A stretch of 64,000 bases of DNA, taken from contig CAVPBK010000006.1 in the NCBI GenBank assembly GCA_963701855.1, forward strand, positions 640,001 through 704,000, written 5' to 3'. Position 1 is the first letter of the stretch. Every line of letters starts with the position of its first letter. Positions 1 through 64,000 of this stretch are shown here, in pieces. The translations under genes were made by a program, and so were the position numbers. Origin of the DNA: Nitrospirota bacterium. Lineage in GTDB: Bacteria > Nitrospirota > Nitrospiria > Nitrospirales > Nitrospiraceae. Below the pieces are notes generated by a model. That model was not told where the DNA came from and did no database searches. It saw only the letters and a program-made list of their open reading frames with translations.

Positions 1-491
1 GTAATGTATGCGGCGTACTGCGCCATGACAGAGAGGACGCCATAGTCCGACCCGCCGGGCTTGGCCACCAATCGATCGGCCACTTCGGCCTGCAGCATGA
101 GCACCATCCGGGGAAACCGAGCCCGCTGGTCAAGTAATCGAAAGAGCAACGGGGTTGAAATATAGTAGGGAAGATTAGCCACGATGACCGTCCCGATCGG
201 CAGGCGCTCGACCGGATAGGCTAGCGCGTCCTCACAGACCAGCTCCACATTCGAAAGCTCCGTCTGCCTGGTTTCGAGATAGGCATGGAGCTGTGGATCC
301 ACTTCGATCGCCGTCACATGACCGGCTGCGCGGCACAACGCCTCTGTCAGGATGCCACGGCCTGGACCGATTTCCAACACGTGGTCGCTGGGCTCCAGTT
401 CTGCCAACGCGACGATTTTGCGCACAATGTTGGGATCGATCAGAAAGTTTTGGCCGAGCCGTTTGTTCGGCGGAGGGAGGTTAGCCCGCAT
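1..491 (-). CDS. rsmA: 16S rRNA adenine dimethyltransferase RsmA/KsgA (runs off the window edge)
   Basis: Manual translation of the minus strand from ATG at 491: MRANLPPPNKRLGQNFLIDPNIVRKIV...VLEIGPGRG...VVANLPYYIST. These are the KsgA motifs. pdxA lies upstream. Confidence 0.93.
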   Translation of the reverse strand, partial: MRANLPPPNKRLGQNFLIDPNIVRKIVALAELEPSDHVLEIGPGRGILTEALCRAAGHVTAIEVDPQLHAYLETRQTELSNVELVCEDALAYPVERLPIGTVIVANLPYYISTPLLFRLLDQRARFPRMVLMLQAEVADRLVAKPGGSDYGVLSVMAQYAAYI

Positions 492-866
492 AATTCACGA
501 AGGCTTCTACTGCAACCACTGATACGAAATCAGAACTTATTGCGGTATTCATTCTTCGCGCCAGGATCATACAAAGGGCGCTCGACCTCGCAAGCGCGGT
601 GGCGACGCACCTGACGGTGGGCGGGCTCGCCGCTCGGTCGGTCAACATACTGTTTCAAGTATGCCTCCCTCCCTCGTGGGCTCGGCCCAGAAGCCTGCCT
701 CACCCACTCTTACAAGGGGGCCAGCCCCCTTGTAGAATCCCCACGAAGGGGGCACACCCCCTTCGGAACTCCCAGGCGTGGTGTTACCCCGCCTCTCGGC
801 TCCGCGCGCCCGTCTCGCTTGCCGTCTCGGCGGTTTCGCCACGCACCCTCGTGAATAATGCGGGCT
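483..866. mobile_element. MITE-like element with 18-bp terminal inverted repeats and internal hairpins
   Basis: AGCCCGCATAATTCACGA (483-500) and TCGTGAATAATGCGGGCT (849-866) are inverted repeats with 1 mismatch. Internal hairpins: TACAAGGGGG-ccag-CCCCCTTGTA, CGAAGGGGG-caca-CCCCCTTCG, CATACT...AGTATG. No credible ORF. Confidence 0.65.
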
Positions 867-881
867 GAGGATGGACACCGG

Positions 882-1211
882 TCAATTTCCACCGGAAGGA
901 GGCGGAGTGGCTACTCGCGCCAGTTGTTTCGCCAGATCGGTAAGCGGAGCTCTGAAATAGTCGGTGAGGTCGGTAAACTCTTCCACTAAGTCGTTAGTAA
1001 ATGAAGGCCCCGGCTGCAGGGCGGCAAACTTCTGCCCTTCCTTCTGGCCCAGGGATTCGGTGATGAGAGCACTCGTCCTGACTTTCCACTTGGCCATTCG
1101 TTCGGCTCCGGCAACGGTATTGAGCGTCTCCATGGTCTCTTGGAAAATCTGGTCCAACTCCTTCAATTGCTTCTGAAGCATGTCAAGCGCCGTACCCGAT
1201 TGGTTCGTCAT
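882..1211 (-). CDS. Hypothetical protein (109 aa, helical)
   Basis: Clean ORF with GAGGAG RBS upstream, co-oriented with neighbours. Confidence 0.75.
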   Translation of the reverse strand: MTNQSGTALDMLQKQLKELDQIFQETMETLNTVAGAERMAKWKVRTSALITESLGQKEGQKFAALQPGPSFTNDLVEEFTDLTDYFRAPLTDLAKQLARVATPPPSGGN

Positions 1212-1301
1212 CGATAAACTCCTCTTGCATTGGTCTAGCTGGTCTATCTGGTTCGGTCCAAACTAGGAAACCGGACAGACGAGATAGACCAAACAGACCT
1301 C

Positions 1302-2309
1302 TCACCGTCTCTTAGCTAGCTTGGCGGCCAGCGTGATCGCCTCAACCAGACTGCCAGGATCTGCAATGCCCTTCCCCACAATATCAAACGCGGTCCCGTG
1401 ATCGACCGAGGTGCGAATGATCGGCAGACCCACCGTCAGATTTACGCAGGTGCCGAACGCGACAAGCTTTAAGGGAATGAGCCCCTGGTCGTGGTACAGA
1501 GCCACCACACCGTCGTAGTCGCCCCTCGCCGCCTTGCCAAACAGCGTATCAGCCGGCAAGGGATCGCTGGCACGAATACCCTGGGCCTGCGCCGCACGAG
1601 CCGCCGGGAAAATCACTCGCGCCTCTTCGTCCCCAAACAGTCCATGTTCTCCTGCATGAGGGTTCAACGCGGCGACACCGACTCTCGGTTTCTTAATTCC
1701 AAAGAGATCCCTCAACGCCAGATGGGCTAGTCTAATGGCTTTTTCAATCTTGGCCTGGGTGAGGAGTGACGGCAAATCTTTGATCGCGACGTGGGTTGTC
1801 ACAAACATGATTCGGAGCGGCCCGCCGATAATCATCATGCCGGATTCTTGTGTCTTGGTCAGATCTGCCAGCAGTTCCGTATGGCCGGGGAAATGACAGC
1901 CGGCCATATTGATCGCTTCTTTGTTGATCGGCGCAGTGACAATGCCGTCGATACAGCCAAGCTGCGCAAGCTCCACGGCTTTCTTGATAAACAGCACGGA
2001 CGCCGCTCCAGTTTCAGGTGCCGCGACTCCTCGTGGGAATCGCCCAAGGGAGTGATCGAGCGGGTCCAGCACAGCGAGGCGATTCGGTTGTGGAGGCGCT
2101 GTTTCATGACCCTCCATGCGAATTACGTTCATCTTAAGTTTCAAGCTCTTGACCGTCTGCTGCATGACCGGAAACGAGCCGATGACAATTGGACGACACA
2201 GGCGCCGCAACGCTTTTCCTGCCAAAGCCTTCGCAATCACCTCCGGGCCGATCCCCGCAGGATCTCCCATGGTGATTCCAAGAAGCGGTTTGGCTTTCAT
2301 CCTCGTCAT
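1302..2309 (-). CDS. pdxA: 4-hydroxythreonine-4-phosphate dehydrogenase
   Basis: GITMGDPAGIGPE, GHTELLA, LNPHAGE, YHDQGL, RTSVDHGTAFDI motifs. Start is approximate. Confidence 0.95.
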   Translation of the reverse strand: MTRMKAKPLLGITMGDPAGIGPEVIAKALAGKALRRLCRPIVIGSFPVMQQTVKSLKLKMNVIRMEGHETAPPQPNRLAVLDPLDHSLGRFPRGVAAPETGAASVLFIKKAVELAQLGCIDGIVTAPINKEAINMAGCHFPGHTELLADLTKTQESGMMIIGGPLRIMFVTTHVAIKDLPSLLTQAKIEKAIRLAHLALRDLFGIKKPRVGVAALNPHAGEHGLFGDEEARVIFPAARAAQAQGIRASDPLPADTLFGKAARGDYDGVVALYHDQGLIPLKLVAFGTCVNLTVGLPIIRTSVDHGTAFDIVGKGIADPGSLVEAITLAAKLAKRR

Positions 2310-2341
2310 GTTCTTCTCAGCACTCAGCACCCATCACTTCC

Positions 2342-3346
2342 TTAGGCCCAATACAAATACACCACATACCCTATATAAAGGATGGCGCTCCCGCTCAGCA
2401 ACCAAGGCCGCCAGAGAGCACCCCACGCAGCCTGCGCCAACAAGAAGGTAGCCGCGGCTATAGCGAGCACCATAGTCATCAATGCCGTCGGCGCCAACGT
2501 CCAGTCCGTGCCCAGGAGCCCGATCGAGACTGGGATTGTACCCTGAAAGACGATCGCGCCGGTGACATTCCCTATCGCCAGCCGATCTTTCTTTCGGTAG
2601 AGCCAGAGAAAACTGTTCGACATCTCAGGCAACTCGGTCGCGAGGGGCGCGATGAGGAGGGCCAGGATTAATGGAGAAATCGACAAAGCGCTCGAAATCG
2701 TTTCTGCAGCGAGCACGAAGAGGTGCGCTCCGAGCGCGAGACCAGCCAAGCCAAGGATTGCTTGAAGACCGATGAGCCCAAACGACGGGGTTGCCGCCTT
2801 TCTGGCAAAGAGCAGCGGCTCAAGCCCGCCCTCGCTCCCCTCCTCATCAGTTTCACTGAACTTCAGTTTGACGTAATAGAGGTAGAGGCCTATCAACCCG
2901 ATTGCGGCGACGATATGCACCGATCGAGACGGGACATACGCACAGGCCAGCGCGAGGCTGTACGCCGCCACAAAGAAAAAAAGATCGCCTCTTACAGCGC
3001 GATAGTTTACTCGGAAAGCCGCGATTCGCTTCCCCAATCCGGCATAGACCATCAACAATATGGCCAAGACGGGAATCACCAGGGTGGTCAACATGAAGGG
3101 GGCACCGAGGATCGCGCCCAACCCCACCTCCACTTCGGCACGGCTGGCTCCGAAGAAAATGGCAATCACGGGAATCGATGTTTCGGGAAGTGTGGTGCCG
3201 ATGGCGGCCAACACGCCGCCGACCGCGCCTTCTGACAGATTGAATCGCTTGCCCAACCACTCGATGGCGTTTGTAAATAACGTGCAGGCGCCCAGCGTCA
3301 CCACGACAGAAACGAGGAAGAGGAGGGTATAGAGTAGGACCGTCAT
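2342..3346 (-). CDS. Ca2+/cation antiporter (CaCA family)
   Basis: Two alpha-repeats (AIGTTLPE; PLATELPE) and many transmembrane segments. Confidence 0.85.
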   Translation of the reverse strand: MTVLLYTLLFLVSVVVTLGACTLFTNAIEWLGKRFNLSEGAVGGVLAAIGTTLPETSIPVIAIFFGASRAEVEVGLGAILGAPFMLTTLVIPVLAILLMVYAGLGKRIAAFRVNYRAVRGDLFFFVAAYSLALACAYVPSRSVHIVAAIGLIGLYLYYVKLKFSETDEEGSEGGLEPLLFARKAATPSFGLIGLQAILGLAGLALGAHLFVLAAETISSALSISPLILALLIAPLATELPEMSNSFLWLYRKKDRLAIGNVTGAIVFQGTIPVSIGLLGTDWTLAPTALMTMVLAIAAATFLLAQAAWGALWRPWLLSGSAILYIGYVVYLYWA

Positions 3347-4548
3347 CCCCGGCTCGTCGGCCTAGTGACCCGCTGTTTGGCATAGGCAAGAGCCGCATCT
3401 TCGAGCACCTCTTTTACGGGACGGCCTGTCCGTTCGGCTATCCGCTTGCAATCGAGATATTCCGGAGCCGCTTTAGTTGTCGCATCGTTCACAACGGCGA
3501 CCTTCATCCGAACAACGCCCCCGCGCACCTTTACCGAGACAAACTGCCGAGGAAGGATCTGTCGCATGACCTCACGAATCCGGACTCCTAACGTTGTCGT
3601 TTCCTGAAATAATACGTCAAGAATCCGATCCCGCTGCGCCGGAGCAGCAAGACAGGACAGAACAATGCCGGGCCGTCCACGTTTCATGATGACCGGCGCC
3701 AGTGTCACATCGAGCGCCCCGCGCGCGAATAGCTGTTCGATCACATACTCATATGTTTGCGGGTTCACATCGTCGAGATTCGTTTCAAGCTGCAGCACGG
3801 TATCCTGTTCACGCACGCCTCGGGATGACGGCCGCGAGAGAAACACACGCAAGGCATTCGGCCAGCCGTCGGGGTCGGCATCGCCCGCTCCATAGCCAAT
3901 GGCTGTCGGTGTCATCACCGGCATGGGACCGAACTCCGATGTCAGCGTGCGCAACAGCGCCATGCCGGTCGGCGTGGTGAGTTCACGGGAAGGGCCGGCA
4001 CTATACACCGGAATCCCTTTCGCCAATATGGCGACCGCCGGGCCAGGCACCGGCAAGATCCCGTGAGCGGATTGCAGCGTCCCCGTTCCGACATTGACCG
4101 GGGAAGACGTCACGCGCGTCACGCCCAACAGGTCGCAGCAGATCAGCCCACCGACGATATCGACAAACGAGTCCAGAACCCCCACTTCATGAAAATGGAC
4201 GTGATCTTTGGCCACGCGATGGGCATGCCCTTCCGCTTCGGCCAACTGATCGAATACCGATCGGCTTTGTTCTTTGATCTTGTCGGGAATTCGACTCGCG
4301 GAGAGGATGGAATGTATCCGATGAAGCGAGAGAGGCTTGCGCAATCCCGACGTGATCACGACATCCACTTTCGTAGCGTGAATCGCCCCTCGATGCACCC
4401 GCCGCCTCTGCAGCGTAAACCCTGAAAGCCTGAGCTGTTTCAGCCCCCTCACCAAGTCGGAAAACGGGACGCCCACATCCACGAGCGCGCCGAGAGTCAT
4501 GTCGCCGCTGATTCCGGAATAACAATCGAAATGGAGATGCGCGCCCAC
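3343..4548 (-). CDS. larC: Nickel pincer cofactor nickel-insertion protein LarC
   Basis: DCYSGISGDM, VHFHEVG, ELTTPTG, GYGAG, LETNLDD, MKRGRPG, PEY motifs. GTG start at 4548. Confidence 0.92.
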   Translation of the reverse strand: MGAHLHFDCYSGISGDMTLGALVDVGVPFSDLVRGLKQLRLSGFTLQRRRVHRGAIHATKVDVVITSGLRKPLSLHRIHSILSASRIPDKIKEQSRSVFDQLAEAEGHAHRVAKDHVHFHEVGVLDSFVDIVGGLICCDLLGVTRVTSSPVNVGTGTLQSAHGILPVPGPAVAILAKGIPVYSAGPSRELTTPTGMALLRTLTSEFGPMPVMTPTAIGYGAGDADPDGWPNALRVFLSRPSSRGVREQDTVLQLETNLDDVNPQTYEYVIEQLFARGALDVTLAPVIMKRGRPGIVLSCLAAPAQRDRILDVLFQETTTLGVRIREVMRQILPRQFVSVKVRGGVVRMKVAVVNDATTKAAPEYLDCKRIAERTGRPVKEVLEDAALAYAKQRVTRPTSRG

Positions 4549-4824
4549 GTGTGTCCTTTCCTTACTCAAGTCAAACCGCGCCCATCTTACCCAAGCCACC
4601 TGCGAACGGCAATCGGCTCAGAAGCGAGTGGTGCGCGAGGAGTCGTGCCTCGAACCGTGACGTGTGAGCCCGGACTCCATTCCAGTACGCTCCTTTTCCC
4701 GCCAGTCCCGCCCGTCTCGCCGGCTCGGAACATTGACAGCCTACCGACGCTATGTTATCCCCACTGCACTTGCCCACTGATTGGGCTCCCATCACAAAGC
4801 CAGGATGAAAATGCCCATAGCCCT

Positions 4825-5376
4825 ATGACAATTTGCCGGTCCCTGATTACGCCCTGTTCAGAGTTATTCAGATCATCGAGTGGTCGGGTTGTCTGGGTGC
4901 TGTTCTGCGTCGCGATCTTACTCTGGACCCCGCTTGACGTCTCGGCAAAATCGAAGCCTCACCGAGCCCCACGCCCCGAACCGGAGCTCAAGATTCTCGA
5001 CCTGAAGATCTTGCCCAATCCCTACACAATCTCATCGGGACCATTGCAGTTTTCTGCTTTGGTTCAACTGCCCAAGGAGCTGAATGGCTCAACCCTGCTG
5101 GAATTTTCCTCATTCATTACATCGCCGTCGAAAAACTCGCTCCGTTTCCTGACCACCCGTACCGCACTGGAGCCGCATCAGGCTTCGACCACCGGCGCCG
5201 CCCCTCCACAGGTCTCTGTCCTCCTGACGTGGGACGGATTGGACCAGAAAAAAATCCCGTCGGTGGCAGGTCTTTATCAATTTGAAGTGCGGGCCAAGTT
5301 ACTAGCGAACGGCGAAAAGGGACCCAGGACGCAGATGAATGCCTGGCCAAAACGCGGAACGATAGAAGTGAAATAA
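4825..5376 (+). CDS. Secreted hypothetical protein (Ig-like, FlgD-like WDG motif)
   Basis: Signal-like hydrophobic stretch, PNPY and LTWDG motifs. Start is uncertain. Confidence 0.65.
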   Translation: MTICRSLITPCSELFRSSSGRVVWVLFCVAILLWTPLDVSAKSKPHRAPRPEPELKILDLKILPNPYTISSGPLQFSALVQLPKELNGSTLLEFSSFITSPSKNSLRFLTTRTALEPHQASTTGAAPPQVSVLLTWDGLDQKKIPSVAGLYQFEVRAKLLANGEKGPRTQMNAWPKRGTIEVK

Positions 5377-5444
5377 ACCGCGGCGGAACGCGCGAGACAG
5401 GCGCGACTGGCGGGAGAAATCATATCTGTCACTCCTTCAGCATC

Positions 5445-6233
5445 TCACCTTTCGCGCTTTTCCCGCTGGTCTCGCCCTTCGCGCGCCTCGCCTAAGAGGT
5501 TGATCCGGTGCGCAAGACAACCCGCCCCGAATCCATTGTCGATGTTCATCACGCCGACCCCCGCCGCGCAAGAGTTCAGCATCGTCAACAACGCAGCAAG
5601 TCCACCGAAGCTTGCGCCGTAACCACGGCTCGTCGGTACGGCAACGACAGGACAGGGAACCAACCCGCCGACCACGCTTGGTAAAACCCCGTCCATCCCT
5701 GCTACTACCACGACCACCCGAGCTTGCATCAGCCGGCTTTGACGCTCCAGCAACCGATGAATACCAGCCACGCCCACGTCATAGAGCGTCTCAACCCGAC
5801 TCCCCATTACCTCCGCCGACACTCTCGCTTCTTCCGCGACAGGAATATCCGAGGTGCCGGCTGTAATCACTAAGATATGGCCCTGCAGTAACCGCTTGGG
5901 ATCACGGATCGACACGATGCGCGCCTCGTCATGATAGACCGCTCGACGGTCAAGCCGCTTGATGAGCGTAGCCACTTGGCGAGTCGCTCGCGTCGCCAAC
6001 AACGGGCGATGATGTTTCAACAACGCCTTCGCAATAGCGCGAATCTGGACCGGCGTCTTCCCCTCGCAGAAAATGACCTCGGGGAACCCCTGCCGCAGCG
6101 ACCGGTGGTGATCGACTGAGGCAAATCCAAGATCTTCATAGGGCAAAGTGCGAAGCTGTTCAATAGCCGCCGCCACGGGCAGAATACCCGTTTTCACCTC
6201 AGTCAGCAGTCGTTCAAGCGCCTCAGGATTCAT
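5445..6233 (-). CDS. larB: Nickel pincer cofactor carboxylase/hydrolase LarB
   Basis: GFPEVIFCEGKT, AGTSDIPVAEEA, DVGVAGIHRL, AGMDGVLPSVV, NIDNGFGA motifs. ATGA overlap with gpsA stop. Confidence 0.93.
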   Translation of the reverse strand: MNPEALERLLTEVKTGILPVAAAIEQLRTLPYEDLGFASVDHHRSLRQGFPEVIFCEGKTPVQIRAIAKALLKHHRPLLATRATRQVATLIKRLDRRAVYHDEARIVSIRDPKRLLQGHILVITAGTSDIPVAEEARVSAEVMGSRVETLYDVGVAGIHRLLERQSRLMQARVVVVVAGMDGVLPSVVGGLVPCPVVAVPTSRGYGASFGGLAALLTMLNSCAAGVGVMNIDNGFGAGCLAHRINLLGEAREGRDQREKRER

Positions 6234-7249
6234 GGCTGTCCTTTCTCCGGCTTTGCGTCGCGCTCCATCAGATCGGTCACCGCCTTGCGGCATGACTTCC
6301 CTTCGAACAAGACCGCGTTAATCTCTTGCACGATCGGCATGTCGACATGATGACGTCGCGCGAGTCCTAACGCCGCCTTCGCCGTCCGCACACCTTCCGC
6401 CACCGCCTGCATGTTGGCGAGAATCGCCTCCAGCCGCTCGCCTTTCCCCAGTCGAACACCGACCGTATGATTTCGGCTCAAGGCTCCGGTGCAGGTCAAC
6501 ACCAAATCGCCGACGCCGGATAACCCGTAGAACGTTCGCGGATCTGCGCCCATAGCGACGCCCAGCCGCACCATTTCCGCTAATCCTCTCGTGATCAACG
6601 CGGCCCGCGCATTATGACCGAGATCTAATCCGTCCACCACGCCGGCTGCAAGCGCCATCACATTCTTGAGCGCGCCGCCGAGCTGGACACCCAGCATATC
6701 GCTGTCGGCGTACACGCGAAGGGCCGGCGTCATCAACGAAGCCTGGAATGTCTTGACCAGTCCCTGGTTGTTTCCGGCTAAACAAAGCACTGCCGGTTTC
6801 CCTGCGCTGACTTCTGTCGCGAAGCTCGGACCGGACAACACCAGGAGATCCTGGTGCATGGCAGGAGGAAGGACATCGGTCATCACCTGAGTCATCAAAT
6901 TCAACGTATCTTCTTCAACTCCCTTCGTTGCGCTGATGAACGGGATTGGGGTGGAAAGGGATCGGACCAGCTCGCGCAGCACAGAACGCGCAACGTGGGA
7001 CGGCACCACGAAGAGCAGTCCCTCGCTCCGCTCGGTGAGATCTACCAACGATCCAGTAGCCACAAGCGATGGGGGAAGCGCGACACCAGGCAGAAAGACC
7101 GAGTTTTCGTGTTTCCCGTTGATCGCATCCACGACCTCTCGTTCATAGGCCCAGAGCCGAGTTTCGAGACCTTTCTCCGCAAGATGTTTCGCCAGAGCCG
7201 TGCCCCAGGCTCCGGCCCCGATAACTCCTATACGACGGATGGATGACAT
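6230..7249 (-). CDS. gpsA: NAD(P)H-dependent glycerol-3-phosphate dehydrogenase
   Basis: GAGAWGTALA, SGPSFA, GGALKNV, GDLVLTC, SRN motifs. Confidence 0.96.
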   Translation of the reverse strand: MSSIRRIGVIGAGAWGTALAKHLAEKGLETRLWAYEREVVDAINGKHENSVFLPGVALPPSLVATGSLVDLTERSEGLLFVVPSHVARSVLRELVRSLSTPIPFISATKGVEEDTLNLMTQVMTDVLPPAMHQDLLVLSGPSFATEVSAGKPAVLCLAGNNQGLVKTFQASLMTPALRVYADSDMLGVQLGGALKNVMALAAGVVDGLDLGHNARAALITRGLAEMVRLGVAMGADPRTFYGLSGVGDLVLTCTGALSRNHTVGVRLGKGERLEAILANMQAVAEGVRTAKAALGLARRHHVDMPIVQEINAVLFEGKSCRKAVTDLMERDAKPEKGQP

Positions 7250-7418
7250 GATTAATAAAATGCTTTTGATGGAAGGGTTGACATCAACAAGGGTTGTGAG
7301 CCCCGCGGATTATAGGAACCGGTTCTTTCACCTGTCAATGAATGAGAGACGGTCTTCGAAATTTGTCAAGTCGAGCCAGATTCCACAGCCCTGCCAAAAC
7401 AGGGTCGTAGGGCTGAAG

Positions 7419-7434
7419 TGGCACATGCCTTGCT
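7419..7434 (+). promoter_or_regulatory. Sigma-54 (-24/-12) promoter
   Basis: TGGCACATGCCTTGCT matches TGGCAC-N5-TTGC exactly, ~100 bp upstream of the OMP gene. Confidence 0.75.
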
Positions 7435-7531
7435 CCTTCTTTGTATGATTTCACATTTTTCTTCGTTCAGATGCATCAGACGACTAGTATGAAAGCGTGC
7501 GTGGTTACAGGTGAACGTGAGGGAGAAGGCC

Positions 7532-8233
7532 ATGAAAACCACACGATTGGCAAAGCGTTTCGTGATCGCGGGCCTACTAGCGCTGCTGATCCCGATTGTT
7601 CTCTTTGCGCCTCAGGCGTATGCAGAATCCTACGTGGCCGGGCAGTTCGGCGTGACCCTCCCGCAGAGCCTGAGCAACGGTACGATCACGCAAGATGGAT
7701 TTGGGGGACTCGATATTTCAGACCAGCCCTTAAAAAGCTCCGCGATGGTGGGTGCCAAGATCGGACACTACTTCACGAAAGCCCGTTGGCTGGGCATCGA
7801 GACCGGTGTGTCCTACACAACCCCTCATATCGAACAAGGGTCGCTTACTTTTTCGGGCCCTGGTGGGTCGTTAACATCCCCAAATTTAACGGGCATTCAC
7901 CAACGCATAATTACATGGGACACGGATGTAATTTTTCGCTATCCAGGCTACCGGCTCCAGCCCTATATCGGAATCGGCCCCTCTTTTTACTTTGCAGAGC
8001 TAAAGGGCCCCGACGCACCTCCAGGACAATCGGCCGCCTCAATCGGCTTCAACGCCGAAGGAGGTATACAATACTACCTCACGCGTCAATGGACCCTGTT
8101 CGGGGAAGGCAAATACAACTATGCCCGCATGAACTATTCCTCAAATCATAGCGATCCGAACGCTGACCCATTCGGATTCCGAGCGACCTACAGTGCCTTC
8201 ATCCTCTCCATCGGCATTGGCTATCATTTCTAA
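7532..8233 (+). CDS. Outer-membrane beta-barrel protein (OmpA/OmpW-like)
   Basis: Signal peptide ending AYA-ESYVAGQ, amphipathic beta strands, PYIGIG, terminal GYHF. Confidence 0.85.
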   Translation: MKTTRLAKRFVIAGLLALLIPIVLFAPQAYAESYVAGQFGVTLPQSLSNGTITQDGFGGLDISDQPLKSSAMVGAKIGHYFTKARWLGIETGVSYTTPHIEQGSLTFSGPGGSLTSPNLTGIHQRIITWDTDVIFRYPGYRLQPYIGIGPSFYFAELKGPDAPPGQSAASIGFNAEGGIQYYLTRQWTLFGEGKYNYARMNYSSNHSDPNADPFGFRATYSAFILSIGIGYHF

Positions 8234-8308
8234 GTATTGGGTCATTCTAATCCCACCCCCATCTAGTAAACCAACGTGGTTCCGTGTAGCCTAGGCACGG
8301 AACCGCCC

Positions 8309-8683
8309 ATGAAACTTTGCCCATCATGTCGACAGGAACTCCCGGAGATTAGCCGTTACTGCTCGAAATGCGGCCAACGGCTTCATGCAGATCACGTTGA
8401 CGTTTCTCCGCCGCCGCCAGCACCACCAAGTGCGACAGCTGGACCAGGACAGCTCAACGTTGAATTTCTCTATGGCATGGTTGCGATGCTGTCCCTCGCG
8501 ATCCTCTTCCCACCCTGGGAAACCCCGCAGTCACAGGCTCCCGAATTCCTCGGCCTGCATTTCATCTTTTCGCCCCCTACACCAGATGCCATCGTGAGCC
8601 GACTGCTACTGACGATCGAACTCGTCACCATCGCGATCGCCGGGCTTTATGGATCGTTCTTCTTCCGGCAAAAAAAACCCTGA
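8309..8683 (+). CDS. Zinc-ribbon membrane protein
   Basis: CPSC...YCSKCG followed by two hydrophobic helices. Confidence 0.75.
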   Translation: MKLCPSCRQELPEISRYCSKCGQRLHADHVDVSPPPPAPPSATAGPGQLNVEFLYGMVAMLSLAILFPPWETPQSQAPEFLGLHFIFSPPTPDAIVSRLLLTIELVTIAIAGLYGSFFFRQKKP

Positions 8684-8685
8684 GC

Positions 8686-8809
8686 ACGATGCTGAAAAAG
8701 CCCGCCAGCGGCGTTCTCAGTCGCTCGTCTCCCTGCAACGTACCGCAAGGGTACGCTTCGGTTGCCGAACTCCCTGCGGCCTTGCTGGACAGGCTTTTTG
8801 AGCATCCTG
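8686..8809. repeat. Family A intergenic inverted-repeat element
   Basis: Ends CACGATGCTGAAAAAG / CTTTTTGAGCATCCTG; internal GTACC..GGTAC hairpin and GCGGCCTTGCTGG core. Confidence 0.85.
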
Positions 8810-8889
8810 TACAGAATTGTTCCGATGCCTGCTAACGGATCATTGGTCGGTGAAAAGGTGGTGAAGCAGTCCTCGACCAGCGACTCTGC

Positions 8890-9690
8890 TCAGTCCAACG
8901 CCAATGTCAGACACTTCGCCGAGCCGCCCGATTTCATGAATTCATCGAGCGGGACTGGATGGGGAAGATAACCGCGTGAGGTCAACAGGGATTCTGTTTC
9001 CGGACATCCTGCGGGCAGCACGACGTGTTTCCCGACACAGACGGCGTTGCAGGCAAACCTGAGAGCCTCTGTTTCCAGCACCACGAGACGCCTGGAAGGA
9101 TCGATCCGTTCGGCAAGAACCTTTTGCCCATAGTGATCGAAGGCGGGAGGGAAATATAGGAGTTCACCTCCGCTCAGGGGGCACAAGCAGGTATCGAGGT
9201 GATAGAACCGGTTGTCGATCAGTTCGAGCGGAATGATCTCTCGGTGAAACCAGTCGCTGAGCGTCGGGAACACACGGATATCCGACCGTTGCCGATAGCC
9301 ACCGAACCAGGTGTCAGGGAATCCCAAGAGATCCCCGGCCCCCTCGAAGAAGCAGCCTGGATCCAGCGTGACGACTTCATACCCCTGGCCGCGAAACCAG
9401 TTCTCAAAGTACGCCTCTTCCTTCTGCCGTTCGACATAGCGAAAACGGCTCGGCACCGCTTTGCCTCCAACAACGATGCCGGCATTCGCCGTGAACACGA
9501 GGTCGGGCAGCCCCGGCACCGGCTTCATCCGTTCCAGGACCGCGCCCACGTCCTGTTCGAGCACCTGCATGAGGTGATGCCACTGGCGGATGGCCTCATC
9601 TGAATTGACGGCATTCGAACGGCGCATCCATGGATTAATCTCGTATTCGATACCGAAATAATCCGGTGGGCAGACCAGCAGACGACTCAT
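8890..9690 (-). CDS. Amidinotransferase-fold protein resembling the arginine dihydrolase domain of ArgZ/AgrE
   Basis: YEINPWM, PDLVFTAN, FEGAGD, FYHLDT, GGSAKCLT motifs of the guanidino-group-modifying superfamily. ATGA overlap with the upstream gene. Confidence 0.85.
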   Translation of the reverse strand: MSRLLVCPPDYFGIEYEINPWMRRSNAVNSDEAIRQWHHLMQVLEQDVGAVLERMKPVPGLPDLVFTANAGIVVGGKAVPSRFRYVERQKEEAYFENWFRGQGYEVVTLDPGCFFEGAGDLLGFPDTWFGGYRQRSDIRVFPTLSDWFHREIIPLELIDNRFYHLDTCLCPLSGGELLYFPPAFDHYGQKVLAERIDPSRRLVVLETEALRFACNAVCVGKHVVLPAGCPETESLLTSRGYLPHPVPLDEFMKSGGSAKCLTLALD

Positions 9691-10931
9691 GACTTCCACC
9701 CCAACTCGCGCGCTAGATCGCGCAGAAACGACGCGGCGTCCATGACCAGCCCGACAGCCTGAAAACTTCCTCGATCCGCGAGTTTCGTCGGGACGGCCGG
9801 ATTAACGTCGACGCAGACGGAGGGGATCGTGGCAGGCAACAAATTGCCCGTCGCCACCGCATGCAGCGTCGAGGCGACGAGCAAGGCCAGTCCGATACCA
9901 GGGATTGCCGCACGCATGGTTGACTGGGCTTCTACTGAATCCGTGATCACGCCGGGCAACGGGCCGTCATCGCGGATCGTGCCGGCCATGACAACGTGGA
10001 CACCCCGTCTGACGCAGGCTGCCATAATTCCGGACTTCACGACTCCTGACCGGACCGCTGCCTCGATGCTGCCGATGGCCCTGATCCGATTAATGGTTCG
10101 CAGATGGTGTTCATGCCCATGCGGCACGACGCGACCTGCCGCATGTCCATAGCCGAGGGACGTGCCGTAGAGATCGACCTCCATATCATGAGCGGGCAGC
10201 GCATTCCCGCAGAACAAGACATGGATGAATTCTTCATCAATCAGCCATGTCAGCGCCTCACGCCCTCCAGCGTGCACAATCGCCGGACCTCCCGCCAGCA
10301 GCACCTTGCTGCCAACTTTCCCCTCCCGAAATCCTGTTCGCAGCTGCTCAAGGCGCTTGGCAATGTCGCTAATGACGCGCCCATGGGGACGCTCGGACGA
10401 AACCTGCGATTCCATAAAGCTGAACACATCGCGATCACGTGGCCGCTGGAGCGGGATCACCCGCACGCCCTCACGGCCGGTCACGATCTGATCACCACGC
10501 TTCACCTCTCCCATCGGAACAGTCTTCGCAATCAGACGAACCGGGTCCACAAGAATCCCCAGATCCATCTCGATCCCCTCCACCTCCACCCACTGATCGC
10601 GAACTCGCACCTGGGTGGGTAAATGGGTGGTCGCGTAAAACTCGTCGGGAAAGATGCCGTTCGCCGGGGCCGCACTCAGCCGACAATCCCGTTCACTCTC
10701 AACCGACGCGCCGTGGGGTTGAATGGTATGGAGAATCTCGCTGAGCAGTTTCGCGGACGAGGCCCGCACGACGATTCTGGCGCGCGACGGTTCCTCGCGG
10801 GTCTTGCCGATCTGCATATCTTGAAGATCGAAGGTTCCACCCATCATCAAAATCGTGTCCAGAACCTTCGCCAGGATCAACGAGTCGATGATATGGCCTT
10901 GAAGCAGGACAGTTTCTTGATCATGCATCAT
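9687..10931 (-). CDS. TIGR00300-family protein (LOR/SDH-like; ornithine cyclodeaminase module as in the ArgZ/AgrE C-terminal part)
   Basis: GHIIDSL, FYATT, F(S)FM..VSSER, GGPAIVH, GNAL..HD.E, GTIRDDGPLP, LHAVATGN, KLADRGS motifs. Confidence 0.85.
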   Translation of the reverse strand: MMHDQETVLLQGHIIDSLILAKVLDTILMMGGTFDLQDMQIGKTREEPSRARIVVRASSAKLLSEILHTIQPHGASVESERDCRLSAAPANGIFPDEFYATTHLPTQVRVRDQWVEVEGIEMDLGILVDPVRLIAKTVPMGEVKRGDQIVTGREGVRVIPLQRPRDRDVFSFMESQVSSERPHGRVISDIAKRLEQLRTGFREGKVGSKVLLAGGPAIVHAGGREALTWLIDEEFIHVLFCGNALPAHDMEVDLYGTSLGYGHAAGRVVPHGHEHHLRTINRIRAIGSIEAAVRSGVVKSGIMAACVRRGVHVVMAGTIRDDGPLPGVITDSVEAQSTMRAAIPGIGLALLVASTLHAVATGNLLPATIPSVCVDVNPAVPTKLADRGSFQAVGLVMDAASFLRDLARELGWKS

Positions 10932-11069
10932 AAGTCAGACTCCCTCTCTTACATGGAGAGGCTCCGCACAGATTCTACCACCCAGTTTCAACTGTTGCAG
11001 ATCAGATCCTGACTGTGCACCGAAGATTAGCAGGGCGCCGAATCACGTCCGCAAGATGCAGCCATCCCT

Positions 11070-11196
11070 GCGGGCGACTCAAAATGCTCCGCTAGCAAGG
11101 CCGCAGGCGAGTGAAAACCGGAGGCGTACCCTCTGGGGTACGTTGAGGATTTTCACGAGCAGAGAACGAAGCTAGCGGGCATTTTCAGCCGCCCGC
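11070..11196. repeat. Family A element (reverse orientation), overlapping the truD stop codon
   Basis: Ends GCGGGCGACTCAAAATG / CATTTTCAGCCGCCCGC; GCAAGGCCGCAG core; GTACCCTCTGGGGTAC hairpin. Confidence 0.85.
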
Positions 11197-12216
11197 GGTT
11201 TTCATGAGTTCGCGCAGAACGCTGGTCGCATAGGCGCCAGGCGGAAGTGAAAAGGAAAGGGTGAGCACCGACCCCTCCTGAGCCCATTCCAGATCGGCAA
11301 GAGGGATTCGGAACGAGCGCCGTTCGCCGCGAAACCCGCAGGCCTTCGCGGCTTCGGTAAGGCTTTCCGGGGTCGCGCCGCTCTCAGCCACCACGGCCCG
11401 TTCGATCTCTCCCGGTTCTCCGCCGGCCCACGAGGCGCGCGACCCAAACAGGATGCCGGTTGGACTGATCTCGAACCGGTCGGCCCGTGGCTGTTCCTTC
11501 ACAGCATCCTCGACCAGAAAACAGGCGCCGTTCTCCATTTTCATAGCCCAGTCTCCAATCAACACACGATCGAGTCGATCCAGTCGTCTGGCTAACATGT
11601 CATTAAAGAGATACGACTGATAGGCATTGAGGTACCACATGCGCTTGGACCGGTTCAGCCTGTTTCGGCGAGCAGGGTCCACCAGTAGTTCGGCTCCGAT
11701 TTGGTAATTCTGTCCGCTTCGCCCTTGCCGTTGCGGGCCGAAATAGTTCGGCACACCTCGTCGCACCAATATGTCCGTGACCAGGGGCACCGTCTCGCAG
11801 GCGTGCGTGGCGACATCCCGAATCACCAACCGAAAGCGATTGCCTGCATGATGCCCTGGACGCAAGCGATTGCGATGCCGGCCCAGTACTTCCACAGACA
11901 AGAGTTGCTCGTCCAGTTTCAATCGATCCAGCCGTTCAGGCGTAACACCGAGGAGCGAAATCATTTGCGTGGTCACGGCCCTGGCGTCTTTGAGGCCCGC
12001 TACCCCAATCGCTTGCGCTTTCACGCCTAAGACCGAGGACAATCGCAGAATGAGATCCGGAGTCGAGAGCAGGCGCTTTCTGATTTTGATGTAGAGATGC
12101 TCACCCTCTCCACAGGGGAGATACAGCGGATGCTCCTCAACCTGGAAATCTTCCGGGAGCGTCCGCATCTGTCCGCCAATGCCCGGCAACGCCGCCGTCA
12201 AAAAAGGCATGGTCAT
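11185..12216 (-). CDS. truD: tRNA pseudouridine(13) synthase
   Basis: PEDFQVEE, AGLKDARAVTTQ, GNRF, PNYFGPQR, FSLPPGAYAT motifs. Confidence 0.95.
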   Translation of the reverse strand: MTMPFLTAALPGIGGQMRTLPEDFQVEEHPLYLPCGEGEHLYIKIRKRLLSTPDLILRLSSVLGVKAQAIGVAGLKDARAVTTQMISLLGVTPERLDRLKLDEQLLSVEVLGRHRNRLRPGHHAGNRFRLVIRDVATHACETVPLVTDILVRRGVPNYFGPQRQGRSGQNYQIGAELLVDPARRNRLNRSKRMWYLNAYQSYLFNDMLARRLDRLDRVLIGDWAMKMENGACFLVEDAVKEQPRADRFEISPTGILFGSRASWAGGEPGEIERAVVAESGATPESLTEAAKACGFRGERRSFRIPLADLEWAQEGSVLTLSFSLPPGAYATSVLRELMKTAGG

Positions 12217-12312
12217 GGCGCAATAGCCCTCTTCTTCATTCGCACGTGATTGCCCTCACCGCTCAGTCGATCTCGATGGGGAGTGAGACGACTCGCATGG
12301 TATACTTTTCCT

Positions 12313-12954
12313 ATGTTATTCCGCCCAGTGATGGTCCAATGGCCTAAGGTCCGCCTGTTCGCGGCAGGCGTGTTCCTCACCGTTCTGATATGTACTCTGT
12401 CCCCAGGGAGCTCGTTTGGTAGAGACAATGCGATCTTTCAGCAGTTCACCCAACACATCGGCAGGCAGATCCACAAAGACAAACAAGCCTTTGCGCATGC
12501 GAACGCCTGCGTCTCTTGGTTTTATCAGCTGAACAAGACACCTCCTCCGACCGTGCAGGGAATCGGGTGGAAGCCCACGTCTTCATCCCAGCTCGAAATG
12601 GATTGTCTTCGCAACTACCCAAGCGGAATGGACGATGCGCGAAACGATCTTGCCAAGACACAGGCGTTGCTTTCAGTCAGTCTGACTTTCTATGAATTTG
12701 CCCTTGTCGCAGACCAGAATGACGATGCCATCTATAGTCCCATTGAACTTCAAGACTTGCTCCGCTCCCTCACTCTCTCGTACCATGACGCGGAGCCAAA
12801 CCCGAAGCAGGTCACAGCACTCACAGAGCGGTTCGACAGTTGGTACCGCACCCGCAACATGGACGCCTTGATGCAAGGCATGAGCGATCTGTATGAACGA
12901 GGCTATCGCGTAACGCCCTCCGATCGTGTTGAACTGGATCGGGTGATGGGATGA
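12313..12954 (+). CDS. Secreted hypothetical protein with an EF-hand-like loop
   Basis: Signal-like N-terminus, DQNDDAIYSPIEL loop; ATGA overlap with the next gene. Confidence 0.7.
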   Translation: MLFRPVMVQWPKVRLFAAGVFLTVLICTLSPGSSFGRDNAIFQQFTQHIGRQIHKDKQAFAHANACVSWFYQLNKTPPPTVQGIGWKPTSSSQLEMDCLRNYPSGMDDARNDLAKTQALLSVSLTFYEFALVADQNDDAIYSPIELQDLLRSLTLSYHDAEPNPKQVTALTERFDSWYRTRNMDALMQGMSDLYERGYRVTPSDRVELDRVMG

Positions 12955-13805
12955 CACGACACGCGAGATCCTGGCCTGATCGAGCCCGTTCCTTCATCGG
13001 ATATTGTCTCAGTGAACCGCTCTACCAGCTATTTAGTCTCGTCCCCCACTTGGAAATCGGACTATCCACATACGATATTTCACGACTCACCTATACACAC
13101 AGCATCTTGGCAGGCCGACGGGCCGTTCATCTGAGCGATCTGCACCTTGACCGTTATCAGCCACGGCACGATCTCATCGTCGCCACCATCGGCGAGCTCC
13201 GGCCCGACTGGATCTTTGTCACCGGCGACCTGCTCAACGTGCCAGAGGGACTGCCGCATGTGTTTCGATTTCTCGCCGGCTTGCGCGAAATTGCGCCGGT
13301 CTTCGTCACCTTGGGCAATCATGATCATTACAGTGGCGTACCGATCGATCGGTACTGCGAACTTGCCGATCGCCACAAAATCACCCTCTTAATCAATCAG
13401 GCCACCTTTATCTCCACCGGCTGTGGCGAAATCGCCATTGTCGGCGTCGACGATCCCTCTCTGCATCGAGCCGACCTAAGCTGTCTGCCGCCAAGCGCAC
13501 AGAATCGCTTCACTCTCCTGCTGGCCCATGCACCGAACATCCTCGATCAGATGGAGGACCACCACGCCGTCGACCTGATCCTTTGCGGGCATAGCCACGG
13601 AGGCCAGTGGCGCATACCAGGCATACCGACATTCTGGCTCCCGCCAGGATGCAACGGCCGAATTGAGGGACATCACGGAGAGCCTGGCCGCCAGCTCTAT
13701 GTCAATCGTGGACTCGGATGGTCGTTTCTTCCCCTGCGGTGGAATTGCACCCCGGAGATCGCCTGCATTGAATGGATCCACGAACAGGCGCAACCAGAAG
13801 GCTGA
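12951..13805 (+). CDS. Calcineurin-like metallophosphoesterase (YkuE/YaeI-like)
   Basis: DLH, GD, GNHD, H and GHSHGGQ motifs. Confidence 0.9.
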   Translation: MTRHARSWPDRARSFIGYCLSEPLYQLFSLVPHLEIGLSTYDISRLTYTHSILAGRRAVHLSDLHLDRYQPRHDLIVATIGELRPDWIFVTGDLLNVPEGLPHVFRFLAGLREIAPVFVTLGNHDHYSGVPIDRYCELADRHKITLLINQATFISTGCGEIAIVGVDDPSLHRADLSCLPPSAQNRFTLLLAHAPNILDQMEDHHAVDLILCGHSHGGQWRIPGIPTFWLPPGCNGRIEGHHGEPGRQLYVNRGLGWSFLPLRWNCTPEIACIEWIHEQAQPEG

Positions 13806-13888
13806 AGGCCGACGGTCAGGATTCGAAGTCCCAATACTTCAAGCCCTCAGTCTTCAGTCTTCAGCCTGCTTCGCCTGTTCGAACGGTT

Positions 13889-14527
13889 TCATGACTGCTT
13901 GATCCGCTCCAACGCTTCCTTCGATCGACTCCTGACAGTTTGATCCCAATCTTTCTCCATGGCTGTCGTCAGTTTCTCCTTCGCCTCACTCGCGCGCAAC
14001 CGGCCCAATCCCAACGCTGCGCTGGAACGTACATAGGCGTGGTCATCTTCTAGCGCCTTTAACAGCAAGGGAACGACTGTCGCATCGTTCAAGACGCCAA
14101 GGTGACTGGCCGCCATCCCTCGAATCCGGTGCTGCTTGTCACTCAGCGCCTGCTGCAACGTCGTCGCAAAGAGGTCTCGTAACGCGGGCGTCACGGATTC
14201 CAATCCTTTGGCGCGGTACCCATTTACTTCAATCAGTGCAAAGGCAATCTCCAGCTTCTTCTCCTCTCCCGTGGCCCGTTCGAACGCCGCCAATAACTTC
14301 GCACGTTCACGCCGTTGCGCCCTGCGGCGGTTGACCGCCCGGACTAACAGAAACAGCCCTGCCGCGACCACCAATCCCGCGAACGCCACGGGGATAGCTT
14401 GATCGATCACATACTCCTGGGTATCGAGCGACAGACGCTTCCACACCCAGACGCCGGTAATGACGAGCCCGACGAGGACTGCAATGGCAGCCAGGTTGGT
14501 CTGGCCCGATTCAGAACGAGTGCTCAT
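13889..14527 (-). CDS. Membrane-anchored HEAT/PBS-repeat protein
   Basis: Two TM helices then HEAT repeats (LLKALEDDHAYVRSSAALGLG). Confidence 0.85.
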   Translation of the reverse strand: MSTRSESGQTNLAAIAVLVGLVITGVWVWKRLSLDTQEYVIDQAIPVAFAGLVVAAGLFLLVRAVNRRRAQRRERAKLLAAFERATGEEKKLEIAFALIEVNGYRAKGLESVTPALRDLFATTLQQALSDKQHRIRGMAASHLGVLNDATVVPLLLKALEDDHAYVRSSAALGLGRLRASEAKEKLTTAMEKDWDQTVRSRSKEALERIKQS

Positions 14528-14574
14528 GGGGATAGCATCTTAGCAGGATGGGGGAAGGGATGGGAGGGGACGGA

Positions 14575-14795
14575 GGCTGATGCTCTTCTGTGCTCGCGCA
14601 ACGCGCGGTCTCGGAAGAACCTCGCTCGGGCTAATGGCACGTCTCGGCGTGCCAGTGGGTGGGCGGGTGAGAAAGTTGCGCGCAGTAGAAGATCAATCAG
14701 CCCCCTTCCCTGAAGAGATAACGAGCGAGCTTGGAGGGAGCATTTATATCGTTCGACGCGCGCAGTGAATGGCAGCCTCAGCCACTTCCTTGAAG
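14575..14795. repeat. Family B intergenic repeat
   Basis: Reverse-complement similarity to several segments at 18545-19160, e.g. CGCGCAGTAG(A/G)AGATCAATCAG and GAGCGAGCTTGGAG. Confidence 0.8.
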
Positions 14796-14986
14796 AATGG
14801 TATGGGGAATTGTGAAGGGTCTCGCACTTCACACATCCATAGCCGAGTTCACATACCGCCGATGCATTTCATGCCAGACTCAAAGAACAGAATACCCAGG
14901 TTTCTCTCACTGACAACATCTTCCCCCTTTCCAGTGAACTGTCCGATTGCAAAGTGCAAGGTCACGCAATGACCCCGAAATTCTGG

Positions 14987-15244
14987 TCAGAACTGTTGCG
15001 CCTGGATGATCGCCTCCAGCAATGCGCTCCGTTCCTCTTGCAGCTTCTTCGATGGCGGCACGCTCGCCACAAATCGTTCCGCCGCTGCCGTCAAGGCCTG
15101 CAGCGTCTCGGCCATGTCCCCCTGCCTTGGGGCAGGCGACAACGAGGCTTCACGTAACAGCGCGCGCCTCCTCCTGGGCCCGACATACATCTGCGGGGCG
15201 ATCGGGTTATCTTTTTCCAACTCGGGTCGTCGAAATACCGACAT
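14987..15244 (-). CDS. Hypothetical protein (85 aa)
   Basis: ORF with strong GGAGGA RBS upstream; no recognisable motif. Confidence 0.5.
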   Translation of the reverse strand: MSVFRRPELEKDNPIAPQMYVGPRRRRALLREASLSPAPRQGDMAETLQALTAAAERFVASVPPSKKLQEERSALLEAIIQAQQF

Positions 15245-15459
15245 GGCTCCTCCAAAGCATCAGACAAAAAGAAATAATTCGCACACTGTACTCGATTCGC
15301 GTCGGCAATTGCATCGGAGCTTGAGCACAGGGAGGGAATGGCTGCGGAGCGGTGCGGCAGAATGTCGGATGCGGGCGATGCGTGAGACGGCACGACTGGC
15401 GGAAAGGATTCCGATTAAGTAGCCTGTCCCCTTTTCTCCCTCCTGCTGATGAATGAATC

Positions 15460-17214
15460 TTGAACGAAGAGCGCAGACAAGTTAGTATCAGCCACTCCTT
15501 TCCCCTAAACCTCACCAGAGAGTTCGAGGCCCTTGTGGCAGACAGCCCAATAAGCCCATCGGCCGCAACGCGAGGCATTCAACTCCAGCTGATCGCACCT
15601 CTCCGCCGCCATCCTCCTCCTGTTGCAGTCGTCGAGCCGAAAGGCGTCGTATACACAAAACGTTGGGTCGTTGAACTACTCCTCGATCTGAGCGGCTACT
15701 GCTCGAATAAAAGCCTGGTGGATGCCCTGGCAGTCGAACCAGCAGCCGGTGATGGCGCATTTCTCGGCCCAATGATCGAGCGCCTGGTGGAGTCGTGCCG
15801 GAATTTTGGTCGATCATTGTCAGAATGCCAACATTCCTTAATCGCATACGAACTGGATGAAGAGAGCGCTGATCGTGCGCGTTCTCTTGCCCAAAGTATC
15901 CTAATGACTCGTGGGGTAAAGCGCCCGCTAGCCAAACGACTGGCCGATGCGTGGGTGTTAAACCGAGATTACCTTCTCGATACCGACAGCAAACAGGCTG
16001 ACTTCATTATCGGAAACCCTCCATACGTACGACTTGAGGATATTCCAGAAGAAATGGCCTCGGTCTACCGTAATGCATATCCGACGATGCGCGGTCGAGC
16101 CGATCTCTATGTGGCATTTTTTGAAGCAGCGCTTCGGCAGCTGAAGGCCGGTGGTGTATGCGCATTTATCTGCGCTGACCGATGGATGCGTAACCAATAT
16201 GGGGCGGAACTGCGGCAACTTATTACCTCAGCGTACAGTGTTGACGTGCTCCTGAGCATGCACCACGCCAACGCCTTCGACGATGAAGTGGACGCCTATC
16301 CGGCGATCACGGTGATTCGGCACAAAAAACAGCAGTCGACCATTGTGGCAAGTGCCGATCAGGTAGCTGAGAACATTCAGCCAAGACTATTGGCGACGAC
16401 GCTCCAGACAAACAGCCGCGACATTCTGCCCCAAGGTATCCATCGGGCAGTGGTGAAAACATGGTTCAAAGGAGCTGACCCCTGGCCCTGCCATTCGCCA
16501 GAACAATTGGCGCTCCTCCGACGACTGGAAGATCAGTTTCCTCCTCTCGAGATGAATGCCAAGGTGGGAATCGGCGTCGCCACCGGGAACGATAACGTCT
16601 ATATCACAACAGATGCTGACCTTGTGGAGCCTTCCCGCCTCCTGAAGCTCGCACTGGCGAAAGATTTGTCGAGCGGAACGGTGCGATGGTCCGGGCACTA
16701 TCTTGTGAATCCATGGAACCACGACGGACTGGTCAATCTGAAAACCTATCCGAAGTTACGAGCCTACTACGAGCAACATGCAGGAGCCTTGAAGAAGCGC
16801 CACACAGCGGAGAAGAATGCCGGCAAGTGGTACAAGACAATTGACCGCGTCAACAATGCCCTCACCGATACACATAAACTCTATATCCCAGATATTAAGA
16901 ATACGCTCGAGCCGGTCTTAGATCAGGGGGAAACGTACCCACACCACAATCTGTATTTCATTCAATCGGACGAGTGGGATCTGGAAGTACTCGGAGGCCT
17001 GCTGATGTCGAAGATCGGACAGTTTTTTGTTGAATCATATGGAGTCCGCATGCGGGGTGGCTATTTGCGTTTCCAAGCACAGTACCTACGCCGGATTCGA
17101 GTCCCTGCCCCTACGACCTTGTCCAAGATCCACTCTCATGAACTGAAAGACGCCTTCCGTCATCGTGACAGGCTCACGCGCAACCCAAGTGGCGTTGGAG
17201 CTGTATGGGATTAG
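15460..17214 (+). CDS. Type II N6-adenine DNA methyltransferase (PaeR7I/XhoI, TaqI-like class); probable frameshift near the C-terminus
   Basis: GVVYT, EPAAGDGAF (motif I), IIGNPPY (motif IV), ADLYVAF, FQAQYLRRIRVP. Start is uncertain. Confidence 0.9.
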   Translation: MNEERRQVSISHSFPLNLTREFEALVADSPISPSAATRGIQLQLIAPLRRHPPPVAVVEPKGVVYTKRWVVELLLDLSGYCSNKSLVDALAVEPAAGDGAFLGPMIERLVESCRNFGRSLSECQHSLIAYELDEESADRARSLAQSILMTRGVKRPLAKRLADAWVLNRDYLLDTDSKQADFIIGNPPYVRLEDIPEEMASVYRNAYPTMRGRADLYVAFFEAALRQLKAGGVCAFICADRWMRNQYGAELRQLITSAYSVDVLLSMHHANAFDDEVDAYPAITVIRHKKQQSTIVASADQVAENIQPRLLATTLQTNSRDILPQGIHRAVVKTWFKGADPWPCHSPEQLALLRRLEDQFPPLEMNAKVGIGVATGNDNVYITTDADLVEPSRLLKLALAKDLSSGTVRWSGHYLVNPWNHDGLVNLKTYPKLRAYYEQHAGALKKRHTAEKNAGKWYKTIDRVNNALTDTHKLYIPDIKNTLEPVLDQGETYPHHNLYFIQSDEWDLEVLGGLLMSKIGQFFVESYGVRMRGGYLRFQAQYLRRIRVPAPTTLSKIHSHELKDAFRHRDRLTRNPSGVGAVWD

Positions 17215-17237
17215 CGCTCGCATGATGGAGACGGCGC

Positions 17238-17999
17238 TTGAACATTGACAAGAGACTGCAAACCGCTGTCCAAAGCTACTGGAACGCCCGAAGACGAAAT
17301 AAAGCAAAGCAGGTCAAATCGGGGAAGATCGACGCCGGGACGCGAGGTGAGGTCACAGGAGGGACCCAGATGGGTGCCCTGGAAGTCTTGGTTTCAGACA
17401 TCCTGTGCGAAGCCGGATTGAAGAAGGTCGATGTCCGCACAAGGACTGCGCTTGAACTGCCGGGTTATTTCAGAGCTACGAAAAAATGGGATCTCATTGT
17501 CGTCTCCGACGGCGCGTTGGTCCTGGCGATGGAGTTTAAGTCCCAAGCCGGCAAGTCGATCGGCAACAATGTGAACAACCGTTCAGAAGAAGCGGTGGGC
17601 AGTGCCAAGGATATTTGGACAGCATTCCGAGAAGGCCGCTTTGGTCAGGCTCCTCCCCCCTTTCTTGGCTACCTATTCTTATTGGAAGATCGCGACAACG
17701 TCAAAACCCCTGTCGTCAACAAGGAACCGTACTTCCAGGTAGACCCTGAGTTTCGCGGAGAAACTCATCTCAAAGATACAGCAGCCCTCCGACGGTATAG
17801 AGGAGTCTCCTATAGCAAGCGCTACGAACTTCTGTGTCGCCGCTTGCTGCTGGAGCGGCTCTATACCTCAGCCTGTTTCATGATGGCCACGAACTCCAGA
17901 AAAACCACAATCACGCAGCCGGCTGAAGACCTAAATTTTCAGCGCTTCGTAGCCGCGCTACGAGGTCATGTTGTCACCTTCTTGGGCAGCCGCAGTTAG
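17238..17999 (+). CDS. PaeR7I/XhoI-family type II restriction endonuclease
   Basis: G.R..VTGG.QM, LPGYFRATKKWDL, EFKSQ.G, GNNVNNRSEEAVG motifs; directly downstream of the methyltransferase. Confidence 0.88.
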   Translation: MNIDKRLQTAVQSYWNARRRNKAKQVKSGKIDAGTRGEVTGGTQMGALEVLVSDILCEAGLKKVDVRTRTALELPGYFRATKKWDLIVVSDGALVLAMEFKSQAGKSIGNNVNNRSEEAVGSAKDIWTAFREGRFGQAPPPFLGYLFLLEDRDNVKTPVVNKEPYFQVDPEFRGETHLKDTAALRRYRGVSYSKRYELLCRRLLLERLYTSACFMMATNSRKTTITQPAEDLNFQRFVAALRGHVVTFLGSRS

Positions 18000-18064
18000 T
18001 AACTAAACCGCACGAGCCCACGCACTGACGAGGCGGTTAGAAATGTAGAATGTCCCCATTTTCT

Positions 18065-18107
18065 GGCCCTCTCGAACGTGCAGGAGATAGATGCGGTCGT
18101 CCTTCAT
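18065..18107 (-). pseudogene. Truncated HepT/DUF86 (HEPN) toxin N-terminus
   Basis: ATG at 18107 overlaps the MntA-like stop (ATGA) and reads MKDDRIYLLHVRE, a typical DUF86 start. Resemblance ends at the TGTCCCC repeat. Confidence 0.65.
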
Positions 18108-18394
18108 AGAGGGACAGCTTCAGCATGGATTCGCTGCTCAAGGTATGGACTCAGGCCCTGATCGGTGAGAATGTCGACTTTACGCTGGAGCAGTGTTTCG
18201 AGGTCTTGGCTGAGTTCAATGAGATCGAGCAAGCTGCGCCCATTATCCATTTCAACAAGGAAGTCGACATCGCTTTCCGGACGCGCCTCCCCCCTTGCCA
18301 CGGACCCGAAAATCCGCACATTGTGGGCTCCGTGCGCCTGTGCGAGGCGCAGTATTTCAGGCCGTTTGAATTTGAGTAAGTCCGCGATGCCCAT
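18104..18394 (-). CDS. Minimal nucleotidyltransferase (MntA-type antitoxin)
   Basis: FGSVARGEA..ESDVDFLV and KVDIL motifs; 96 aa. Confidence 0.9.
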   Translation of the reverse strand: MGIADLLKFKRPEILRLAQAHGAHNVRIFGSVARGEARPESDVDFLVEMDNGRSLLDLIELSQDLETLLQRKVDILTDQGLSPYLEQRIHAEAVPL

Positions 18395-18544
18395 TCTTCA
18401 CTCCCTGAGAAGTCTCTCGTCCTTGGAGGATACCGATTTACTCACGGCCTGACAAGCAGGACTCACAAAGTGTTGGGGTTCTGGAGTGCGCGTGTTCCAT
18501 CGAAAGGTCTTGGAACGACGCTTTTCCAATTCGCTATGCCTCAC

Positions 18545-19165
18545 TCTAGGGGAGTGGCCAAGGCTGCCCTTTACTGAGCGCATCGAGCGACCACCGTTTC
18601 ATCGTGGGGGCTCTGCGAGCAAGAAGGGCACCTGGCCATACTTTCCCGTCTCTCGAAACTTCCGCGTTATCTCTCTAGGGATGGGGCCTGATTGATCTCC
18701 TACTGCGCGCGACTTTCTCACCCGCCCACCCAATGGCACGCCGAGACGTGCCATTAACCCGGGCGAGGGCCTTCTGAGGCCGCGCGTTGCGCAAGCACAT
18801 CCCATTTCTCTACATCTCCCTCTCAGGGGAGCGGCCAAGACTGCCCTTGACTGCGCGCATCGAACAAGCACGATTATAAATGGTCCCTCCAAGCTCGCTC
18901 GTATCTTTCCTCACAGGGCGGCCTGGTTGATCCTCGATTGCGCGCGTCGAACGAGGCCCTTCTGAGGGCGCGCGTTCCGCGAGCAGGAGGATGACCAGGT
19001 GCCCAGCCCTTCCTCTGCGAGCAGAAGGGCACCTGGCCGCTCCCCTTCCTCCTCCAAGCTCGCTCGTTATCTCTCGGGGCTGGGGGCTGATTGATCTCCT
19101 ACTGCGCGCGTCCAACGAGGGGAGTCCGCGACCGCGCGTTGCGCGAGCACAGGAGATCAACAGCC
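18545..19165. repeat. Cluster of nested/tandem family B repeats
   Basis: Repeated modules: GGCCAAG(G/A)CTGCCCTT.ACTG.GCGCATCGA (x2), CTCTGCGAGCA(A)GAAGGGCACCTGGCC (x2), TGATTGATCTCCTACTGCGCGCG (x2), CCGCGCGTTGCGC.AGCAC (x2). Confidence 0.85.
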
Positions 19166-19218
19166 CCCATCCCCTCCCCCTCTTGAATTTTTGTCCTAGT
19201 GCGGACTATCCTCTCGCC

Positions 19219-19665
19219 ATGAAATTGCCGGATCTTCAGGACGATCCCTATCTGAAAGTGTTGCGGCCGCTGGTCGAAACCTATCTGGCCTTCTGGCGCA
19301 TCGACATCCGCCACATCAAATCTCTGCGGCTGACGCCCTCGCAGTTCGATGTCATCGCCACGCTGGGAGATACGGAGGGCATGACCTGCTCAGAACTCTC
19401 GGCCCATACGCTCGTCACCAAAGGCACGCTCACCGGCGTCCTTGATCGCCTCGTCGCCAAAAGTCTGATCCGGCGGGATGAGATGAAGGGAGATCGCCGT
19501 TGCACCAAGATCTCGTTAACCGTGAAAGGCGATGCGCTCTTTCGAAAGACCTTTGCGGCCCACTTGGCCTTTCTTCGTCCATTCTTTGAACGGGCCTTGA
19601 GCCCCGAAGAAGTGGACCAGACTCGCGCGCTGCTCCTGCGTCTGCGGGATAGCTTCCAAAAATAG
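19219..19665 (+). CDS. MarR-family transcriptional regulator
   Basis: LTPSQFDVI, TKGTLTGVLDRLV.K.LI.R, DRR...LT.KG. Confidence 0.9.
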   Translation: MKLPDLQDDPYLKVLRPLVETYLAFWRIDIRHIKSLRLTPSQFDVIATLGDTEGMTCSELSAHTLVTKGTLTGVLDRLVAKSLIRRDEMKGDRRCTKISLTVKGDALFRKTFAAHLAFLRPFFERALSPEEVDQTRALLLRLRDSFQK

Positions 19666-19751
19666 GTTGAGGTTAAGGCCGAGGCTCAGGATACAATGCA
19701 CCAGATACGCTATCACTCAGCCTCAACCTAGACCTCAACCTCTGTGAATCT

Positions 19752-20507
19752 ATGCGCGTCACCATCCTCGGCTCCGGCACGAACATACATCCCACGCGAG
19801 CAGCCGCAGGCTATCTCGTCCGCACCGACCAGACATTATTGTTGGACTTTGGCCCGCGCACCTTGGCGAATTTACTAAAAACCGGCGTGAACCGGCATCG
19901 GATTACCCACATTCTCTTCTCCCACTACCACGCCGATCACTTTTCCGACTTCATCACCTACTTTTTCGATGCGATGATCTTTACCAAATACCAAGGAGGA
20001 ACGAGACCGCCGCTCACGGTGATCGGGCCTCACGGGACGAAGAAATTCTTTCAGACCCTCTTCGCTACCCTACCAGGCTTCACGCACGCACCGTTCGCGG
20101 TTCATTTCAAGGACGTAGCCGATCGGGCATTTATGATTGGAGACACGAGAGTGATTCCCCGAACTGTGACCCATACGCAGAACCTCCATTGCCTGGGGTA
20201 TCGAATCGAATATGGAGGGAAGGCTCTGGCCTATTCCGGCGATTCTCAATACTGCGACAGCCTCGTGCGGCTCTGTGGAGACGTCGACCTCGCGGTGTTG
20301 GACTGTTCTTTCCCTGCGAGTCGTCCGAGCCCGGTCCATCTGCATGCCGGTCAATGTGGGCTGGTGGCAAAAGAGGCCGGAGTCAGCCAACTTGTCTTAT
20401 CGCACTTCTATCCGATTACCGACCGATACAATGTGCGGGAACAGGCAGGGGAAGCGTTCGGAGGAAGGATTGTGGTTGCGCGGGACTTGATGGCAATCAA
20501 ACTCTAG
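19752..20507 (+). CDS. MBL-fold metallo-hydrolase (RNase Z-like)
   Basis: ILGSGT, SHYHADH, YSGDS, LSHFY motifs. Confidence 0.88.
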   Translation: MRVTILGSGTNIHPTRAAAGYLVRTDQTLLLDFGPRTLANLLKTGVNRHRITHILFSHYHADHFSDFITYFFDAMIFTKYQGGTRPPLTVIGPHGTKKFFQTLFATLPGFTHAPFAVHFKDVADRAFMIGDTRVIPRTVTHTQNLHCLGYRIEYGGKALAYSGDSQYCDSLVRLCGDVDLAVLDCSFPASRPSPVHLHAGQCGLVAKEAGVSQLVLSHFYPITDRYNVREQAGEAFGGRIVVARDLMAIKL

Positions 20508-20724
20508 CAGGCTACTGAAAAAGCCGCCCTTCTCACCCGCCCAACCCTGGCGCGCCGAGATGCGCTTTTTCCCATGCTGCGTTCTCCCCTCGAAAGCATC
20601 CACAACGTAGCCCACTCGGAGAACAAGTTGTCTTGGCAGCTTGGGGTGGGCGGGTGAGAAATGCTACGCCTCCGGTGCTTTCTTCGGCTGCGGCCTTGCT
20701 GGACGGACTTTTTGAGCAGCCTGC
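20507..20724. repeat. Composite family A element (~220 bp)
   Basis: Ends GCAGGCTACTGAAAAAG / CTTTTTGAGCAGCCTGC; near-identical to 27558-27773; contains two inverted TTCTCACCCGCCC modules. Confidence 0.9.
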
Positions 20725-20839
20725 GTAGGTTTTTCGCACTATGGCTAGAAGCTATGAGTTCGTTGCGCGGGTAGCTATCTAGTCTGTCCTGTCTGCTTCG
20801 TCTCTCTTGTTCATCGCACCAGACAGACCTCTGCGCCGG

Positions 20840-21700
20840 CTAGAGTCCGCCTTCGCGGTTATCGCACCCCAGGATCTCGATGAATTTCGTCAGGCGGGCC
20901 TTCCTGAGGGGATCGTCGAGTTTGGCATAGATGGCCAAGAGGTTCTTGATCATGCGAGAGAGAATCGAGCGCACCGGACTCTGCTGCAAGTACTTCTCGT
21001 CAAATCCATAGCCGGCTTCCGTGAGAAACCGCTGGCAATTCTTCTCGGTCAACAACGCTCCTCCGTTGAAACAATCGACGAAGACTTTGTAGCGATCCGA
21101 TTCGTACTTCACTAAGAAATGGCCCGGCATCCCGATCCCATGAACCGGAAGACCCAGCCGCTTGCCGACAAGGAGGTAGACCGTCGAGAGGCTGATCGGA
21201 ATACCCGTTCGCCGGTCGATCACACAGTTGAGGTAACTATTTTCCAGCTCATAATAATTCTTCGTGTTGCCTTTGAAGCCCATCTCCGTGAAGAAGTACC
21301 GGTTCAACGTCTTGATCGTTTCCTCTCCAGAGGCTCGCGGACCGATCCGATCTTGTACTTCCTGCGCCATTTCATCGAGCTGTCGCGTATACGAGGTGAC
21401 AGACAGGGAAGGATAAGCATACCGGGCAATCAGAAAGGCGCCCTGTTCAAGATCCATCGGGCCATCGGGTAACGCCGCCAACTGCGTGAGTTCATCTTCG
21501 AGATTTCCACCACGGATTTCCTCGAGCACCGAGACAAGGCGGTCGGCCATTTCCGGCTGTTCGATTTCCGCTTCCTGAAGCAGGGGAACTGCAGTGGGGC
21601 CGATGTCGATGAGTTTCCCGCTGATGGTCCGGACGATCTTCTCGTCCTCATCGGCCAGCAGTCGGATCAGGGCCCGGATTTGGCTCTCGTTTACCAGCAT
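20840..21700 (-). CDS. SirB1/transglutaminase-like protein
   Basis: GFKGN..NYY..ENSYLN.VI.RRTGIPISL, GMPGHFL motifs. Confidence 0.85.
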   Translation of the reverse strand: MLVNESQIRALIRLLADEDEKIVRTISGKLIDIGPTAVPLLQEAEIEQPEMADRLVSVLEEIRGGNLEDELTQLAALPDGPMDLEQGAFLIARYAYPSLSVTSYTRQLDEMAQEVQDRIGPRASGEETIKTLNRYFFTEMGFKGNTKNYYELENSYLNCVIDRRTGIPISLSTVYLLVGKRLGLPVHGIGMPGHFLVKYESDRYKVFVDCFNGGALLTEKNCQRFLTEAGYGFDEKYLQQSPVRSILSRMIKNLLAIYAKLDDPLRKARLTKFIEILGCDNREGGL

Positions 21701-21726
21701 GGTGGGACCCCCGGAAAGCCCGCCCA

Positions 21727-22506
21727 TTAGCCCATCGCCCGACGGAATACTTTGGCGCTCCCATAGAGACAGAGGCCGTCGAATATCACCATGACGACCA
21801 CCACCATCCCGACATGCGGAAGCGCATCAGTCCAGCCGGAAAGGATCAACGGCCGCACCGCGTCGATCGCCCAGGTCATTGGATTGAAACGCGCCAGGAA
21901 CCCCATCCACGCAGGCATCCCCGCCAAGGGCACCAAGGCCGAGCTCAAGAAAATCATCGGGAGCGACAGAAACCCAAGGACCGAAAAGAAATCGCCGTGA
22001 CTTTTCACGGAAAAGGCCATCGCCATGGAAATCGCCGTGAGGCCGACGCCAAAGAGCATCCCGATCATGAGAATTGTGGCGATGCCGAGAAGCCCCGTCG
22101 CCGGCTGAACGCCGAACAGAAAGGCCACCCCGAGGATCACGAGCACTTGGAGCGAGGTAATCGTCATGACGAAGATGAAGCGGCTCAGGATCACGGAACT
22201 CCGATGGATCGGCGTGGTCATCAACCGCTCCAAAAATCCATTCTCCTTATCGAACAAGAGGTCGACGCCTCCGGCGAGTCCATTGTTGAGCACCGTCATG
22301 ACAACCACGCCGGCCGTCAGGAAACTGATGTAGTCCGGGGCCTGCGTCACTTGCACATCCGCAGCCCGCTGGAACAGGTTGCCGAAAAAGATCAACCAAA
22401 ACAGCATCGGCTGCACCAACGTGAACAACATGCTGAATTTCTCGCGGCTGAGCCTCCGGACCCACCGCATCGTCAACGCATGAATTTCTTGCCAGTACTC
22501 CGCCAC
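21727..22506 (-). CDS. ABC-2 type transporter permease
   Basis: QP.FW...FG, DKENGFLERL..TP, NPMTWAIDAVR; about six TM segments. Confidence 0.9.
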   Translation of the reverse strand: MAEYWQEIHALTMRWVRRLSREKFSMLFTLVQPMLFWLIFFGNLFQRAADVQVTQAPDYISFLTAGVVVMTVLNNGLAGGVDLLFDKENGFLERLMTTPIHRSSVILSRFIFVMTITSLQVLVILGVAFLFGVQPATGLLGIATILMIGMLFGVGLTAISMAMAFSVKSHGDFFSVLGFLSLPMIFLSSALVPLAGMPAWMGFLARFNPMTWAIDAVRPLILSGWTDALPHVGMVVVVMVIFDGLCLYGSAKVFRRAMG

Positions 22507-22515
22507 TGTCTCTCC

Positions 22516-23487
22516 TTATACGGTCTGAATATCTTGGACCGATTCGGTCATGGACCGCCCCGTATGGGCGATGAACACATCATCCAACCGCGGCCGGTGG
22601 TACTCGATAAATTCCAGTTGGCAATCCAATCGATTGGCAGACTCGAGGATCGCGGGCAGGGCCTTCTCGGGCGAATCGACCCGGATATCCAGGCCCGTCG
22701 GCGTCGCTTTCACCGCTCGCATCGCCGGTTGCCCTGTCAACGCAGTGACCAACGTGGGAATCTTACTCCGGTCCTTCAAGGTCAATGACACGATATCGCC
22801 GCCCAGCCCGATCTTCAGCTCAACCGGCGATCCGAGTGTCTTAATCTTGCCTCCATCGATGATGGCCAGCCGATCGCAGAGCTGGTCCGCCTCATCCAAA
22901 TAATTCGTTGTCATCACGATCGTCATACCGCGCGCCTTCAACATCCGCACATAGTCCCAAATCCTGAGCCGGCTCTGCACATCCAAGCCCAACGTCGGCT
23001 CGTCGAGGAACAAAATCTTGGGATCAGGCAAAAGACCACAGGCAATGTCGAGCTTTCGCTTCATCCCTCCAGAGTAGGTTTTCGCCGCGCGATCGGCAGC
23101 CTCTTCCAGATCCACGAGCTTCAACAATTCGGCAATGCGTCTTGCGGCCTCGGCCTTGGGCAAGTGATACAGGGCGCCGAGCAGTTCGAGGTGTTCCCGC
23201 CCGGTGAGAAAGCGATCGATGGCCCGTTCTTGAGGCACGTAGCCGATGAGTCGGCGGACGACATCCGCCTCGCGGACCGTATCGTGGCCCAATACGCTGG
23301 CCGTGCCGGACGTCGGCGTCAGCAGCGTGATAAGTGTCCTGAGCGTGGTGCTTTTCCCTGCTCCGTTCGGCCCCAGCAGACCGAAAATCTCGCCTGCATA
23401 GACCTCAAACGACAGATCGGAGACGGCCGTATGTTTATCGTAGGCCTTCGTGAGCCGGGACACCTGGATCGCAATGGCGCGATCCAT
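22516..23487 (-). CDS. ABC transporter ATP-binding protein (DrrA-like)
   Basis: Walker A GPNGAGKST, YSGGM, Walker B LFLDEPT. Confidence 0.93.
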   Translation of the reverse strand: MDRAIAIQVSRLTKAYDKHTAVSDLSFEVYAGEIFGLLGPNGAGKSTTLRTLITLLTPTSGTASVLGHDTVREADVVRRLIGYVPQERAIDRFLTGREHLELLGALYHLPKAEAARRIAELLKLVDLEEAADRAAKTYSGGMKRKLDIACGLLPDPKILFLDEPTLGLDVQSRLRIWDYVRMLKARGMTIVMTTNYLDEADQLCDRLAIIDGGKIKTLGSPVELKIGLGGDIVSLTLKDRSKIPTLVTALTGQPAMRAVKATPTGLDIRVDSPEKALPAILESANRLDCQLEFIEYHRPRLDDVFIAHTGRSMTESVQDIQTV

Positions 23488-24176
23488 CAGCCCCGGCCCT
23501 TCGCGCCAGATTGGTCGTGCATCATGAACTCGATGAGGTCGTTGAGACGGCGGGCTTGTTGGTGAAGACTGTCGGCTTCCAACAGAAACTGCTTTTCCAA
23601 CGGCGTACACTCTAAATAGGTAGATAGGGTATTGACGAAAATCTCGTCGCTGACTTCTTCCCGGAAAAACTCCTGCCATGTGGGCGCGTCGTCGCGGGAC
23701 CGGAGATAGGACTCCAGAGTGGTGAACAGGTGTCGGCGGACTGTGGGATCCAGCGACGTCTCTGTGCCACGAATGGTCACCGCGATCGTGGCCTCACGAT
23801 AGGCTTTGTCATACCACTCACGTTCAATCTCAAACCGCTCCAGCCCCTGCAGCAGGATGTTGGATCGGCCATCGGCCAGTGGCTGCACGCTGGCCAATCG
23901 ACCAGCACAGCCCATCGAGTACACGGGCGGATGGCCATAATAGTCCGTTTCCCATCCATCCTTGAGGAGGGCCATGCCGATGCACTGCCCGCTCATCGCC
24001 GCATCCGCGACCATGGCACGGTAGCGTGGTTCAAAGATATGCAGGGGAAGATAGGTCTTGGGGAACAGCACAACGTTCGGAAGCGGAAACACCGGAATCC
24101 GAGCCGGAATGGTAAACGGCACCGCACTGTTGGGCTGGTCACGCCCCGGTTGCTCTCGCTCATGATCGGTCTGCAT
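23487..24176 (-). CDS. LON peptidase substrate-binding domain protein
   Basis: IPVFPLPNVVLFP...LPLHIFEPRYR.M motif. Confidence 0.9.
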   Translation of the reverse strand: MQTDHEREQPGRDQPNSAVPFTIPARIPVFPLPNVVLFPKTYLPLHIFEPRYRAMVADAAMSGQCIGMALLKDGWETDYYGHPPVYSMGCAGRLASVQPLADGRSNILLQGLERFEIEREWYDKAYREATIAVTIRGTETSLDPTVRRHLFTTLESYLRSRDDAPTWQEFFREEVSDEIFVNTLSTYLECTPLEKQFLLEADSLHQQARRLNDLIEFMMHDQSGAKGRG

Positions 24177-24344
24177 GAAGCACGATAGCTGATGGTCGAT
24201 AAAGTTGTCAACGGCGAGAGATAGACATCACTCACCCGTCGAGTTGATAAAAACCCTTATCAACACAGGAGATTTGTGCCGGCTGCCGGAGCATGGTATA
24301 AGCGCACGGTGCGAGTCTTTCACCTCACGGACGATCCTTTACCC

Positions 24345-25478
24345 ATGCGAAAATTGCCGTGCTATCTCCGGCATCTCCTATTCCTTGCAGGCAGTCTGCT
24401 GGTCGTCGTGCCCGGACTCGCAGCCGATACTGCAGAGGAATTCCGCTTCGCCACGGAAGGCTATCGATATTCATTCCCGCGCGATCACGGGGCGCATGAG
24501 GAGTTTCGCACCGAATGGTGGTACTACACCGGCCAGGTTACGGCGAAGGACGGCAGGCCATTCGGCTATGAACTCACCTTCTTCCGCCGTGGCATGCCGC
24601 GCGATCAAACGAAAACCCTGCCGTCGCAGTGGGCCGTCACGCACCTGTACCTGGCCCATTTCGCCATAAGCGATCTCCGCAAGGGCCGGTTTTACTATGC
24701 AGATAAAATGAGCCGGGCCGGTTTGGGCAAGGCCGGTGCAACGCAGGATGGGCTCCATGTCTGGGTCGATCGGTGGAGCGCCGAATCGCCATCGGCTCCC
24801 CCCGGCACTCAAACCCTCCAGGCAGCAGACGGCGACATGGCCATCCAATTCACGGTCTCGCCGGAAAAACCACTGGTCATACATGGCACCAACGGAATCA
24901 GCCGCAAAGGCTCAGTCACAGGACAAGCCTCTCACTACTATTCCTTCACCAGACTGGCCACAACTGGCACCGTCATGATCGGAAATGAATCGTTCGACGT
25001 GACCGGCACAAGTTGGATGGACCATGAGTTCGGATCCGCCGATCTCGACAAGGATCTGGTCGGATGGGACTGGTTCAGCCTGCAACTCGACGACCAGAGA
25101 GAACTCATGCTCTATCGACTCCGCCGGGCAGACGGATCAGCCCATCCAGCCTCAAGCGGCACGTTGATTGACCGAGACGGACTGGGGCATCATCTTCTGC
25201 TCGAAGACTTCACACTCGAACCAACCAGTTATTGGACCAGCCCTGCGAGCAAGGCCCGCTACCCGCAGCGTTGGCGCCTGACCATTCCCTCACAACAGCT
25301 TTCACTGGAACTCGTCCCCCGCATGGCCGACCAGGAGCTTGCTCCCAAGCACAGCAAACAAATGATCTATTGGGAAGGCGCCATCGAAATGACCGGCACG
25401 GCGCAGGGAAAGCCAATCCACGGACAGGGCTATATGGAACTCACCGGCTACGCAGAACGGATCCCCGGTAAGTTGTAA
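24345..25478 (+). CDS. Lipocalin-like AttH/CrtC-family secreted protein
   Basis: FPRDHGAH..F.TEWWY, SHYYS, WMDHE, GWDWF, YWEG, GYMELTGY motifs. Confidence 0.88.
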   Translation: MRKLPCYLRHLLFLAGSLLVVVPGLAADTAEEFRFATEGYRYSFPRDHGAHEEFRTEWWYYTGQVTAKDGRPFGYELTFFRRGMPRDQTKTLPSQWAVTHLYLAHFAISDLRKGRFYYADKMSRAGLGKAGATQDGLHVWVDRWSAESPSAPPGTQTLQAADGDMAIQFTVSPEKPLVIHGTNGISRKGSVTGQASHYYSFTRLATTGTVMIGNESFDVTGTSWMDHEFGSADLDKDLVGWDWFSLQLDDQRELMLYRLRRADGSAHPASSGTLIDRDGLGHHLLLEDFTLEPTSYWTSPASKARYPQRWRLTIPSQQLSLELVPRMADQELAPKHSKQMIYWEGAIEMTGTAQGKPIHGQGYMELTGYAERIPGKL

Positions 25479-25515
25479 CAGGATTGGTCACCTTGACTCA
25501 GCGCTGAATCCTATT

Positions 25516-26583
25516 ATGATGAGGTCTCTCGCTACTACACCCATGCTGATTCGAACTGCCTCGCAGATCGCTCAACTCGCCTCTCTGATGCTCCTGTTGT
25601 TCTGTGTCGGCTGCGAGAAGGAAAGCCAGGCGATCGTCTCCATCGCGCTGCATCCGACGAACGCGAACATTCTTTATGTGGCCACGAACGACGCGGTCTA
25701 TAAATCACGCGACGAGGGCCGGTTATGGGAACGGTTCCCGAGTTTCAGCGCCAGACGGGTGACGACACTCGCTATCGATCCTGAATTCCCCGCCACGATC
25801 TATGCCGGCACGATGGCCGATGCCGTCTACAAGAGCCCGGATGGCGGCCAACATTGGCTCCCCCACAACGTCGGGCTCAAAGAGCACGTCTCTTTTATCA
25901 ATCAATTCGTCTTTCACCCGACAGACCACGATCAAATCTACGCCGCCACGACCGTCGGCGCCTTTTATACCAAAAACGGTGGACGTGAATGGGAAGAACG
26001 CATGGCCGGGATGAAGGAGGTCCACATCGTGGTCTCCATTGCCATTCATCCTCGCGATCCTCGGGTTCTCTATGCGGGAACGACAGGAGGGGTCTACCGA
26101 TCCGATAGCGCGGCAATGGAATGGAAGAAAATTAATACTGGACTGATTCCAGAACAGGAGCTGATGGGGGGAATGGCGCTGGGAGTGAATGTGATCGTCT
26201 TCGATGTGGTCAATCCGGACATCGTCTATGCCGGAACCACGAAGGGCCTTTTCCGCACCGCAACGCGCGGGGAACAGTGGGAGCGGATCGGGCAATCGCT
26301 CCCCGATCTGTTCGTGAGCAGTATCCTCCTCGACCCGACACAGCCGAAGACTCTCTACATCGGAGGGCCGGGGGGAGTCTGGAAAAGCTCCGACAGCGGA
26401 CAATCCTGGAGGTCAATCAACAGCGGACTGGGCTCACTCAATATTCGCACCCTGGCGATGAGCCAGCGCGATCCGCGCCTCCTCTATGCCGGCACGAATG
26501 GCAGCGGCCTCTACCGCTCGACTGATGCCGGCGCAGCCTGGACGTCCCTGCCGCTCAAAGCCGCACCTCCAGGCGCAGGCTGA
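25516..26583 (+). CDS. BNR/Asp-box beta-propeller (YCF48-like) putative lipoprotein
   Basis: Repeated YKS.D.G..W Asp boxes; possible lipobox CVGC. Confidence 0.85.
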   Translation: MMRSLATTPMLIRTASQIAQLASLMLLLFCVGCEKESQAIVSIALHPTNANILYVATNDAVYKSRDEGRLWERFPSFSARRVTTLAIDPEFPATIYAGTMADAVYKSPDGGQHWLPHNVGLKEHVSFINQFVFHPTDHDQIYAATTVGAFYTKNGGREWEERMAGMKEVHIVVSIAIHPRDPRVLYAGTTGGVYRSDSAAMEWKKINTGLIPEQELMGGMALGVNVIVFDVVNPDIVYAGTTKGLFRTATRGEQWERIGQSLPDLFVSSILLDPTQPKTLYIGGPGGVWKSSDSGQSWRSINSGLGSLNIRTLAMSQRDPRLLYAGTNGSGLYRSTDAGAAWTSLPLKAAPPGAG

Positions 26584-26650
26584 GGTTGAGTTCAAGGCTG
26601 AGCGAATACACTCCGTATTCCGGCTCAACCTTAGCCTCAACCTTAACCTT

Positions 26651-27134
26651 TTAGTATCCAGTCTTCGCCCCCGCGCCACCGTGTTGGTATCGACTGCTGT
26701 AGGCCAGCATCTGGTCAGACAAGGCCTTCCACTCCTCGACCGTCATGAGGTCCTTCATCCTGAAACGGAGTGAGAGAATCTTCGCGGCCGACTGCATCCG
26801 CAAATTGTTTGCGTCATCTAGGACTTTGGTGAACTCCTCCGGAGTCGCCGCGTAGTTTGCGCTCAACTCATACAGCCGGCGGTGCCCCGCACGCTCCTGC
26901 TCGCGGCTGGCTTTCAATTCCGCAACGATCTCGCTCACGACCGATTTGACTTGTCCGGCTTTCTCCTGATCTTTAACGGTCCGATCGATCAAGGCCGTCC
27001 ATGTCCTGCTGGCCTTTCTGCCAATAGGCATCGCCTTTACCTCCACCGGACATCCCATAATGATAGTGGGACGAACAACCGGCCAAGGCGAGCACGGCAA
27101 CAATTCCAAGAACATATCGCTGAATACGCTTCAT
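26651..27134 (-). CDS. Lipoprotein (helical), interrupted by a 1-bp frameshift near 26999
   Basis: ATG at 27134 reads MKRIQRYVLGIVAVLALAGC (lipobox)...WQKGQQDM, then continues in another frame as TALIDRTVKD...GAKTGY. Confidence 0.7.
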
Positions 27135-27212
27135 TTACGAGCCTCCTTGTATATAAGTATGGATAACAGGTTGTCGCAACGACGGTACTTCCCGTATCAT
27201 CATTCGGCCATT

Positions 27213-27557
27213 ATGTCTGAACCTGTTGCTTCCTCACCCGATCACACCTTAGCTCTTCGAGAGGAGTTCCGTCATCACCTCGAAACATTCTACGCCCGGC
27301 TCAAGCTGGCGCCGCCCTATGAGAGCGTCGAGAAGGCTGTTCGTTCCCTCACGACCTCAGTTCACGCATTGCCGCCGTTGGAGCGAGCGCGTCTGGCCAC
27401 CGATGCGACCGCGCGATGGCAGTACTTTTGCCAGGCCTTTGAATCGTCCGGGCTCAGTAAGAAGCATCGAGGCATTATTGCAGGTCTTGCCCGCAACCGG
27501 TCCAGCCTGAATCTTCCCGCCGAATACGATCTATTCCTGAATCTATATCTCTCCTAA
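27213..27557 (+). CDS. Hypothetical protein
   Basis: Clean ORF, divergent from the lipoprotein gene. Confidence 0.65.
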   Translation: MSEPVASSPDHTLALREEFRHHLETFYARLKLAPPYESVEKAVRSLTTSVHALPPLERARLATDATARWQYFCQAFESSGLSKKHRGIIAGLARNRSSLNLPAEYDLFLNLYLS

Positions 27558-27773
27558 CAGGATGCTGAAAAAGTCGCTCTTCTCACCCGCCCGACCCCGA
27601 CGCGCCGAGACGCGCCTTTTCCCGTGCGGCGTTCTCACCTCGAAAGCATCCTCAACGTAGCCCACTCGGAGAACAAGCTGTCTTGGCAGCTTGGGGTGGG
27701 CGGGTGAGAAATGCTACGCCTCCGGTGCTTTCATCGGCTGCGGCCTTGCTGGACAGCCTTTTTGAGCATCCTG
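27558..27773. repeat. Composite family A element
   Basis: Ends CAGGATGCTGAAAAAG / CTTTTTGAGCATCCTG; near-identical to 20507-20724. Confidence 0.9.
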
Positions 27774-27778
27774 CTAAT

Positions 27779-28399
27779 TCAGACGGGCAATCTTGTTCCT
27801 TCGAGCACCTCCCGGAGTTCTTGATACACCATCGTAAGCCGGGCATTCTCCAGCCGATACGCAAATACGACCGTAATGGCTCCTGAGAGTAAGAAAACAA
27901 CTCCCAGTCCTATAATCCCCACCGCCAACACTACTCCACCGGATGCCGTCATTTCTCCCTCGATGAACAACGAGATCACAGCCCCCACCGTACCCACCGC
28001 CACCACGGCAAACCAGATACCGGTGAGAAGAGCTGAAGACCAGGGAGTGAGCTTTCGGCAGAGCACCGCGAGCGCGTCGCCTTCCGGAGACAGGGAGATC
28101 AACCCTTTCAATGGCCACAGGGTTCGGAAGCCTAGGGCGAATAGCCGATATTTCTGACGAATCACAATCTGGTTCAGATCCTGATACAGCCGGGCGGTGC
28201 CATGCGGCAATGTCAAGAAACCGCCGGCATCAAACCGGTCCGCCAGCTGCTTCATGGTCGTATGCGTGAATCGGTCGTGCGTGCGGGCAATTCCACATCC
28301 ATACCGGCTCGCATCCGGCGTGAGACGCATGAAGTAGAACCAGTCTCCAAGAATAAGGCCGAGACACAACGCACCGGCGAAGAGGCCAGCGAAGATCAT
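27779..28399 (-). CDS. Hypothetical membrane protein
   Basis: Three hydrophobic segments. Confidence 0.7.
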   Translation of the reverse strand: MIFAGLFAGALCLGLILGDWFYFMRLTPDASRYGCGIARTHDRFTHTTMKQLADRFDAGGFLTLPHGTARLYQDLNQIVIRQKYRLFALGFRTLWPLKGLISLSPEGDALAVLCRKLTPWSSALLTGIWFAVVAVGTVGAVISLFIEGEMTASGGVVLAVGIIGLGVVFLLSGAITVVFAYRLENARLTMVYQELREVLEGTRLPV

Positions 28400-28637
28400 G
28401 CTTGTACCTATCCCATAGGGGCCACAGGTGAATCAAGGGACGGAACCGAGATAATTTGTTGACTCGTCGCAATGAGTTGGCTACAGTAGCCCGACGTGTT
28501 GTTCAGGCGGGTCCCCTCGCTCCACTCAGGTGCTCCGCCGCACAAAATTTCCCTTTCCTGTAGTTGCGGCAGTCGACTCATCCCTCGCGTGTCGAGGAAC
28601 GCAAGTCGCCTATCTATAATGTGGAGTCGGAGGTGAT

Positions 28638-29369
28638 ATGGATTTAGCAAAGATCGAGCGCGTCTATACATCATACGCTAAGATCTACGATCGGGTTTTC
28701 GGGAAAGTGTTTCACGAAGGGCGCCAGTCGATCATTCAGAATTTAAACGTCCAGCCTCATGAAAAAATCCTCGAAGTGGGAGTCGGAACCGGCTTGGCCC
28801 TGCCGATGTACCCCCGCCATTGCCAGATCGTCGGCATCGATTTTTCAGAAGGCATGCTGGATCAAGCGAAGCAGAAAGCGGAAGAACACCGGATGGGCCA
28901 CGTACAATTGCACCGAATGGATGCCGGCGAGATGGAATTCAAAGACGATAGTTTCGATACCGTCGTCGCGGCCTACGTTGTTACTGCTGTTCCCGACTAC
29001 CGCAAGGTGGTCAGTGAAATGATTCGCGTCTGCCGACCCGGCGGACGGATCATCATGCTGAATCACTTCGCCAACGACAATAAGGTCATCGCCGCTGTAG
29101 AGAGAGTGCTTTCTCCTCTCACGAAGCACTTAGGGTGGCGCACGGACCTGGCACTCCAAACCGTGCTGGATGGGACGCCGCTGCACGTCGCCAGGAAGCA
29201 AAATGTGAATCCGTTGCGGCTCTGGGCCTTGGTGGAATGTGTGAACAAGAAGAACGTAAACGGCAAGACACACATCAACGGCGTGAAAAACGGCAACGGC
29301 ACCGCGGCCTACGCACACATCAACGGCACCCGTCTGTCGGAACAGGCCAGCGGACAAGCGCTAGTCTAG
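28638..29369 (+). CDS. Class I SAM methyltransferase (PmtA-like phospholipid N-methyltransferase)
   Basis: YDRVFG, LEVGVGTGL, GID.S..ML, RVCRPGG, LNHF motifs; GGAGG RBS. Confidence 0.85.
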   Translation: MDLAKIERVYTSYAKIYDRVFGKVFHEGRQSIIQNLNVQPHEKILEVGVGTGLALPMYPRHCQIVGIDFSEGMLDQAKQKAEEHRMGHVQLHRMDAGEMEFKDDSFDTVVAAYVVTAVPDYRKVVSEMIRVCRPGGRIIMLNHFANDNKVIAAVERVLSPLTKHLGWRTDLALQTVLDGTPLHVARKQNVNPLRLWALVECVNKKNVNGKTHINGVKNGNGTAAYAHINGTRLSEQASGQALV

Positions 29370-29451
29370 TCTCGTTTGTCTGGTTCAATCAGACAAACGA
29401 GACAAACCAAATAAACTAAATACCTGCCTTGTTCCGCCTTGCCTTTTCGCC

Positions 29452-30270
29452 CTACACATCAGCCCCGCGTTGCTGTTCAAATGATTTCCAATTCTGCCAT
29501 TCCCCGCCTGGAATAATCGTATTGCCCACCAAACACTGTCCGGAGAACCGTTGAGCGATCAGGTCAGCCAGGAGTGAAAGCAATTGACCAGTACGGCGAT
29601 CCTGCACTCCACGGACCCGCAGCACCACGCCGAACCCTGGCCCATCGAGCGGCCCGTACAACATACAGTGAACCCCTGTGGCATTCATTGTTCCCTGCAT
29701 CGACGCCGGAAGCAGATCCCCTTCCCACTGAATGGAAGGATGACGCCCGGATGACGAAGTAGTGGCCCGCCAGGCACAGGGAACACCCGCCACATCCAGC
29801 TCCGCCAAGAGCCATGTGACCGTCGGCCAATCCGGCATCTCACTTTGAAAGGTCCATTGAGCCACCTGTTCCAGCGACAGGGGTTCGAGGCTCGGCGCCG
29901 CCACTTCCTCCAATTGCGCTTCCTCGCACACCACATAGAGTTCGCCCTGCGGATCGAACCAGAAACGCAATCTCCCGTCGGTCAACTCCGCTTGGATCAC
30001 CCCCAGCGTCGAGCAATCGGCTCCTTCCTGTTCAAAGATCGCGAAATCTGTCACGCCGGTCATCGTGAGTTTCGCGACGCGAACCATCTGACGAATACGA
30101 TAGCGGATCACGACCGTGACCGCGGTCCCCGCCGGCACCTCGCGGCCCGACGCTTCATCCAACAGCCGTCGCTTCGACACCTGCACATCCGTCACATAGC
30201 CCCCGCGAAACCCGCCAGTGTGTCCCAGCAGCCAGCGCAAATCCTCGATATTCACAACATGATATTTCAT
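29452..30270 (-). CDS. Hypothetical protein
   Basis: 272-aa ORF with normal composition. Confidence 0.7.
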   Translation of the reverse strand: MKYHVVNIEDLRWLLGHTGGFRGGYVTDVQVSKRRLLDEASGREVPAGTAVTVVIRYRIRQMVRVAKLTMTGVTDFAIFEQEGADCSTLGVIQAELTDGRLRFWFDPQGELYVVCEEAQLEEVAAPSLEPLSLEQVAQWTFQSEMPDWPTVTWLLAELDVAGVPCAWRATTSSSGRHPSIQWEGDLLPASMQGTMNATGVHCMLYGPLDGPGFGVVLRVRGVQDRRTGQLLSLLADLIAQRFSGQCLVGNTIIPGGEWQNWKSFEQQRGADV

Positions 30271-30380
30271 AATAGAATTGCTCGCGAACTCCGAACGATC
30301 TTAGCAGACTTCAGAAAAACCATTTCAACTCAACAGAACTTCGATGGACAGCACTTCTAGAATGAGAGAAGGGCTCCTCA

Positions 30381-30506
30381 AGGAGAACGCTCAAAAATTC
30401 CGTCCAGCAAGGCCGCAGCGAGCGAAGAGGCGAGGCGTACGCTTCGGTACGTTGAGTCTCTGAGCGATGCGAGAACGCCGCTGGCGGATTTTTTCAGCGT
30501 TCTCCT
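30381..30506. repeat. Family A element
   Basis: Ends AGGAGAACGCTCAAAAA / TTTTTCAGCGTTCTCCT; CAGCAAGGCCGCAG core. Confidence 0.85.
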
Positions 30507-30708
30507 AGAATAAGGGTTGTTGCTGCTTAAGCCCCTCCACCTGACGCTCCAGCTCCTCGACGCGATCCTGCAGGCGGGTATTCTCGATCCGAAGTAAGTC
30601 CAAGCGATCCAAGAGTTGCTCTCGCTGAATCTCCGTCCACTCCAGCGTTCGTTTCAACCCCTCCAGCTCAAACTGGATCTGTTGCTGTTCCTCAGTTGGA
30701 AACGACAT
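30505..30708 (-). CDS. Small coiled-coil protein
   Basis: MSFPTEEQQQIQFELEGLK... with GGAGG RBS. The longer ORF call only extends through a repeat. Confidence 0.75.
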   Translation of the reverse strand: MSFPTEEQQQIQFELEGLKRTLEWTEIQREQLLDRLDLLRIENTRLQDRVEELERQVEGLKQQQPLF

Positions 30709-30723
30709 GTGTCCTCCGACTGA

Positions 30724-30848
30724 CAGGCTGTTGAAATAGCCCGCCAGTTTCGTTCTCGGCTCATCGAAATCCTCAACGTACCCCAGAGGGTACGCCTCCG
30801 GTTTCGACTCGCCTGCGGCCTTGCTGAACGGCCTTTTTGAACAGCCTG
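30724..30848. repeat. Family A element
   Basis: Ends CAGGCTGTTGAAATAG / CTTTTTGAACAGCCTG; GTACCCCAGAGGGTAC hairpin. Confidence 0.85.
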
Positions 30849-31038
30849 CGATGCTGCTGGAACCGCCTATGACTTCCTCAACCCTGCTAGTATAAATCCT
30901 GGAAACCCAGGCGTCCATCACGACTTTCGGCAATGAGACAGCCCTTGCCGTCACTACTGCAACCGTGTATGTTTCAGTCTAAAAGAGCCACAGCCTACGA
31001 ATAGGTATCATTCATCATCGATACACGAGATCTATTGG

Positions 31039-31722
31039 ATGCGCGCAGTCTGTCTAACGCATGTTCCCTTTGAAGGGCCCGGAGCCTTCGCGACGGCACT
31101 GACTGAACGCGGTGTGAGCCTGGAACGTTATCTCGTTCCACAAGACGGACTGCCCAAAGATGCGGGGGATCTCTTGATCGTCATGGGTGGACCAATGTCG
31201 GTGAACGATCCCGATCGGTGGATTGCGGAGGAGACATCGTTTATTCGGTCAGCGCTTCACGCCGGCACACCTGTGATCGGCGTGTGCCTAGGCAGCCAGT
31301 TCATGGCGAAGGCGTTGGGTGCCATCATACGTTCTGGTAAGGCCTTGGAAATCGGCATGACACCGGTTAGGCTGACGGCTGAGGCGAAACAGGACCCGGT
31401 TTTCAGCACGCTGCCTGAGTCATTCGAAGTCTTCGAGTGGCATGGCGAAGTGTTCGACCTCCCCAAAGACTCTGTGCCTTTGGCCGGCTCCGACATCGCC
31501 CCGCTGCAAGCCTTCCGCTATGCCGCTCGCGCCTACGGGCTTCTATTTCATTTGGAGATGGAAGAGAACGGAATTGAATCCTTGTCCCGAGAGTGTGCGC
31601 CGGATCTCACGAAAGCACGCTTGACCGCGCACCATGTGAAAACGGCAGCCCTCCCCCATCTACCGCAACTCCATCAGATGGCCGATCGGCTGATCGGCCA
31701 TCTGCTTGATTCTCGGCGTTGA
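31039..31722 (+). CDS. Class I glutamine amidotransferase
   Basis: MGGPM, GVCLGSQ (catalytic Cys), WHG, FHLE. Confidence 0.9.
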   Translation: MRAVCLTHVPFEGPGAFATALTERGVSLERYLVPQDGLPKDAGDLLIVMGGPMSVNDPDRWIAEETSFIRSALHAGTPVIGVCLGSQFMAKALGAIIRSGKALEIGMTPVRLTAEAKQDPVFSTLPESFEVFEWHGEVFDLPKDSVPLAGSDIAPLQAFRYAARAYGLLFHLEMEENGIESLSRECAPDLTKARLTAHHVKTAALPHLPQLHQMADRLIGHLLDSRR

Positions 31723-31871
31723 TTACCTCCTTGTTCCTGAAGTAGTCTTAGTCCCTTGTCGAAAAACTCGAATGTCATCAAGTCAAACGTCTGCCAGAAT
31801 CCGTATGACTTGAAGACTTGATGACCTGACGACTTTAGGACCGATTGATTTACGAAAGGAGAGCGTCGGAC

Positions 31872-33047
31872 ATGTCTGGTTTTCCCATTGAAGTTGCCAC
31901 GCGAATCAAGACACTGCCTCCTTATCTGTTCGCCGCCATCGATACGATGAAGCAAGCCGCGATTGCGAAAGGCGTCGATATCATCAATCTTGGCATCGGC
32001 GACCCCGACCTGCCGACGCCGGCACCGATCATCGAAAGCCTCGGTAGGGCTGCCAAAGATCCGAAACACCACCAGTATCCCTCGTATGAGGGCATGCTGT
32101 CGTTCAGGAAAGCCATCGCCGACTGGTACAGGCGGCGATTCAACGTGACGCTCGATCCGGCGCATGAAGTCCTGACGCTGATCGGTTCGAAGGAAGGCAT
32201 CGGGCATATTCCACTCGCATTCGTCGATCCGGGCGATATCGTGTTGGTCCCGAGCCCCGGTTATCCAGTCTATCCCGTTGGTACCAGCTTCGCCGGAGGC
32301 ATTTCACACCTCATGCCGCTCACGAAGCAGAACGGGTTTCTGCCTGATCTGAATGCCATCCCGAAAGACGTGGCGAAAAAAGCGAAGCTGATGTTCCTGA
32401 ATTCGCCGAACAACCCGACGTCGGTCATCATGAGCAAGGACTACTTTAAGCGAGTGGTGGAGTTCGCCCAGGAGAACCAGATCATCGTCTGCCATGACGC
32501 AGCCTATTCGGAGATTTTCTACGACGGCAACCCCCCTGCGAGCTTCATGGAAGTCGAGGGCGCGAAGGACGTGGGGGTCGAGTTCCACTCGCTGTCGAAG
32601 ACGTACAATATGACCGGCTGGCGCATCGGATTTGCCGTCGGGCACAAGCAGGTGTTGGCTGGACTCGGCAAGGTAAAGAGCAATCTCGACTCAGGCTGTT
32701 TCCAGGCCATTCAGGAAGCCGGCATTACCGCGCTTAGCCTGGATGATTCTGTGACAGATGGCTTACGCAAGATCTATCAGGAACGGCGCGACACCCTCGT
32801 CCCAGGCCTCAAACAGCTCGGGCTTGAAGTCGATCCTCCACCGGCTGCCTTCTACATCTGGGTCACGGTACCGAAGGGGTACACCTCCGCTTCTTTCACG
32901 GCTCACTTGCTGGATAAAGCCGGAATCGTGACGACTCCTGGCAACGGCTTCGGCGCGCCGGGCGAAGGGTATATCAGGATGACCGTCTGTACGTCGAAAG
33001 AGCGATTGGCTGAGGCGGTGGAGCGAATTAAGAAGGCAGGGTTTTGA
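31872..33047 (+). CDS. dapL: LL-diaminopimelate aminotransferase
   Basis: LPPYLF, LGIGDPD, IGSKEG, PGYPVY, PNNPT, DAAYSE, SLSKTYNMTGWRIG motifs. Confidence 0.88.
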   Translation: MSGFPIEVATRIKTLPPYLFAAIDTMKQAAIAKGVDIINLGIGDPDLPTPAPIIESLGRAAKDPKHHQYPSYEGMLSFRKAIADWYRRRFNVTLDPAHEVLTLIGSKEGIGHIPLAFVDPGDIVLVPSPGYPVYPVGTSFAGGISHLMPLTKQNGFLPDLNAIPKDVAKKAKLMFLNSPNNPTSVIMSKDYFKRVVEFAQENQIIVCHDAAYSEIFYDGNPPASFMEVEGAKDVGVEFHSLSKTYNMTGWRIGFAVGHKQVLAGLGKVKSNLDSGCFQAIQEAGITALSLDDSVTDGLRKIYQERRDTLVPGLKQLGLEVDPPPAAFYIWVTVPKGYTSASFTAHLLDKAGIVTTPGNGFGAPGEGYIRMTVCTSKERLAEAVERIKKAGF

Positions 33048-33148
33048 GGAGACGTCGTTCGTGAATCGTGAAACGTCAATCGCAAGATAGATATTCGCTC
33101 GTTCTTCATTGTGTGACGATTTACGGATAACGCTTCACGAGGCACGCC

Positions 33149-33703
33149 ATGCGCGAGACGGTCTTCATCGGATTTGGCTCAAACGTCGGCGATCGAGTCG
33201 ACTTCTGCGATCGTGCGGTGACGTTGCTAAGCCTGCTGCCGCACTCGCAAGTCGTGGGGATATCGCTGCTCTATGAGACCGAGCCCGTGAACGATCATGC
33301 CCAGCCTGGCACTGGCTGGTTCTTGAACGGCGTCGTGCAGCTTGAGACAGATGTCACGCCGAAAAGTCTCTTAGCTATACTCCGTGAGATTGAGCGTTCG
33401 CTCGGGCGTGATGAGGAAAACCGGTCAGGCCCCAGGACCATCGACCTGGACATCTTGTTCTACGGCCAACGAATCATCAACGAACCTGATCTCGTGGTGC
33501 CGCATCCTCGCCTGCACCAACGCCGGTTCGTTCTCATGCCGTTTAGCGAGCTCGATCCGCTGTTCGTGCATCCGATACTCCAGCACACAGTCAGCCACTT
33601 GCTTGCCATGGTTGCGAGGCAGCCTGAGGTCCACCTCCTCTTTCCTCAGCCTTCGACCCGCTACGGGTCTCGCCCTACTTGCAACCCACCCCCAGGCTCA
33701 TGA
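33149..33703 (+). CDS. folK: 6-hydroxymethyl-7,8-dihydropterin pyrophosphokinase
   Basis: GSNVGDR, YETEP, FLN, GPRTIDLDIL, PHPRL..RRFVL.P. Confidence 0.95.
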   Translation: MRETVFIGFGSNVGDRVDFCDRAVTLLSLLPHSQVVGISLLYETEPVNDHAQPGTGWFLNGVVQLETDVTPKSLLAILREIERSLGRDEENRSGPRTIDLDILFYGQRIINEPDLVVPHPRLHQRRFVLMPFSELDPLFVHPILQHTVSHLLAMVARQPEVHLLFPQPSTRYGSRPTCNPPPGS

Positions 33704-34572
33704 AGATTATCCGCACTGCACGATCCATGGCTGCATGGAGCGCACGACTACGCCGGGAAGGCGTAACCATCGGGTTCGTTCCCACGATGGGTGCGCTGCA
33801 TGACGGTCATCGCTCCCTCATTCGAGCCGCACGATTACGATGTGATGCGCTCGTCGTGAGTATCTTCGTAAACCCGGCGCAGTTCAGCCCGACCGAAGAC
33901 TTATCCGCGTATCCACGCCCGATTGCCCATGATCGTGCATTGTGCTGCGAGGAAGGGGTAGATGTCTGTTTTGAACCGACGGCCCGAGTCATGTATCCCG
34001 AGGGATTCCAAACGACCGTGACGGTGCCGGCGCTCGCGCACCGATGGGAAGGAGCGGCCCGGCCTCATCACTTCGCCGGCGTGGCCACAGTGTTGACGAA
34101 ACTTTTCGGAATGGTGCAACCCCATCTCGCCTTGTTCGGCCAGAAAGATTACCAACAGGCAGTGCTGGTTCGGCAACTTGTGAACGATCTCAATCTCGGC
34201 GTGGCTATTCTGGTGCGCCCGACAGCCAGAGAGCAGGATGGACTGGCCATGAGTTCGCGCAACATCTTTCTCAGCGCCGACGAACGTCGGCTGGCCCCCT
34301 TGCTCTCTCAGGCACTCAGCGTCGGTAGACAGATGATCGTGGGTGGAATGAGCGACGTGGCTGCGATCGAGCGGATCATGCGGCAGACCATCGAACAGGA
34401 ACCCACCATCCATGTCGAGTACCTGGCAGCCTGCGACCCGGACAGTCTGGAGCCTCTGTCCGTCATCTCGGCTCGTGCGGTACTCTTGGGCGCAGTCCGG
34501 ATCGGGTCGATTCGCTTGATCGATAATCTGCTGGTGAAAATGCCTGGTGGAAAGAATTTCGCTACGCGTTAA
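33700..34572 (+). CDS. panC: Pantoate--beta-alanine ligase
   Basis: PTMGALHDGH, SIFVNP.QF, FGQKDYQQ, AMSSRN, RLIDN. Confidence 0.96.
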   Translation: MKIIRTARSMAAWSARLRREGVTIGFVPTMGALHDGHRSLIRAARLRCDALVVSIFVNPAQFSPTEDLSAYPRPIAHDRALCCEEGVDVCFEPTARVMYPEGFQTTVTVPALAHRWEGAARPHHFAGVATVLTKLFGMVQPHLALFGQKDYQQAVLVRQLVNDLNLGVAILVRPTAREQDGLAMSSRNIFLSADERRLAPLLSQALSVGRQMIVGGMSDVAAIERIMRQTIEQEPTIHVEYLAACDPDSLEPLSVISARAVLLGAVRIGSIRLIDNLLVKMPGGKNFATR

Positions 34573-35071
34573 GCGTGGGATCAAGCCCATGACCGACTAT
34601 GAGCCCGAGGACGGCCTGAGCCAAACGGCGATAATGTTCCGGTGGGATCTCCAGGAAGCGGATCCCTATCGATGACGACCGAACGGAACAGACCATCGCC
34701 GTTTCAATACGGATCATTTCCTCCTCCACCGTCGGCTTCAAGATCAATTCGATAAAGGCTCCCTTCGGGAACCCTGTTGTCTGCAGGGTGCAGCCATCCA
34801 TCGAGATATCAGTGATTCGGTTGGTCACGGCCGGCTGTTTGTAATCGAGAACCTGGGCCTCGATGGAGGCCGCCAGGCGTGTATACTGACGCCGATCGAA
34901 CGCTTGCGTGTTGTGGCGCACACCGGAATAGAACGCCCGAAAACGATTCGTGCAGAGCTGGCATCGAAACGGAAACACATTGACGAGGCTCAACAGGCGC
35001 TCGACCCTGCCCTCTTGATAGGTCACGCGGATGAACGGAGCTCCGCAATTTGGACAGTGCAATTCTCTCAT
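34562..35071 (-). CDS. Zinc-ribbon + PilZ domain protein
   Basis: CPNC/CQLC then RRQYTR and DISMDG c-di-GMP-binding motifs. Confidence 0.85.
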   Translation of the reverse strand: MRELHCPNCGAPFIRVTYQEGRVERLLSLVNVFPFRCQLCTNRFRAFYSGVRHNTQAFDRRQYTRLAASIEAQVLDYKQPAVTNRITDISMDGCTLQTTGFPKGAFIELILKPTVEEEMIRIETAMVCSVRSSSIGIRFLEIPPEHYRRLAQAVLGLIVGHGLDPTLNA

Positions 35072-35091
35072 GAACCAGAATGAACCTTGCG

Positions 35092-35469
35092 CTACGCCGG
35101 CCCTTGCTCAGCCACAATCGGTTCAATGCGTGCCGGCGAGTATGTGGCCGGCTTCACCCATTTTCCATCTTCGCGCTTATAGCCACCGATCTTGCTCATG
35201 TTGGACCGATGGACTTCTCGAAAGACCGGCTCCATGTCAATGCCATAGGACACCGCAGTGCCATAGACGACGTAAAGGAGGTCGGCCATCTCCTTGGCAA
35301 TGGAGGAAAGATCTTCTGCCGCGAGAGCCTCTTTCAACTCATCGAATTCTTCCTGAATGAGTTTGACGCGCAGTTCGCGTGTCCGCTCATGGACGACCGT
35401 CGGGACTGGATTGACGACTATATCGAACGTCCGATGGAAGGCTTCTACCATCGCTTGCTCGTCGGCCAT
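35092..35469 (-). CDS. MazG-like/PRA-PH nucleotide pyrophosphohydrolase
   Basis: LIQEEFDEL, KEMADLLYV.YG, EVHRSNMSK, REDGK..KP. Confidence 0.85.
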   Translation of the reverse strand: MADEQAMVEAFHRTFDIVVNPVPTVVHERTRELRVKLIQEEFDELKEALAAEDLSSIAKEMADLLYVVYGTAVSYGIDMEPVFREVHRSNMSKIGGYKREDGKWVKPATYSPARIEPIVAEQGPA

Positions 35470-35479
35470 CAGAAGCTCC

Positions 35480-36871
35480 CTATTCGCTGTCAAACGGCAA
35501 CCCTTTGCGAGAAACGAGTTCCACCGGATCCAACATGGGGATCTCTTTCTCCGACGAGACACCGAGCTCCTTAAACCGGCGAGCCGCCGGCAAGATTCTC
35601 GTTTCGAGCGACCCGATCGCTTTATTGTAGGCCAGAACGCTCTTCCCGAGCGCCTGTCCAACGTCGTTCAAATGTTCGGTCAACACTGCCATCCGCTCGT
35701 AGAGGTCCTTCCCTAACCGCCCGGCTTCCTCAGCATGCTCCGTCAATCGCTCCTGGCGCCACCCGTAGGCGACCGCCCGTAAGAGGGCCATGAGCGTCGT
35801 GGGGGTGGCAAGGACCACGCTTCGAAGGAATCCATCCTCAATGAGTCGCGGGTCATGTTCCAACGCGGCGCCAAGAAATTGTTCGCCCGGCAAGAACAGC
35901 ACGACAAACTCCGGCGCCTGTGCAAATTGATTCCAATAGGCTTTCAGGCTCAACTCGTCCATACGAGATCGGACTTGGGCGGCATGACGGCGCATCCCTT
36001 CGAGACGTTGCTCCTCGGTCGAGGCTTCATGCGCATCAAGATAGCCTGCCAGTACAGTCTTCGCATCCACAATGATCTGCCGTCCACCCGGTAACTGGAC
36101 CACCATGTCGGGGCGAAGCCGGCCGCCGTCGACCGTGATGGACTCCTGCTCGAAAAAATCGCAATGCGCCACCATGCCGGCCAACTCGGCCACGCGCTTG
36201 AGCGTGATCTCACCCCATTGGCCACGGATGGCCGGCGCACGTAATGCCTTCACAAGATTGCCGGTCTCCGACTGCAGCCGCTGCTGCGACTCAGTTAAAA
36301 GCTTGAGATGCTGATCGAGGCCTCCATAGGCCGCTTGCCGCGATTGCTCCAGCTGCCGGAGTTGGTCGTCGTATCGATGCAGCGAATCTTGGAGGGGCTT
36401 GACCAGACTATCGATCGCCTGTTGCCGCTGAGCGAGATCGCCCTTTGCCTCGGACTGGAGCGTTTCGAATGAGCTGCGTGCGAGGTTCAGAAAGGCTTCG
36501 TTGTTCTGTTTGAGGGCTTCGCCGGAAAGCGCTTGGAAGGTCTCGGCCAGTTCCTGCCGGGCCTGGCCCAGCAAAGTCTTTTGTTCGTTGAGATGGAGTG
36601 CAACCTCAGCAGCCCTCGTCTCCGCCACCGCACGGGCCTGGGAGGCATCTGAAAGATCCTGTCTGATCCGGTCAAGATCGAGGCGATCCTGCCCCGCCTG
36701 TCGGCGCAATTCGTCTGCCAGCGATTCTGCCCGCTGTGCCCGTTCACCGATAGTCAGCAACTGTGTCTGTACATTCGCGCGTACGCGGGACGCAATCCAA
36801 AAACCAACGATCAGCGCGCCGAGGATGGCTCCGACGAGAACCCCCGCACCGAAGACCGTGCCATCAATCAT
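35480..36871 (-). CDS. rmuC: DNA recombination protein RmuC
   Basis: RGQWGE, LRPDMVV.LP, VDAK, FLPGE, ATPTTL. Confidence 0.93.
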   Translation of the reverse strand: MIDGTVFGAGVLVGAILGALIVGFWIASRVRANVQTQLLTIGERAQRAESLADELRRQAGQDRLDLDRIRQDLSDASQARAVAETRAAEVALHLNEQKTLLGQARQELAETFQALSGEALKQNNEAFLNLARSSFETLQSEAKGDLAQRQQAIDSLVKPLQDSLHRYDDQLRQLEQSRQAAYGGLDQHLKLLTESQQRLQSETGNLVKALRAPAIRGQWGEITLKRVAELAGMVAHCDFFEQESITVDGGRLRPDMVVQLPGGRQIIVDAKTVLAGYLDAHEASTEEQRLEGMRRHAAQVRSRMDELSLKAYWNQFAQAPEFVVLFLPGEQFLGAALEHDPRLIEDGFLRSVVLATPTTLMALLRAVAYGWRQERLTEHAEEAGRLGKDLYERMAVLTEHLNDVGQALGKSVLAYNKAIGSLETRILPAARRFKELGVSSEKEIPMLDPVELVSRKGLPFDSE

Positions 36872-37026
36872 GGGTGACCGCCCACGTCATGCCGCCGTCC
36901 CATTTTCGACCCAGTTGTTGGATATTGCGATAAGGTAAGAATGGGTATGGAGAATACGAAAACTCCCTTGAAAGGTCAAGGACACAACATGCTAGAGACA
37001 TTCAGCCCTATAACATCGCATCATAA

Positions 37027-39687
37027 TTATCTGGATGGTTCCGGCCTCGCAGACAATTCTCCTCCTCGCCCTTGGACAATGATCTCTCCTCGCTCCGCAT
37101 CCAAGCTGACTCGATCTCCTTCCTTGAGTTTGGTGGTAATGCCAGGCACATTTGCCACTGTCGGCAGTCCGTACTCGCGGGCAATAATGGCCCCGTGTGA
37201 GAGTGTCCCGCCCATTTCGGCGACCAGCCCCGCTGCCACGCCAAACAACGGCGCCATACCGGGGTCGATGACCGAGACCACAAGAATGTCGCCACGGCAG
37301 ACTCGGCTCCAATCCTCCATCGATCGGACGAAGCGAACCGGCCCCATGACCTGCCCCCCACTGATGGGAATACCGTGCAGTATCCCCTCCGAAGCCACAA
37401 CGGAAGATGCGTCCGCGCCTCGGACCATATCGTTCCAATCCTGAATCGTATCTGGAACACTGATCGTGGCGTAACGATCTCTCTCGGCCCTGCGAGCCTG
37501 AATGATTCCTTGCCAATGACTCGACCCTGTGGCTAGCAATTCCGGGCGTTCCTCGATCTTGAAGTAGAAAATATCCTCCTGCGACGAGAGTTGCCCCCGT
37601 TCGACCAGCCATTCGCCCAAACGAAGCAGGAGGCTACGTACCGCTGCCGAGTAGTACATCAGATGATGTCGATTCGCCTCCCGCAGGGCGAAGAACCGGC
37701 ATAGCCGTCGATACCACCAAGAAAAAATGGCCCACCGATGGAGTCGCCATCCGAACCTGGCGCGAATCTCTGCAAGCGCCCGTTCCCGCACCATTGTTTG
37801 GCGTTGAAGAATGTCTGCCGGGGCAACGCCGGCAGGAGCCAGAATCTGCGTCCGCAATACCGTCAGCAACACCTCCGGTCGATCTGCGAACCGAGGCGAC
37901 ATGACATCTGACTCACCGACCCCTCGGTGTCCGTAGTCTTCGAGATACCGGTTAAAAGCACTGAGAACTTCAGTCCCGCCAAGCTTGCGACAAACCTCAC
38001 CCGGATTCCATTCCTCTGCGGTGAATAGCGAAGTCACTGACGAGTCTCGCCGAACCATGTCCACTATTTCCGCCAACCGGACAATCTGTTGCGCGCTGAT
38101 CACCGCGGCCTGACCCTGCAGCGCCCCGTTCAGCAGAGCTCTCCAATCTCCGCCTAGCCAGCGAGGCAGTACACCGCCTAGCGCTTGCAAACACTGCGCG
38201 ACCCCTCCCGCAATGCCGAACGTCAGCTCGCGTTCATCGAGCCATTTCGCGATGGTTTCGAGGCGCAGGGCGATGTCTTCACCTGAGAGAGACCGAAGCC
38301 GATCGGCGCGCTGCTCTGCGGCCATTGCTTTCATCTCCGCAAACCAGGCCGGCCCATGGCGCACAGCCTTTCTCATCTCGGCCATCATCACGACGCCGGC
38401 ACGGGTGAGCGAGAGCCACCCGATCGGTCGGGTCTCCGGCGGCCTGGCAAGGATTTCCCCTCCCATCTGCTCTACCAACAAGGACGGATCTCCCCGCAGT
38501 TGTGCGACGAGGGAATAAAACAGTGTCATATTGATGTAGGGGCGTCCCTTGAAGGTGCGAACCGACGAGATCCCTTCTGGAATCTGGCACCCCATACGCC
38601 GATAGGGTGAAAGAATGTAGCACTCCATGAACTGCTCGAGAAACGACAGGCCGAGCGGGCTCGGCAACTCCGGCATCGTCTCTTTGAAATTGGCGCGCGA
38701 CCATTCGCAATCATCATTGGTCAACTGCGTGGATCGAGTCAGAGCCGTGATGGGGCGGGCTTGAAGCAGCCATAGGCCACGATCGTCGTAGAGCCACTCG
38801 ATATCCATTGGATGCCCGAATGTCTTTTCAATCTGCTTGGCCGTACGGGCCAGGTCAAACAGTTGGTTGTCCGACAATGTTGCGCGCCCAACTGCATCAT
38901 CCGACAGCGGCACTTCGCAAAGCCCTTGGCCCGTCATCCGTAATGCCTGGGTCTGCCCAACGATGGTCCGTTCGCTGATCCGGTTGGGCTGACTGTTCTC
39001 AGCTGTCTCAACCACATACTGGTCCGGCGTTGCGCGCCCATCAACAAGGGATGCCGCAAGCCCTGCAACCGCATTGACCATCACCTGGGTTGTTCTACCT
39101 GTGAGAGGATGGACGGAATAGGCAACGCCAGCAGCGCTCGCCTCTAACAGCGGTTGGATCACGACGGCCATCGCGGGAGGCGCTCCGATCAATCCCGACG
39201 CCACATGATAATTCAAGACTCGTTCATCCCAGATCGACAGCCATAGATCCTTCATCGCCAAGCCTATTTCCTCCAGTTGGATGCCGAGGCGCGTGCGGTA
39301 GACTCCGGCAAAACTCGCATGTGCTCCATCTTCGTTTGTTGCCGATGACCTCACTGCCCAGAGCCCAGGCAACGGCAGCTTCAGCCGGCGCACCTGTTCG
39401 ACGATCTGCGAGGTCAGTTCAACGATGTCGTGGTTCTGAATGATGGTGCGAGAGCGGGAAAGTATCTGCCGGCGTTCAGCCCCGGAGGAGTGCAGAGCCG
39501 CCCGCCACTGTTCCTCTTGAGAAAAATCCTGCGCGCGAAGCGCCTGATCGTAGGCCTCCGTCGTCACGCAGAATCCTGGAGGAACGGGGAATCCTGCGGC
39601 GAGCAGACGCGCTAAGCCTACGGCTTTCCCCCCAACAAGAGATGGTTGTGTGCAGGCTTCCAAGGGAAGAAGGAGAGGGAGATCCAT
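37027..39687 (-). CDS. PEP-utilising/PPDK-type phosphotransferase (rifampin phosphotransferase/PigC-like architecture)
   Basis: VGGKA, AVRSSA..ED...SFAG, DIEW, LQARPIT (ATP-grasp); C-terminal GGTLSHGAIIAREYGLP phospho-His domain. Confidence 0.88.
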   Translation of the reverse strand: MDLPLLLPLEACTQPSLVGGKAVGLARLLAAGFPVPPGFCVTTEAYDQALRAQDFSQEEQWRAALHSSGAERRQILSRSRTIIQNHDIVELTSQIVEQVRRLKLPLPGLWAVRSSATNEDGAHASFAGVYRTRLGIQLEEIGLAMKDLWLSIWDERVLNYHVASGLIGAPPAMAVVIQPLLEASAAGVAYSVHPLTGRTTQVMVNAVAGLAASLVDGRATPDQYVVETAENSQPNRISERTIVGQTQALRMTGQGLCEVPLSDDAVGRATLSDNQLFDLARTAKQIEKTFGHPMDIEWLYDDRGLWLLQARPITALTRSTQLTNDDCEWSRANFKETMPELPSPLGLSFLEQFMECYILSPYRRMGCQIPEGISSVRTFKGRPYINMTLFYSLVAQLRGDPSLLVEQMGGEILARPPETRPIGWLSLTRAGVVMMAEMRKAVRHGPAWFAEMKAMAAEQRADRLRSLSGEDIALRLETIAKWLDERELTFGIAGGVAQCLQALGGVLPRWLGGDWRALLNGALQGQAAVISAQQIVRLAEIVDMVRRDSSVTSLFTAEEWNPGEVCRKLGGTEVLSAFNRYLEDYGHRGVGESDVMSPRFADRPEVLLTVLRTQILAPAGVAPADILQRQTMVRERALAEIRARFGWRLHRWAIFSWWYRRLCRFFALREANRHHLMYYSAAVRSLLLRLGEWLVERGQLSSQEDIFYFKIEERPELLATGSSHWQGIIQARRAERDRYATISVPDTIQDWNDMVRGADASSVVASEGILHGIPISGGQVMGPVRFVRSMEDWSRVCRGDILVVSVIDPGMAPLFGVAAGLVAEMGGTLSHGAIIAREYGLPTVANVPGITTKLKEGDRVSLDAERGEIIVQGRGGELSARPEPSR

Positions 39688-39782
39688 TGAAATGGATACT
39701 ACCTAGCAGGCTGCGGAAAAACAATTTTTGATCTCTGTTTGTCTCCGCAGATCAATTATCCATAAGGATTTAAGCACGGCCC

Positions 39783-39952
39783 GCAGGGAGCTCAAAAAGG
39801 CCAGACTTCTCACCCGCCCAACCCTGGCGCACCGAGACGCGCCTTGTCCCAAGTAGGCCGCAGCGAGTGAAGACCGGAGGCGTACCCTCTGGGGTACGTT
39901 GAGGATCTGAACGATGCGAGAACGAAGCTGGCGGGCTTTTTCAGCTTCCTGC
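39783..39952. repeat. Family A element with nested TTCTCACCCGCCC module
   Basis: Ends GCAGGGAGCTCAAAAAG / CTTTTTCAGCTTCCTGC. An orphan end CTAGCAGGCTGCGGAAAAA lies at 39703-39721. Confidence 0.85.
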
Positions 39953-41322
39953 TACAGCACGAGGAGGAGGTAAAGGTCATTGACGTTCGTACCGGTGGGA
40001 CCGGTGATGATGAGCTGATGGAGCTTCTTCAATGCGGGGTAGGTGTTGTGGCGCGTCAACGCGCCATTGAGATCCACCGAGTGGCGCTGCGCGTGCGCCA
40101 CGGTATTATCATCGACAACGGCGCCAGCCGCATCAGTCGGACCATCGGTGCCATCGGTGCCGATCGCCACCACCCACACCTTGGCCAGGCCGGCGATTTC
40201 CAGAGCGGCGGCGGCGGCGAATTCTTGCGCCCTCCCGCCTGTTCCCTTTCCGGTGACAGTCACGACGGTTTCCCCTCCGGCCACCACACAACAGGGCCTC
40301 TGTAGCGGTGTGCTCTCGCGCACAATATCTCTCGCCAGAGCGCCAAACCACTTCCCCGCCTCTCGGGCATCTCCGCTTACGGCCGGTGTACACACAAGGG
40401 TTCGAAGACCTGCCTCTCTGGCCGCGCGGGCCACAGCCGTGACGGCTGCTGCATTGTTCCCGACGATATGATGATGGACGCGACGAAACAGAGGCGAGCC
40501 CGGTTTCGGAGTCTCACTCACGAGTCCCTGGCATCCACGGTCAAGATGCCGACGCACTCGTTGAGGAACTGCCTGCCAGATGCGATACCGTTTCAGAATC
40601 GCGACCGCGTCTTGATAGGTTGTCGGGTCTGGGGCTGTCGGCCCTGAGGCAATGGCGCTGAGGTCGTCACCCAACACATCGGACAGAATCACGGTCACAA
40701 CGGTGGCCTCGGTCAACTCGGCGAGGCGTCCGCCTTTGATTCGCGAGAGATGTTTCCGAACGGTATTGATGTCACCAATACTCGCCCCGCATCGCAAGAG
40801 TTCCTGTGTGGTCCGCTGCTTGTCGGCCAGCGTAACCCCTGCGACAGGAGCAGGCAGTAAACTGGACGCACCACCCGACAGGAGCACGATCAAGAGATCG
40901 CGTCGACCAAGTCCTGCCGCCATGGCACAGAGCCTGGCCGCCGCCCGCTGACCGGACCGATCGGGAACTGGATGACCGGCCTCCGCTACGACGATCCGTT
41001 TCGTCGGTACAACATGGCCGTGCTTGACCACGACGAATCCGCCCTGCAGCCAAAGTCCCAACCGCCGTTCTACCGCCTGGGCCATGAAGGCCGTGGCCTT
41101 CCCTGCCCCGAGCACAACCACCCGCTCATAGCGACGCAAGTCATACCGACGCCGGCCGATGATCAGCCTTTCGCCACTTCTAGAGATGGCGCGACTGACC
41201 GCCTTTCGGGCGTCGACCGCGTCCAGTCCTCGAACGATTAATTTCTTCAGAAGTGGCCGGATAGGAGAGAGAGGCAGGCTGAGGTCGAGGTTAAGGTTGA
41301 GCGAAGACCTGACGTTCTTCAT
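39952..41322 (-). CDS. Glycerate kinase type 2 (MOFRL/TtuD family)
   Basis: GAGKA, AGHPVPD, SGGASSL, RKHLS.IKGGRL, SDV.GD, GGET, GTDGTDG, TGTNVND. Start is approximate. Confidence 0.92.
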   Translation of the reverse strand: MKNVRSSLNLNLDLSLPLSPIRPLLKKLIVRGLDAVDARKAVSRAISRSGERLIIGRRRYDLRRYERVVVLGAGKATAFMAQAVERRLGLWLQGGFVVVKHGHVVPTKRIVVAEAGHPVPDRSGQRAAARLCAMAAGLGRRDLLIVLLSGGASSLLPAPVAGVTLADKQRTTQELLRCGASIGDINTVRKHLSRIKGGRLAELTEATVVTVILSDVLGDDLSAIASGPTAPDPTTYQDAVAILKRYRIWQAVPQRVRRHLDRGCQGLVSETPKPGSPLFRRVHHHIVGNNAAAVTAVARAAREAGLRTLVCTPAVSGDAREAGKWFGALARDIVRESTPLQRPCCVVAGGETVVTVTGKGTGGRAQEFAAAAALEIAGLAKVWVVAIGTDGTDGPTDAAGAVVDDNTVAHAQRHSVDLNGALTRHNTYPALKKLHQLIITGPTGTNVNDLYLLLVL

Positions 41323-41369
41323 CTCAGCCTTGGCCTCAGCCTTACCCTTCCGATAACACCGGCGATGGG

Positions 41370-42437
41370 CTAGGGATTCTTGTCCTGCTTGAAGCAACGA
41401 GTCGGGCAAGTCTGCCGAGGGACTTTCATCTGATAGGTCCCGCGTGGAAGCACATCCTTCTTGAATTCAGGGTTCAGCATCTTGAGTTCCAAGAAGTAGG
41501 TCCCAAATTCTTCGGCAATCGAGGTGAGGGCTCGTTGGGAATCTTTCACGTTGACGGTGACCGTCTCAGTTTCTATCGGCATATACAAATCTTTCTTGCT
41601 CAGACCTAAATACTTCTCCGGCTGCGAGTAGATTTCCTTGGCGGCAATGATTCTCGGGACATAGCGCATCGTTTCCCGTGGCCCATGCATCTTCCAATAG
41701 TCGGTAATATTCTGGTCCTTCAATAACCGGCGAACTCGTTCCTCACCGGCATTGTACGAGGCCATGGCCATGAACCAATCGTTTTCCTTGAAATCTTTCA
41801 GATAACGCAAATACTTGACGGCCGCCTCCGTCGACATTTCTAAATTGCGGCGATCGTCGCGGACCGCGTCGCTCTTGAGACGATAGCGTCGCCCGGTGGA
41901 AGGGATAAACTGCCACGGCCCGGACGCTTTCGCCTTTGAATAGGCGGCGGCCACGCACTTGCTCTCCACCAGCAGCATATACTTGAGGTCGTCCGGCAAT
42001 CCGGAATCGGCCAGCTGTTTTTCGGCAGGAGGGAAACAGCGTCCGGTTCGCTTGGCGAGGATGATACTTTCGCCCTGGTCTTCTAAGAATTGATAGAACT
42101 CATACTCGATACGTTCACGTACCTGCCAATTATCGAGCGGAACCGGTTGGCCTGCAAAGGTCAGTTTGTCGGGCAACTTGAACGAACTGAGGAAGTAGCG
42201 CTCTCCCTCTCGCTTGATTTCCGGAAGAATGACGAGGCGATCTTCCGGCTCGTTGGGATCCTCAAGGGGATCGAGCAAGGTCGAATCTCGCTCTGGTTCT
42301 CCATTGGCTCCAGATCGAGGCGGGCTCTGCTTCGCCTCGGAATGTTCAGGTTGCGGCTGTGCCCCTGCCGCAATGGGAAGCACGACCACCATCCACAACC
42401 CACTGAGCATCAGTGTTCGTCTAACCCATGCCATCAT
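41370..42437 (-). CDS. Lytic transglycosylase (SLT/MltD-like)
   Basis: Signal peptide; VES, A.GPWQF..TG, ASYNAG, ETMRYVPRI. Confidence 0.9.
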   Translation of the reverse strand: MMAWVRRTLMLSGLWMVVVLPIAAGAQPQPEHSEAKQSPPRSGANGEPERDSTLLDPLEDPNEPEDRLVILPEIKREGERYFLSSFKLPDKLTFAGQPVPLDNWQVRERIEYEFYQFLEDQGESIILAKRTGRCFPPAEKQLADSGLPDDLKYMLLVESKCVAAAYSKAKASGPWQFIPSTGRRYRLKSDAVRDDRRNLEMSTEAAVKYLRYLKDFKENDWFMAMASYNAGEERVRRLLKDQNITDYWKMHGPRETMRYVPRIIAAKEIYSQPEKYLGLSKKDLYMPIETETVTVNVKDSQRALTSIAEEFGTYFLELKMLNPEFKKDVLPRGTYQMKVPRQTCPTRCFKQDKNP

Positions 42438-42553
42438 GCCAATCCTGTCTCCTCCATGCGGTGAACGATCCAACGTCTGGGACGTATGCTAACAGCCTGA
42501 CGAAGGACCGGCAAGCATGATCGACTTTCAGATTCGTGCTAGACTGCGCGACC

Positions 42554-43262
42554 ATGCGTACGCTGTCTCTCCTCAACGATCGCATCACACACTGCACTGC
42601 CTGTTCACGGCTTGTCACCTATCGGGAATCGATCGCCGCAGAGAAACGAAAGCAGTTTGAAGACTGGACCTATTGGGGACGTCCGGTCCCTGGATTCGGG
42701 GACTCGCATGCGCGCCTCTATGTACTCGGGCTGGCGCCGGCCGCCCACGGCGGCAACCGAACCGGACGGGTATTTACAGGCGATCGTAGCGGAGACTGGC
42801 TGTATGACGCCTTACATCGATTCGGCTTCGCCAACCAACCCAATTCTCATCACCGGGATGACGGGCTGAAACTGTCGGATTGTTACATTGGCGCCACGGT
42901 TCGTTGCGCGCCGCCCGACAACAAACCGGCCCCTGAAGAATTCAAGGCCTGCCGCCCCTATCTGCGTGAAGAAATCCGGTCATTACGAAAAATTCGAGTG
43001 GTGGTGGCGCTGGGTAAGATTGCATTCGATCACTTACTTGAAAGCCTGCCGCGATGAGGAACGGCAACTTCCCTCACCGCTCCCGAAGTTTTCCCATGGA
43101 ATCGTCCAGGTTCTTCCCTGGGGCATTACACTAATCGGCTCATACCATCCAAGCCAACAAAATACATTCACTGGACTATTGACCAGGCCGATGTTTCACC
43201 ACATCTTCGCAACTGCTCGACAGCGACTTGCCGCACCGCCAGGCACAGGAGCCGGCCCATAG
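42554..43262 (+). CDS. Uracil-DNA glycosylase (family 5/UdgB-like), frameshift near 43034
   Basis: C..C.RL, GLAPAAHG.NRTGR.FTGD.SG, RCAPPDNKP in one frame; SYHPSQQNT.TG in the next frame. Confidence 0.88.
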
Positions 43263-43265
43263 ACC

Positions 43266-43913
43266 TTACTTCTTGGTCTGAGCCTCCCAATCCGCCAGGA
43301 ACTTCTTGAGCCCACTATCTGTCAGCGGATGTTTCACCATCTGCTGAAAAATCGAAAAGGGCATCGTGCAAATATGCCCACCGGCTAGCGCAGCCTCAAC
43401 GACGTGCTGAGGGTGGCGCACGCTGGCCACCAGCACCTGCGTTTTATAGTCGTAATTACGGTAGATGGTCAGGATTTGGCGAATGAGTTCCATTCCGTTC
43501 GAACTGATGTCGTCAAGCCGGCCGATGAAGGGTGAGACGCACCACGCGCCGGCTTTTGCTGCAAGGAGCGCCTGGGTTGGAGAAAAGCACAATGTCACAT
43601 TCACCCTGATACCGTCGGCAGCCAATCTTTTGGTGGCCTTCAATCCCTCCGCAATCAAAGGCACCTTTACGACAATGTTCTTATGGATCTTCGCAAGTCC
43701 CTTTCCTTCCTTCACCATGGCATCGGCTTCGAGGCTGACGACTTCTGCGCTGATCGGCCCATCCACGATGTTGCAAATTTCAACGAGCACTTCCTTAAAA
43801 CTGCGCCCTTCTTTGGCGACAAGCGACGGATTTGTGGTCACTCCGTCAAGAAGTCCGAGGCTGGCCGCCTCCTGGATTTCCTTGACGTTGGCGGTATCAA
43901 GAAAGAATTTCAT
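43266..43913 (-). CDS. fsa: Transaldolase / fructose-6-phosphate aldolase
   Basis: [42 protein letters not shown]. Confidence 0.93.
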
Positions 43914-44075
43914 GGCCTTGTCCTTTCATGTCGAGATGAGAAACCCTTGTGATCAGTTCACGATCGGTTATTTTATGAAGAAATCAATCTGACTGCAATC
44001 ATCTGCCGACATGCGCCAGTTTGACAGGCCTCAGGCTGCCGGTTAGAATTCGAGTATTGTGACTGAGGAGAGTGC

Positions 44076-44390
44076 ATGATGCAACGATCGGCTTGGGTGC
44101 TCCTATTCAGTCTGGCACTGACCGGCTGCGGCGGTAGTAATCCCTATCTTGAACAGTCGCTCAAACCGGCTGAGCTTCAAGGCAAGGACAAGGCCTGGTT
44201 TGAAAAGAACTGGGGAGCACCGAGCGCCAAATCCACGAGGTTTTTTGGCGGAGAAAACTGGACTTACTATCGCATCGCCGGCGGCAAATCAGGCCTGCCC
44301 CTCTTTAACTTCTCCCCTAATCAGTGCCAGATCACGCTCAAGTTCGATAAAGAAGAAAAGCTTTCCGACTCCAGCTACTCGGGTTGTTAG
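44076..44390 (+). CDS. Lipoprotein (BamE/SmpA-like fold possible)
   Basis: Lipobox LTGC; WGAP and WTYY motifs; GAGGAG RBS. Confidence 0.8.
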   Translation: MMQRSAWVLLFSLALTGCGGSNPYLEQSLKPAELQGKDKAWFEKNWGAPSAKSTRFFGGENWTYYRIAGGKSGLPLFNFSPNQCQITLKFDKEEKLSDSSYSGC

Positions 44391-44638
44391 CCCGCGAGTT
44401 TTTCTTGAAACTTGTGCGCGCAAGATCGGCTGCAGAAGTAATAGGTCTGCCCCCCAATATCTTCCGTCACCGCTACTCCCCTTGGAACAAACACCAGGCA
44501 GACAGGATCCTGGACCATCTGATCATTTCCAGGAGCAAGACGCTCTGGCTGCCCCTGGCTTTTGAACCCCCGAAGAGCCTTCCGAAGTAGGAAGTACAGC
44601 ACTACAAGTAGCCCAAGAATGAGGATAACTCTATACAT
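44387..44638 (-). CDS. YHS/TRASH domain membrane protein
   Basis: N-terminal TM helix; DPVC...YYFCS..C. Confidence 0.85.
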   Translation of the reverse strand: MYRVILILGLLVVLYFLLRKALRGFKSQGQPERLAPGNDQMVQDPVCLVFVPRGVAVTEDIGGQTYYFCSRSCAHKFQEKLAG

Positions 44639-44849
44639 AGTGGGTGCTCTTCCTTATGCCACAATCCTATGGGACAGGATCACCGCTGTCAAGAACTCCA
44701 GCCTTTGTTCTTACCAGTAAGTTGCCGAATTCTCATTCGTACCCTCAACTCAAATGGCCTAGTTGTATGTGAACGGAAGACCCATTTTCATACAGCACCC
44801 AGTACTTCAGATGGATATGCTTCTATATTCCAGCATGGTAAAGTGCACC

Positions 44850-45002
44850 ATGACAATTTGCGATAAATGCCGTGGGGCAATGTTACCGGAACGGGCAGTG
44901 GATCTGAACGCAGGGCTTGCGATCACAGTATTTGCGTGCTTGAACTGTGGACGCCGGAAATCAGCGGACCAAGAACCTCGGCCTATTACCGCGAGACATT
45001 AA
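44850..45002 (+). CDS. Small CxxC zinc-ribbon protein
   Basis: MTICDKCRGAM...CLNCG. Confidence 0.6.
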   Translation: MTICDKCRGAMLPERAVDLNAGLAITVFACLNCGRRKSADQEPRPITARH

Positions 45003-45425
45003 CCCGCGTAATGACAGAGCCGAAGCCGCTTTCCGTGGGTATCCGCCCAATACTGATTGGACGAACTCCGCCAGGAGCTGTACGCTCGTCTATCTGTAGC
45101 GATCTCCAAACAAAGAACCACTGCTCTCGATCCCACTAGCAAGCGGGATTGAAGAGGTCAATCGGTAACTGGTGGTGTAATCCTCCCCCGCCTGCACTAG
45201 TCCCAGAGATCGTCCTGTTCGGCTCTTCATTCAAGCCCGCATCTCTGCACTGCTTGATTGTTGTGGACCGGAAGGACCCTTCGGTTGAAACTCCCTTGCG
45301 GTAGCAGATTGATGCTGGTCAGGCTCACGATATGGGATCTGGAACAGGAATGAGGACCTATCGGAGACTCAGGACATCCATCATGTCATGGTGATGTGAA
45401 CATTAGGAAATAAGTCCGCTATCAG

Positions 45426-46126
45426 TTAGAAGTGGTAGCCGACGCCAGCGGCAAAGATGTTCACATTATAATTATACGACAGGTCAAACCCATTAACCCC
45501 CAGGAAATTATTGTGGTCGATATTCGCGTAATTGTATTTCCACTCTCCGAACAGTGAGAGATTCGGATTGACACGATACCTCAGCCCAAGTTGCGTGTTC
45601 AGTCCCACATCCGTACTTGAACTGGAATCAGTACCATCCGAAATACGGGAAAAGAACACCCCGAGCCCCACTCCAGCGTAGGGCTCGAACGCCCCTGCTT
45701 GATACCTGACTAATACGACCAATGGAGTCCAGGTCAAAACCCGATTAGTCAACCCTTGTAGCGTCCCTGTTGTGCCTACTGTATTAGCAATAAGGGCGGG
45801 GGAACGAGGATCTAGCGTAACCTCTTGCTGCTTAATATGAGGCGTTGAATTGAATACTTCGGTTTCGACGCCTAGATTGAAGTTCTGCCATTTCAGCGAA
45901 TCAAAATAGTATCCTGCCTTGGCTCCATACATCAGGGAGTTCTGTAACACGAGGTCACTCAATCCTAAGGTCCCTCTCCCTGCACTTAATTCCAGGTTGC
46001 TAGCGTCTTGGGGAATGTTCGCACCCACTTGACCCGCGACATACATCTCCGCCTGTAGGGGGAGTCCAGACAGAACATACCCATAGCAACAGAACACACT
46101 CCGAGCGTATAGCGTAAGTGTCTCAT
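45426..46126 (-). CDS. Outer-membrane beta-barrel protein, paralog of 7532-8233; frameshift in the signal region
   Basis: AEMYVAGQ, GAKAGYYF, TPHI.Q, PYAGVG, GEWKYNYA, GYHF. ATG 46126 has an AGGAGG RBS but is out of frame by one base at the G5 tract 46058-46062. Confidence 0.8.
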
Positions 46127-46529
46127 CTCTCTCCTCCTAATGATCTCTCTCGAAAGAAAGCTGAAGCATCTTAAGAGAGAGAGTTAAGCAATTTATGTGC
46201 GTGGTTGGAACCAAGGCAGTTTCATTGAGAATGTCAATGGTGCGGCGTACCGATCGATGAAACAAACGAGAAGAATATGGTTCAGTGGAATCTAAAAGGG
46301 TACGTAGCAGGATCTATACTGATACAGACTGACCGTGGGGAAGGCTGTCAGATTGCGATGAAGAAAAATTGTGTTTGGGCGAGAGTTCAAATGATACTTG
46401 GAGCTGCTTCTCGGCACTTTGTGGGGGTCATGAGCTGGTCACTGCGGGCTATTGCGCGAAGTGTTGGAGGTGTCTACTGCGAGTGTGGCGCGGGGGTTAC
46501 GGTGAAGGTGGGACTTCGGCGGACTCGAC

Positions 46530-48305
46530 TCAGCAGCCTTTGAACTGCTGTGCCTGACACTGTTGCGCGAGTCGTTGGGCTTTTGCAACCTGTGCGGGAG
46601 TTAGTTGCTGGACGATAGCATCCCGACGTTGTGCGTACGTTATGTTCTTCCTGCCCTGTCTTAGAGATTGCTCAACCGCGAGGTTGTACCACATGTAAGC
46701 ACGCACCTTGTCCTGCTGCACACCGCGTCCATCGCGATACATATCGCCGAGTGAATCTTGCCCTCCCGCGTCTCCCTGCTCGGCAGATTTTCGTATCCAT
46801 TCCATCCCTTTTTTTTCGTCCTTCTGAACGCCCTTCCCATCAACGTAAAGATAGCCGAGGTTGTTCTGCGCATCCGAGGAGTTCTGGGCTGCGGCTTTTT
46901 CGTACCACTGCCGCGCCATCGCGTAATCCTGAGGCACGCCTTCTCCATTGTCATACAATACGCCGAGGTTGTACTGAGCGGCAGCATCCCCATGAACAGC
47001 GGCTTTCTCATACTTCTGCCATGCTATTGCGTAGTCCTGCGGCACGCCCTCTCCCAAGGCATACATCGTCCATAGAAGGACCTTCGCCTTCATGACCCCC
47101 TGGGCGGCGGCTTTCTCATACCATTGCCGTGCCATCGCGTAATCCTGCGGTACGCCCTGTCCCTTGACATACAGCGATCCGAGAAGGACCTGCGCGGTTG
47201 CATGTCCCTGGCTAGCGGCATCCTCCCACCACTGCCCTGCTGTCACGTAGTCCTGAGGAACACCTTGTCCCTTGCTATACAGCACCCCAAGGTTGAACTG
47301 CGCCTCCGCATAGCCTTGGGCTGCCGCTTGCTTGTACCATTGCCTGGCTATCATGTAGTCCTGTGGTACGCCCTTCCCGGAATAATACATCGTCCCCAGA
47401 TCGTACTGCGCCTTCGAGATGCCCTGGGCTGCCGCTTTCTCCCACCACTGTCGCGCCGTCTCGTAATCCTGCGGGACACCTTTCCCAAGGGCATAGAGCG
47501 ACCCAAGGTTGTACTGCGCCATTGCATCCTCCTGGGCTGCCGCTTTCTCAAACCATCCTCGCGCTTTCGCATAGTCTTGCGTGACACCCTGTCCAAAGGC
47601 ATACAGGGTCCCGAGGTGGTCCTGTGCCTCCGCGTCTCCCAGGGCTGCTCCCTTCTCCAACCATTGTCGCGCCGTCGGATAGTCTTGTTTGACACCCAAT
47701 CCGAAGTAATACAACCCCCCGAGGCGGAACAGTGCGCCCTCGTCCCCCTGGGCAGCAGCTTTTTCAAACCACTGCCGCGCTGTCGTATAGTCTTGTGGCA
47801 CACCCTGTCCGTCGCGATACAGCACCCCGAGATTGGACTGTGCCAACGCATTCCCCTGGGCTGCCGCTTTCTGGATCCACTTCGCCGCTTGGGCATAGTC
47901 CTGCGGCACACCCTTCCCCTTGGCATACAAAAACCCAAGGTGGTCCTGCGCCTCTGCATCCTCCTGGGCTGCCGCTTTTTCCCACCACTGCCGCGCTTTG
48001 ACATAGTCCTGCGGCACACCCTCTCCTTCGGCGAACAACAACCCAAGGGTAAACTGCGCCTTCGCGTAGCCCTGGGTTGCAGTTTTTTCAAACCATCCTC
48101 GCGCTTTCGCATAGTCTTGCGGCACACCCCGTCCAAGGTAATACAGTGCCCCGAGGGCGTGCTGCGCCAGCGCGTAGCCCTGGGCTGCCTGTGTTTTCAT
48201 CCTTTGAAGGTCTTCTGGTGAAACGTCGCTCGGTGGGGAACCTGACGCATGCCCAGAGGGGAGAACGAGTGCACTGAGAAGGACTATGACGAATAGGGCG
48301 CACAT
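46530..48305 (-). CDS. Secreted Sel1-like repeat protein (14 repeats)
   Basis: Signal peptide; 36-aa repeats AQxxLGxLYxxGxGVPQDYxxARxWxEKAAAQG; C-cap TPAQ...QQCQAQQFKGC. Confidence 0.93.
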   Translation of the reverse strand: MCALFVIVLLSALVLPSGHASGSPPSDVSPEDLQRMKTQAAQGYALAQHALGALYYLGRGVPQDYAKARGWFEKTATQGYAKAQFTLGLLFAEGEGVPQDYVKARQWWEKAAAQEDAEAQDHLGFLYAKGKGVPQDYAQAAKWIQKAAAQGNALAQSNLGVLYRDGQGVPQDYTTARQWFEKAAAQGDEGALFRLGGLYYFGLGVKQDYPTARQWLEKGAALGDAEAQDHLGTLYAFGQGVTQDYAKARGWFEKAAAQEDAMAQYNLGSLYALGKGVPQDYETARQWWEKAAAQGISKAQYDLGTMYYSGKGVPQDYMIARQWYKQAAAQGYAEAQFNLGVLYSKGQGVPQDYVTAGQWWEDAASQGHATAQVLLGSLYVKGQGVPQDYAMARQWYEKAAAQGVMKAKVLLWTMYALGEGVPQDYAIAWQKYEKAAVHGDAAAQYNLGVLYDNGEGVPQDYAMARQWYEKAAAQNSSDAQNNLGYLYVDGKGVQKDEKKGMEWIRKSAEQGDAGGQDSLGDMYRDGRGVQQDKVRAYMWYNLAVEQSLRQGRKNITYAQRRDAIVQQLTPAQVAKAQRLAQQCQAQQFKGC

Positions 48306-48441
48306 AAAACACTATCGCCCTAGTATCTTAGACCGTCAAGGATTAGCGGATTGTTCGCTTTGCTGAATAGATCATCAACAAGGAGGCTTGTGAGGTGTGG
48401 CTGCAACGGAGGAAGAGCGAAAGCAGCAGCATTAAAGTACC

Positions 48442-49347
48442 TCAGCAGCCCTTGAACTGCCTTGCTTGACACTGTTGCGAGAGTCGCTGGGCTTCTGCAA
48501 TCTGTGCGGGTGTCATGCGGCGTGCGACCACGTCTCGATTGTTTGGTGCAGGATTCTGCTCATCGTCCATCGAGTGTGCAGCTGCGAGGTTGTACCACAT
48601 GTATGCACGCACATAGTCCTGCGGCACGCCATGTCCGTTGTCATACATCCACCCGAGGTTGTTTTGCGCTTTCACGTAGCCCTGCGCGGCGGCTTTCTCC
48701 CACCACTGCCGCGCTGTCGCGTAATCCTGTGGCACACCCTGCCCGAAGTTATACAGCACCCCGAGGCTGTTCTGCGCCCTCGTGTGCCCCTGTGCAGCGG
48801 CTTTCTCGAACCACTGCCGCGCTGCCGCGTAGTCTTGCGACGTGCCCCGCCCGAAGTCATACAGCACCCCGAGACCGAATTGCGCATCTGCGTCCCCCTG
48901 GGCAGCCGCTTTTTCATACCATTCATGCGCTTTCGCATAGTCCTGTGGCACGCCTCGCCCCCTGTCATACTGCACTCCGAGTGAGACCTGCGCCGTCGCA
49001 TACCCCTGAGCAGCCGCTTTCTCGTACCACTGCCGTGCCGTCGTGTAATCTTTCGGCACGCCTTGTCCCTTGGCATAAAGCACACCAAGATTATTCTGTG
49101 CTTCCGCGTAACCTTGTACTGCGGCTTTCTCCCACCACTGCCGTGCTGCCGCATAGTCCTGTGGCACACCCTGTCCATTGTAATACAGCAACCCGAGGGT
49201 GGTCTGCGCTTCCGCGACACCCTGGACTGCCTGTGTTTGCAGCGTTTGTATGTCTTCTAATGAAGTGTCGATCGGTGGGGAAACAGTTGCACATCCAGAG
49301 GAGAGAATGAGTGCGATGAGGAGAATTATGACGGAAAGAGAACGCAT
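48442..49347 (-). CDS. Sel1-like repeat lipoprotein (6 repeats)
   Basis: MRSLSVIILLIALILSSGC lipobox-like; SLR repeats; C-cap QQCQARQFKGC. Confidence 0.92.
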   Translation of the reverse strand: MRSLSVIILLIALILSSGCATVSPPIDTSLEDIQTLQTQAVQGVAEAQTTLGLLYYNGQGVPQDYAAARQWWEKAAVQGYAEAQNNLGVLYAKGQGVPKDYTTARQWYEKAAAQGYATAQVSLGVQYDRGRGVPQDYAKAHEWYEKAAAQGDADAQFGLGVLYDFGRGTSQDYAAARQWFEKAAAQGHTRAQNSLGVLYNFGQGVPQDYATARQWWEKAAAQGYVKAQNNLGWMYDNGHGVPQDYVRAYMWYNLAAAHSMDDEQNPAPNNRDVVARRMTPAQIAEAQRLSQQCQARQFKGC

Positions 49348-49499
49348 GGGAGCGCAGTATGGGCGCGGACCTCTGAGAGCGTCAATGGACACAATGGGGG
49401 GCATGGTCTGGTCGCTATGGATGATTGCTAAGAGTGTCGGCGTGTCTACTGCGAGTGTGGCGCAGGGGTTGCGGTAAAGAGAGAGCGGTAACCCCCAAC

Positions 49500-49994
49500 T
49501 CAGCAGCCCTTGAACTTCCTTGACCGACACTGTTGTGCAAGTTGATTGGCTTCTGCAATCTGCGAGGGAGTCATGCGGCGTGCGACATCATCTCGATTTT
49601 CTACCGCTTGCTTCTGCTCGTCACCCGTCATGTCTGCGGCTGCAAGGTTCACCCACATATACGCCCGCACATCGTCCTGTGGTACGCCCAGTCCCGCGTA
49701 ATACATTTCCGCGAGGTTGTTCTGCGCGAGCGCGTGACCCTGAGCAGCGGCTTTCTCGTACCACTGACGCGCTTGCGAATAATCCTGCGGCACGCCTTGT
49801 CCATTGGCATACAGCATCCCGAGGTTGGTCTGCGCCTCCGCATTCCCTTGGGCTGCAAGCGATTGAAATGTTTTCAACGCAGTCGCGTAGTCACCGCGTT
49901 TATTTGCAGCCGTAGCATCTTCCAGTGGACCTGCCCACACCGTACCAGCAGTCAGCAAGAGTGCAGTACCTATAGAAGGTAAGAGTCGTGTCAT
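49500..49994 (-). CDS. Secreted Sel1-like repeat protein (2 full repeats)
   Basis: Signal peptide VWA-GPLED; SLR repeats; C-cap QQCRSRKFKGC. Confidence 0.92.
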   Translation of the reverse strand: MTRLLPSIGTALLLTAGTVWAGPLEDATAANKRGDYATALKTFQSLAAQGNAEAQTNLGMLYANGQGVPQDYSQARQWYEKAAAQGHALAQNNLAEMYYAGLGVPQDDVRAYMWVNLAAADMTGDEQKQAVENRDDVARRMTPSQIAEANQLAQQCRSRKFKGC

Positions 49995-50199
49995 TGTAAT
50001 GCCTTTGTAAGAGATCGTAGGAACTGAGGCAGTGTGCTCCGTTTGAAGGGGGCGGTCAAATGAAACTTGGAGCGGCTTCGCGGCACTTTGTGGAGGGGCA
50101 AGAGTTGGTCGCTACGGATGATTGCAAAGAGTGTTGGCGTGTTTATTGCGCGGGGTGGTGCGGGTACTGGGGTAAAGATGAGGCTTCGATGGAGCCTAC

Positions 50200-51261
50200 T
50201 CAGCATCCCGTGAGCCCCTGCGCCTGGCACTGTTGCGCGAGTCGCTGGGCTTCTGCAATCTGTGCGGGTGTCATGCGGCGTGTGAGTGCCCCATCTCGAT
50301 TGGTTGCTATGGACTTCTGCTTGTTACCCGTCGAGTGGGCGACTGCAAGTGTGTACCATATATATGCCCTCACATCGTCCTTCGGCACGCCGTCTCCAGT
50401 GGCATACATGAGCCCGAGGCTGAACTGTGCATCCGCGTCCCGCTTCGCTGCCGCTTTCTCGTACCACTTCGTCGCTTCCTCATAGTTCTGTGGCACGCCG
50501 AGCGCAAAGTGATACAGCTGCCCGAGCTTGAACTGCGCCCCAGCATAGCCCTGGGCTGCGGCTTTCTCGTACCACTGTCGCGCCTTCGCATAGTCCTGCG
50601 GCACGCTATATCCCTGGGCATATCGCAATGCGAGGCTGAACTGCGCATCCGCGTTCCCCTGAGCTGCCGCTTTCTCGTACCACTTCGTCGCTTCCGTGTA
50701 ATTCCGTGGGACGCCGTCTCCCTTTTCATACAGCGAACCGAGGTAGAACTGCGCATTCGTGTTCCCTTGCGCCGCCGCTTTCTCGTACCATCCCCGCGCA
50801 TCCGCGCTGCCCTGGGCTGCCGCTTTCTCATACCACTGTCGCGCCTTCGGGAAATCTTGCGGGACGCCCTGTCCATGGGCATACATTTCACCAAGGATGT
50901 ACGACGCATTCGCTCTTCCCTGCGCGGCGGCTTTTTCGTACCACTCTCGTGCCATTATGTAATCCTGAGGCACCCCATGTCCATTGGCATAGAGCAGACC
51001 GAGGTTAAACTGTGCTGCCGCGTGATTCTGTGCGGCGGCTTGTTCGTACCACTGCCGCGCGACCACATAATCCTGGGGCACCCCATCCCCGAGGTCATAC
51101 AGTAGCCCGAGGTTGTTCTGCGCCAATGCGTTGCCTTGGGCTGCCCGTGTGCGCAGCATTTGCAGTTCATCTGCTGAAATGTTGATCGGTGGGGAAGCTG
51201 ACGCATATCCAGAGGAGAAAAGAAATGCAGCCAAAATCGTTATGGCGGAGAGGACGCGCAT
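50200..51261 (-). CDS. Secreted Sel1-like repeat protein (7 repeats plus 1 internally deleted)
   Basis: MRVLSAITILAAFLFSSGYASA signal; SLR repeats; C-cap QQCQAQGLTGC. Confidence 0.92.
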   Translation of the reverse strand: MRVLSAITILAAFLFSSGYASASPPINISADELQMLRTRAAQGNALAQNNLGLLYDLGDGVPQDYVVARQWYEQAAAQNHAAAQFNLGLLYANGHGVPQDYIMAREWYEKAAAQGRANASYILGEMYAHGQGVPQDFPKARQWYEKAAAQGSADARGWYEKAAAQGNTNAQFYLGSLYEKGDGVPRNYTEATKWYEKAAAQGNADAQFSLALRYAQGYSVPQDYAKARQWYEKAAAQGYAGAQFKLGQLYHFALGVPQNYEEATKWYEKAAAKRDADAQFSLGLMYATGDGVPKDDVRAYIWYTLAVAHSTGNKQKSIATNRDGALTRRMTPAQIAEAQRLAQQCQAQGLTGC

Positions 51262-51415
51262 GGGAACGCAGTATGGGGGCGGAACCCAGAGACCGTCAAT
51301 GACACAATCAGGGGGCATGGGATGGTCGTTATGGGCGCTTGCGAAGAGTGTCGGCGTGTCTACTGGGAGTGCGGCGCAGGCGGTGCGGTAAAAATGAGAT
51401 TTCGGCGGACCTTTC

Positions 51416-52432
51416 TCAGCAACCTTTGAACTGCCGTGCCTCACACTGTTGCACGAGTCGCTGGGCTTCTGCTATCTCCCCTGGAGTCAGCCTGCGGGCG
51501 ACAATATCTAGATTTTCTGCTGCTAATTTCTGGTCCTCACCCATCGAGTGAGCTACTGAAAGACTCCACCACATGTATGCCCGCACATAGTTCCGCTGCA
51601 CGCCCCGCCCTAAGCCGTACAGCGTCCCGAGGTTGTTCTGCGCCTTCGCATCCCCCTGCGCGGCGGCTTTCTCAAACCACTGCCTCGCCTCGACGTAATT
51701 CTGTGGCACCCCGTGTCCATCGAGATACAGATTCCCGAGCATTCGCTGCCCCTCTGCGCCCCCCTGGGCTGCCGCTTTCTCATACCATCCTCGTGCTTTC
51801 GCATAGTCCTGCGGCACGCCATTCCCGCCAGATGAATAGATCTCCCCGAGGTTGACCTGCGCTGACGCGATGCCCTGGGCTGCCGACTTCTCGTACCACT
51901 TCGTCGCTTGGGCAAAGTCCTGTGGGACGCCGTGTCCCTGGACATATAGACCCCCGAGGTTGTGCTGTGCCATCGGATGTCCCTGGGCTGCCGCTTTTTC
52001 TAACCATAGCTTCGATTGTCCGTAATCCCGCTGAACGCCATATCCCTTGTAGTGCAGGACTGCGAGGAAGAATTGCGCCTCTGCGTCCCCCTGAGCTGCC
52101 GCTTTCTCATACCATCCTCGTGCTTTCGTATAGTCCTTCGGCACGCCTTCTCCAAAGACATAGAGCGTAGCAAGTTTGAACTGTGCCTTTGGATTGCCTC
52201 GGGCTGCTGCTTTCCCAAACCACACCCGTGCCTTGGCATAGTCCTGCGGGACACCACCTCCTTCGTAATACAGCGACCCGAGCTTGACCTGTGCCTCCGC
52301 ATTCCCTCGGACTGCCTGTGTTTGTAGTGCTCGTAAGCCTTTTGCTGAAATGTCGCTCGGCGGGGAGCCTAACGCATACCCAGAGGGGAGAACGAATGCA
52401 GCGAGGAGAATCATGACGAATACGGCACGCAT
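51416..52432 (-). CDS. Secreted Sel1-like repeat protein (7 repeats)
   Basis: Signal peptide; SLR repeats; C-cap QQCEARQFKGC. Confidence 0.92.
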   Translation of the reverse strand: MRAVFVMILLAAFVLPSGYALGSPPSDISAKGLRALQTQAVRGNAEAQVKLGSLYYEGGGVPQDYAKARVWFGKAAARGNPKAQFKLATLYVFGEGVPKDYTKARGWYEKAAAQGDAEAQFFLAVLHYKGYGVQRDYGQSKLWLEKAAAQGHPMAQHNLGGLYVQGHGVPQDFAQATKWYEKSAAQGIASAQVNLGEIYSSGGNGVPQDYAKARGWYEKAAAQGGAEGQRMLGNLYLDGHGVPQNYVEARQWFEKAAAQGDAKAQNNLGTLYGLGRGVQRNYVRAYMWWSLSVAHSMGEDQKLAAENLDIVARRLTPGEIAEAQRLVQQCEARQFKGC

Positions 52433-52805
52433 AAACCACTTTCGCCCTAGTGCCTTGGACCGTCAAGGAATAACGGATTGTTCGCATTGCTGAGTAGATA
52501 CTCAAGCAGAAAACTATGACGTTGCTGTGGGTTCGAGTCGTGTCCTTCCCCACCAGAATAGTGCCCTGTTCGCAGCAGCAAGCTGTCTAAATCATCTACT
52601 GAAGTCTGTCAGAGATAGACCTCGCGTTGGCGATTGGAGCGGCGCGTAGAGGCTCTGCGAAGGGGCTTGAGGATACTGTGCGGTGTGGCAAATGCTAAAG
52701 TATTAGTCAGGACGGGAACGGTGAGAATAATGAATGAGAGTGACACACTCGTTACACACTTACTTTTTATAAATACAAGTCATTGAAATGTAACTTACAA
52801 TATGC

Positions 52806-53612
52806 CTATGCTTTTAGTCCTAACACATCCATCATGTCATACAGGCCTGGTGGCTGCCGAACCACCCATCGAGCGGCACGCAGGGCGCCTCCCGCGAAGG
52901 TATCTCGGCTACTCGCTCGATGCGTCACTTCGATACGTTCACCCATTCCACCGAAGAGGATCGTGTGGTCGCCGACAATGTCTCCGGCACGGATCGTTTG
53001 AATCCCGATCTCACCCTTCTTTCGTTCCCCGATAAGACCTTTTCTGGCATAGACGCCGACCTGATCCAGATCGCGACTCACGGCTTTCGCCAAGACCTCC
53101 GCAATCTTGAGCGCCGTCCCGCTCGGGGCATCTTTTTTTAGGCGATGATGGGCTTCAATCACTTCAATGTCGTAGTCGTCCCCCAGCGTTTTCGCCATCT
53201 CACTAATGACCTTATAGATCAGATTGATACCCACGCTCATGTTGGGGGACAACACGCAGGGAACTTGGCAGGCCAGCGATTTCAGCTCTTCGAGCTGAGG
53301 AGTGGAAAACCCCGTCGTGCCGATTACCATGGCTCGCCGATATTGCGCCGCCGTGCGTAAATGATCCAGGGTCGCTTCAGGAGCGGAGAAGTCGACAACC
53401 ACTTCGCCTCTGTCGAGGAGCGCCGCGAAATCATCGGTGATCGAAATGCCTGCGCGGCCACAGCCCGCTGTTTCCCCGGCATCGTCACCCACGGCGTGAT
53501 GACCCTTCCCTTCAATGGCACCGGTCAACATCAGGGTGGTCGAGTCTTTGATAAGCGCAACCAGACGACAGCCCATGCGACCGGCTGCCCCTGCGACAAT
53601 GACGTTGATCAT
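52806..53612 (-). CDS. dapB: 4-hydroxy-tetrahydrodipicolinate reductase
   Basis: GAAGRMG, GTTG, EAHHRLKKDAPSGTAL, GLYDM.DVL. Confidence 0.96.
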   Translation of the reverse strand: MINVIVAGAAGRMGCRLVALIKDSTTLMLTGAIEGKGHHAVGDDAGETAGCGRAGISITDDFAALLDRGEVVVDFSAPEATLDHLRTAAQYRRAMVIGTTGFSTPQLEELKSLACQVPCVLSPNMSVGINLIYKVISEMAKTLGDDYDIEVIEAHHRLKKDAPSGTALKIAEVLAKAVSRDLDQVGVYARKGLIGERKKGEIGIQTIRAGDIVGDHTILFGGMGERIEVTHRASSRDTFAGGALRAARWVVRQPPGLYDMMDVLGLKA

Positions 53613-53645
53613 AGAATGAGTACCTGAGCTACGACCGCCTAGGTT

Positions 53646-54518
53646 CTAGACGAGGCCTGCGTCCTTTAAGGCCTTTGCAAGTTGGTTCTTTGTCTCGGTC
53701 GCCATGGCGCAGAGCGGCAGCCGTAACTCCGGATCGATTTTTCCCATCATGCCTAACGCGGTTTTTACCGGAATCGGATTGGTCTCGTAAAAGAGCGCGG
53801 TGAAAAGCGGCGACAATGCGAAGTGAATCCGGCGCGCCTCTTCAATGCGTCCACTCAAGAAGGCCTTGACCAATTGAGCCATCTCGGATGGGACGATATT
53901 TGACGTGACGCTGATGACCCCTTTTCCTCCGACTGCCATCATGGGCAATGTCAGAGCGTCATCGCCGGCAAGGACTGTCATCCGGTCACCACAAGTACTC
54001 GCAATCTCAGAAGCCTGCTGGACTGATCCGCTACCCTCTTTGATTCCGACAATGTTCTGTAATCCACAAAGCCTTGCGACAGTGGACGGCAGCATATTCA
54101 CGCCAGTCCGCCCCGGAATGTTATACAGAATCTGCGGAAGATCCACGGACTCCGCGATTGTTTTGTAATGCCGGTACAATCCCTCTTGTGTCGGCTTGTT
54201 ATAGTACGGCGTAATGAGCAGCGCTCCATCGGCCCCCGCCTGCTTGGCATGTTGCGTGAGTGACACCGCTTCTGCCGTGCTGTTGGAGCCAGCCCCGGCA
54301 ATCACAGGGATGCGCCGATTGACCACCTCGACAGTCAACTCAACCACGCGGTGGTGTTCCTGGTGCGAGAGAGTAGCGGATTCGCCGGTCGTGCCGCAGG
54401 GCACAATCCCGCTCGTCCCGCTGGCAATTTGCCACTCTATAAGGTCGCCGAAGGCCTGCTCGTCGACTTTGCCGTTCCGGAACGGAGTCACAATGGCAAT
54501 CAATGCGCCTGTAAACAT
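53646..54518 (-). CDS. dapA: 4-hydroxy-tetrahydrodipicolinate synthase
   Basis: GTTGES, PYYNKP, YNIPGRT, GIKE, NPIPVK. Confidence 0.97.
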   Translation of the reverse strand: MFTGALIAIVTPFRNGKVDEQAFGDLIEWQIASGTSGIVPCGTTGESATLSHQEHHRVVELTVEVVNRRIPVIAGAGSNSTAEAVSLTQHAKQAGADGALLITPYYNKPTQEGLYRHYKTIAESVDLPQILYNIPGRTGVNMLPSTVARLCGLQNIVGIKEGSGSVQQASEIASTCGDRMTVLAGDDALTLPMMAVGGKGVISVTSNIVPSEMAQLVKAFLSGRIEEARRIHFALSPLFTALFYETNPIPVKTALGMMGKIDPELRLPLCAMATETKNQLAKALKDAGLV

Positions 54519-54559
54519 ACTGTCTCCCTCACAGAAAACGCTTCCACTACGCTCGCTTC

Positions 54560-55822
54560 TTACTCAAGAAATGCCGGGATCGTTTCGCCCTTCACCAAGT
54601 CGTCGTATGTCTCTCTAGTCTTGATGACGTGGATCTCCCCGTCCTTGATCAGGACTTCCGGCACCCGCGGTCTTGAATTATAATTGGAAGCCATCACAAA
54701 TCCATAGGCCCCCGCACTCATCACCGCCAGCATGTCACCCGGGTTGACCTCCGGCAGTGACCGGTCCTTCGCCAGAAAATCGCCGGACTCACAGACCGGA
54801 CCCACAACATCCACCTGATGCTTGGGCCGCTGCAGCACCGCCTGTGATAAGGGACGAATCTCGTGATAGGCCCCGTAGAGGCTTGGCCTGATCAGGTCGT
54901 TCATCGCCGCATCGACGATAATAAACCGTTTGGCTTCGCCGTCCTTCCGATACAACACTTTCGTCACAAGAATGCCGGCGTTGCCTACGATGACGCGTCC
55001 CGGTTCCATGATGAGGGTGACATTCAAATCTTTCAGCAACGGCGACACGGCATCCGCCAAATCTTGTGGTAACGGCGGCGTTTCATCCGAGTAGGTAATG
55101 CCGAGGCCGCCACCGATATTCACGTACCGGATGTTGAGGCCCTGATCCTTCAAGGCTCCGACCAGCTTCACCACCTTCTTCACGGCCTCGACGAACGGCG
55201 CGACTTCCGTCAACTGCGACCCAATATGCTTATGAACCCCGACGACATCGATGTTGGCGAGCGAGGAAGCCAGCGTGAATTCTTCGAGAGCCCGATCGGC
55301 AGCGATCCCAAACTTGCTCTTCTTGAGACCTGTCGAAATGTAGGGGTGCGTTTTCGGATCGATGTCGGGATTGATGCGGAGCGCGACTCTCGCCTTGGTC
55401 CCGACGGAGGCGGCCACCTCATTAAGCGCCTGCAGCTCGGCCGAGGACTCGACGTTGAACATGAGTACGTCGGCCTTCAAGGCCTCGCGAATCTCCTCCG
55501 CGCTCTTGCCGACGCCCGCGAAGACGATCTTTGAAGGAGGAACGCCCGCCTTGAGCGCCCGAAAGAGCTCCCCGCCAGACACAATATCCACCCCGCTCCC
55601 CTCCTTGGCCATGAGGCGGAGGATCGCGATATTGGAATTTGCCTTCATAGCGAAGGCAATCACATGGGGGATACTCTTGAAGGCCCCATCATAGACCCGG
55701 TAATGACGAACGAGGGTTGCGTAGCTGTAAACATAACACGGCGTGCCGACCTCCTTCGCGATCCGGCTGACCGGCACCTGCTCGCAATAAAGTTCACCGT
55801 GTCGATACTCAAAGTTATGCAT
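54560..55822 (-). CDS. lysA: Diaminopimelate decarboxylase
   Basis: FAMKANSN, VSGGEL, HIGSQ, GGGLG, EPGR, GPVCESGD, NYNSR. Confidence 0.96.
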   Translation of the reverse strand: MHNFEYRHGELYCEQVPVSRIAKEVGTPCYVYSYATLVRHYRVYDGAFKSIPHVIAFAMKANSNIAILRLMAKEGSGVDIVSGGELFRALKAGVPPSKIVFAGVGKSAEEIREALKADVLMFNVESSAELQALNEVAASVGTKARVALRINPDIDPKTHPYISTGLKKSKFGIAADRALEEFTLASSLANIDVVGVHKHIGSQLTEVAPFVEAVKKVVKLVGALKDQGLNIRYVNIGGGLGITYSDETPPLPQDLADAVSPLLKDLNVTLIMEPGRVIVGNAGILVTKVLYRKDGEAKRFIIVDAAMNDLIRPSLYGAYHEIRPLSQAVLQRPKHQVDVVGPVCESGDFLAKDRSLPEVNPGDMLAVMSAGAYGFVMASNYNSRPRVPEVLIKDGEIHVIKTRETYDDLVKGETIPAFLE

Positions 55823-57743
55823 CCTGCAAATCTTCGTTGAGATGCTCGATGCCTGCAAGCGGGAAACCCTGCAATGAGGCCTCGAATGCATCCTTGAATT
55901 TACGATAGCGGACCTTCACATTCGGAATTGCTACCTTCATTGCGTCTGAATCCACCAACGCTTTGAGGGCGTCTGGCGTTGCCAGCTTGAGGTGTTCGAA
56001 GTTGACGATGATGTCCATGCGTGCCTGATTGGCCGCTTCCTTGATCCGCTTAATCAATTCCAAGGCATTCAGACGATCGAGGGTACCGTCAAGATCCACG
56101 AACAACGCGGCAAACTTGTCATGCCGCTTGGCCTTGATCTGGAATATCAATTGTTGTGCCGAGAGCGCGTTCGGATCTAACGCCTGCTTCAGTGCATGCA
56201 GCGCGCTAGGAATCAATTGCTCCTTGTCCAACACCGGAAGCTTCGCTTGGAGATTCTTCAACACCCCCGCGAGCGGCGACAGGGACGCTTTAGGGCAGGT
56301 TCGCTTGACCAACTTCCGAAACTCCCGATTCATCTCCAATCGCGGAATGAGCCGTTGGCTCGTGCCCGACAGCCGCTTCCAGATTGAAGAGATCGAATAG
56401 AACTCATGATTGGCCCAGTGGAAGCCGTCTTGTAGTTGCTCGATCGTCATCCGGCTCGGCTGGAACACCACGTGCTTGCCGTCGTACTTTGCCCAGTCCT
56501 TATCGAAGATACGACCGGCCTTTTCTAAGCGGTCGAACAACTGCGTTCCAGGCAGAGGTGTCAACACGTTAAAGTACGCCAATTCCACCTGGTTCTTTGT
56601 CAAGAAATCGACGGCCCGTTCAAACACGGTCACATCGTCGCTGTCGAATCCGAACACGATCCCGGGATTCACCATGATCCCGTAATCATGGAACATCTTG
56701 ATCTCCTTGGCGAACTTCAGAACCCTGTTAAATGGCTTGTTCGTTTCATCCAATGCATCTTCATCAAGCGATTCCATCCCGACGAAGACCGACACGCAGC
56801 CGCTCTCGGCCGCAAGCTTGACCATCTCCTCGTCGTCGGCGAGGAACATCGTGGATTGGCAGCCCCATTTAATCTTGAGCGGTTTCAGCGCGGCCCAGAG
56901 CTCACGACAATAGGCCCGGTTGCTGTTGTGCAAGTCATCGACAAACGCGACAATGCTGCCGTCCTCGATCCCCACCCGAATACGAAGCGCGGTGACAAAG
57001 GCGTTCCACATCGGCTCGTCGCGCAAACGCTCGACCAACTCACTGCGAATCCATCGTTGAACATTCCGAAGCTCCGTGACCACTTCCTTCACTGGCCTGC
57101 GCCGCGTGGTCTTTCCGTTAAACGGGGACACGCTACAGAACTCGCAGTCGAAATGGCATCCGCGGGTCGTGAAACTACACTGTCTCGTCATGTACGAGTC
57201 GGGGCTTAGCAGCTCGACACGAGGACTTTTGTAATTCTCCAGAGAGGGGAACGATGTCATCTTATACATGCGCTGCATCTTCCCAGCCTCATAGTCCGCA
57301 ACCAACTGCGGCCAGAGATCCTCGGCTTCTCCACAGACAATCGCGTCGGCATATCGAAGCGCCTCGTCAGGGCAGTAGGTGGGATGGACGCCCCCCATGA
57401 CGATTGTCTTGCCTCGCTTGCGAAATTCCGTTGCGATCTCGTAAGCGCGCGGAGCATAGGTGGTCATGATGGAGAGGCCGACCATGTCACAGGGATAGTC
57501 GAAGTCGATATCTTGAACCGCTTCATCAACCAGACTTACCTCCCAGTTCGCCGGCGTGTATGCGGCGATCACCGGCAAGCTCAGCTTGGGAAACCATACC
57601 GCGCGACGCTCCGAAGCAGTCAACCGATAGGGGTTATTGCGCGGGTAGGGATCGACCAGCAACAGCCGTTTGCCTGATGCGTGCTTGATCGTTGTCGCCG
57701 GCCCAATGATCTGAGTCTGCCGAACTGGCTGAATAAGCTCCAT
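55815..57743 (-). CDS. Cobalamin-binding radical SAM protein with a C-terminal STAS-like domain
   Basis: B12-binding region (GGVHPT, GEAE), TRGCHFDCEFC, G.ES, FGFD, TPLPGT; tail VDLDGTLDRLNA...IIVNFEHL. Overlaps the lysA start by 8 nt. Confidence 0.85.
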   Translation of the reverse strand: MELIQPVRQTQIIGPATTIKHASGKRLLLVDPYPRNNPYRLTASERRAVWFPKLSLPVIAAYTPANWEVSLVDEAVQDIDFDYPCDMVGLSIMTTYAPRAYEIATEFRKRGKTIVMGGVHPTYCPDEALRYADAIVCGEAEDLWPQLVADYEAGKMQRMYKMTSFPSLENYKSPRVELLSPDSYMTRQCSFTTRGCHFDCEFCSVSPFNGKTTRRRPVKEVVTELRNVQRWIRSELVERLRDEPMWNAFVTALRIRVGIEDGSIVAFVDDLHNSNRAYCRELWAALKPLKIKWGCQSTMFLADDEEMVKLAAESGCVSVFVGMESLDEDALDETNKPFNRVLKFAKEIKMFHDYGIMVNPGIVFGFDSDDVTVFERAVDFLTKNQVELAYFNVLTPLPGTQLFDRLEKAGRIFDKDWAKYDGKHVVFQPSRMTIEQLQDGFHWANHEFYSISSIWKRLSGTSQRLIPRLEMNREFRKLVKRTCPKASLSPLAGVLKNLQAKLPVLDKEQLIPSALHALKQALDPNALSAQQLIFQIKAKRHDKFAALFVDLDGTLDRLNALELIKRIKEAANQARMDIIVNFEHLKLATPDALKALVDSDAMKVAIPNVKVRYRKFKDAFEASLQGFPLAGIEHLNEDLQDA

Positions 57744-58001
57744 GAATTGACCCTCCTCACCTCAATCCAGCTGAGATTGTCAATACATTCGTTGAAATGT
57801 TCTACGGTGTGCTGGTGATCGTCTCACGCCGTCCCTTCGACCGCGCTCAGGACGTGAATTTTCGTCGGAGCGAGCTCGCGACTCCGCGTACTCGGCCTCA
57901 ATAGGGGCAAGACCCCTACGCCCTTCCGGCACAACCATTCAAACAGCTTGATAGTATAGCTTTATCAGGCCACATAGGTCCAGCAAATGACGGCCTCAAC
58001 A

Positions 58002-58268
58002 TTACCGGGTTCCCACCGGTTGCAACGAGGGGAGATCCACATCTTGCTCCTGCAACATTACGTCCGGTTGTGGTTCGGTTGATTCGTCTGCCGCGGCGGC
58101 CGCTTGCTTCTTCTTTTCGAGCGCCTCCAATTTCTTTTGCCGCTCAATGGTCGGAGTCACACCGACCATTTCAGGAGGAATCGGCGACCCCACGACCCCG
58201 CAGGCCACCAACGTACCCATCGTCACACCCGCCACGACAGACATCGCCTTCGGCCTCCGCACCGTCAT
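58002..58268 (-). CDS. Small lipoprotein
   Basis: LVACG...PIPP lipobox; ATGA overlap with argH. Confidence 0.75.
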   Translation of the reverse strand: MTVRRPKAMSVVAGVTMGTLVACGVVGSPIPPEMVGVTPTIERQKKLEALEKKKQAAAAADESTEPQPDVMLQEQDVDLPSLQPVGTR

Positions 58269-59677
58269 GAGAACATCCGCTCAAGTTCTTTAATGCGCTG
58301 TTCCACTCTCGCTCGGGCAGTTCCGCCGATCTGAGACTTCCGATCGATGGCGGCAGTGACCGTCAACCGAGCGAACAGGCTCTTCTCAATTCGCTCGGAA
58401 AATGTCCGCAGCTCCTCGAGCGAGAAGCCCGTGAGTTCACGGTCTTGATCCAATGCGGCCCGCACCAATCGACCCGTGATCGCGTGCGCTTCGCGAAACG
58501 GTACCCCTCGGGTCACAAGATAGTCCGCCACCTCTGTGGCCAATATTCCGCCGCCCTGAACTGCCTGTTTGAGAACATCCCGGTTCACGGTGAGTCGACG
58601 CATCAGTTCCGTCAAGATTTCTACCGATGCGGTGACCGTATCGAGGGCATCGAAAAGCGCCGGCTTATCTTCCTGAAGATCTCGATTATAACTCAAGGGG
58701 AGAGCCTTGAGCATCGTCAACAGATTGATCAAATGGCCATAGACCCGCCCTGTCTTACCTCGCACCAATTCCGGCACATCGGGATTTTTCTTCTGCGGCA
58801 TCATGCTGCTACCGGTACAGAAGGCATCGGGAAGCTCGACGAATTGGAACTCCTGGGACGACCAGAGAATTAATTCTTCGCTAAGCCGAGACAGGTGCAT
58901 CATCGTAATCGACAGCGCCGAGGCCACCTCGATCATGAAATCTCTATCGGACACAGCATCGAGACTGTTTTGCGTCACGGAAGGGAAACCCAGCAGCCCG
59001 GCGGTGAACCGGCGATCGACTGGGTAGTTCGTCCCCGCGAGCGCGCCGGACCCCAACGGCATGACATTCAAACGCACCGATGCATCGCGAAATCGCCCCT
59101 TGTCCCGCTCGATCATTTCCACATAGGCCAAAAGATGATGCGCCAACAGCACCGGCTGGGCGCGCTGGAGATGTGTATAGCCCGGCATGGCGACCGTTCG
59201 ATTCGCCTTCCCCTTCGCCACCAAGACTCGCTGAAATTTTACCAAATGCGCCACGAGCTGACTGAGGTGATCCCGCAAATAGAGCCGGACATCCAGCGCG
59301 ACCTGGTCGTTCCGACTCCGGCCCGTGTGCACCTTGCCGCCGAGCGGACCGATCAGTTCGGTCAGCCGACGCTCAATCGACATGTGAATGTCTTCATCCT
59401 GAGGGGTGAAACGAAAGCGGCCACGATCCAGTTCCGTCTTCACCGATTCCAGGCCCCGCACGATCGTCCTGGTTTCAGAGGCGGTCAACACACGCGCCTT
59501 CCCCAACGTCTTGCAATGGGCGATGCTGCCCTGAATGTCATAGGCATAGAGCCGGCGATCGACCGCCACCGATACGGTGAACGATTCCACCAACCGGTTC
59601 GTCTTGTGTCTGAACCGCCCGCCCCACGCTTTTCCGCCTTCCGACGCGGCAGCGCTGCGGCCAGTAGCTCGTGCCAT
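58265..59677 (-). CDS. argH: Argininosuccinate lyase
   Basis: WGGRF, HTGRSRNDQ, GYTHLQRAQP, GSSMMPQKKNPD. Confidence 0.97.
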   Translation of the reverse strand: MARATGRSAAASEGGKAWGGRFRHKTNRLVESFTVSVAVDRRLYAYDIQGSIAHCKTLGKARVLTASETRTIVRGLESVKTELDRGRFRFTPQDEDIHMSIERRLTELIGPLGGKVHTGRSRNDQVALDVRLYLRDHLSQLVAHLVKFQRVLVAKGKANRTVAMPGYTHLQRAQPVLLAHHLLAYVEMIERDKGRFRDASVRLNVMPLGSGALAGTNYPVDRRFTAGLLGFPSVTQNSLDAVSDRDFMIEVASALSITMMHLSRLSEELILWSSQEFQFVELPDAFCTGSSMMPQKKNPDVPELVRGKTGRVYGHLINLLTMLKALPLSYNRDLQEDKPALFDALDTVTASVEILTELMRRLTVNRDVLKQAVQGGGILATEVADYLVTRGVPFREAHAITGRLVRAALDQDRELTGFSLEELRTFSERIEKSLFARLTVTAAIDRKSQIGGTARARVEQRIKELERMFS

Positions 59678-60888
59678 TAGGAGGAGGCCTTCTTTCTTTG
59701 GGCTCTGATTTTCAGCCGCAACGCGTTCAACCGAATGAAACCCTCGGCATCTTTCTGGTTATAGACTTCGTCCTCTTCAAACGTGGCGATATCGAGACGA
59801 TAGAGCGAATTCTTCGACTTGCGCCCGGCCAACGTGCAACTCCCCTTATAGAGCTTCACCCGAGCCGTGCCGGTCACATCCTTCTGTGCCGCATCGATCG
59901 AGGCCTGGATCACCTCTCGCTCTGGGCTGAACCAATAACCGTTGTATATCAGCTCGGCGAAACGTGGGATCAAACTGTCCCTGAAGTGCAGCACCTCGCG
60001 ATCCATCGTCAACGATTCGAGTCCGCGATGCGCCACATGGAGGATCGTCCCGCCCGGAGTTTCATAGACCCCGCGAGATTTCATCCCAACGTAACGATTC
60101 TCCACCAGATCGACACGTCCGATTCCATGCGCGCCACCCAGCTTGTTGAGGTGCGCCAACAGCGTCGCCGGGCTCATCTTCTTGCCGTCGACGGCCACCG
60201 GATTACCCGCCTCGTAGCCAATCTCGACTTCGAGCGGCTTGTTCGGCGCCTGCTCCGGCGACACCGTCATTTGAAATATTTCATCCGGCGGCGACTCCCA
60301 AGGATCTTCGAGAATACCGCCCTCATAACTCACATGGAACAAATTCAGATCCATGCTATAGGGCTTGGCTTTCGTCGCCGTCACGGGAATGCCGTGCCGA
60401 TCGGCATACTCAATCAATTCGCGCCGCGACCGCATCGTCCATTCACGCCAAGGCGCGATGATCTTGAGATTCGGCGCCAGTGCCGTATAGGTCAACTCAA
60501 ACCGCACTTGATCGTTGCCCTTTCCGGTTGAACCATGCGACACCGCCTCGGCGCCTTCTTTGAGCGCGATCTCAGCCTGACGCCGCGCGATGAGGGGCCG
60601 CGCAATCGAGGTTCCGAGCAGATAACAGCCTTCGTATACGGCGTTGCCTCGCAACATCGGAAAGACATAGTCCTTCACAAAGGTCTCGCGCAGATCCTCG
60701 ACATAGACCTTTTTCACGCCGAGCTTTTGCGCCTTTGCCTTGATTGCTTGCAGATCTTCGCCTTGTCCAAGATCGGCGCAGAATGCGATAACCTCACAGT
60801 CATAGGTTTCCTGTAACCACTTCAAAATCACGGACGTATCGAGTCCGCCTGAATAGGCAAGCACCACTTTCTTGATGACACGACTCAT
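59677..60888 (-). CDS. argG: Argininosuccinate synthase
   Basis: [31 protein letters not shown]. Confidence 0.97.
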
Positions 60889-61805
60889 TGTCTCGTTCGG
60901 CTCCTTTTTCCTAATAAGTTCGTTAAGATGGCCTTCTGCATATGGAGGCGGTTCTCCGCCTGGTCGATGACGACCGACTGCGGACCATCCAGCACATCGG
61001 CGCTGATTTCTTCACCCCGGTGGGCTGGCAAACAGTGCATGACGATCGCATCAGGCTTAGCGCGATGTAACAGGCGGCTGTTCACTTGATACGGAGACAA
61101 GACCTTTAATCGTCGCGCATGCTCCCGCTCGCGGCCCATACTGATCCAGACGTCGGTATAGATAACATCCGCTTCCTTCGCCGCGACATGGGGATCCTGA
61201 CCGATCTCGATTACCGCGCCGGTTTTTGCGGCCTCGACCCTGGCCCTGTCCACAACATGTTGCTCCGGTTGATATCCCACCGGACAACCGAGGGTGATGG
61301 TCATCCCCATCTTCGCCGCCGCCTCGATCAGGGAATTCGCCACATTGTTGCCGTCGCCGATATAGGCGATCTTGATTCCCTTCAACCGACCCTTCTTCTC
61401 GCGAATGGTCAAGAGGTCTGAGAGGGCCTGGCAGGGATGACTCAGGTCGGTCAGCCCATTGATCACCGGCATCGTCGCTTCCCTCGCCCATTCCTCTACA
61501 ATCGCGTGGTCATAGGTGCGGATGACGATCGCGTCGAGATAGCGCGACAACACACGCGCCGTATCGGCGACACTTTCTCCACGTGAGAGCTGAATGTCGG
61601 CCATGGGCAGGACCAGAGCGTGGCCGCCCAACTGGTTCATCCCCGCCTCGAAGGACACTCTCGTGCGCGTCGATGGTTTCTGGAACAGAAGCCCCAGCGT
61701 CTTCCCAGGAAGCAGTGAATGAAGAACCCCGCGCCGCTGCTTATCTTTCAACAAAGCCGCCGACGCCAGTAAACGCTCCACCTCTGCCTTGCTGATGGCC
61801 GCCAC
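60885..61805 (-). CDS. argF: Ornithine carbamoyltransferase (true start probably slightly upstream)
   Basis: STRTR, HPCQ, DVWISMG, HCLP, AENR. In-frame KKDFLDV lies upstream of the GTG with no in-frame ATG. Confidence 0.93.
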
Positions 61806-61886
61806 ATCCAGAAAATCTTTTTTCCGGCTCGCATTCCTGTCGCTCGTGTGGTCATTCCGGTTGTGTCCATTCGGCGTACATACGCC

Positions 61887-63085
<1,199 letters not shown>

Positions 63086-63232
63086 GACAGACGTATCCCT
63101 TCGTAAAGCAAGGGAAAGTAGCATAGGCTTGTCGGTGGAATCAACTTGAAGGAGCGGCGGGGGGTGTGAGGCCCGGTCATGACGCTTCTTTACCCAGGCG
63201 GCGCTTCTTTCTATTGTGATACTCTCGGACAG

Positions 63233-63877
63233 ATGAAACTCTGCGCACAGTGCCAACAGCAAAATAAGGAGGATGCAAAATTCTGCCACCAATGCGGACA
63301 GCTGCTGACCGTCGAACCAGAACCACCAATCGCCACCGCCACCACCCACTCTGAAATCCACCCTGATGAACATCTCTGGCGCCAATTCATCGGCCCCTAC
63401 GCCGATCAATATCTGAAACATTTTAAAAAGTTTGGATTGGGGAAAGAACCGAAGTTCGCCCTAACGTGGAATTGGCCGGCCTTTCTCTATATTTCCTTCC
63501 TCTGGTTTCTCTACCGAAAAATGTATGTGTACGCGGCGGTCTACGCCCTCGGTCCGATGATCTCGACCTACTTGACCGGCGATATGACCGTGGGTCTCGT
63601 CTGGAGCATCATGGCCGGAGCGACCGCGAATTATGTGTATTACTGGCACTGCCGTGAACGTATCGGTGAGATCAAGAAGAGCGCAGGGATCGATCCGGCG
63701 AAGCAGGATGAGGTACTAAAAGAAAGTGGAGGCGTCCAGCCTTATGTGGTCTGGATCGGAGTCGCCTTGTACGTGCTGTTTGCAATAGCCATGTTCAAAA
63801 TGCTTCAGGACGGGTTGCCAGATGGTGAACGGCCGCTAGAGAAGCCGGCAAAACCGACTGCGGCAAGCAGCGTATAA
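63233..63877 (+). CDS. Zinc-ribbon + DUF2628-like membrane protein
   Basis: CAQC/CHQCG; WNWPAF...WFLYRKMY; AN..YY motifs. Confidence 0.82.
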   Translation: MKLCAQCQQQNKEDAKFCHQCGQLLTVEPEPPIATATTHSEIHPDEHLWRQFIGPYADQYLKHFKKFGLGKEPKFALTWNWPAFLYISFLWFLYRKMYVYAAVYALGPMISTYLTGDMTVGLVWSIMAGATANYVYYWHCRERIGEIKKSAGIDPAKQDEVLKESGGVQPYVVWIGVALYVLFAIAMFKMLQDGLPDGERPLEKPAKPTAASSV

Positions 63878-64000
63878 ACCAGCCGGTACTCCCGGTGTCT
63901 GTCAAAAGTGACCGCTTGACTTGAGCGCCTGTTCCAGTATGCTCTGGCCTGTGAATAATCCCTTCAGGCTTGAGAGGAACACACAATGGCTCGATTGATC

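Follow-up and report, generated by a model that had tools for sequence, protein, structure and literature searches.

Integration of an element into the end of a gene that it then restores is a mechanism class already known; what the literature searched did not contain is the integration site, dapB. Elements of the e14 type, for example, restore the icd 3' end.

Among the closest described systems are the CIMEs (cis-mobilizable elements) of streptococci, decayed integrated elements of 1.2-13 kb at the 3' ends of rpmG, rpsI, fda and rplL (PMC7563491). The island described here lies within the window, i.e., the whole 64,000-nucleotide stretch of Nitrospirota DNA that was analysed, and like a CIME it consists of cargo only, without recombination or mobilisation genes, is flanked by att-type core repeats and occupies the 3' terminus of a gene that encodes a protein (PMC7563491). 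CIMEs are there said to stem from ICEs or IMEs and to have att sites usable for accretion-mobilisation (PMC7563491), whereas the far end of the present island is a core only, with no tandem partner, and no relaxase was identified in the parent type, which comprises an integrase, a resolvase and a possible rolling-circle Rep. A scan for tandem accretion found no tandem element and no internal core with fewer than three mismatches; a single internal site has three mismatches to the 14-mer, and an internal arm is absent. The locus also resembles tyrosine-integrase islands (the Islander/TIGER principle; the Escherichia icd locus), which are described as having 16-20 bp direct repeats at a conserved core gene, a displaced target fragment and a hotspot reused by many mosaic-ended elements (PMC6917214, PMC9580842). 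It differs from these in its target, dapB, and in the lack of an integrase from the window copy, which would therefore be missed by integrase-anchored tools. The island is likely a CIME-like remnant, an already known kind of element. We put at roughly 80% the probability that a small tyrosine-integrase element inserted site-specifically in the last codons of dapB, had its integrase end deleted afterwards and is now an immobilised remnant; judged by its sequence, it would be a remnant of such an island and not a working member.

dapB was not found as an integration site in the literature searched, although Islander/TIGER tables and bioRxiv supplements may list it; a supplement of PMC12884075 has no dapB entry, and searches for Nitrospira Sel1 genomic islands returned only unrelated literature.

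Core repeats in dapB and the empty site

The sequence-only reading had placed a 16-bp repeat in the last codons of dapB and again to its left, and had taken the two copies for attL/attR in a protein-coding gene with a replacement 3' end. Both positions and both tail readings were reproduced. The repeat, ACATCCATCATGTCAT, is found at 45374-45389 and 52825-52840 with a spacing of 7,451 bp, and these are its only exact copies in the 4.3-Mb genome, the other six sites all carrying two mismatches; the chance of a given 16-mer recurring within 20 kb is ~2e-6. The features of the two ends are as follows.

52806..53612, minus strand: dapB (4-hydroxy-tetrahydrodipicolinate reductase), the target gene, 268 aa, tail DMMDVLGLKA-stop (ORF list; Pfam DapB_N E 1e-36, DapB_C E 1e-45)
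52825..52840, minus strand: dapB-side core, attL-type crossover region, 16 bp, of which 14 bp are common to both cores of the G030 element
52806..52824, minus strand: replacement dapB 3' end from the element (V-L-G-L-K-A-stop), from comparison of occupied with empty relatives
45374..45389, minus strand: far core, attR-type, armless, with the OMP stop codon 36 bp off (core repeat; arm scans)
45358..45373, minus strand: displaced original dapB tail (-L-S-L-R-stop), then host flank that matches the post-dapB sequence of G015 at 96.9% identity across 1.5 kb

dapB is an essential gene for lysine and cell-wall precursors, and its reading frame is open through to the GLKA-stop, the target gene being reconstituted by element DNA. 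The left copy, read on the minus strand at 45387-45358, encodes DMMDVLSLR-stop. The empty site that had been predicted on this basis exists in the sister genome G015 (DapB 98% identical), where DMMDVLSLR-stop is joined directly to the left flank of the window, and the flanks of the two genomes are 96% identical on both sides. Furthermore, a GLK-type tail closes dapB in all seven occupied genomes, while native tails (SLR, NLR, GLR, DLR or GLQ) do so in 27 of 29 compared relatives. The GC content of the island (55.7%) is close to that of the window (56.7%), and its AT-rich part is limited to the ~85 bp adjoining dapB (31.8% GC).

The site is occupied in seven of 85 genus genomes, and since these are scattered over the dapB tree, insertion happened repeatedly. 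With 12 occupied rows among 47 the tree needs 10 changes, although gains and losses look alike on it, and occupied status was the reason for including its metagenome rows. Alleles G000 (the genome of the window), G103, L067 and G030 each stand beside empty relatives with starred support, and the displaced tail of each resembles that genome's own empty relatives. dapB can thereby be added to the recurrent integration hotspots, together with its likely integrase and a 14-bp core. The insertion in the window occurred later than the split from G015, or was cleanly lost after it in G015; as that split corresponds to only ~4% DNA divergence, it leaves little time for decay, which counts against the remnant reading.

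The intact element and the conserved dapB-side arm

In the relative G030 the same dapB cores enclose an insert of 6,088 bp that encodes a tyrosine integrase together with a resolvase, and L066 represents this element again. The integrase (415 aa) begins ~110 bp inside the far core and matches phrog_1 (E 6e-14) and, under the cut-off, PF00589 (E 2e-4), and the resolvase behind it matches PF00239 (E 9e-42). The element also encodes an RHH protein and a possible Rep, the latter a 208-aa ORF without a Pfam or PHROG match that falls in an Atlas cluster with 39% REP_ORF2-G2P members (score 0.95). In its cores, the 7 bp TGATGGA are bordered by TAAGACA on the integrase side and by TGTGTTA on the side of dapB, and such a near-perfect inverted pair around a 7-bp core is typical of tyrosine integrases. 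Searches with this integrase returned only itself from the genome contig collection (one of 39 candidate stretches) and nothing from the viral contig collection (0 of 13). It has matches in six of 371 family genomes, with no other one seen at dapB; the related integrases of G096 (67% identity) and G244 (36%) belong to elements at other genes, that of G244 being an integrase-resolvase element at the ybgC 5' end. The genome of the window has an integrase-less islet at ybgC. The G030-type integrase and its core constitute a candidate site-specific integration tool for Nitrospira.

The island and the G030 element have in common the core, the GLK-type tail and three features on the dapB side, the last of them, the segment behind the arm, being 75-78% identical at the nucleotide level:

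52776..52788, minus strand: predicted IHF-like site TTTCAATGACTTG, with one mismatch to the consensus, exactly 50 bp from the core
52741..52761, minus strand: arm-type direct repeats GTGTGTAAC / GTGTGTCAC, kept at +79 to +89 in 12 aligned alleles
52501..52739, minus strand: non-coding segment common to the intact G030 element and islets at other loci (73-83% identical matches in G015, G012, G030 and G025)

An IHF-like site at the same offset was found in 18 of the 20 occupied alleles scanned, against a background of ~0.06 per 120 bp, and IHF probably binds the predicted site at +50. The arm heptamer GTGTAAC is also present three times beside the G030 integrase (at most one mismatch), and part of the 52501..52739 segment recurs in the window's own genome at C6:1,232,038-1,232,124.

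The two sides of the element differ in conservation. The dapB-side 110 bp of G000, G030, G103 and L067 are mutually similar, with all six pairs above all 300 shuffles, whereas in the same test none of the six far-side pairs is similar. Arm and IHF scans of the far end of the window found none of the GTGTAAC repeats and IHF-like sites that flank the G030 integrase, so that only a bare core survives there; both cores and the dapB-side arm are retained, while the far arm is absent. G030 differs from the window in having the integrase, resolvase, RHH protein, possible Rep and complete far arm, and in lacking every cargo gene of the window; as it is also the only intact dapB element found, the direct parent was not seen.

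A route consistent with these comparisons would begin with an integrase that binds the GTGTAAC arm repeats and, with the DNA bent by IHF at +50, crosses attP with attB inside the D-M-M-D-V codons of dapB. The GLK(A)-stop from the element would keep dapB intact, and the LSLR-stop would be pushed 7.4 kb away. A deletion would then have removed the integrase, the resolvase and the arm next to them, ending ~23 bp from the core and leaving a remnant presumably no longer able to excise by itself, whose Sel1 repeats and shared spacers likely keep altering the cargo by recombining homologously.

Probable loss of the integrase end

The alleles at dapB form a full decay series at one site. Its first stage is the intact element of G030; in the second, both cores are kept without an integrase (G000, G103, L067); and in the third, the far core and 200-375 bp of flank are missing (G100, L062, G061/L059, L061). 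Six of the seven fully visible allele lineages lack an integrase and would escape integrase-anchored island finders. Ordinary deletion would sometimes leave fragments of the integrase or resolvase, and none was detected at E 0.05 in the seven integrase-less alleles tested, which counts against the remnant reading. In addition, the breakpoints of these alleles bunch near the far core, a pattern that our model does not explain. It is conceivable, if rather unlikely, that the G030-type family amputates itself: integrase-driven illegitimate recombination at the far core, after insertion, would excise integrase and resolvase as one module in a single event. Fixed landing pads would thereby be left at the ends of dapB, ybgC and further genes, and would trade promoter-bearing exported-protein cassettes via a shared 130-190 bp spacer, as an integron-like system of Nitrospira without an integron integrase.

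The sequence-only reading had held the integrase to be either lost or acting in trans. PF00589 has 22 matches in the window's genome (97% complete, 15 contigs) and none in the window. With the G030-family integrase, tblastn gave no match in that genome at E 1e-3, a further genome search found none either, and a three-member integrase HMM run on its six frames gave only a weak catalytic-domain match (E 1e-6). With no G030-family integrase found elsewhere in the genome, loss is therefore favoured, also in view of the missing far arm, and the in trans part of the claim is not upheld. It would acquire a different form if the island were a non-autonomous element which never had its own integrase and was moved by a G030-type enzyme. 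That three independent integrase-less alleles (G000, G103 and L067) hold both cores without integrase fragments would suit such an element, as would the well-conserved dapB-side arm, the OMP (81% nt) and Sel1 gene (90% nt) common to G000 and G103, and the AT just left of the far core in both. However, the far-side sequences of the three alleles are unrelated to each other and to G030 and have no GTGTAAC repeats, an IHF-like site at the G030 spacing is kept on that side by L067 only, and gene order and junction differ between G000 and G103. Nor is there an excision (circle) joint among those listed for four of the 20 metagenome runs carrying this strain, these data being contigs, which drop rare forms. 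Together with the failure to find a family integrase in the genome, this makes movement in trans improbable.

Equally little credence is given to homology-facilitated illegitimate recombination, whereby a donor fragment anchored in dapB would have been joined at its far end at a microhomology. This process could carry already-decayed islets from lineage to lineage, and would agree with a block devoid of a recombinase, with far junctions 200-375 bp into the flank in three lineages and with a mosaic cargo, in which Sel1 genes 2 and 3 match outside copies at 91-92% and their neighbours' ends at only 47-79%. Such a joint could fall anywhere in the 800-bp dapB, yet in all three tail-retaining integrase-less alleles the duplication begins at the 14-16 bp core of the integrase-bearing element; moreover, dapB and both flanks of G000 are at the genome-typical 96% to G015, with no divergent donor tract.

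Cargo genes and their spacers

Five Sel1-repeat ORFs and one outer-membrane beta-barrel (OMP) ORF were identified by Pfam between the cores, and no integrase, which bears out the cargo given by the sequence-only reading with the refinement that the OMP gene is frameshifted.

51416..52432, minus strand: Sel1-repeat gene 1, 338 aa, signal-peptide-like N terminus (PF08238, 7 stretches; best outside match 67-72% nt)
50200..51261, minus strand: Sel1-repeat gene 2, 353 aa, with its own sigma70-like promoter, which stops 9 nt short of the ATG (PF08238, 7 stretches; promoter scan)
49500..49994, minus strand: Sel1-repeat gene 3, 164 aa (PF08238, 2 stretches)
48442..49347, minus strand: Sel1-repeat gene 4, 301 aa, own sigma70-like promoter (PF08238, 6 stretches; promoter scan)
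46530..48305, minus strand: Sel1-repeat gene 5, 591 aa, own sigma70-like promoter (PF08238, 13 stretches; promoter scan)
45426..46126, minus strand: OMP gene, frameshifted near 46066 (PF13505 E 1e-13; frame compared with the G103 homologue, 81% nt)
46341..46530, minus strand: intergenic element, 130-190 bp, one of four copies separating cargo genes (nhmmer)
49345-49500, 50011-50200 and 51261-51416: the other copies of this element (nhmmer)

The cargo is drawn from a pool of exported-protein genes common to several Nitrospira islets. Gene 2 is 92% identical (nt) to a copy in another islet of G015 and 90% to one in G087, while the best copies of gene 3 lie in the dapB islet L065 (91%) and in a ybgC islet (88%). 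A recent tandem duplication in place of the five Sel1 genes was rejected, as their 150-nt ends are just 47-79% alike and two of them have 91-92% copies elsewhere. The analysis also locates the variable Sel1, exported-protein, restriction and CRISPR genes of this genus. No RNA data set was listed among those containing the sequence, which speaks neither for nor against expression of the cargo.

The intergenic element has six copies genome-wide by nhmmer, four in the island and two in the ybgC islet, and is matched in 36 of 85 genus genomes. As it lies between genes of unrelated kinds (Sel1, OMP, small exported proteins) within arrays whose order varies by genome, an integron-like cassette array with this element as the recombination site was considered. 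The genome has no integron integrase above the cut-off (best 80.8 bits vs 265), the spacer forms no consistent hairpin (z below -2 on either strand in only 2 of 18 copies) and has no Rfam match beyond chance level, and three of the five Sel1 genes, unlike promoterless cassettes, each have a promoter-like site (predicted to end 6-9 nt upstream of the ATG). With IntI, attC hairpins and promoterless cassettes all lacking, this reading was rejected as highly improbable. Two further candidates for the repeated spacer were also discarded, namely a structured RNA (two chance-level Rfam matches only) and a relic of an opposite-strand resolvase helix-turn-helix (no Pfam match in any of four peptides; no resolvase in 30 spacer-carrying loci).

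Some of the cargo varies among strains. The repeat number of Sel1 gene 5 differs, a contig of run X5 skipping 540 bp, i.e., five 108-bp units, and the break in the OMP gene, whose true ATG is at 46126, falls in the signal peptide, with metagenome contigs showing indel alleles at 46066 and 45470.

The dapB island and its empty site

The 16-mer ACATCCATCATGTCAT occurs in the window at 45374-45389 and 52825-52840, a spacing of 7,451 bp, with no third exact copy in the 4.3-Mb genome, whose six next-best sites each carry two mismatches. The right copy lies within the target gene:

52806-53612, minus strand: dapB, whose last codons contain the right copy of ACATCCATCATGTCAT and whose protein ends in DMMDVLGLKA*

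The left (far) copy reads on as DMMDVLSLR*, and both the repeat and the displaced tail described in the sequence-only reading were thus located. That reading had also predicted an empty site in which such a tail abuts the left flank, which is matched by G015, the sister of the window genome on the dapB tree (support 100/100): its dapB ends in DMMDVLSLR*, followed directly by the window's left-flank sequence (96.9% identity over 1.5 kb; 96% on both flanks). Native tails are found in 27 of the 29 closest relatives (19 SLR, four NLR, two GLR, one DLR and one GLQ) and GLK in two. Neither of the two situations named as evidence against insertion (cargo-free relatives ending in GLKA away from the left flank, or cargo conserved vertically across the clade) holds.

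The island is real and well bounded, and likely a decayed integrative element in dapB, apparently an unreported target gene. The mechanism class is already known, and it is dapB as target that appears new: it was not found as such in the literature searched, although supplements and databases may list it. Repeats of 16-20 bp, displaced fragments and fast mobility-gene decay are standard for additive islands (PMC6917214), icd is a known hotspot in a protein gene (PMC9580842), and the name CIME is given to decayed elements that sit at the 3' end of a protein-coding gene and keep cargo and att repeats but no recombinase (PMC7563491). The window island works in this manner; because its far arm is gone and its parent is not established as an ICE or IME, it counts as a possible CIME.

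Ends of the element and probable loss of the integrase

The proposed search of relatives for a tyrosine integrase next to dapB found one in G030, where an insert of 6,088 bp is bounded by the same cores, with 14 bp of core in common. Its tyrosine integrase (415 aa) begins ~110 bp inside the far core, points inward and is followed by a serine resolvase; the insert also encodes an RHH protein and an ORF of 208 aa whose sole lead is an Atlas link to a rolling-circle Rep cluster. Related integrases occur in six of 371 family genomes, including G096 (67% identical, at another protein-coding gene) and G244 (36% identical, resolvase 82%, at the ybgC 5' end). At L056:1200-1500 (G096:C4), the integrase (67% identical) is accompanied by the same arm style and a different adjoining gene, showing that this family switches target.

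In 18 of the 20 occupied alleles, the dapB side shows a site resembling the IHF consensus at a distance of exactly 50 bp from the core (background ~0.06 per 120 bp). GTGTAAC-type direct repeats lie beyond it at +79 to +89. The far end of G030 holds two perfect IHF-like sites and three GTGTAAC-type heptamers; that of the window has neither, and the stop codon of its outer-membrane beta-barrel (OMP) gene lies 36 bp from the core. When G000 (the window genome), G103, L067 and G030 are compared in pairs, all six pairs show related sequence over the 110 bp on the dapB side, and none of the six does over the 110 bp on the far side. The window therefore keeps the arm in full at one end and just the core at the other. 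The non-coding segment at 52501-52739, common to the intact G030 element and to islets elsewhere in G015, G012, G025 and G030, may act in cis, as a res, an oriT or a promoter; oriT-only islands, described in a preprint (10.64898/2026.01.13.699239), offer a candidate role for it.

None of the genome's 22 tyrosine-recombinase matches falls in the window. Of the two fates originally offered for the integrase, loss or action in trans, the former is favoured by the decay series of alleles. Among fully visible alleles, G030 represents the intact class; G000 (7.4 kb), G103 (2.5 kb) and L067 (1.0 kb) keep both cores without integrase; and the far core with 200-375 bp of flank is deleted in G100, L062, G061/L059 and L061. 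Action in trans is not supported: tblastn, a genome search and a profile search all failed to detect a relative of the G030 integrase in the window genome, the best six-frame match to a three-member integrase profile (E 1e-6) covering the catalytic domain only in a 290-aa frame. The assembly (15 contigs) is 97% complete, and a copy may therefore have been missed.

Counting against plain loss are the absence of integrase, resolvase or Rep fragments from all seven integrase-less alleles and the position of the breaks, within ~23-55 bp of the far core in the three core-keeping ones. Because of these two features, integrase-driven illegitimate recombination at the far core, removing the whole integrase-resolvase module in one step and leaving fixed landing pads that would swap exported-protein cassettes through a shared spacer, was considered, and we regard it as improbable; loss of the integrase remains the favoured reading.

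Cargo genes and spacers

The cargo agrees with that first described, comprising five Sel1-repeat ORFs (338, 353, 164, 301 and 591 aa) and one OMP ORF, all on the minus strand, the latter with a frameshift near 46066. Sel1 proteins are likely exported protein-binding scaffolds. Recent in-place duplication of these genes was rejected, their 150-nt ends being just 47-79% alike, whereas gene 2 has a 92% identical copy in G015 at a different islet and gene 3 a 91% identical counterpart within another dapB islet. Gene order is OMP then Sel1 in G103 and the reverse in the window. A sigma70-like site ends 6-9 nt ahead of the ATG in three Sel1 genes, a position which suggests leaderless, self-contained units. 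Between cargo genes lies an intergenic element of 130-190 bp, which has six copies in the genome, is matched in 36 of the 85 genomes of the genus and in the window occupies:

46341-46530: repeated spacer copy
49345-49500: repeated spacer copy
50011-50200: repeated spacer copy
51261-51416: repeated spacer copy

The spacer is not attC-like, and its opposite strand, which reads as a helix-turn-helix peptide in several copies, gave no Pfam match and no intact gene. The cargo of the other dapB alleles, named by reading the ORFs, consists of small exported proteins, helicase or restriction fragments, or a CRISPR-Cas operon resembling type I-E; the operon at L064:915-9361, in an allele with the same arm, appears complete from cas3 to cas2.

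Recurrence at dapB and metagenome matches

The replacement tail plus arm was found in seven of 85 genus genomes and 0 of 286 other family genomes, and a similar pattern in 13 metagenome stretches. On a 47-row dapB tree, whose metagenome rows were picked for being occupied, the 12 occupied rows require 10 changes, about equal to the shuffled mean of 10.9, and gain and loss are not separable by the tree alone. This tree omits G100, G061 (represented by the 99.5% identical L059) and L058, which lacks dapB. Empty relatives adjoin each of G000, G103, L067 and G030, whose displaced tails each resemble the dapB ends of their own empty relatives. The pattern is most simply read as repeated, independent insertion.

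In the G076 MAG, contigs C379 (L042) and C300 (L043) present one occupied and one empty dapB end behind identical upstream sequence, which suggests a population mixed for the element. In L057, L058, L059, L061 and L064, a near-identical dapB end is followed by four different alleles, with L058 and L061 both broken off at one shared point, immediately ahead of the arm repeats.

Contigs from four soil runs (four studies), the best-matching of which may itself be the source of the window assembly, match parts of the island at at least 99%. Among the matches listed, two bridge the dapB junction (X1, 52099-53122; X3, 52425-52899), none bridges the left junction and none holds the joint 45389 to 52825. 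Five Sel1 units of 108 bp are missing from one X5 contig. Several OMP alleles are evident from indels at 46066 (X1, X2, X3) and 45470 (X1, X5).

Outside the window, at G000:C6:1,229,900-1,232,300, the ybgC 5' end holds another islet of this family that lacks an integrase; in G244 an intact integrase-resolvase element occupies the site. The islet contains genes for small exported proteins, part of a Sel1 gene and two spacer copies, and is 96.4% identical in G015, and therefore vertically inherited.

Follow-up and report, generated by a model that had tools for sequence, protein, structure and literature searches.

In the 64,000-nucleotide stretch of a Nitrospira genome analyzed here (the window), the 3' end of dapB carries an islet that lacks an integrase and holds five Sel1 genes with predicted exported products. 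We consider it probable that their products bind fixed partners on the concave face and that their parts have been exchanged by ordinary recombination.

An Islet at the dapB 3' End

The islet spans 7.4 kb (45374-52840) and comprises the five Sel1 genes and an outer-membrane beta-barrel gene, with edges formed by a 16-bp core duplicated from the dapB 3' end. A preliminary description had set the array at 46380..52500; the genes do lie there, but the unit is larger, taking in the barrel gene and the att-like cores. The attL-like core falls within the dapB 3' end (52825..52840, minus strand). An exact, attR-like copy (45374..45389, minus strand) stands before the original, now displaced, end of dapB; these are the only two copies in the whole genome. 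The replacement tail comes from the islet (52806..52824, minus strand) and gives a protein end LGLKA instead of LSLR. The nine empty-site relatives examined end in LSLR or LNLR, while four other occupied genomes that were read end in LGLK. Two direct repeats at the left end (52740..52757, minus strand), which resemble arm-type sites and may act as such, are present in all five aligned occupied dapB sites, and right-end counterparts were seen only in L114, a whole element described below. Adjacent noncoding sequence (52520..52739, minus strand) is also found on islets at other sites; of the 85 genomes of the genus, 21 are matched by a query of 52433-52830, and this part accounts for most of the matching. 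The islet G+C content (0.557) is similar to that of the genome, and a foreign origin by composition was rejected on these grounds.

Occupancy of the site is variable. The 20 dapB loci of the genus that were read are all empty, and the occupied-site signature occurs in 6 of 85 genus genomes; a recognizable attR core is absent at the occupied sites L113, L116, L186, L188, and L189. One run (X9) contains an empty-site contig, possibly from a relative. As the preliminary description supposed, array content differs between genomes: the site may be empty or hold barrel and Sel1 genes, an integrase element, or CRISPR-Cas. At L115, a barrel gene and a g2 orthologue occur in swapped order. L114, the sole whole element found (one locus, L195 being the same element), lies between the same dapB cores and encodes an integrase (phrog_1, E 6e-14; Pfam score under the cut-off), a resolvase, an RHH protein, and a Rep-like gene. 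It has no Sel1 gene, so the Sel1 genes may have entered the islet later than the integrase. The genome collection holds no further copy of the L114 integrase, the window's islet has no integrase, and this genome has no homologue of the L114 enzyme, with 22 other integrase matches. A tyrosine-integrase element like L114 would have made the dapB insertion, with the mobility genes and the right arm deleted afterwards.

Among 18 metagenome dapB loci, 16 are Nitrospira-like; their cargo includes four clear Sel1 and four Adhesin_E cases, two type I-E CRISPR-Cas systems, and one PDC-S32 gene adjoining a Sel1 gene. The dapB 3' end, and likewise the aat 3' end, can be marked as Nitrospira integration hotspots, and our literature search returned no paper on either in that role. 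It is in hotspots that new defence genes are discovered, and the alternation here of Sel1 and Adhesin_E genes with CRISPR-Cas and restriction-type genes makes their predicted exported products candidates for envelope defence. That the partners of the Sel1 proteins are foreign, proteins of phage, rival, or predator encountered at the envelope, is a tentative suggestion to which we give somewhat less than an even chance. Its sole basis is that defence genes fill the dapB site in other strains, and such neighbors are weak evidence because mobile sites collect any accessory gene.

The Five Sel1 Genes

The tandem arrangement of five genes with about 36 repeats (14/6/2/7 plus a partial/7) given in the preliminary description is confirmed; a regular expression recovered 35 repeats, and a missed g2 repeat was then added to give 36. 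All features of the array are on the minus strand. Nearest dapB, g1 (51416-52432) encodes a predicted signal peptide, seven repeats, one of them of 37 aa, and a C-x7-C cap. It is followed by g2 (50200-51261; seven repeats and a 15-aa partial repeat), g3 (49500-49994; two repeats behind a leader type common to Adhesin_E genes), g4 (48442-49347; six repeats, a predicted lipoprotein with a lipobox-like cysteine), and g5 (46530-48305; 14 repeats). In g2 and g4 the open frame extends upstream of the likely start, at 51261 and 49347, respectively. A junction spacer, EL, recurs between the genes as full copies at 50042..50199, with a promoter-like site at its end before g3, and at 46374..46529, and as partial copies at 51310..51415 and 49393..49498. 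Further promoter-like sites stand just upstream of g2 (51299-51270) and at g4 (49385-49356), and the 73 nt upstream of g5 are 85% identical to the g1 upstream region. The barrel gene (PF13505; 45426..46126, minus strand), 73% identical to the barrel of the G093 dapB islet, has its start out of frame in the assembly, and one-base differences are seen in reads.

Sel1 (PF08238) is the sole Pfam family above cut-off in g1-g5 (E 3e-22 to 7e-135). The N-termini, judged by eye, are hydrophobic, and export is predicted. The shared cap proposed earlier is present on all five proteins, as a TP cap with a C-x7-C tail; a C-terminal two-cysteine tail also occurs in 73 of 120 homologues. A single-sequence structure model of g4, the one good model of five, shows a helix-pair solenoid (pLDDT 81.5). 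A PADLOC match of g5 to PtuA was rejected, as it contains no matched stretch. The listed holders of the islet sequence include no RNA data set.

Repeat Variability and Conservation between Orthologues

The constant frame and variable face of these repeats follow the ordinary Sel1 pattern. The near-constant framework holds over all 36 repeats (L8 in 36/36; G15, G17, V18, and W28 in 35/36), and positions 1, 3, 6, 7, 10, 13, 14, 16, 23, and 24 carry 2.6-3.3 bits, as the preliminary description had noted in outline. One of the outcomes that it had named as refuting, variability no different from that of ordinary SLR proteins, was obtained: the islet repeats have the same profile as other Sel1 proteins (Spearman 0.84-0.90; mean 2.94 vs 2.77-2.88 bits). 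The expected mapping of variable residues to one face fares better, at the level of a helical wheel rather than model coordinates, with six of seven variable helix-1 sites on one 120-degree arc. In LceB, according to PMC10868440, it is helix 1 that makes up the concave face. In TPR proteins a constant framework with the most variable sites on the concave binding face is a family-wide rule, according to PMC1261162; this rule accounts for the pattern, and no special mechanism is required.

Orthologues differ little at these sites. There are 13 orthologues of g3, and the g2 orthologues in four other genomes all retain the 15-aa partial repeat. Variable residues are 80-83% identical between orthologues, with dN/dS of 0.29-0.42, which points to purifying selection at the variable sites. 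Such conservation would also suit proteins that scaffold or regulate the cell's own proteins at the envelope, as ExoR, AlgK, or MotX do, and that arose as tandem duplicates of little selective meaning, a reading we regard as rather unlikely. In its favor, the Sel1 genes of the genus travel with and fuse to Adhesin_E domains and travel with the barrel, and a DnaJ-Sel1 gene in several genus genomes, with a similar leader, could be their source. However, the named SLR equivalogs MerG, MotX, AlgK, and ExoR were all rejected at scores far below cut-off, and the patchy presence of Sel1 genes across genomes, with frequent broken copies, fits accessory genes better than core regulators. If the genes are accessory scaffolds and nothing else, the islet is one more slrV-like locus.

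Probable Exchange of Repeats and Caps

Shuffling of the repeats is real but slow. The repeats do not cluster by gene, the nearest neighbor lying within the same gene for 11 of 36 vs 8.5 by chance. The predicted cross-gene mosaicism is likewise seen: across the genus, repeat modules are common to different genes (the last g5 repeat among them), caps are swapped, and a chimera occurs in reads. The best repeat pair is 81% identical, and recent gene conversion was rejected, the longest identical tracts being 44 nt (g2/g4 cap) and then 33-34 nt. Identical residues use identical codons in 96/130 cases in leaders and 58/74 in caps, compared with 70/113 in first repeats and a share of ~0.56 in inner repeats. 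From these higher shares, leaders and caps appear younger than the repeats they enclose. In a set of 15 genes from the genus the signal is weaker, with shares of 0.72 for the cap, 0.62 for the first repeat, and 0.60 for the pre-repeat part.

In soil reads, one contig (depth 4) passes from repeats of g2 type into the end of g5 via 15 shared letters, with the register preserved. A candidate five-repeat deletion, also in register, may be an artefact because its 34-letter identical tract exceeds the assembler's word. The read screens discarded joints that had fewer than 30 letters on a side or in which other letters intervened: 7 of 7 in one screen (a side-31 joint was not within the islet) and 11 of 14 in the other. 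Repeat and gene number vary between species, and within species only on single contigs; in eight runs from seven studies, the populations differ little from g1, g4, and g5. The earlier proposal of a repertoire diversified by shuffling is partly supported, as regards the exchange of modules and caps, but near-identical populations differ by few letters and no diversifier was found.

In the reading we favor, of fixed partners and ordinary recombination, the leaders, caps, EL spacer, and constant repeat framework would serve as crossover points; sharing them, genes could acquire, drop, and exchange repeats without loss of register, and each new face would diverge fast and then be retained. A broader version, which we think unlikely, is that envelope binders form a library common to the genus and fed by recombination. 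Its mobile islets, at dapB, aat, and elsewhere, would have interchangeable promoter-leader and cap-spacer modules; Sel1 blocks and Adhesin_E domains would be swapped in register between these modules, and the resulting new receptors would intercept phage, rival, or predator proteins. If true, the library would be an extracytoplasmic defence layer where other strains keep CRISPR-Cas and restriction genes.

Active Diversification as an Unlikely Reading

Between paralogous repeats the variable sites have diverged fast. At the helix-1 variable sites, pN is 0.61 vs 0.46-0.54 at fourfold framework sites, and the corrected ratio is 1.7 (1.2-2.6) or 1.3 (1.0-1.75), for sites chosen post hoc as variable and distances near saturation; pooled over the ten variable sites, dN/dS is 0.9. 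Within-gene identity at variable sites is 0.12-0.24 vs homologue medians of 0.23-0.28. Neither the 78 genes of the genus nor the 120 homologues include an orthologue of g1 or a counterpart of g4 or of most of g5. These results, with the two in-register joints in the eight runs, would suit an actively diversifying, antibody- or VLR-like binder repertoire, reshuffled in populations and selected for new faces against fast-changing enemies. We nevertheless judge this quite unlikely, given the saturated, preselected sites, the absence of any repeat pair above 81% identity, the few differences among runs, and the purifying selection between orthologues; the fast divergence is seen between paralogous repeats and not between orthologues.

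Our search for diversifying machinery also speaks against it, as no dedicated recombinase for the array, attC, or diversity-generating retroelement was found. The attC core pair was present in 0 of 53 EL spacer sequences, which showed no conserved sense-strand structure and no Rfam match; an integron cassette array was rejected accordingly. EL was likewise rejected as a structured RNA (three pairs without covariation, sense strand only) and as a relic of coding sequence (values of 0.73, 0.72, and 0.77 give no clear period of three bases). A diversity-generating retroelement was rejected since the best pair reaches 81%, mismatch rates show no adenine bias (A 0.43, T 0.46), and the window holds no reverse transcriptase (four matches lie on other contigs). 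Cassette accretion at dapB, as first proposed, is contradicted by the lack of internal att relics between the Sel1 genes, which indicates that the five did not accumulate by tandem accretion at the core.

Known Systems and Possible Functions

The closest known counterpart is the Haemophilus influenzae slrV/msf locus, here set on a CIME-like islet; slrV has the same architecture as described in PMC4792463, so the earlier claim of an undescribed system does not hold. In that account, as here, tandem Sel1 genes stand at a non-core locus with variable gene and repeat numbers (here between species), signal peptides (here putative, from hydrophobic N-termini), a two-cysteine C-terminus (the cap likeness being by description), and repeats not clustering by gene; remnants are present as well, along with unrelated genes. 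The dapB islet differs in its att-like cores, a site shared with defence systems, the recurring EL spacer, up to 14 repeats, and a soil bacterium as bearer; the likeness is one of architecture. As in the cis-mobilizable elements (CIMEs) described in PMC5704250, integration and transfer genes are lost, att cores are kept, and a conserved gene is targeted at its 3' end. The islet differs in that the right arm repeats are gone, and even mobilization of the islet may therefore be lost.

Holders of the islet sequence are soil and rhizosphere metagenomes, and this Nitrospira lineage is not known to have a host. The best sequence and fold matches of the proteins are E. coli EsiB (4BWR), Legionella LpnE (6DEH) and LceB (8SXQ), and Oxalobacter Sel1 proteins (6OK3), which have the same terminal repeat and capping helix; the C-x7-C tail is not seen in the inspected alignments to them. 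These matches rest on the repeat, and function is not transferable. An orphan immunity array, in which periplasmic Sel1 proteins neutralize rivals' secreted toxins like Pseudomonas PA5086-PA5088 (Tli5), would account for tandem paralogues of predicted exported type with one predicted lipoprotein, and Acinetobacter Sel1 genes adjoin T6SS toxins in the account of PMC6838775. We find this improbable: PA5087, PA5088, and PA5086 appear at fold-search ranks 31, 45, and 38 with weak matches (19-21% identity, E 2e-5 to 1e-4), whereas LpnE, EsiB, and LceB reach 36-42% identity (E below 1e-11), no toxin gene was recognized beside any dapB islet read, and the genome has no VipB match, though orphan immunity does not require a T6SS. 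The targets could instead be protist predators or hosts, as with LpnE of Legionella or Msf of Haemophilus; deletion of msf reduces survival in macrophages, as reported in PMC4792463. We find this likewise improbable despite the structural matches and the soil holders, since those matches reflect a generic repeat and no route past the periplasm is in evidence.

The array can also be compared with the Helicobacter pylori slr/hcp family, for which PMC1941758 describes a lineage-specific expansion of secreted Sel1 proteins with surface-site divergence, as here. In H. pylori, positive selection is reported between strains' alleles (PMC1941758), whereas in the islet orthologues are conserved and the signal is found only between paralogous repeats. 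The set also offers a natural experiment on how a repeat protein acquires a new binding face and then retains it.

Composition of the Sel1 Array

The five tandem Sel1 genes (g1 to g5, window 46530-52432), all on the minus strand between dapB and a YHS gene, carry 7, 7 plus a 15-residue partial, 2, 6, and 14 repeats, which confirms the preliminary description's estimate of about 36 with a count of 36. The near-constant framework, the ten variable positions (2.6-3.3 bits), and the common C-terminal cap (a TP cap with a C-x7-C tail in 5/5 genes) likewise hold. Inspection of the N-termini predicts signal peptides in all five products and a lipobox in g4; a sigma-70-like site lies a few bases upstream of the start in g2, g4, and g5, and promoter-like sites across the region number 10, vs. 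3.9 in shuffles. The whole genome (G000) contains 13 Sel1 reading frames. The array is real and mapped, and its components are all of known types. The suggestion of an undescribed system could not be sustained, because an array with the same build, the Haemophilus slrV/msf locus, is already published, as far as the accessible part of PMC4792463 describes it. A literature search on Sel1 in Nitrospira, a dapB island, and soil Sel1 arrays, covering few subscription papers and no supplements, returned no description.

An Islet at the dapB 3' End

The array and an outer-membrane barrel gene form an integrase-less islet (45374-52840). The genome contains two copies of a 16-bp segment from the dapB 3' end, at 52825 and at 45374, and no third one; dapB now ends in a tail provided by the islet, and its original tail sits after the right core copy. 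The block is absent from 20/20 dapB loci read, of 24 same-genus loci found, and one of the other four, G008, bears the signature of an occupied site at the end of a contig. This signature was found in 6 of 85 genus genomes, G000 included, plus two one-mismatch matches in another genus. The four other occupied loci read differ in content. L114 carries a tyrosine integrase adjoining the right core, together with genes for a resolvase, an RHH protein, and a Rep-like protein; in L115 a g2 orthologue and the barrel are present in reversed order; L113 has two Adhesin_E genes, DUF2628, and a helicase relic; and L116 retains hardly more than the left end. Arm-like repeats mark the left end in 5/5 of these aligned dapB sites (G000 included) and the right end in L114 only. 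The islet resembles a CIME as defined in the part of PMC5704250 available, except that the right arm is probably lost here.

A metagenome scan for the site gave 18 loci, many on short contigs, of which 16 are Nitrospira-like; cargo among these includes clear Sel1 genes (4) and Adhesin_E (4). Type I-E CRISPR-Cas was found in two of the 16 (one scanned, the other via identical reading frames), PDC-S32 next to a Sel1 gene in one, and a large helicase in one. By the literature searched, the dapB 3' end is a new integration hotspot.

In L191:927-9100 and L184, type I-E CRISPR-Cas stands immediately behind the dapB attL. L114:1816-7920 (genome G075; L195 is the same element) is a whole 6-kb element at dapB, encoding a divergent tyrosine integrase, a serine resolvase, RHH, two cargo genes, and a 208-aa protein near a REP_ORF2-G2P cluster (score 0.95; 39% of the members carry the family). 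No homologue of its integrase was found in G000, and the genome collection contains no relative besides the integrase itself.

Variability and Selection

The special hypervariability originally ascribed to the array is not borne out: its entropy profile correlates at 0.84-0.90 with those of three homologue groups drawn from the 120 listed, and variable sites average 2.94 bits, vs. 2.77-2.88 in those groups. By these sequence measures, array variability is not special among Sel1 proteins. Against this reading, within-gene identity at variable sites is 0.12-0.24 vs. homologue medians of 0.23-0.28, a comparison whose sites were chosen on this same array. The expectation that variable residues share one face fits a helical wheel, as distinct from structure coordinates, with 6/7 variable helix-1 sites on one arc. 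Helix 1 lines the concave face in LceB (PMC10868440), and TPR proteins generally have a hypervariable concave face (PMC1261162), according to the accessible parts of both. The predicted g4 model is a helix-pair solenoid, nearest to LpnE, EsiB, LceB, and Oxalobacter proteins.

Comparison of paralogous repeats gives dN 1.03 and dS 1.12 at the ten variable sites, and the six helix-1 sites set against fourfold framework sites give a biased, near-saturated ratio of 1.3-1.7. Between orthologues, variable sites are 80% identical in g2 (5 genomes; dN/dS 0.42) and 83% in g3 (14 genomes; 0.29); a three-repeat Sel1 family (9 genomes) gives 0.31 at variable sites, a DnaJ-Sel1 control (9 genomes) 0.17, and three small sets (2-3 genes each, few codons) 0.43-0.84. 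These values suggest that variable sites first diverged between paralogues and then became fixed. The Sel1 family is also expanded in H. pylori, there under selection, according to the part of PMC1941758 available.

Repeat Shuffling and the EL Spacer

The mosaicism claim stood in part: clustering of the repeats does not follow gene boundaries, but no pair is >81% alike. In a set of 78 genus genes (310 repeats), four genes with otherwise different repeats contain the last repeat of g5, the last repeat of g3 recurs in the Sel1 gene at the aat site, two Sel1 families share a two-repeat block, and one g2 orthologue has a different cap; no counterparts of g1, g4, or most of g5 were found among these genes. 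In this array, leaders and caps are of more recent origin than the repeats they enclose, a trend weaker over 15 genus genes.

EL, a 157-nt junction spacer, follows 4/5 stop codons of the array. Among loci fetched partly by EL likeness it has 63 distinct copies, 37 after a cap and others preceding genes of the Adhesin_E, DUF2628, barrel, lipoprotein, or Mrr type; elsewhere in G000, EL accompanies an orphan cap. Its end looks like a promoter plus ribosome site. Tests of EL as attC, or as structured RNA on the sense strand, were negative.

Fragments of the array occur in 8 read runs (7 studies) and differ little from it, except for g2 alleles, which are more distant. Three joints passed filtering, one contig each: a g2-type start to the g5 end, in register, via 15 shared letters; the exact loss of five repeats from g5 via a 34-letter tract, which may be an artefact of assembly; and an empty site, which may come from a relative. 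Repeat shuffling is real but slow.

The islet barrel gene (45426-46126) looks unstable: a base near 46066, missing in the window, is present in 6/8 runs, and one at 45470, present in the window, is missing in 4/8. A second outer-membrane barrel gene (window 7562-8230) shares 36% identity with the barrel of the G093 islet.

Proposed Mechanism and Function

Boundaries, empty or differently filled sites, shared modules, and conserved orthologues are all observed. We propose that an L114-like integrase inserted the islet, that mobility genes were lost afterward, and that parts were exchanged through recombination in constant sequence; the Sel1 products would be exported and would bind via the concave face. 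From the neighbour genes, we guess that they act against foreign proteins. That they are Tli5-type immunity proteins now seems less probable: a search for a T6SS marker in the genome found none, no toxin gene was recognised among the neighbours, and likeness to Tli5 proteins is weak. The accessible part of PMC3482391 contains no Sel1 immunity family.

Related Islets and Domains

The aat 3' end is a second site with related islets, including another Sel1 gene of G000. Loci at this hotspot are L002:5702-6750, L119, L123, L127, L128, L130, L132, L143, L146, L148, and L151; a duplicated aat tail is common, and cargo consists of Sel1 pairs, Mrr, or other genes. Another islet (L001:5887-8125; G000 C6, near 1.23 Mb) lies next to a thioesterase gene and holds PilZ, DUF2628, an orphan Sel1 cap with EL, and two Adhesin_E genes (one broken); its DUF2628-Adhesin_E block is also at dapB in G090. 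G000 has about ten Adhesin_E matches, and Adhesin_E-Sel1 fusions occur in 5/120 homologues (P0008, P0035, P0078, P0080, P0109) and at L187:7773-9026.

Orthologues of a DnaJ-domain protein with four Sel1 repeats (L005:4203-5531) are present in at least 8 further genus genomes; the linker of this protein is similar to mobile-gene leaders and may have given rise to them. At L001:4446-5702, and also in L125, L126, and L133, there is a Csm6-like HEPN gene; no adjoining cas genes were seen. The sequence upstream of a YcxB-like gene (L001:10168-10770) may resemble an attC site.
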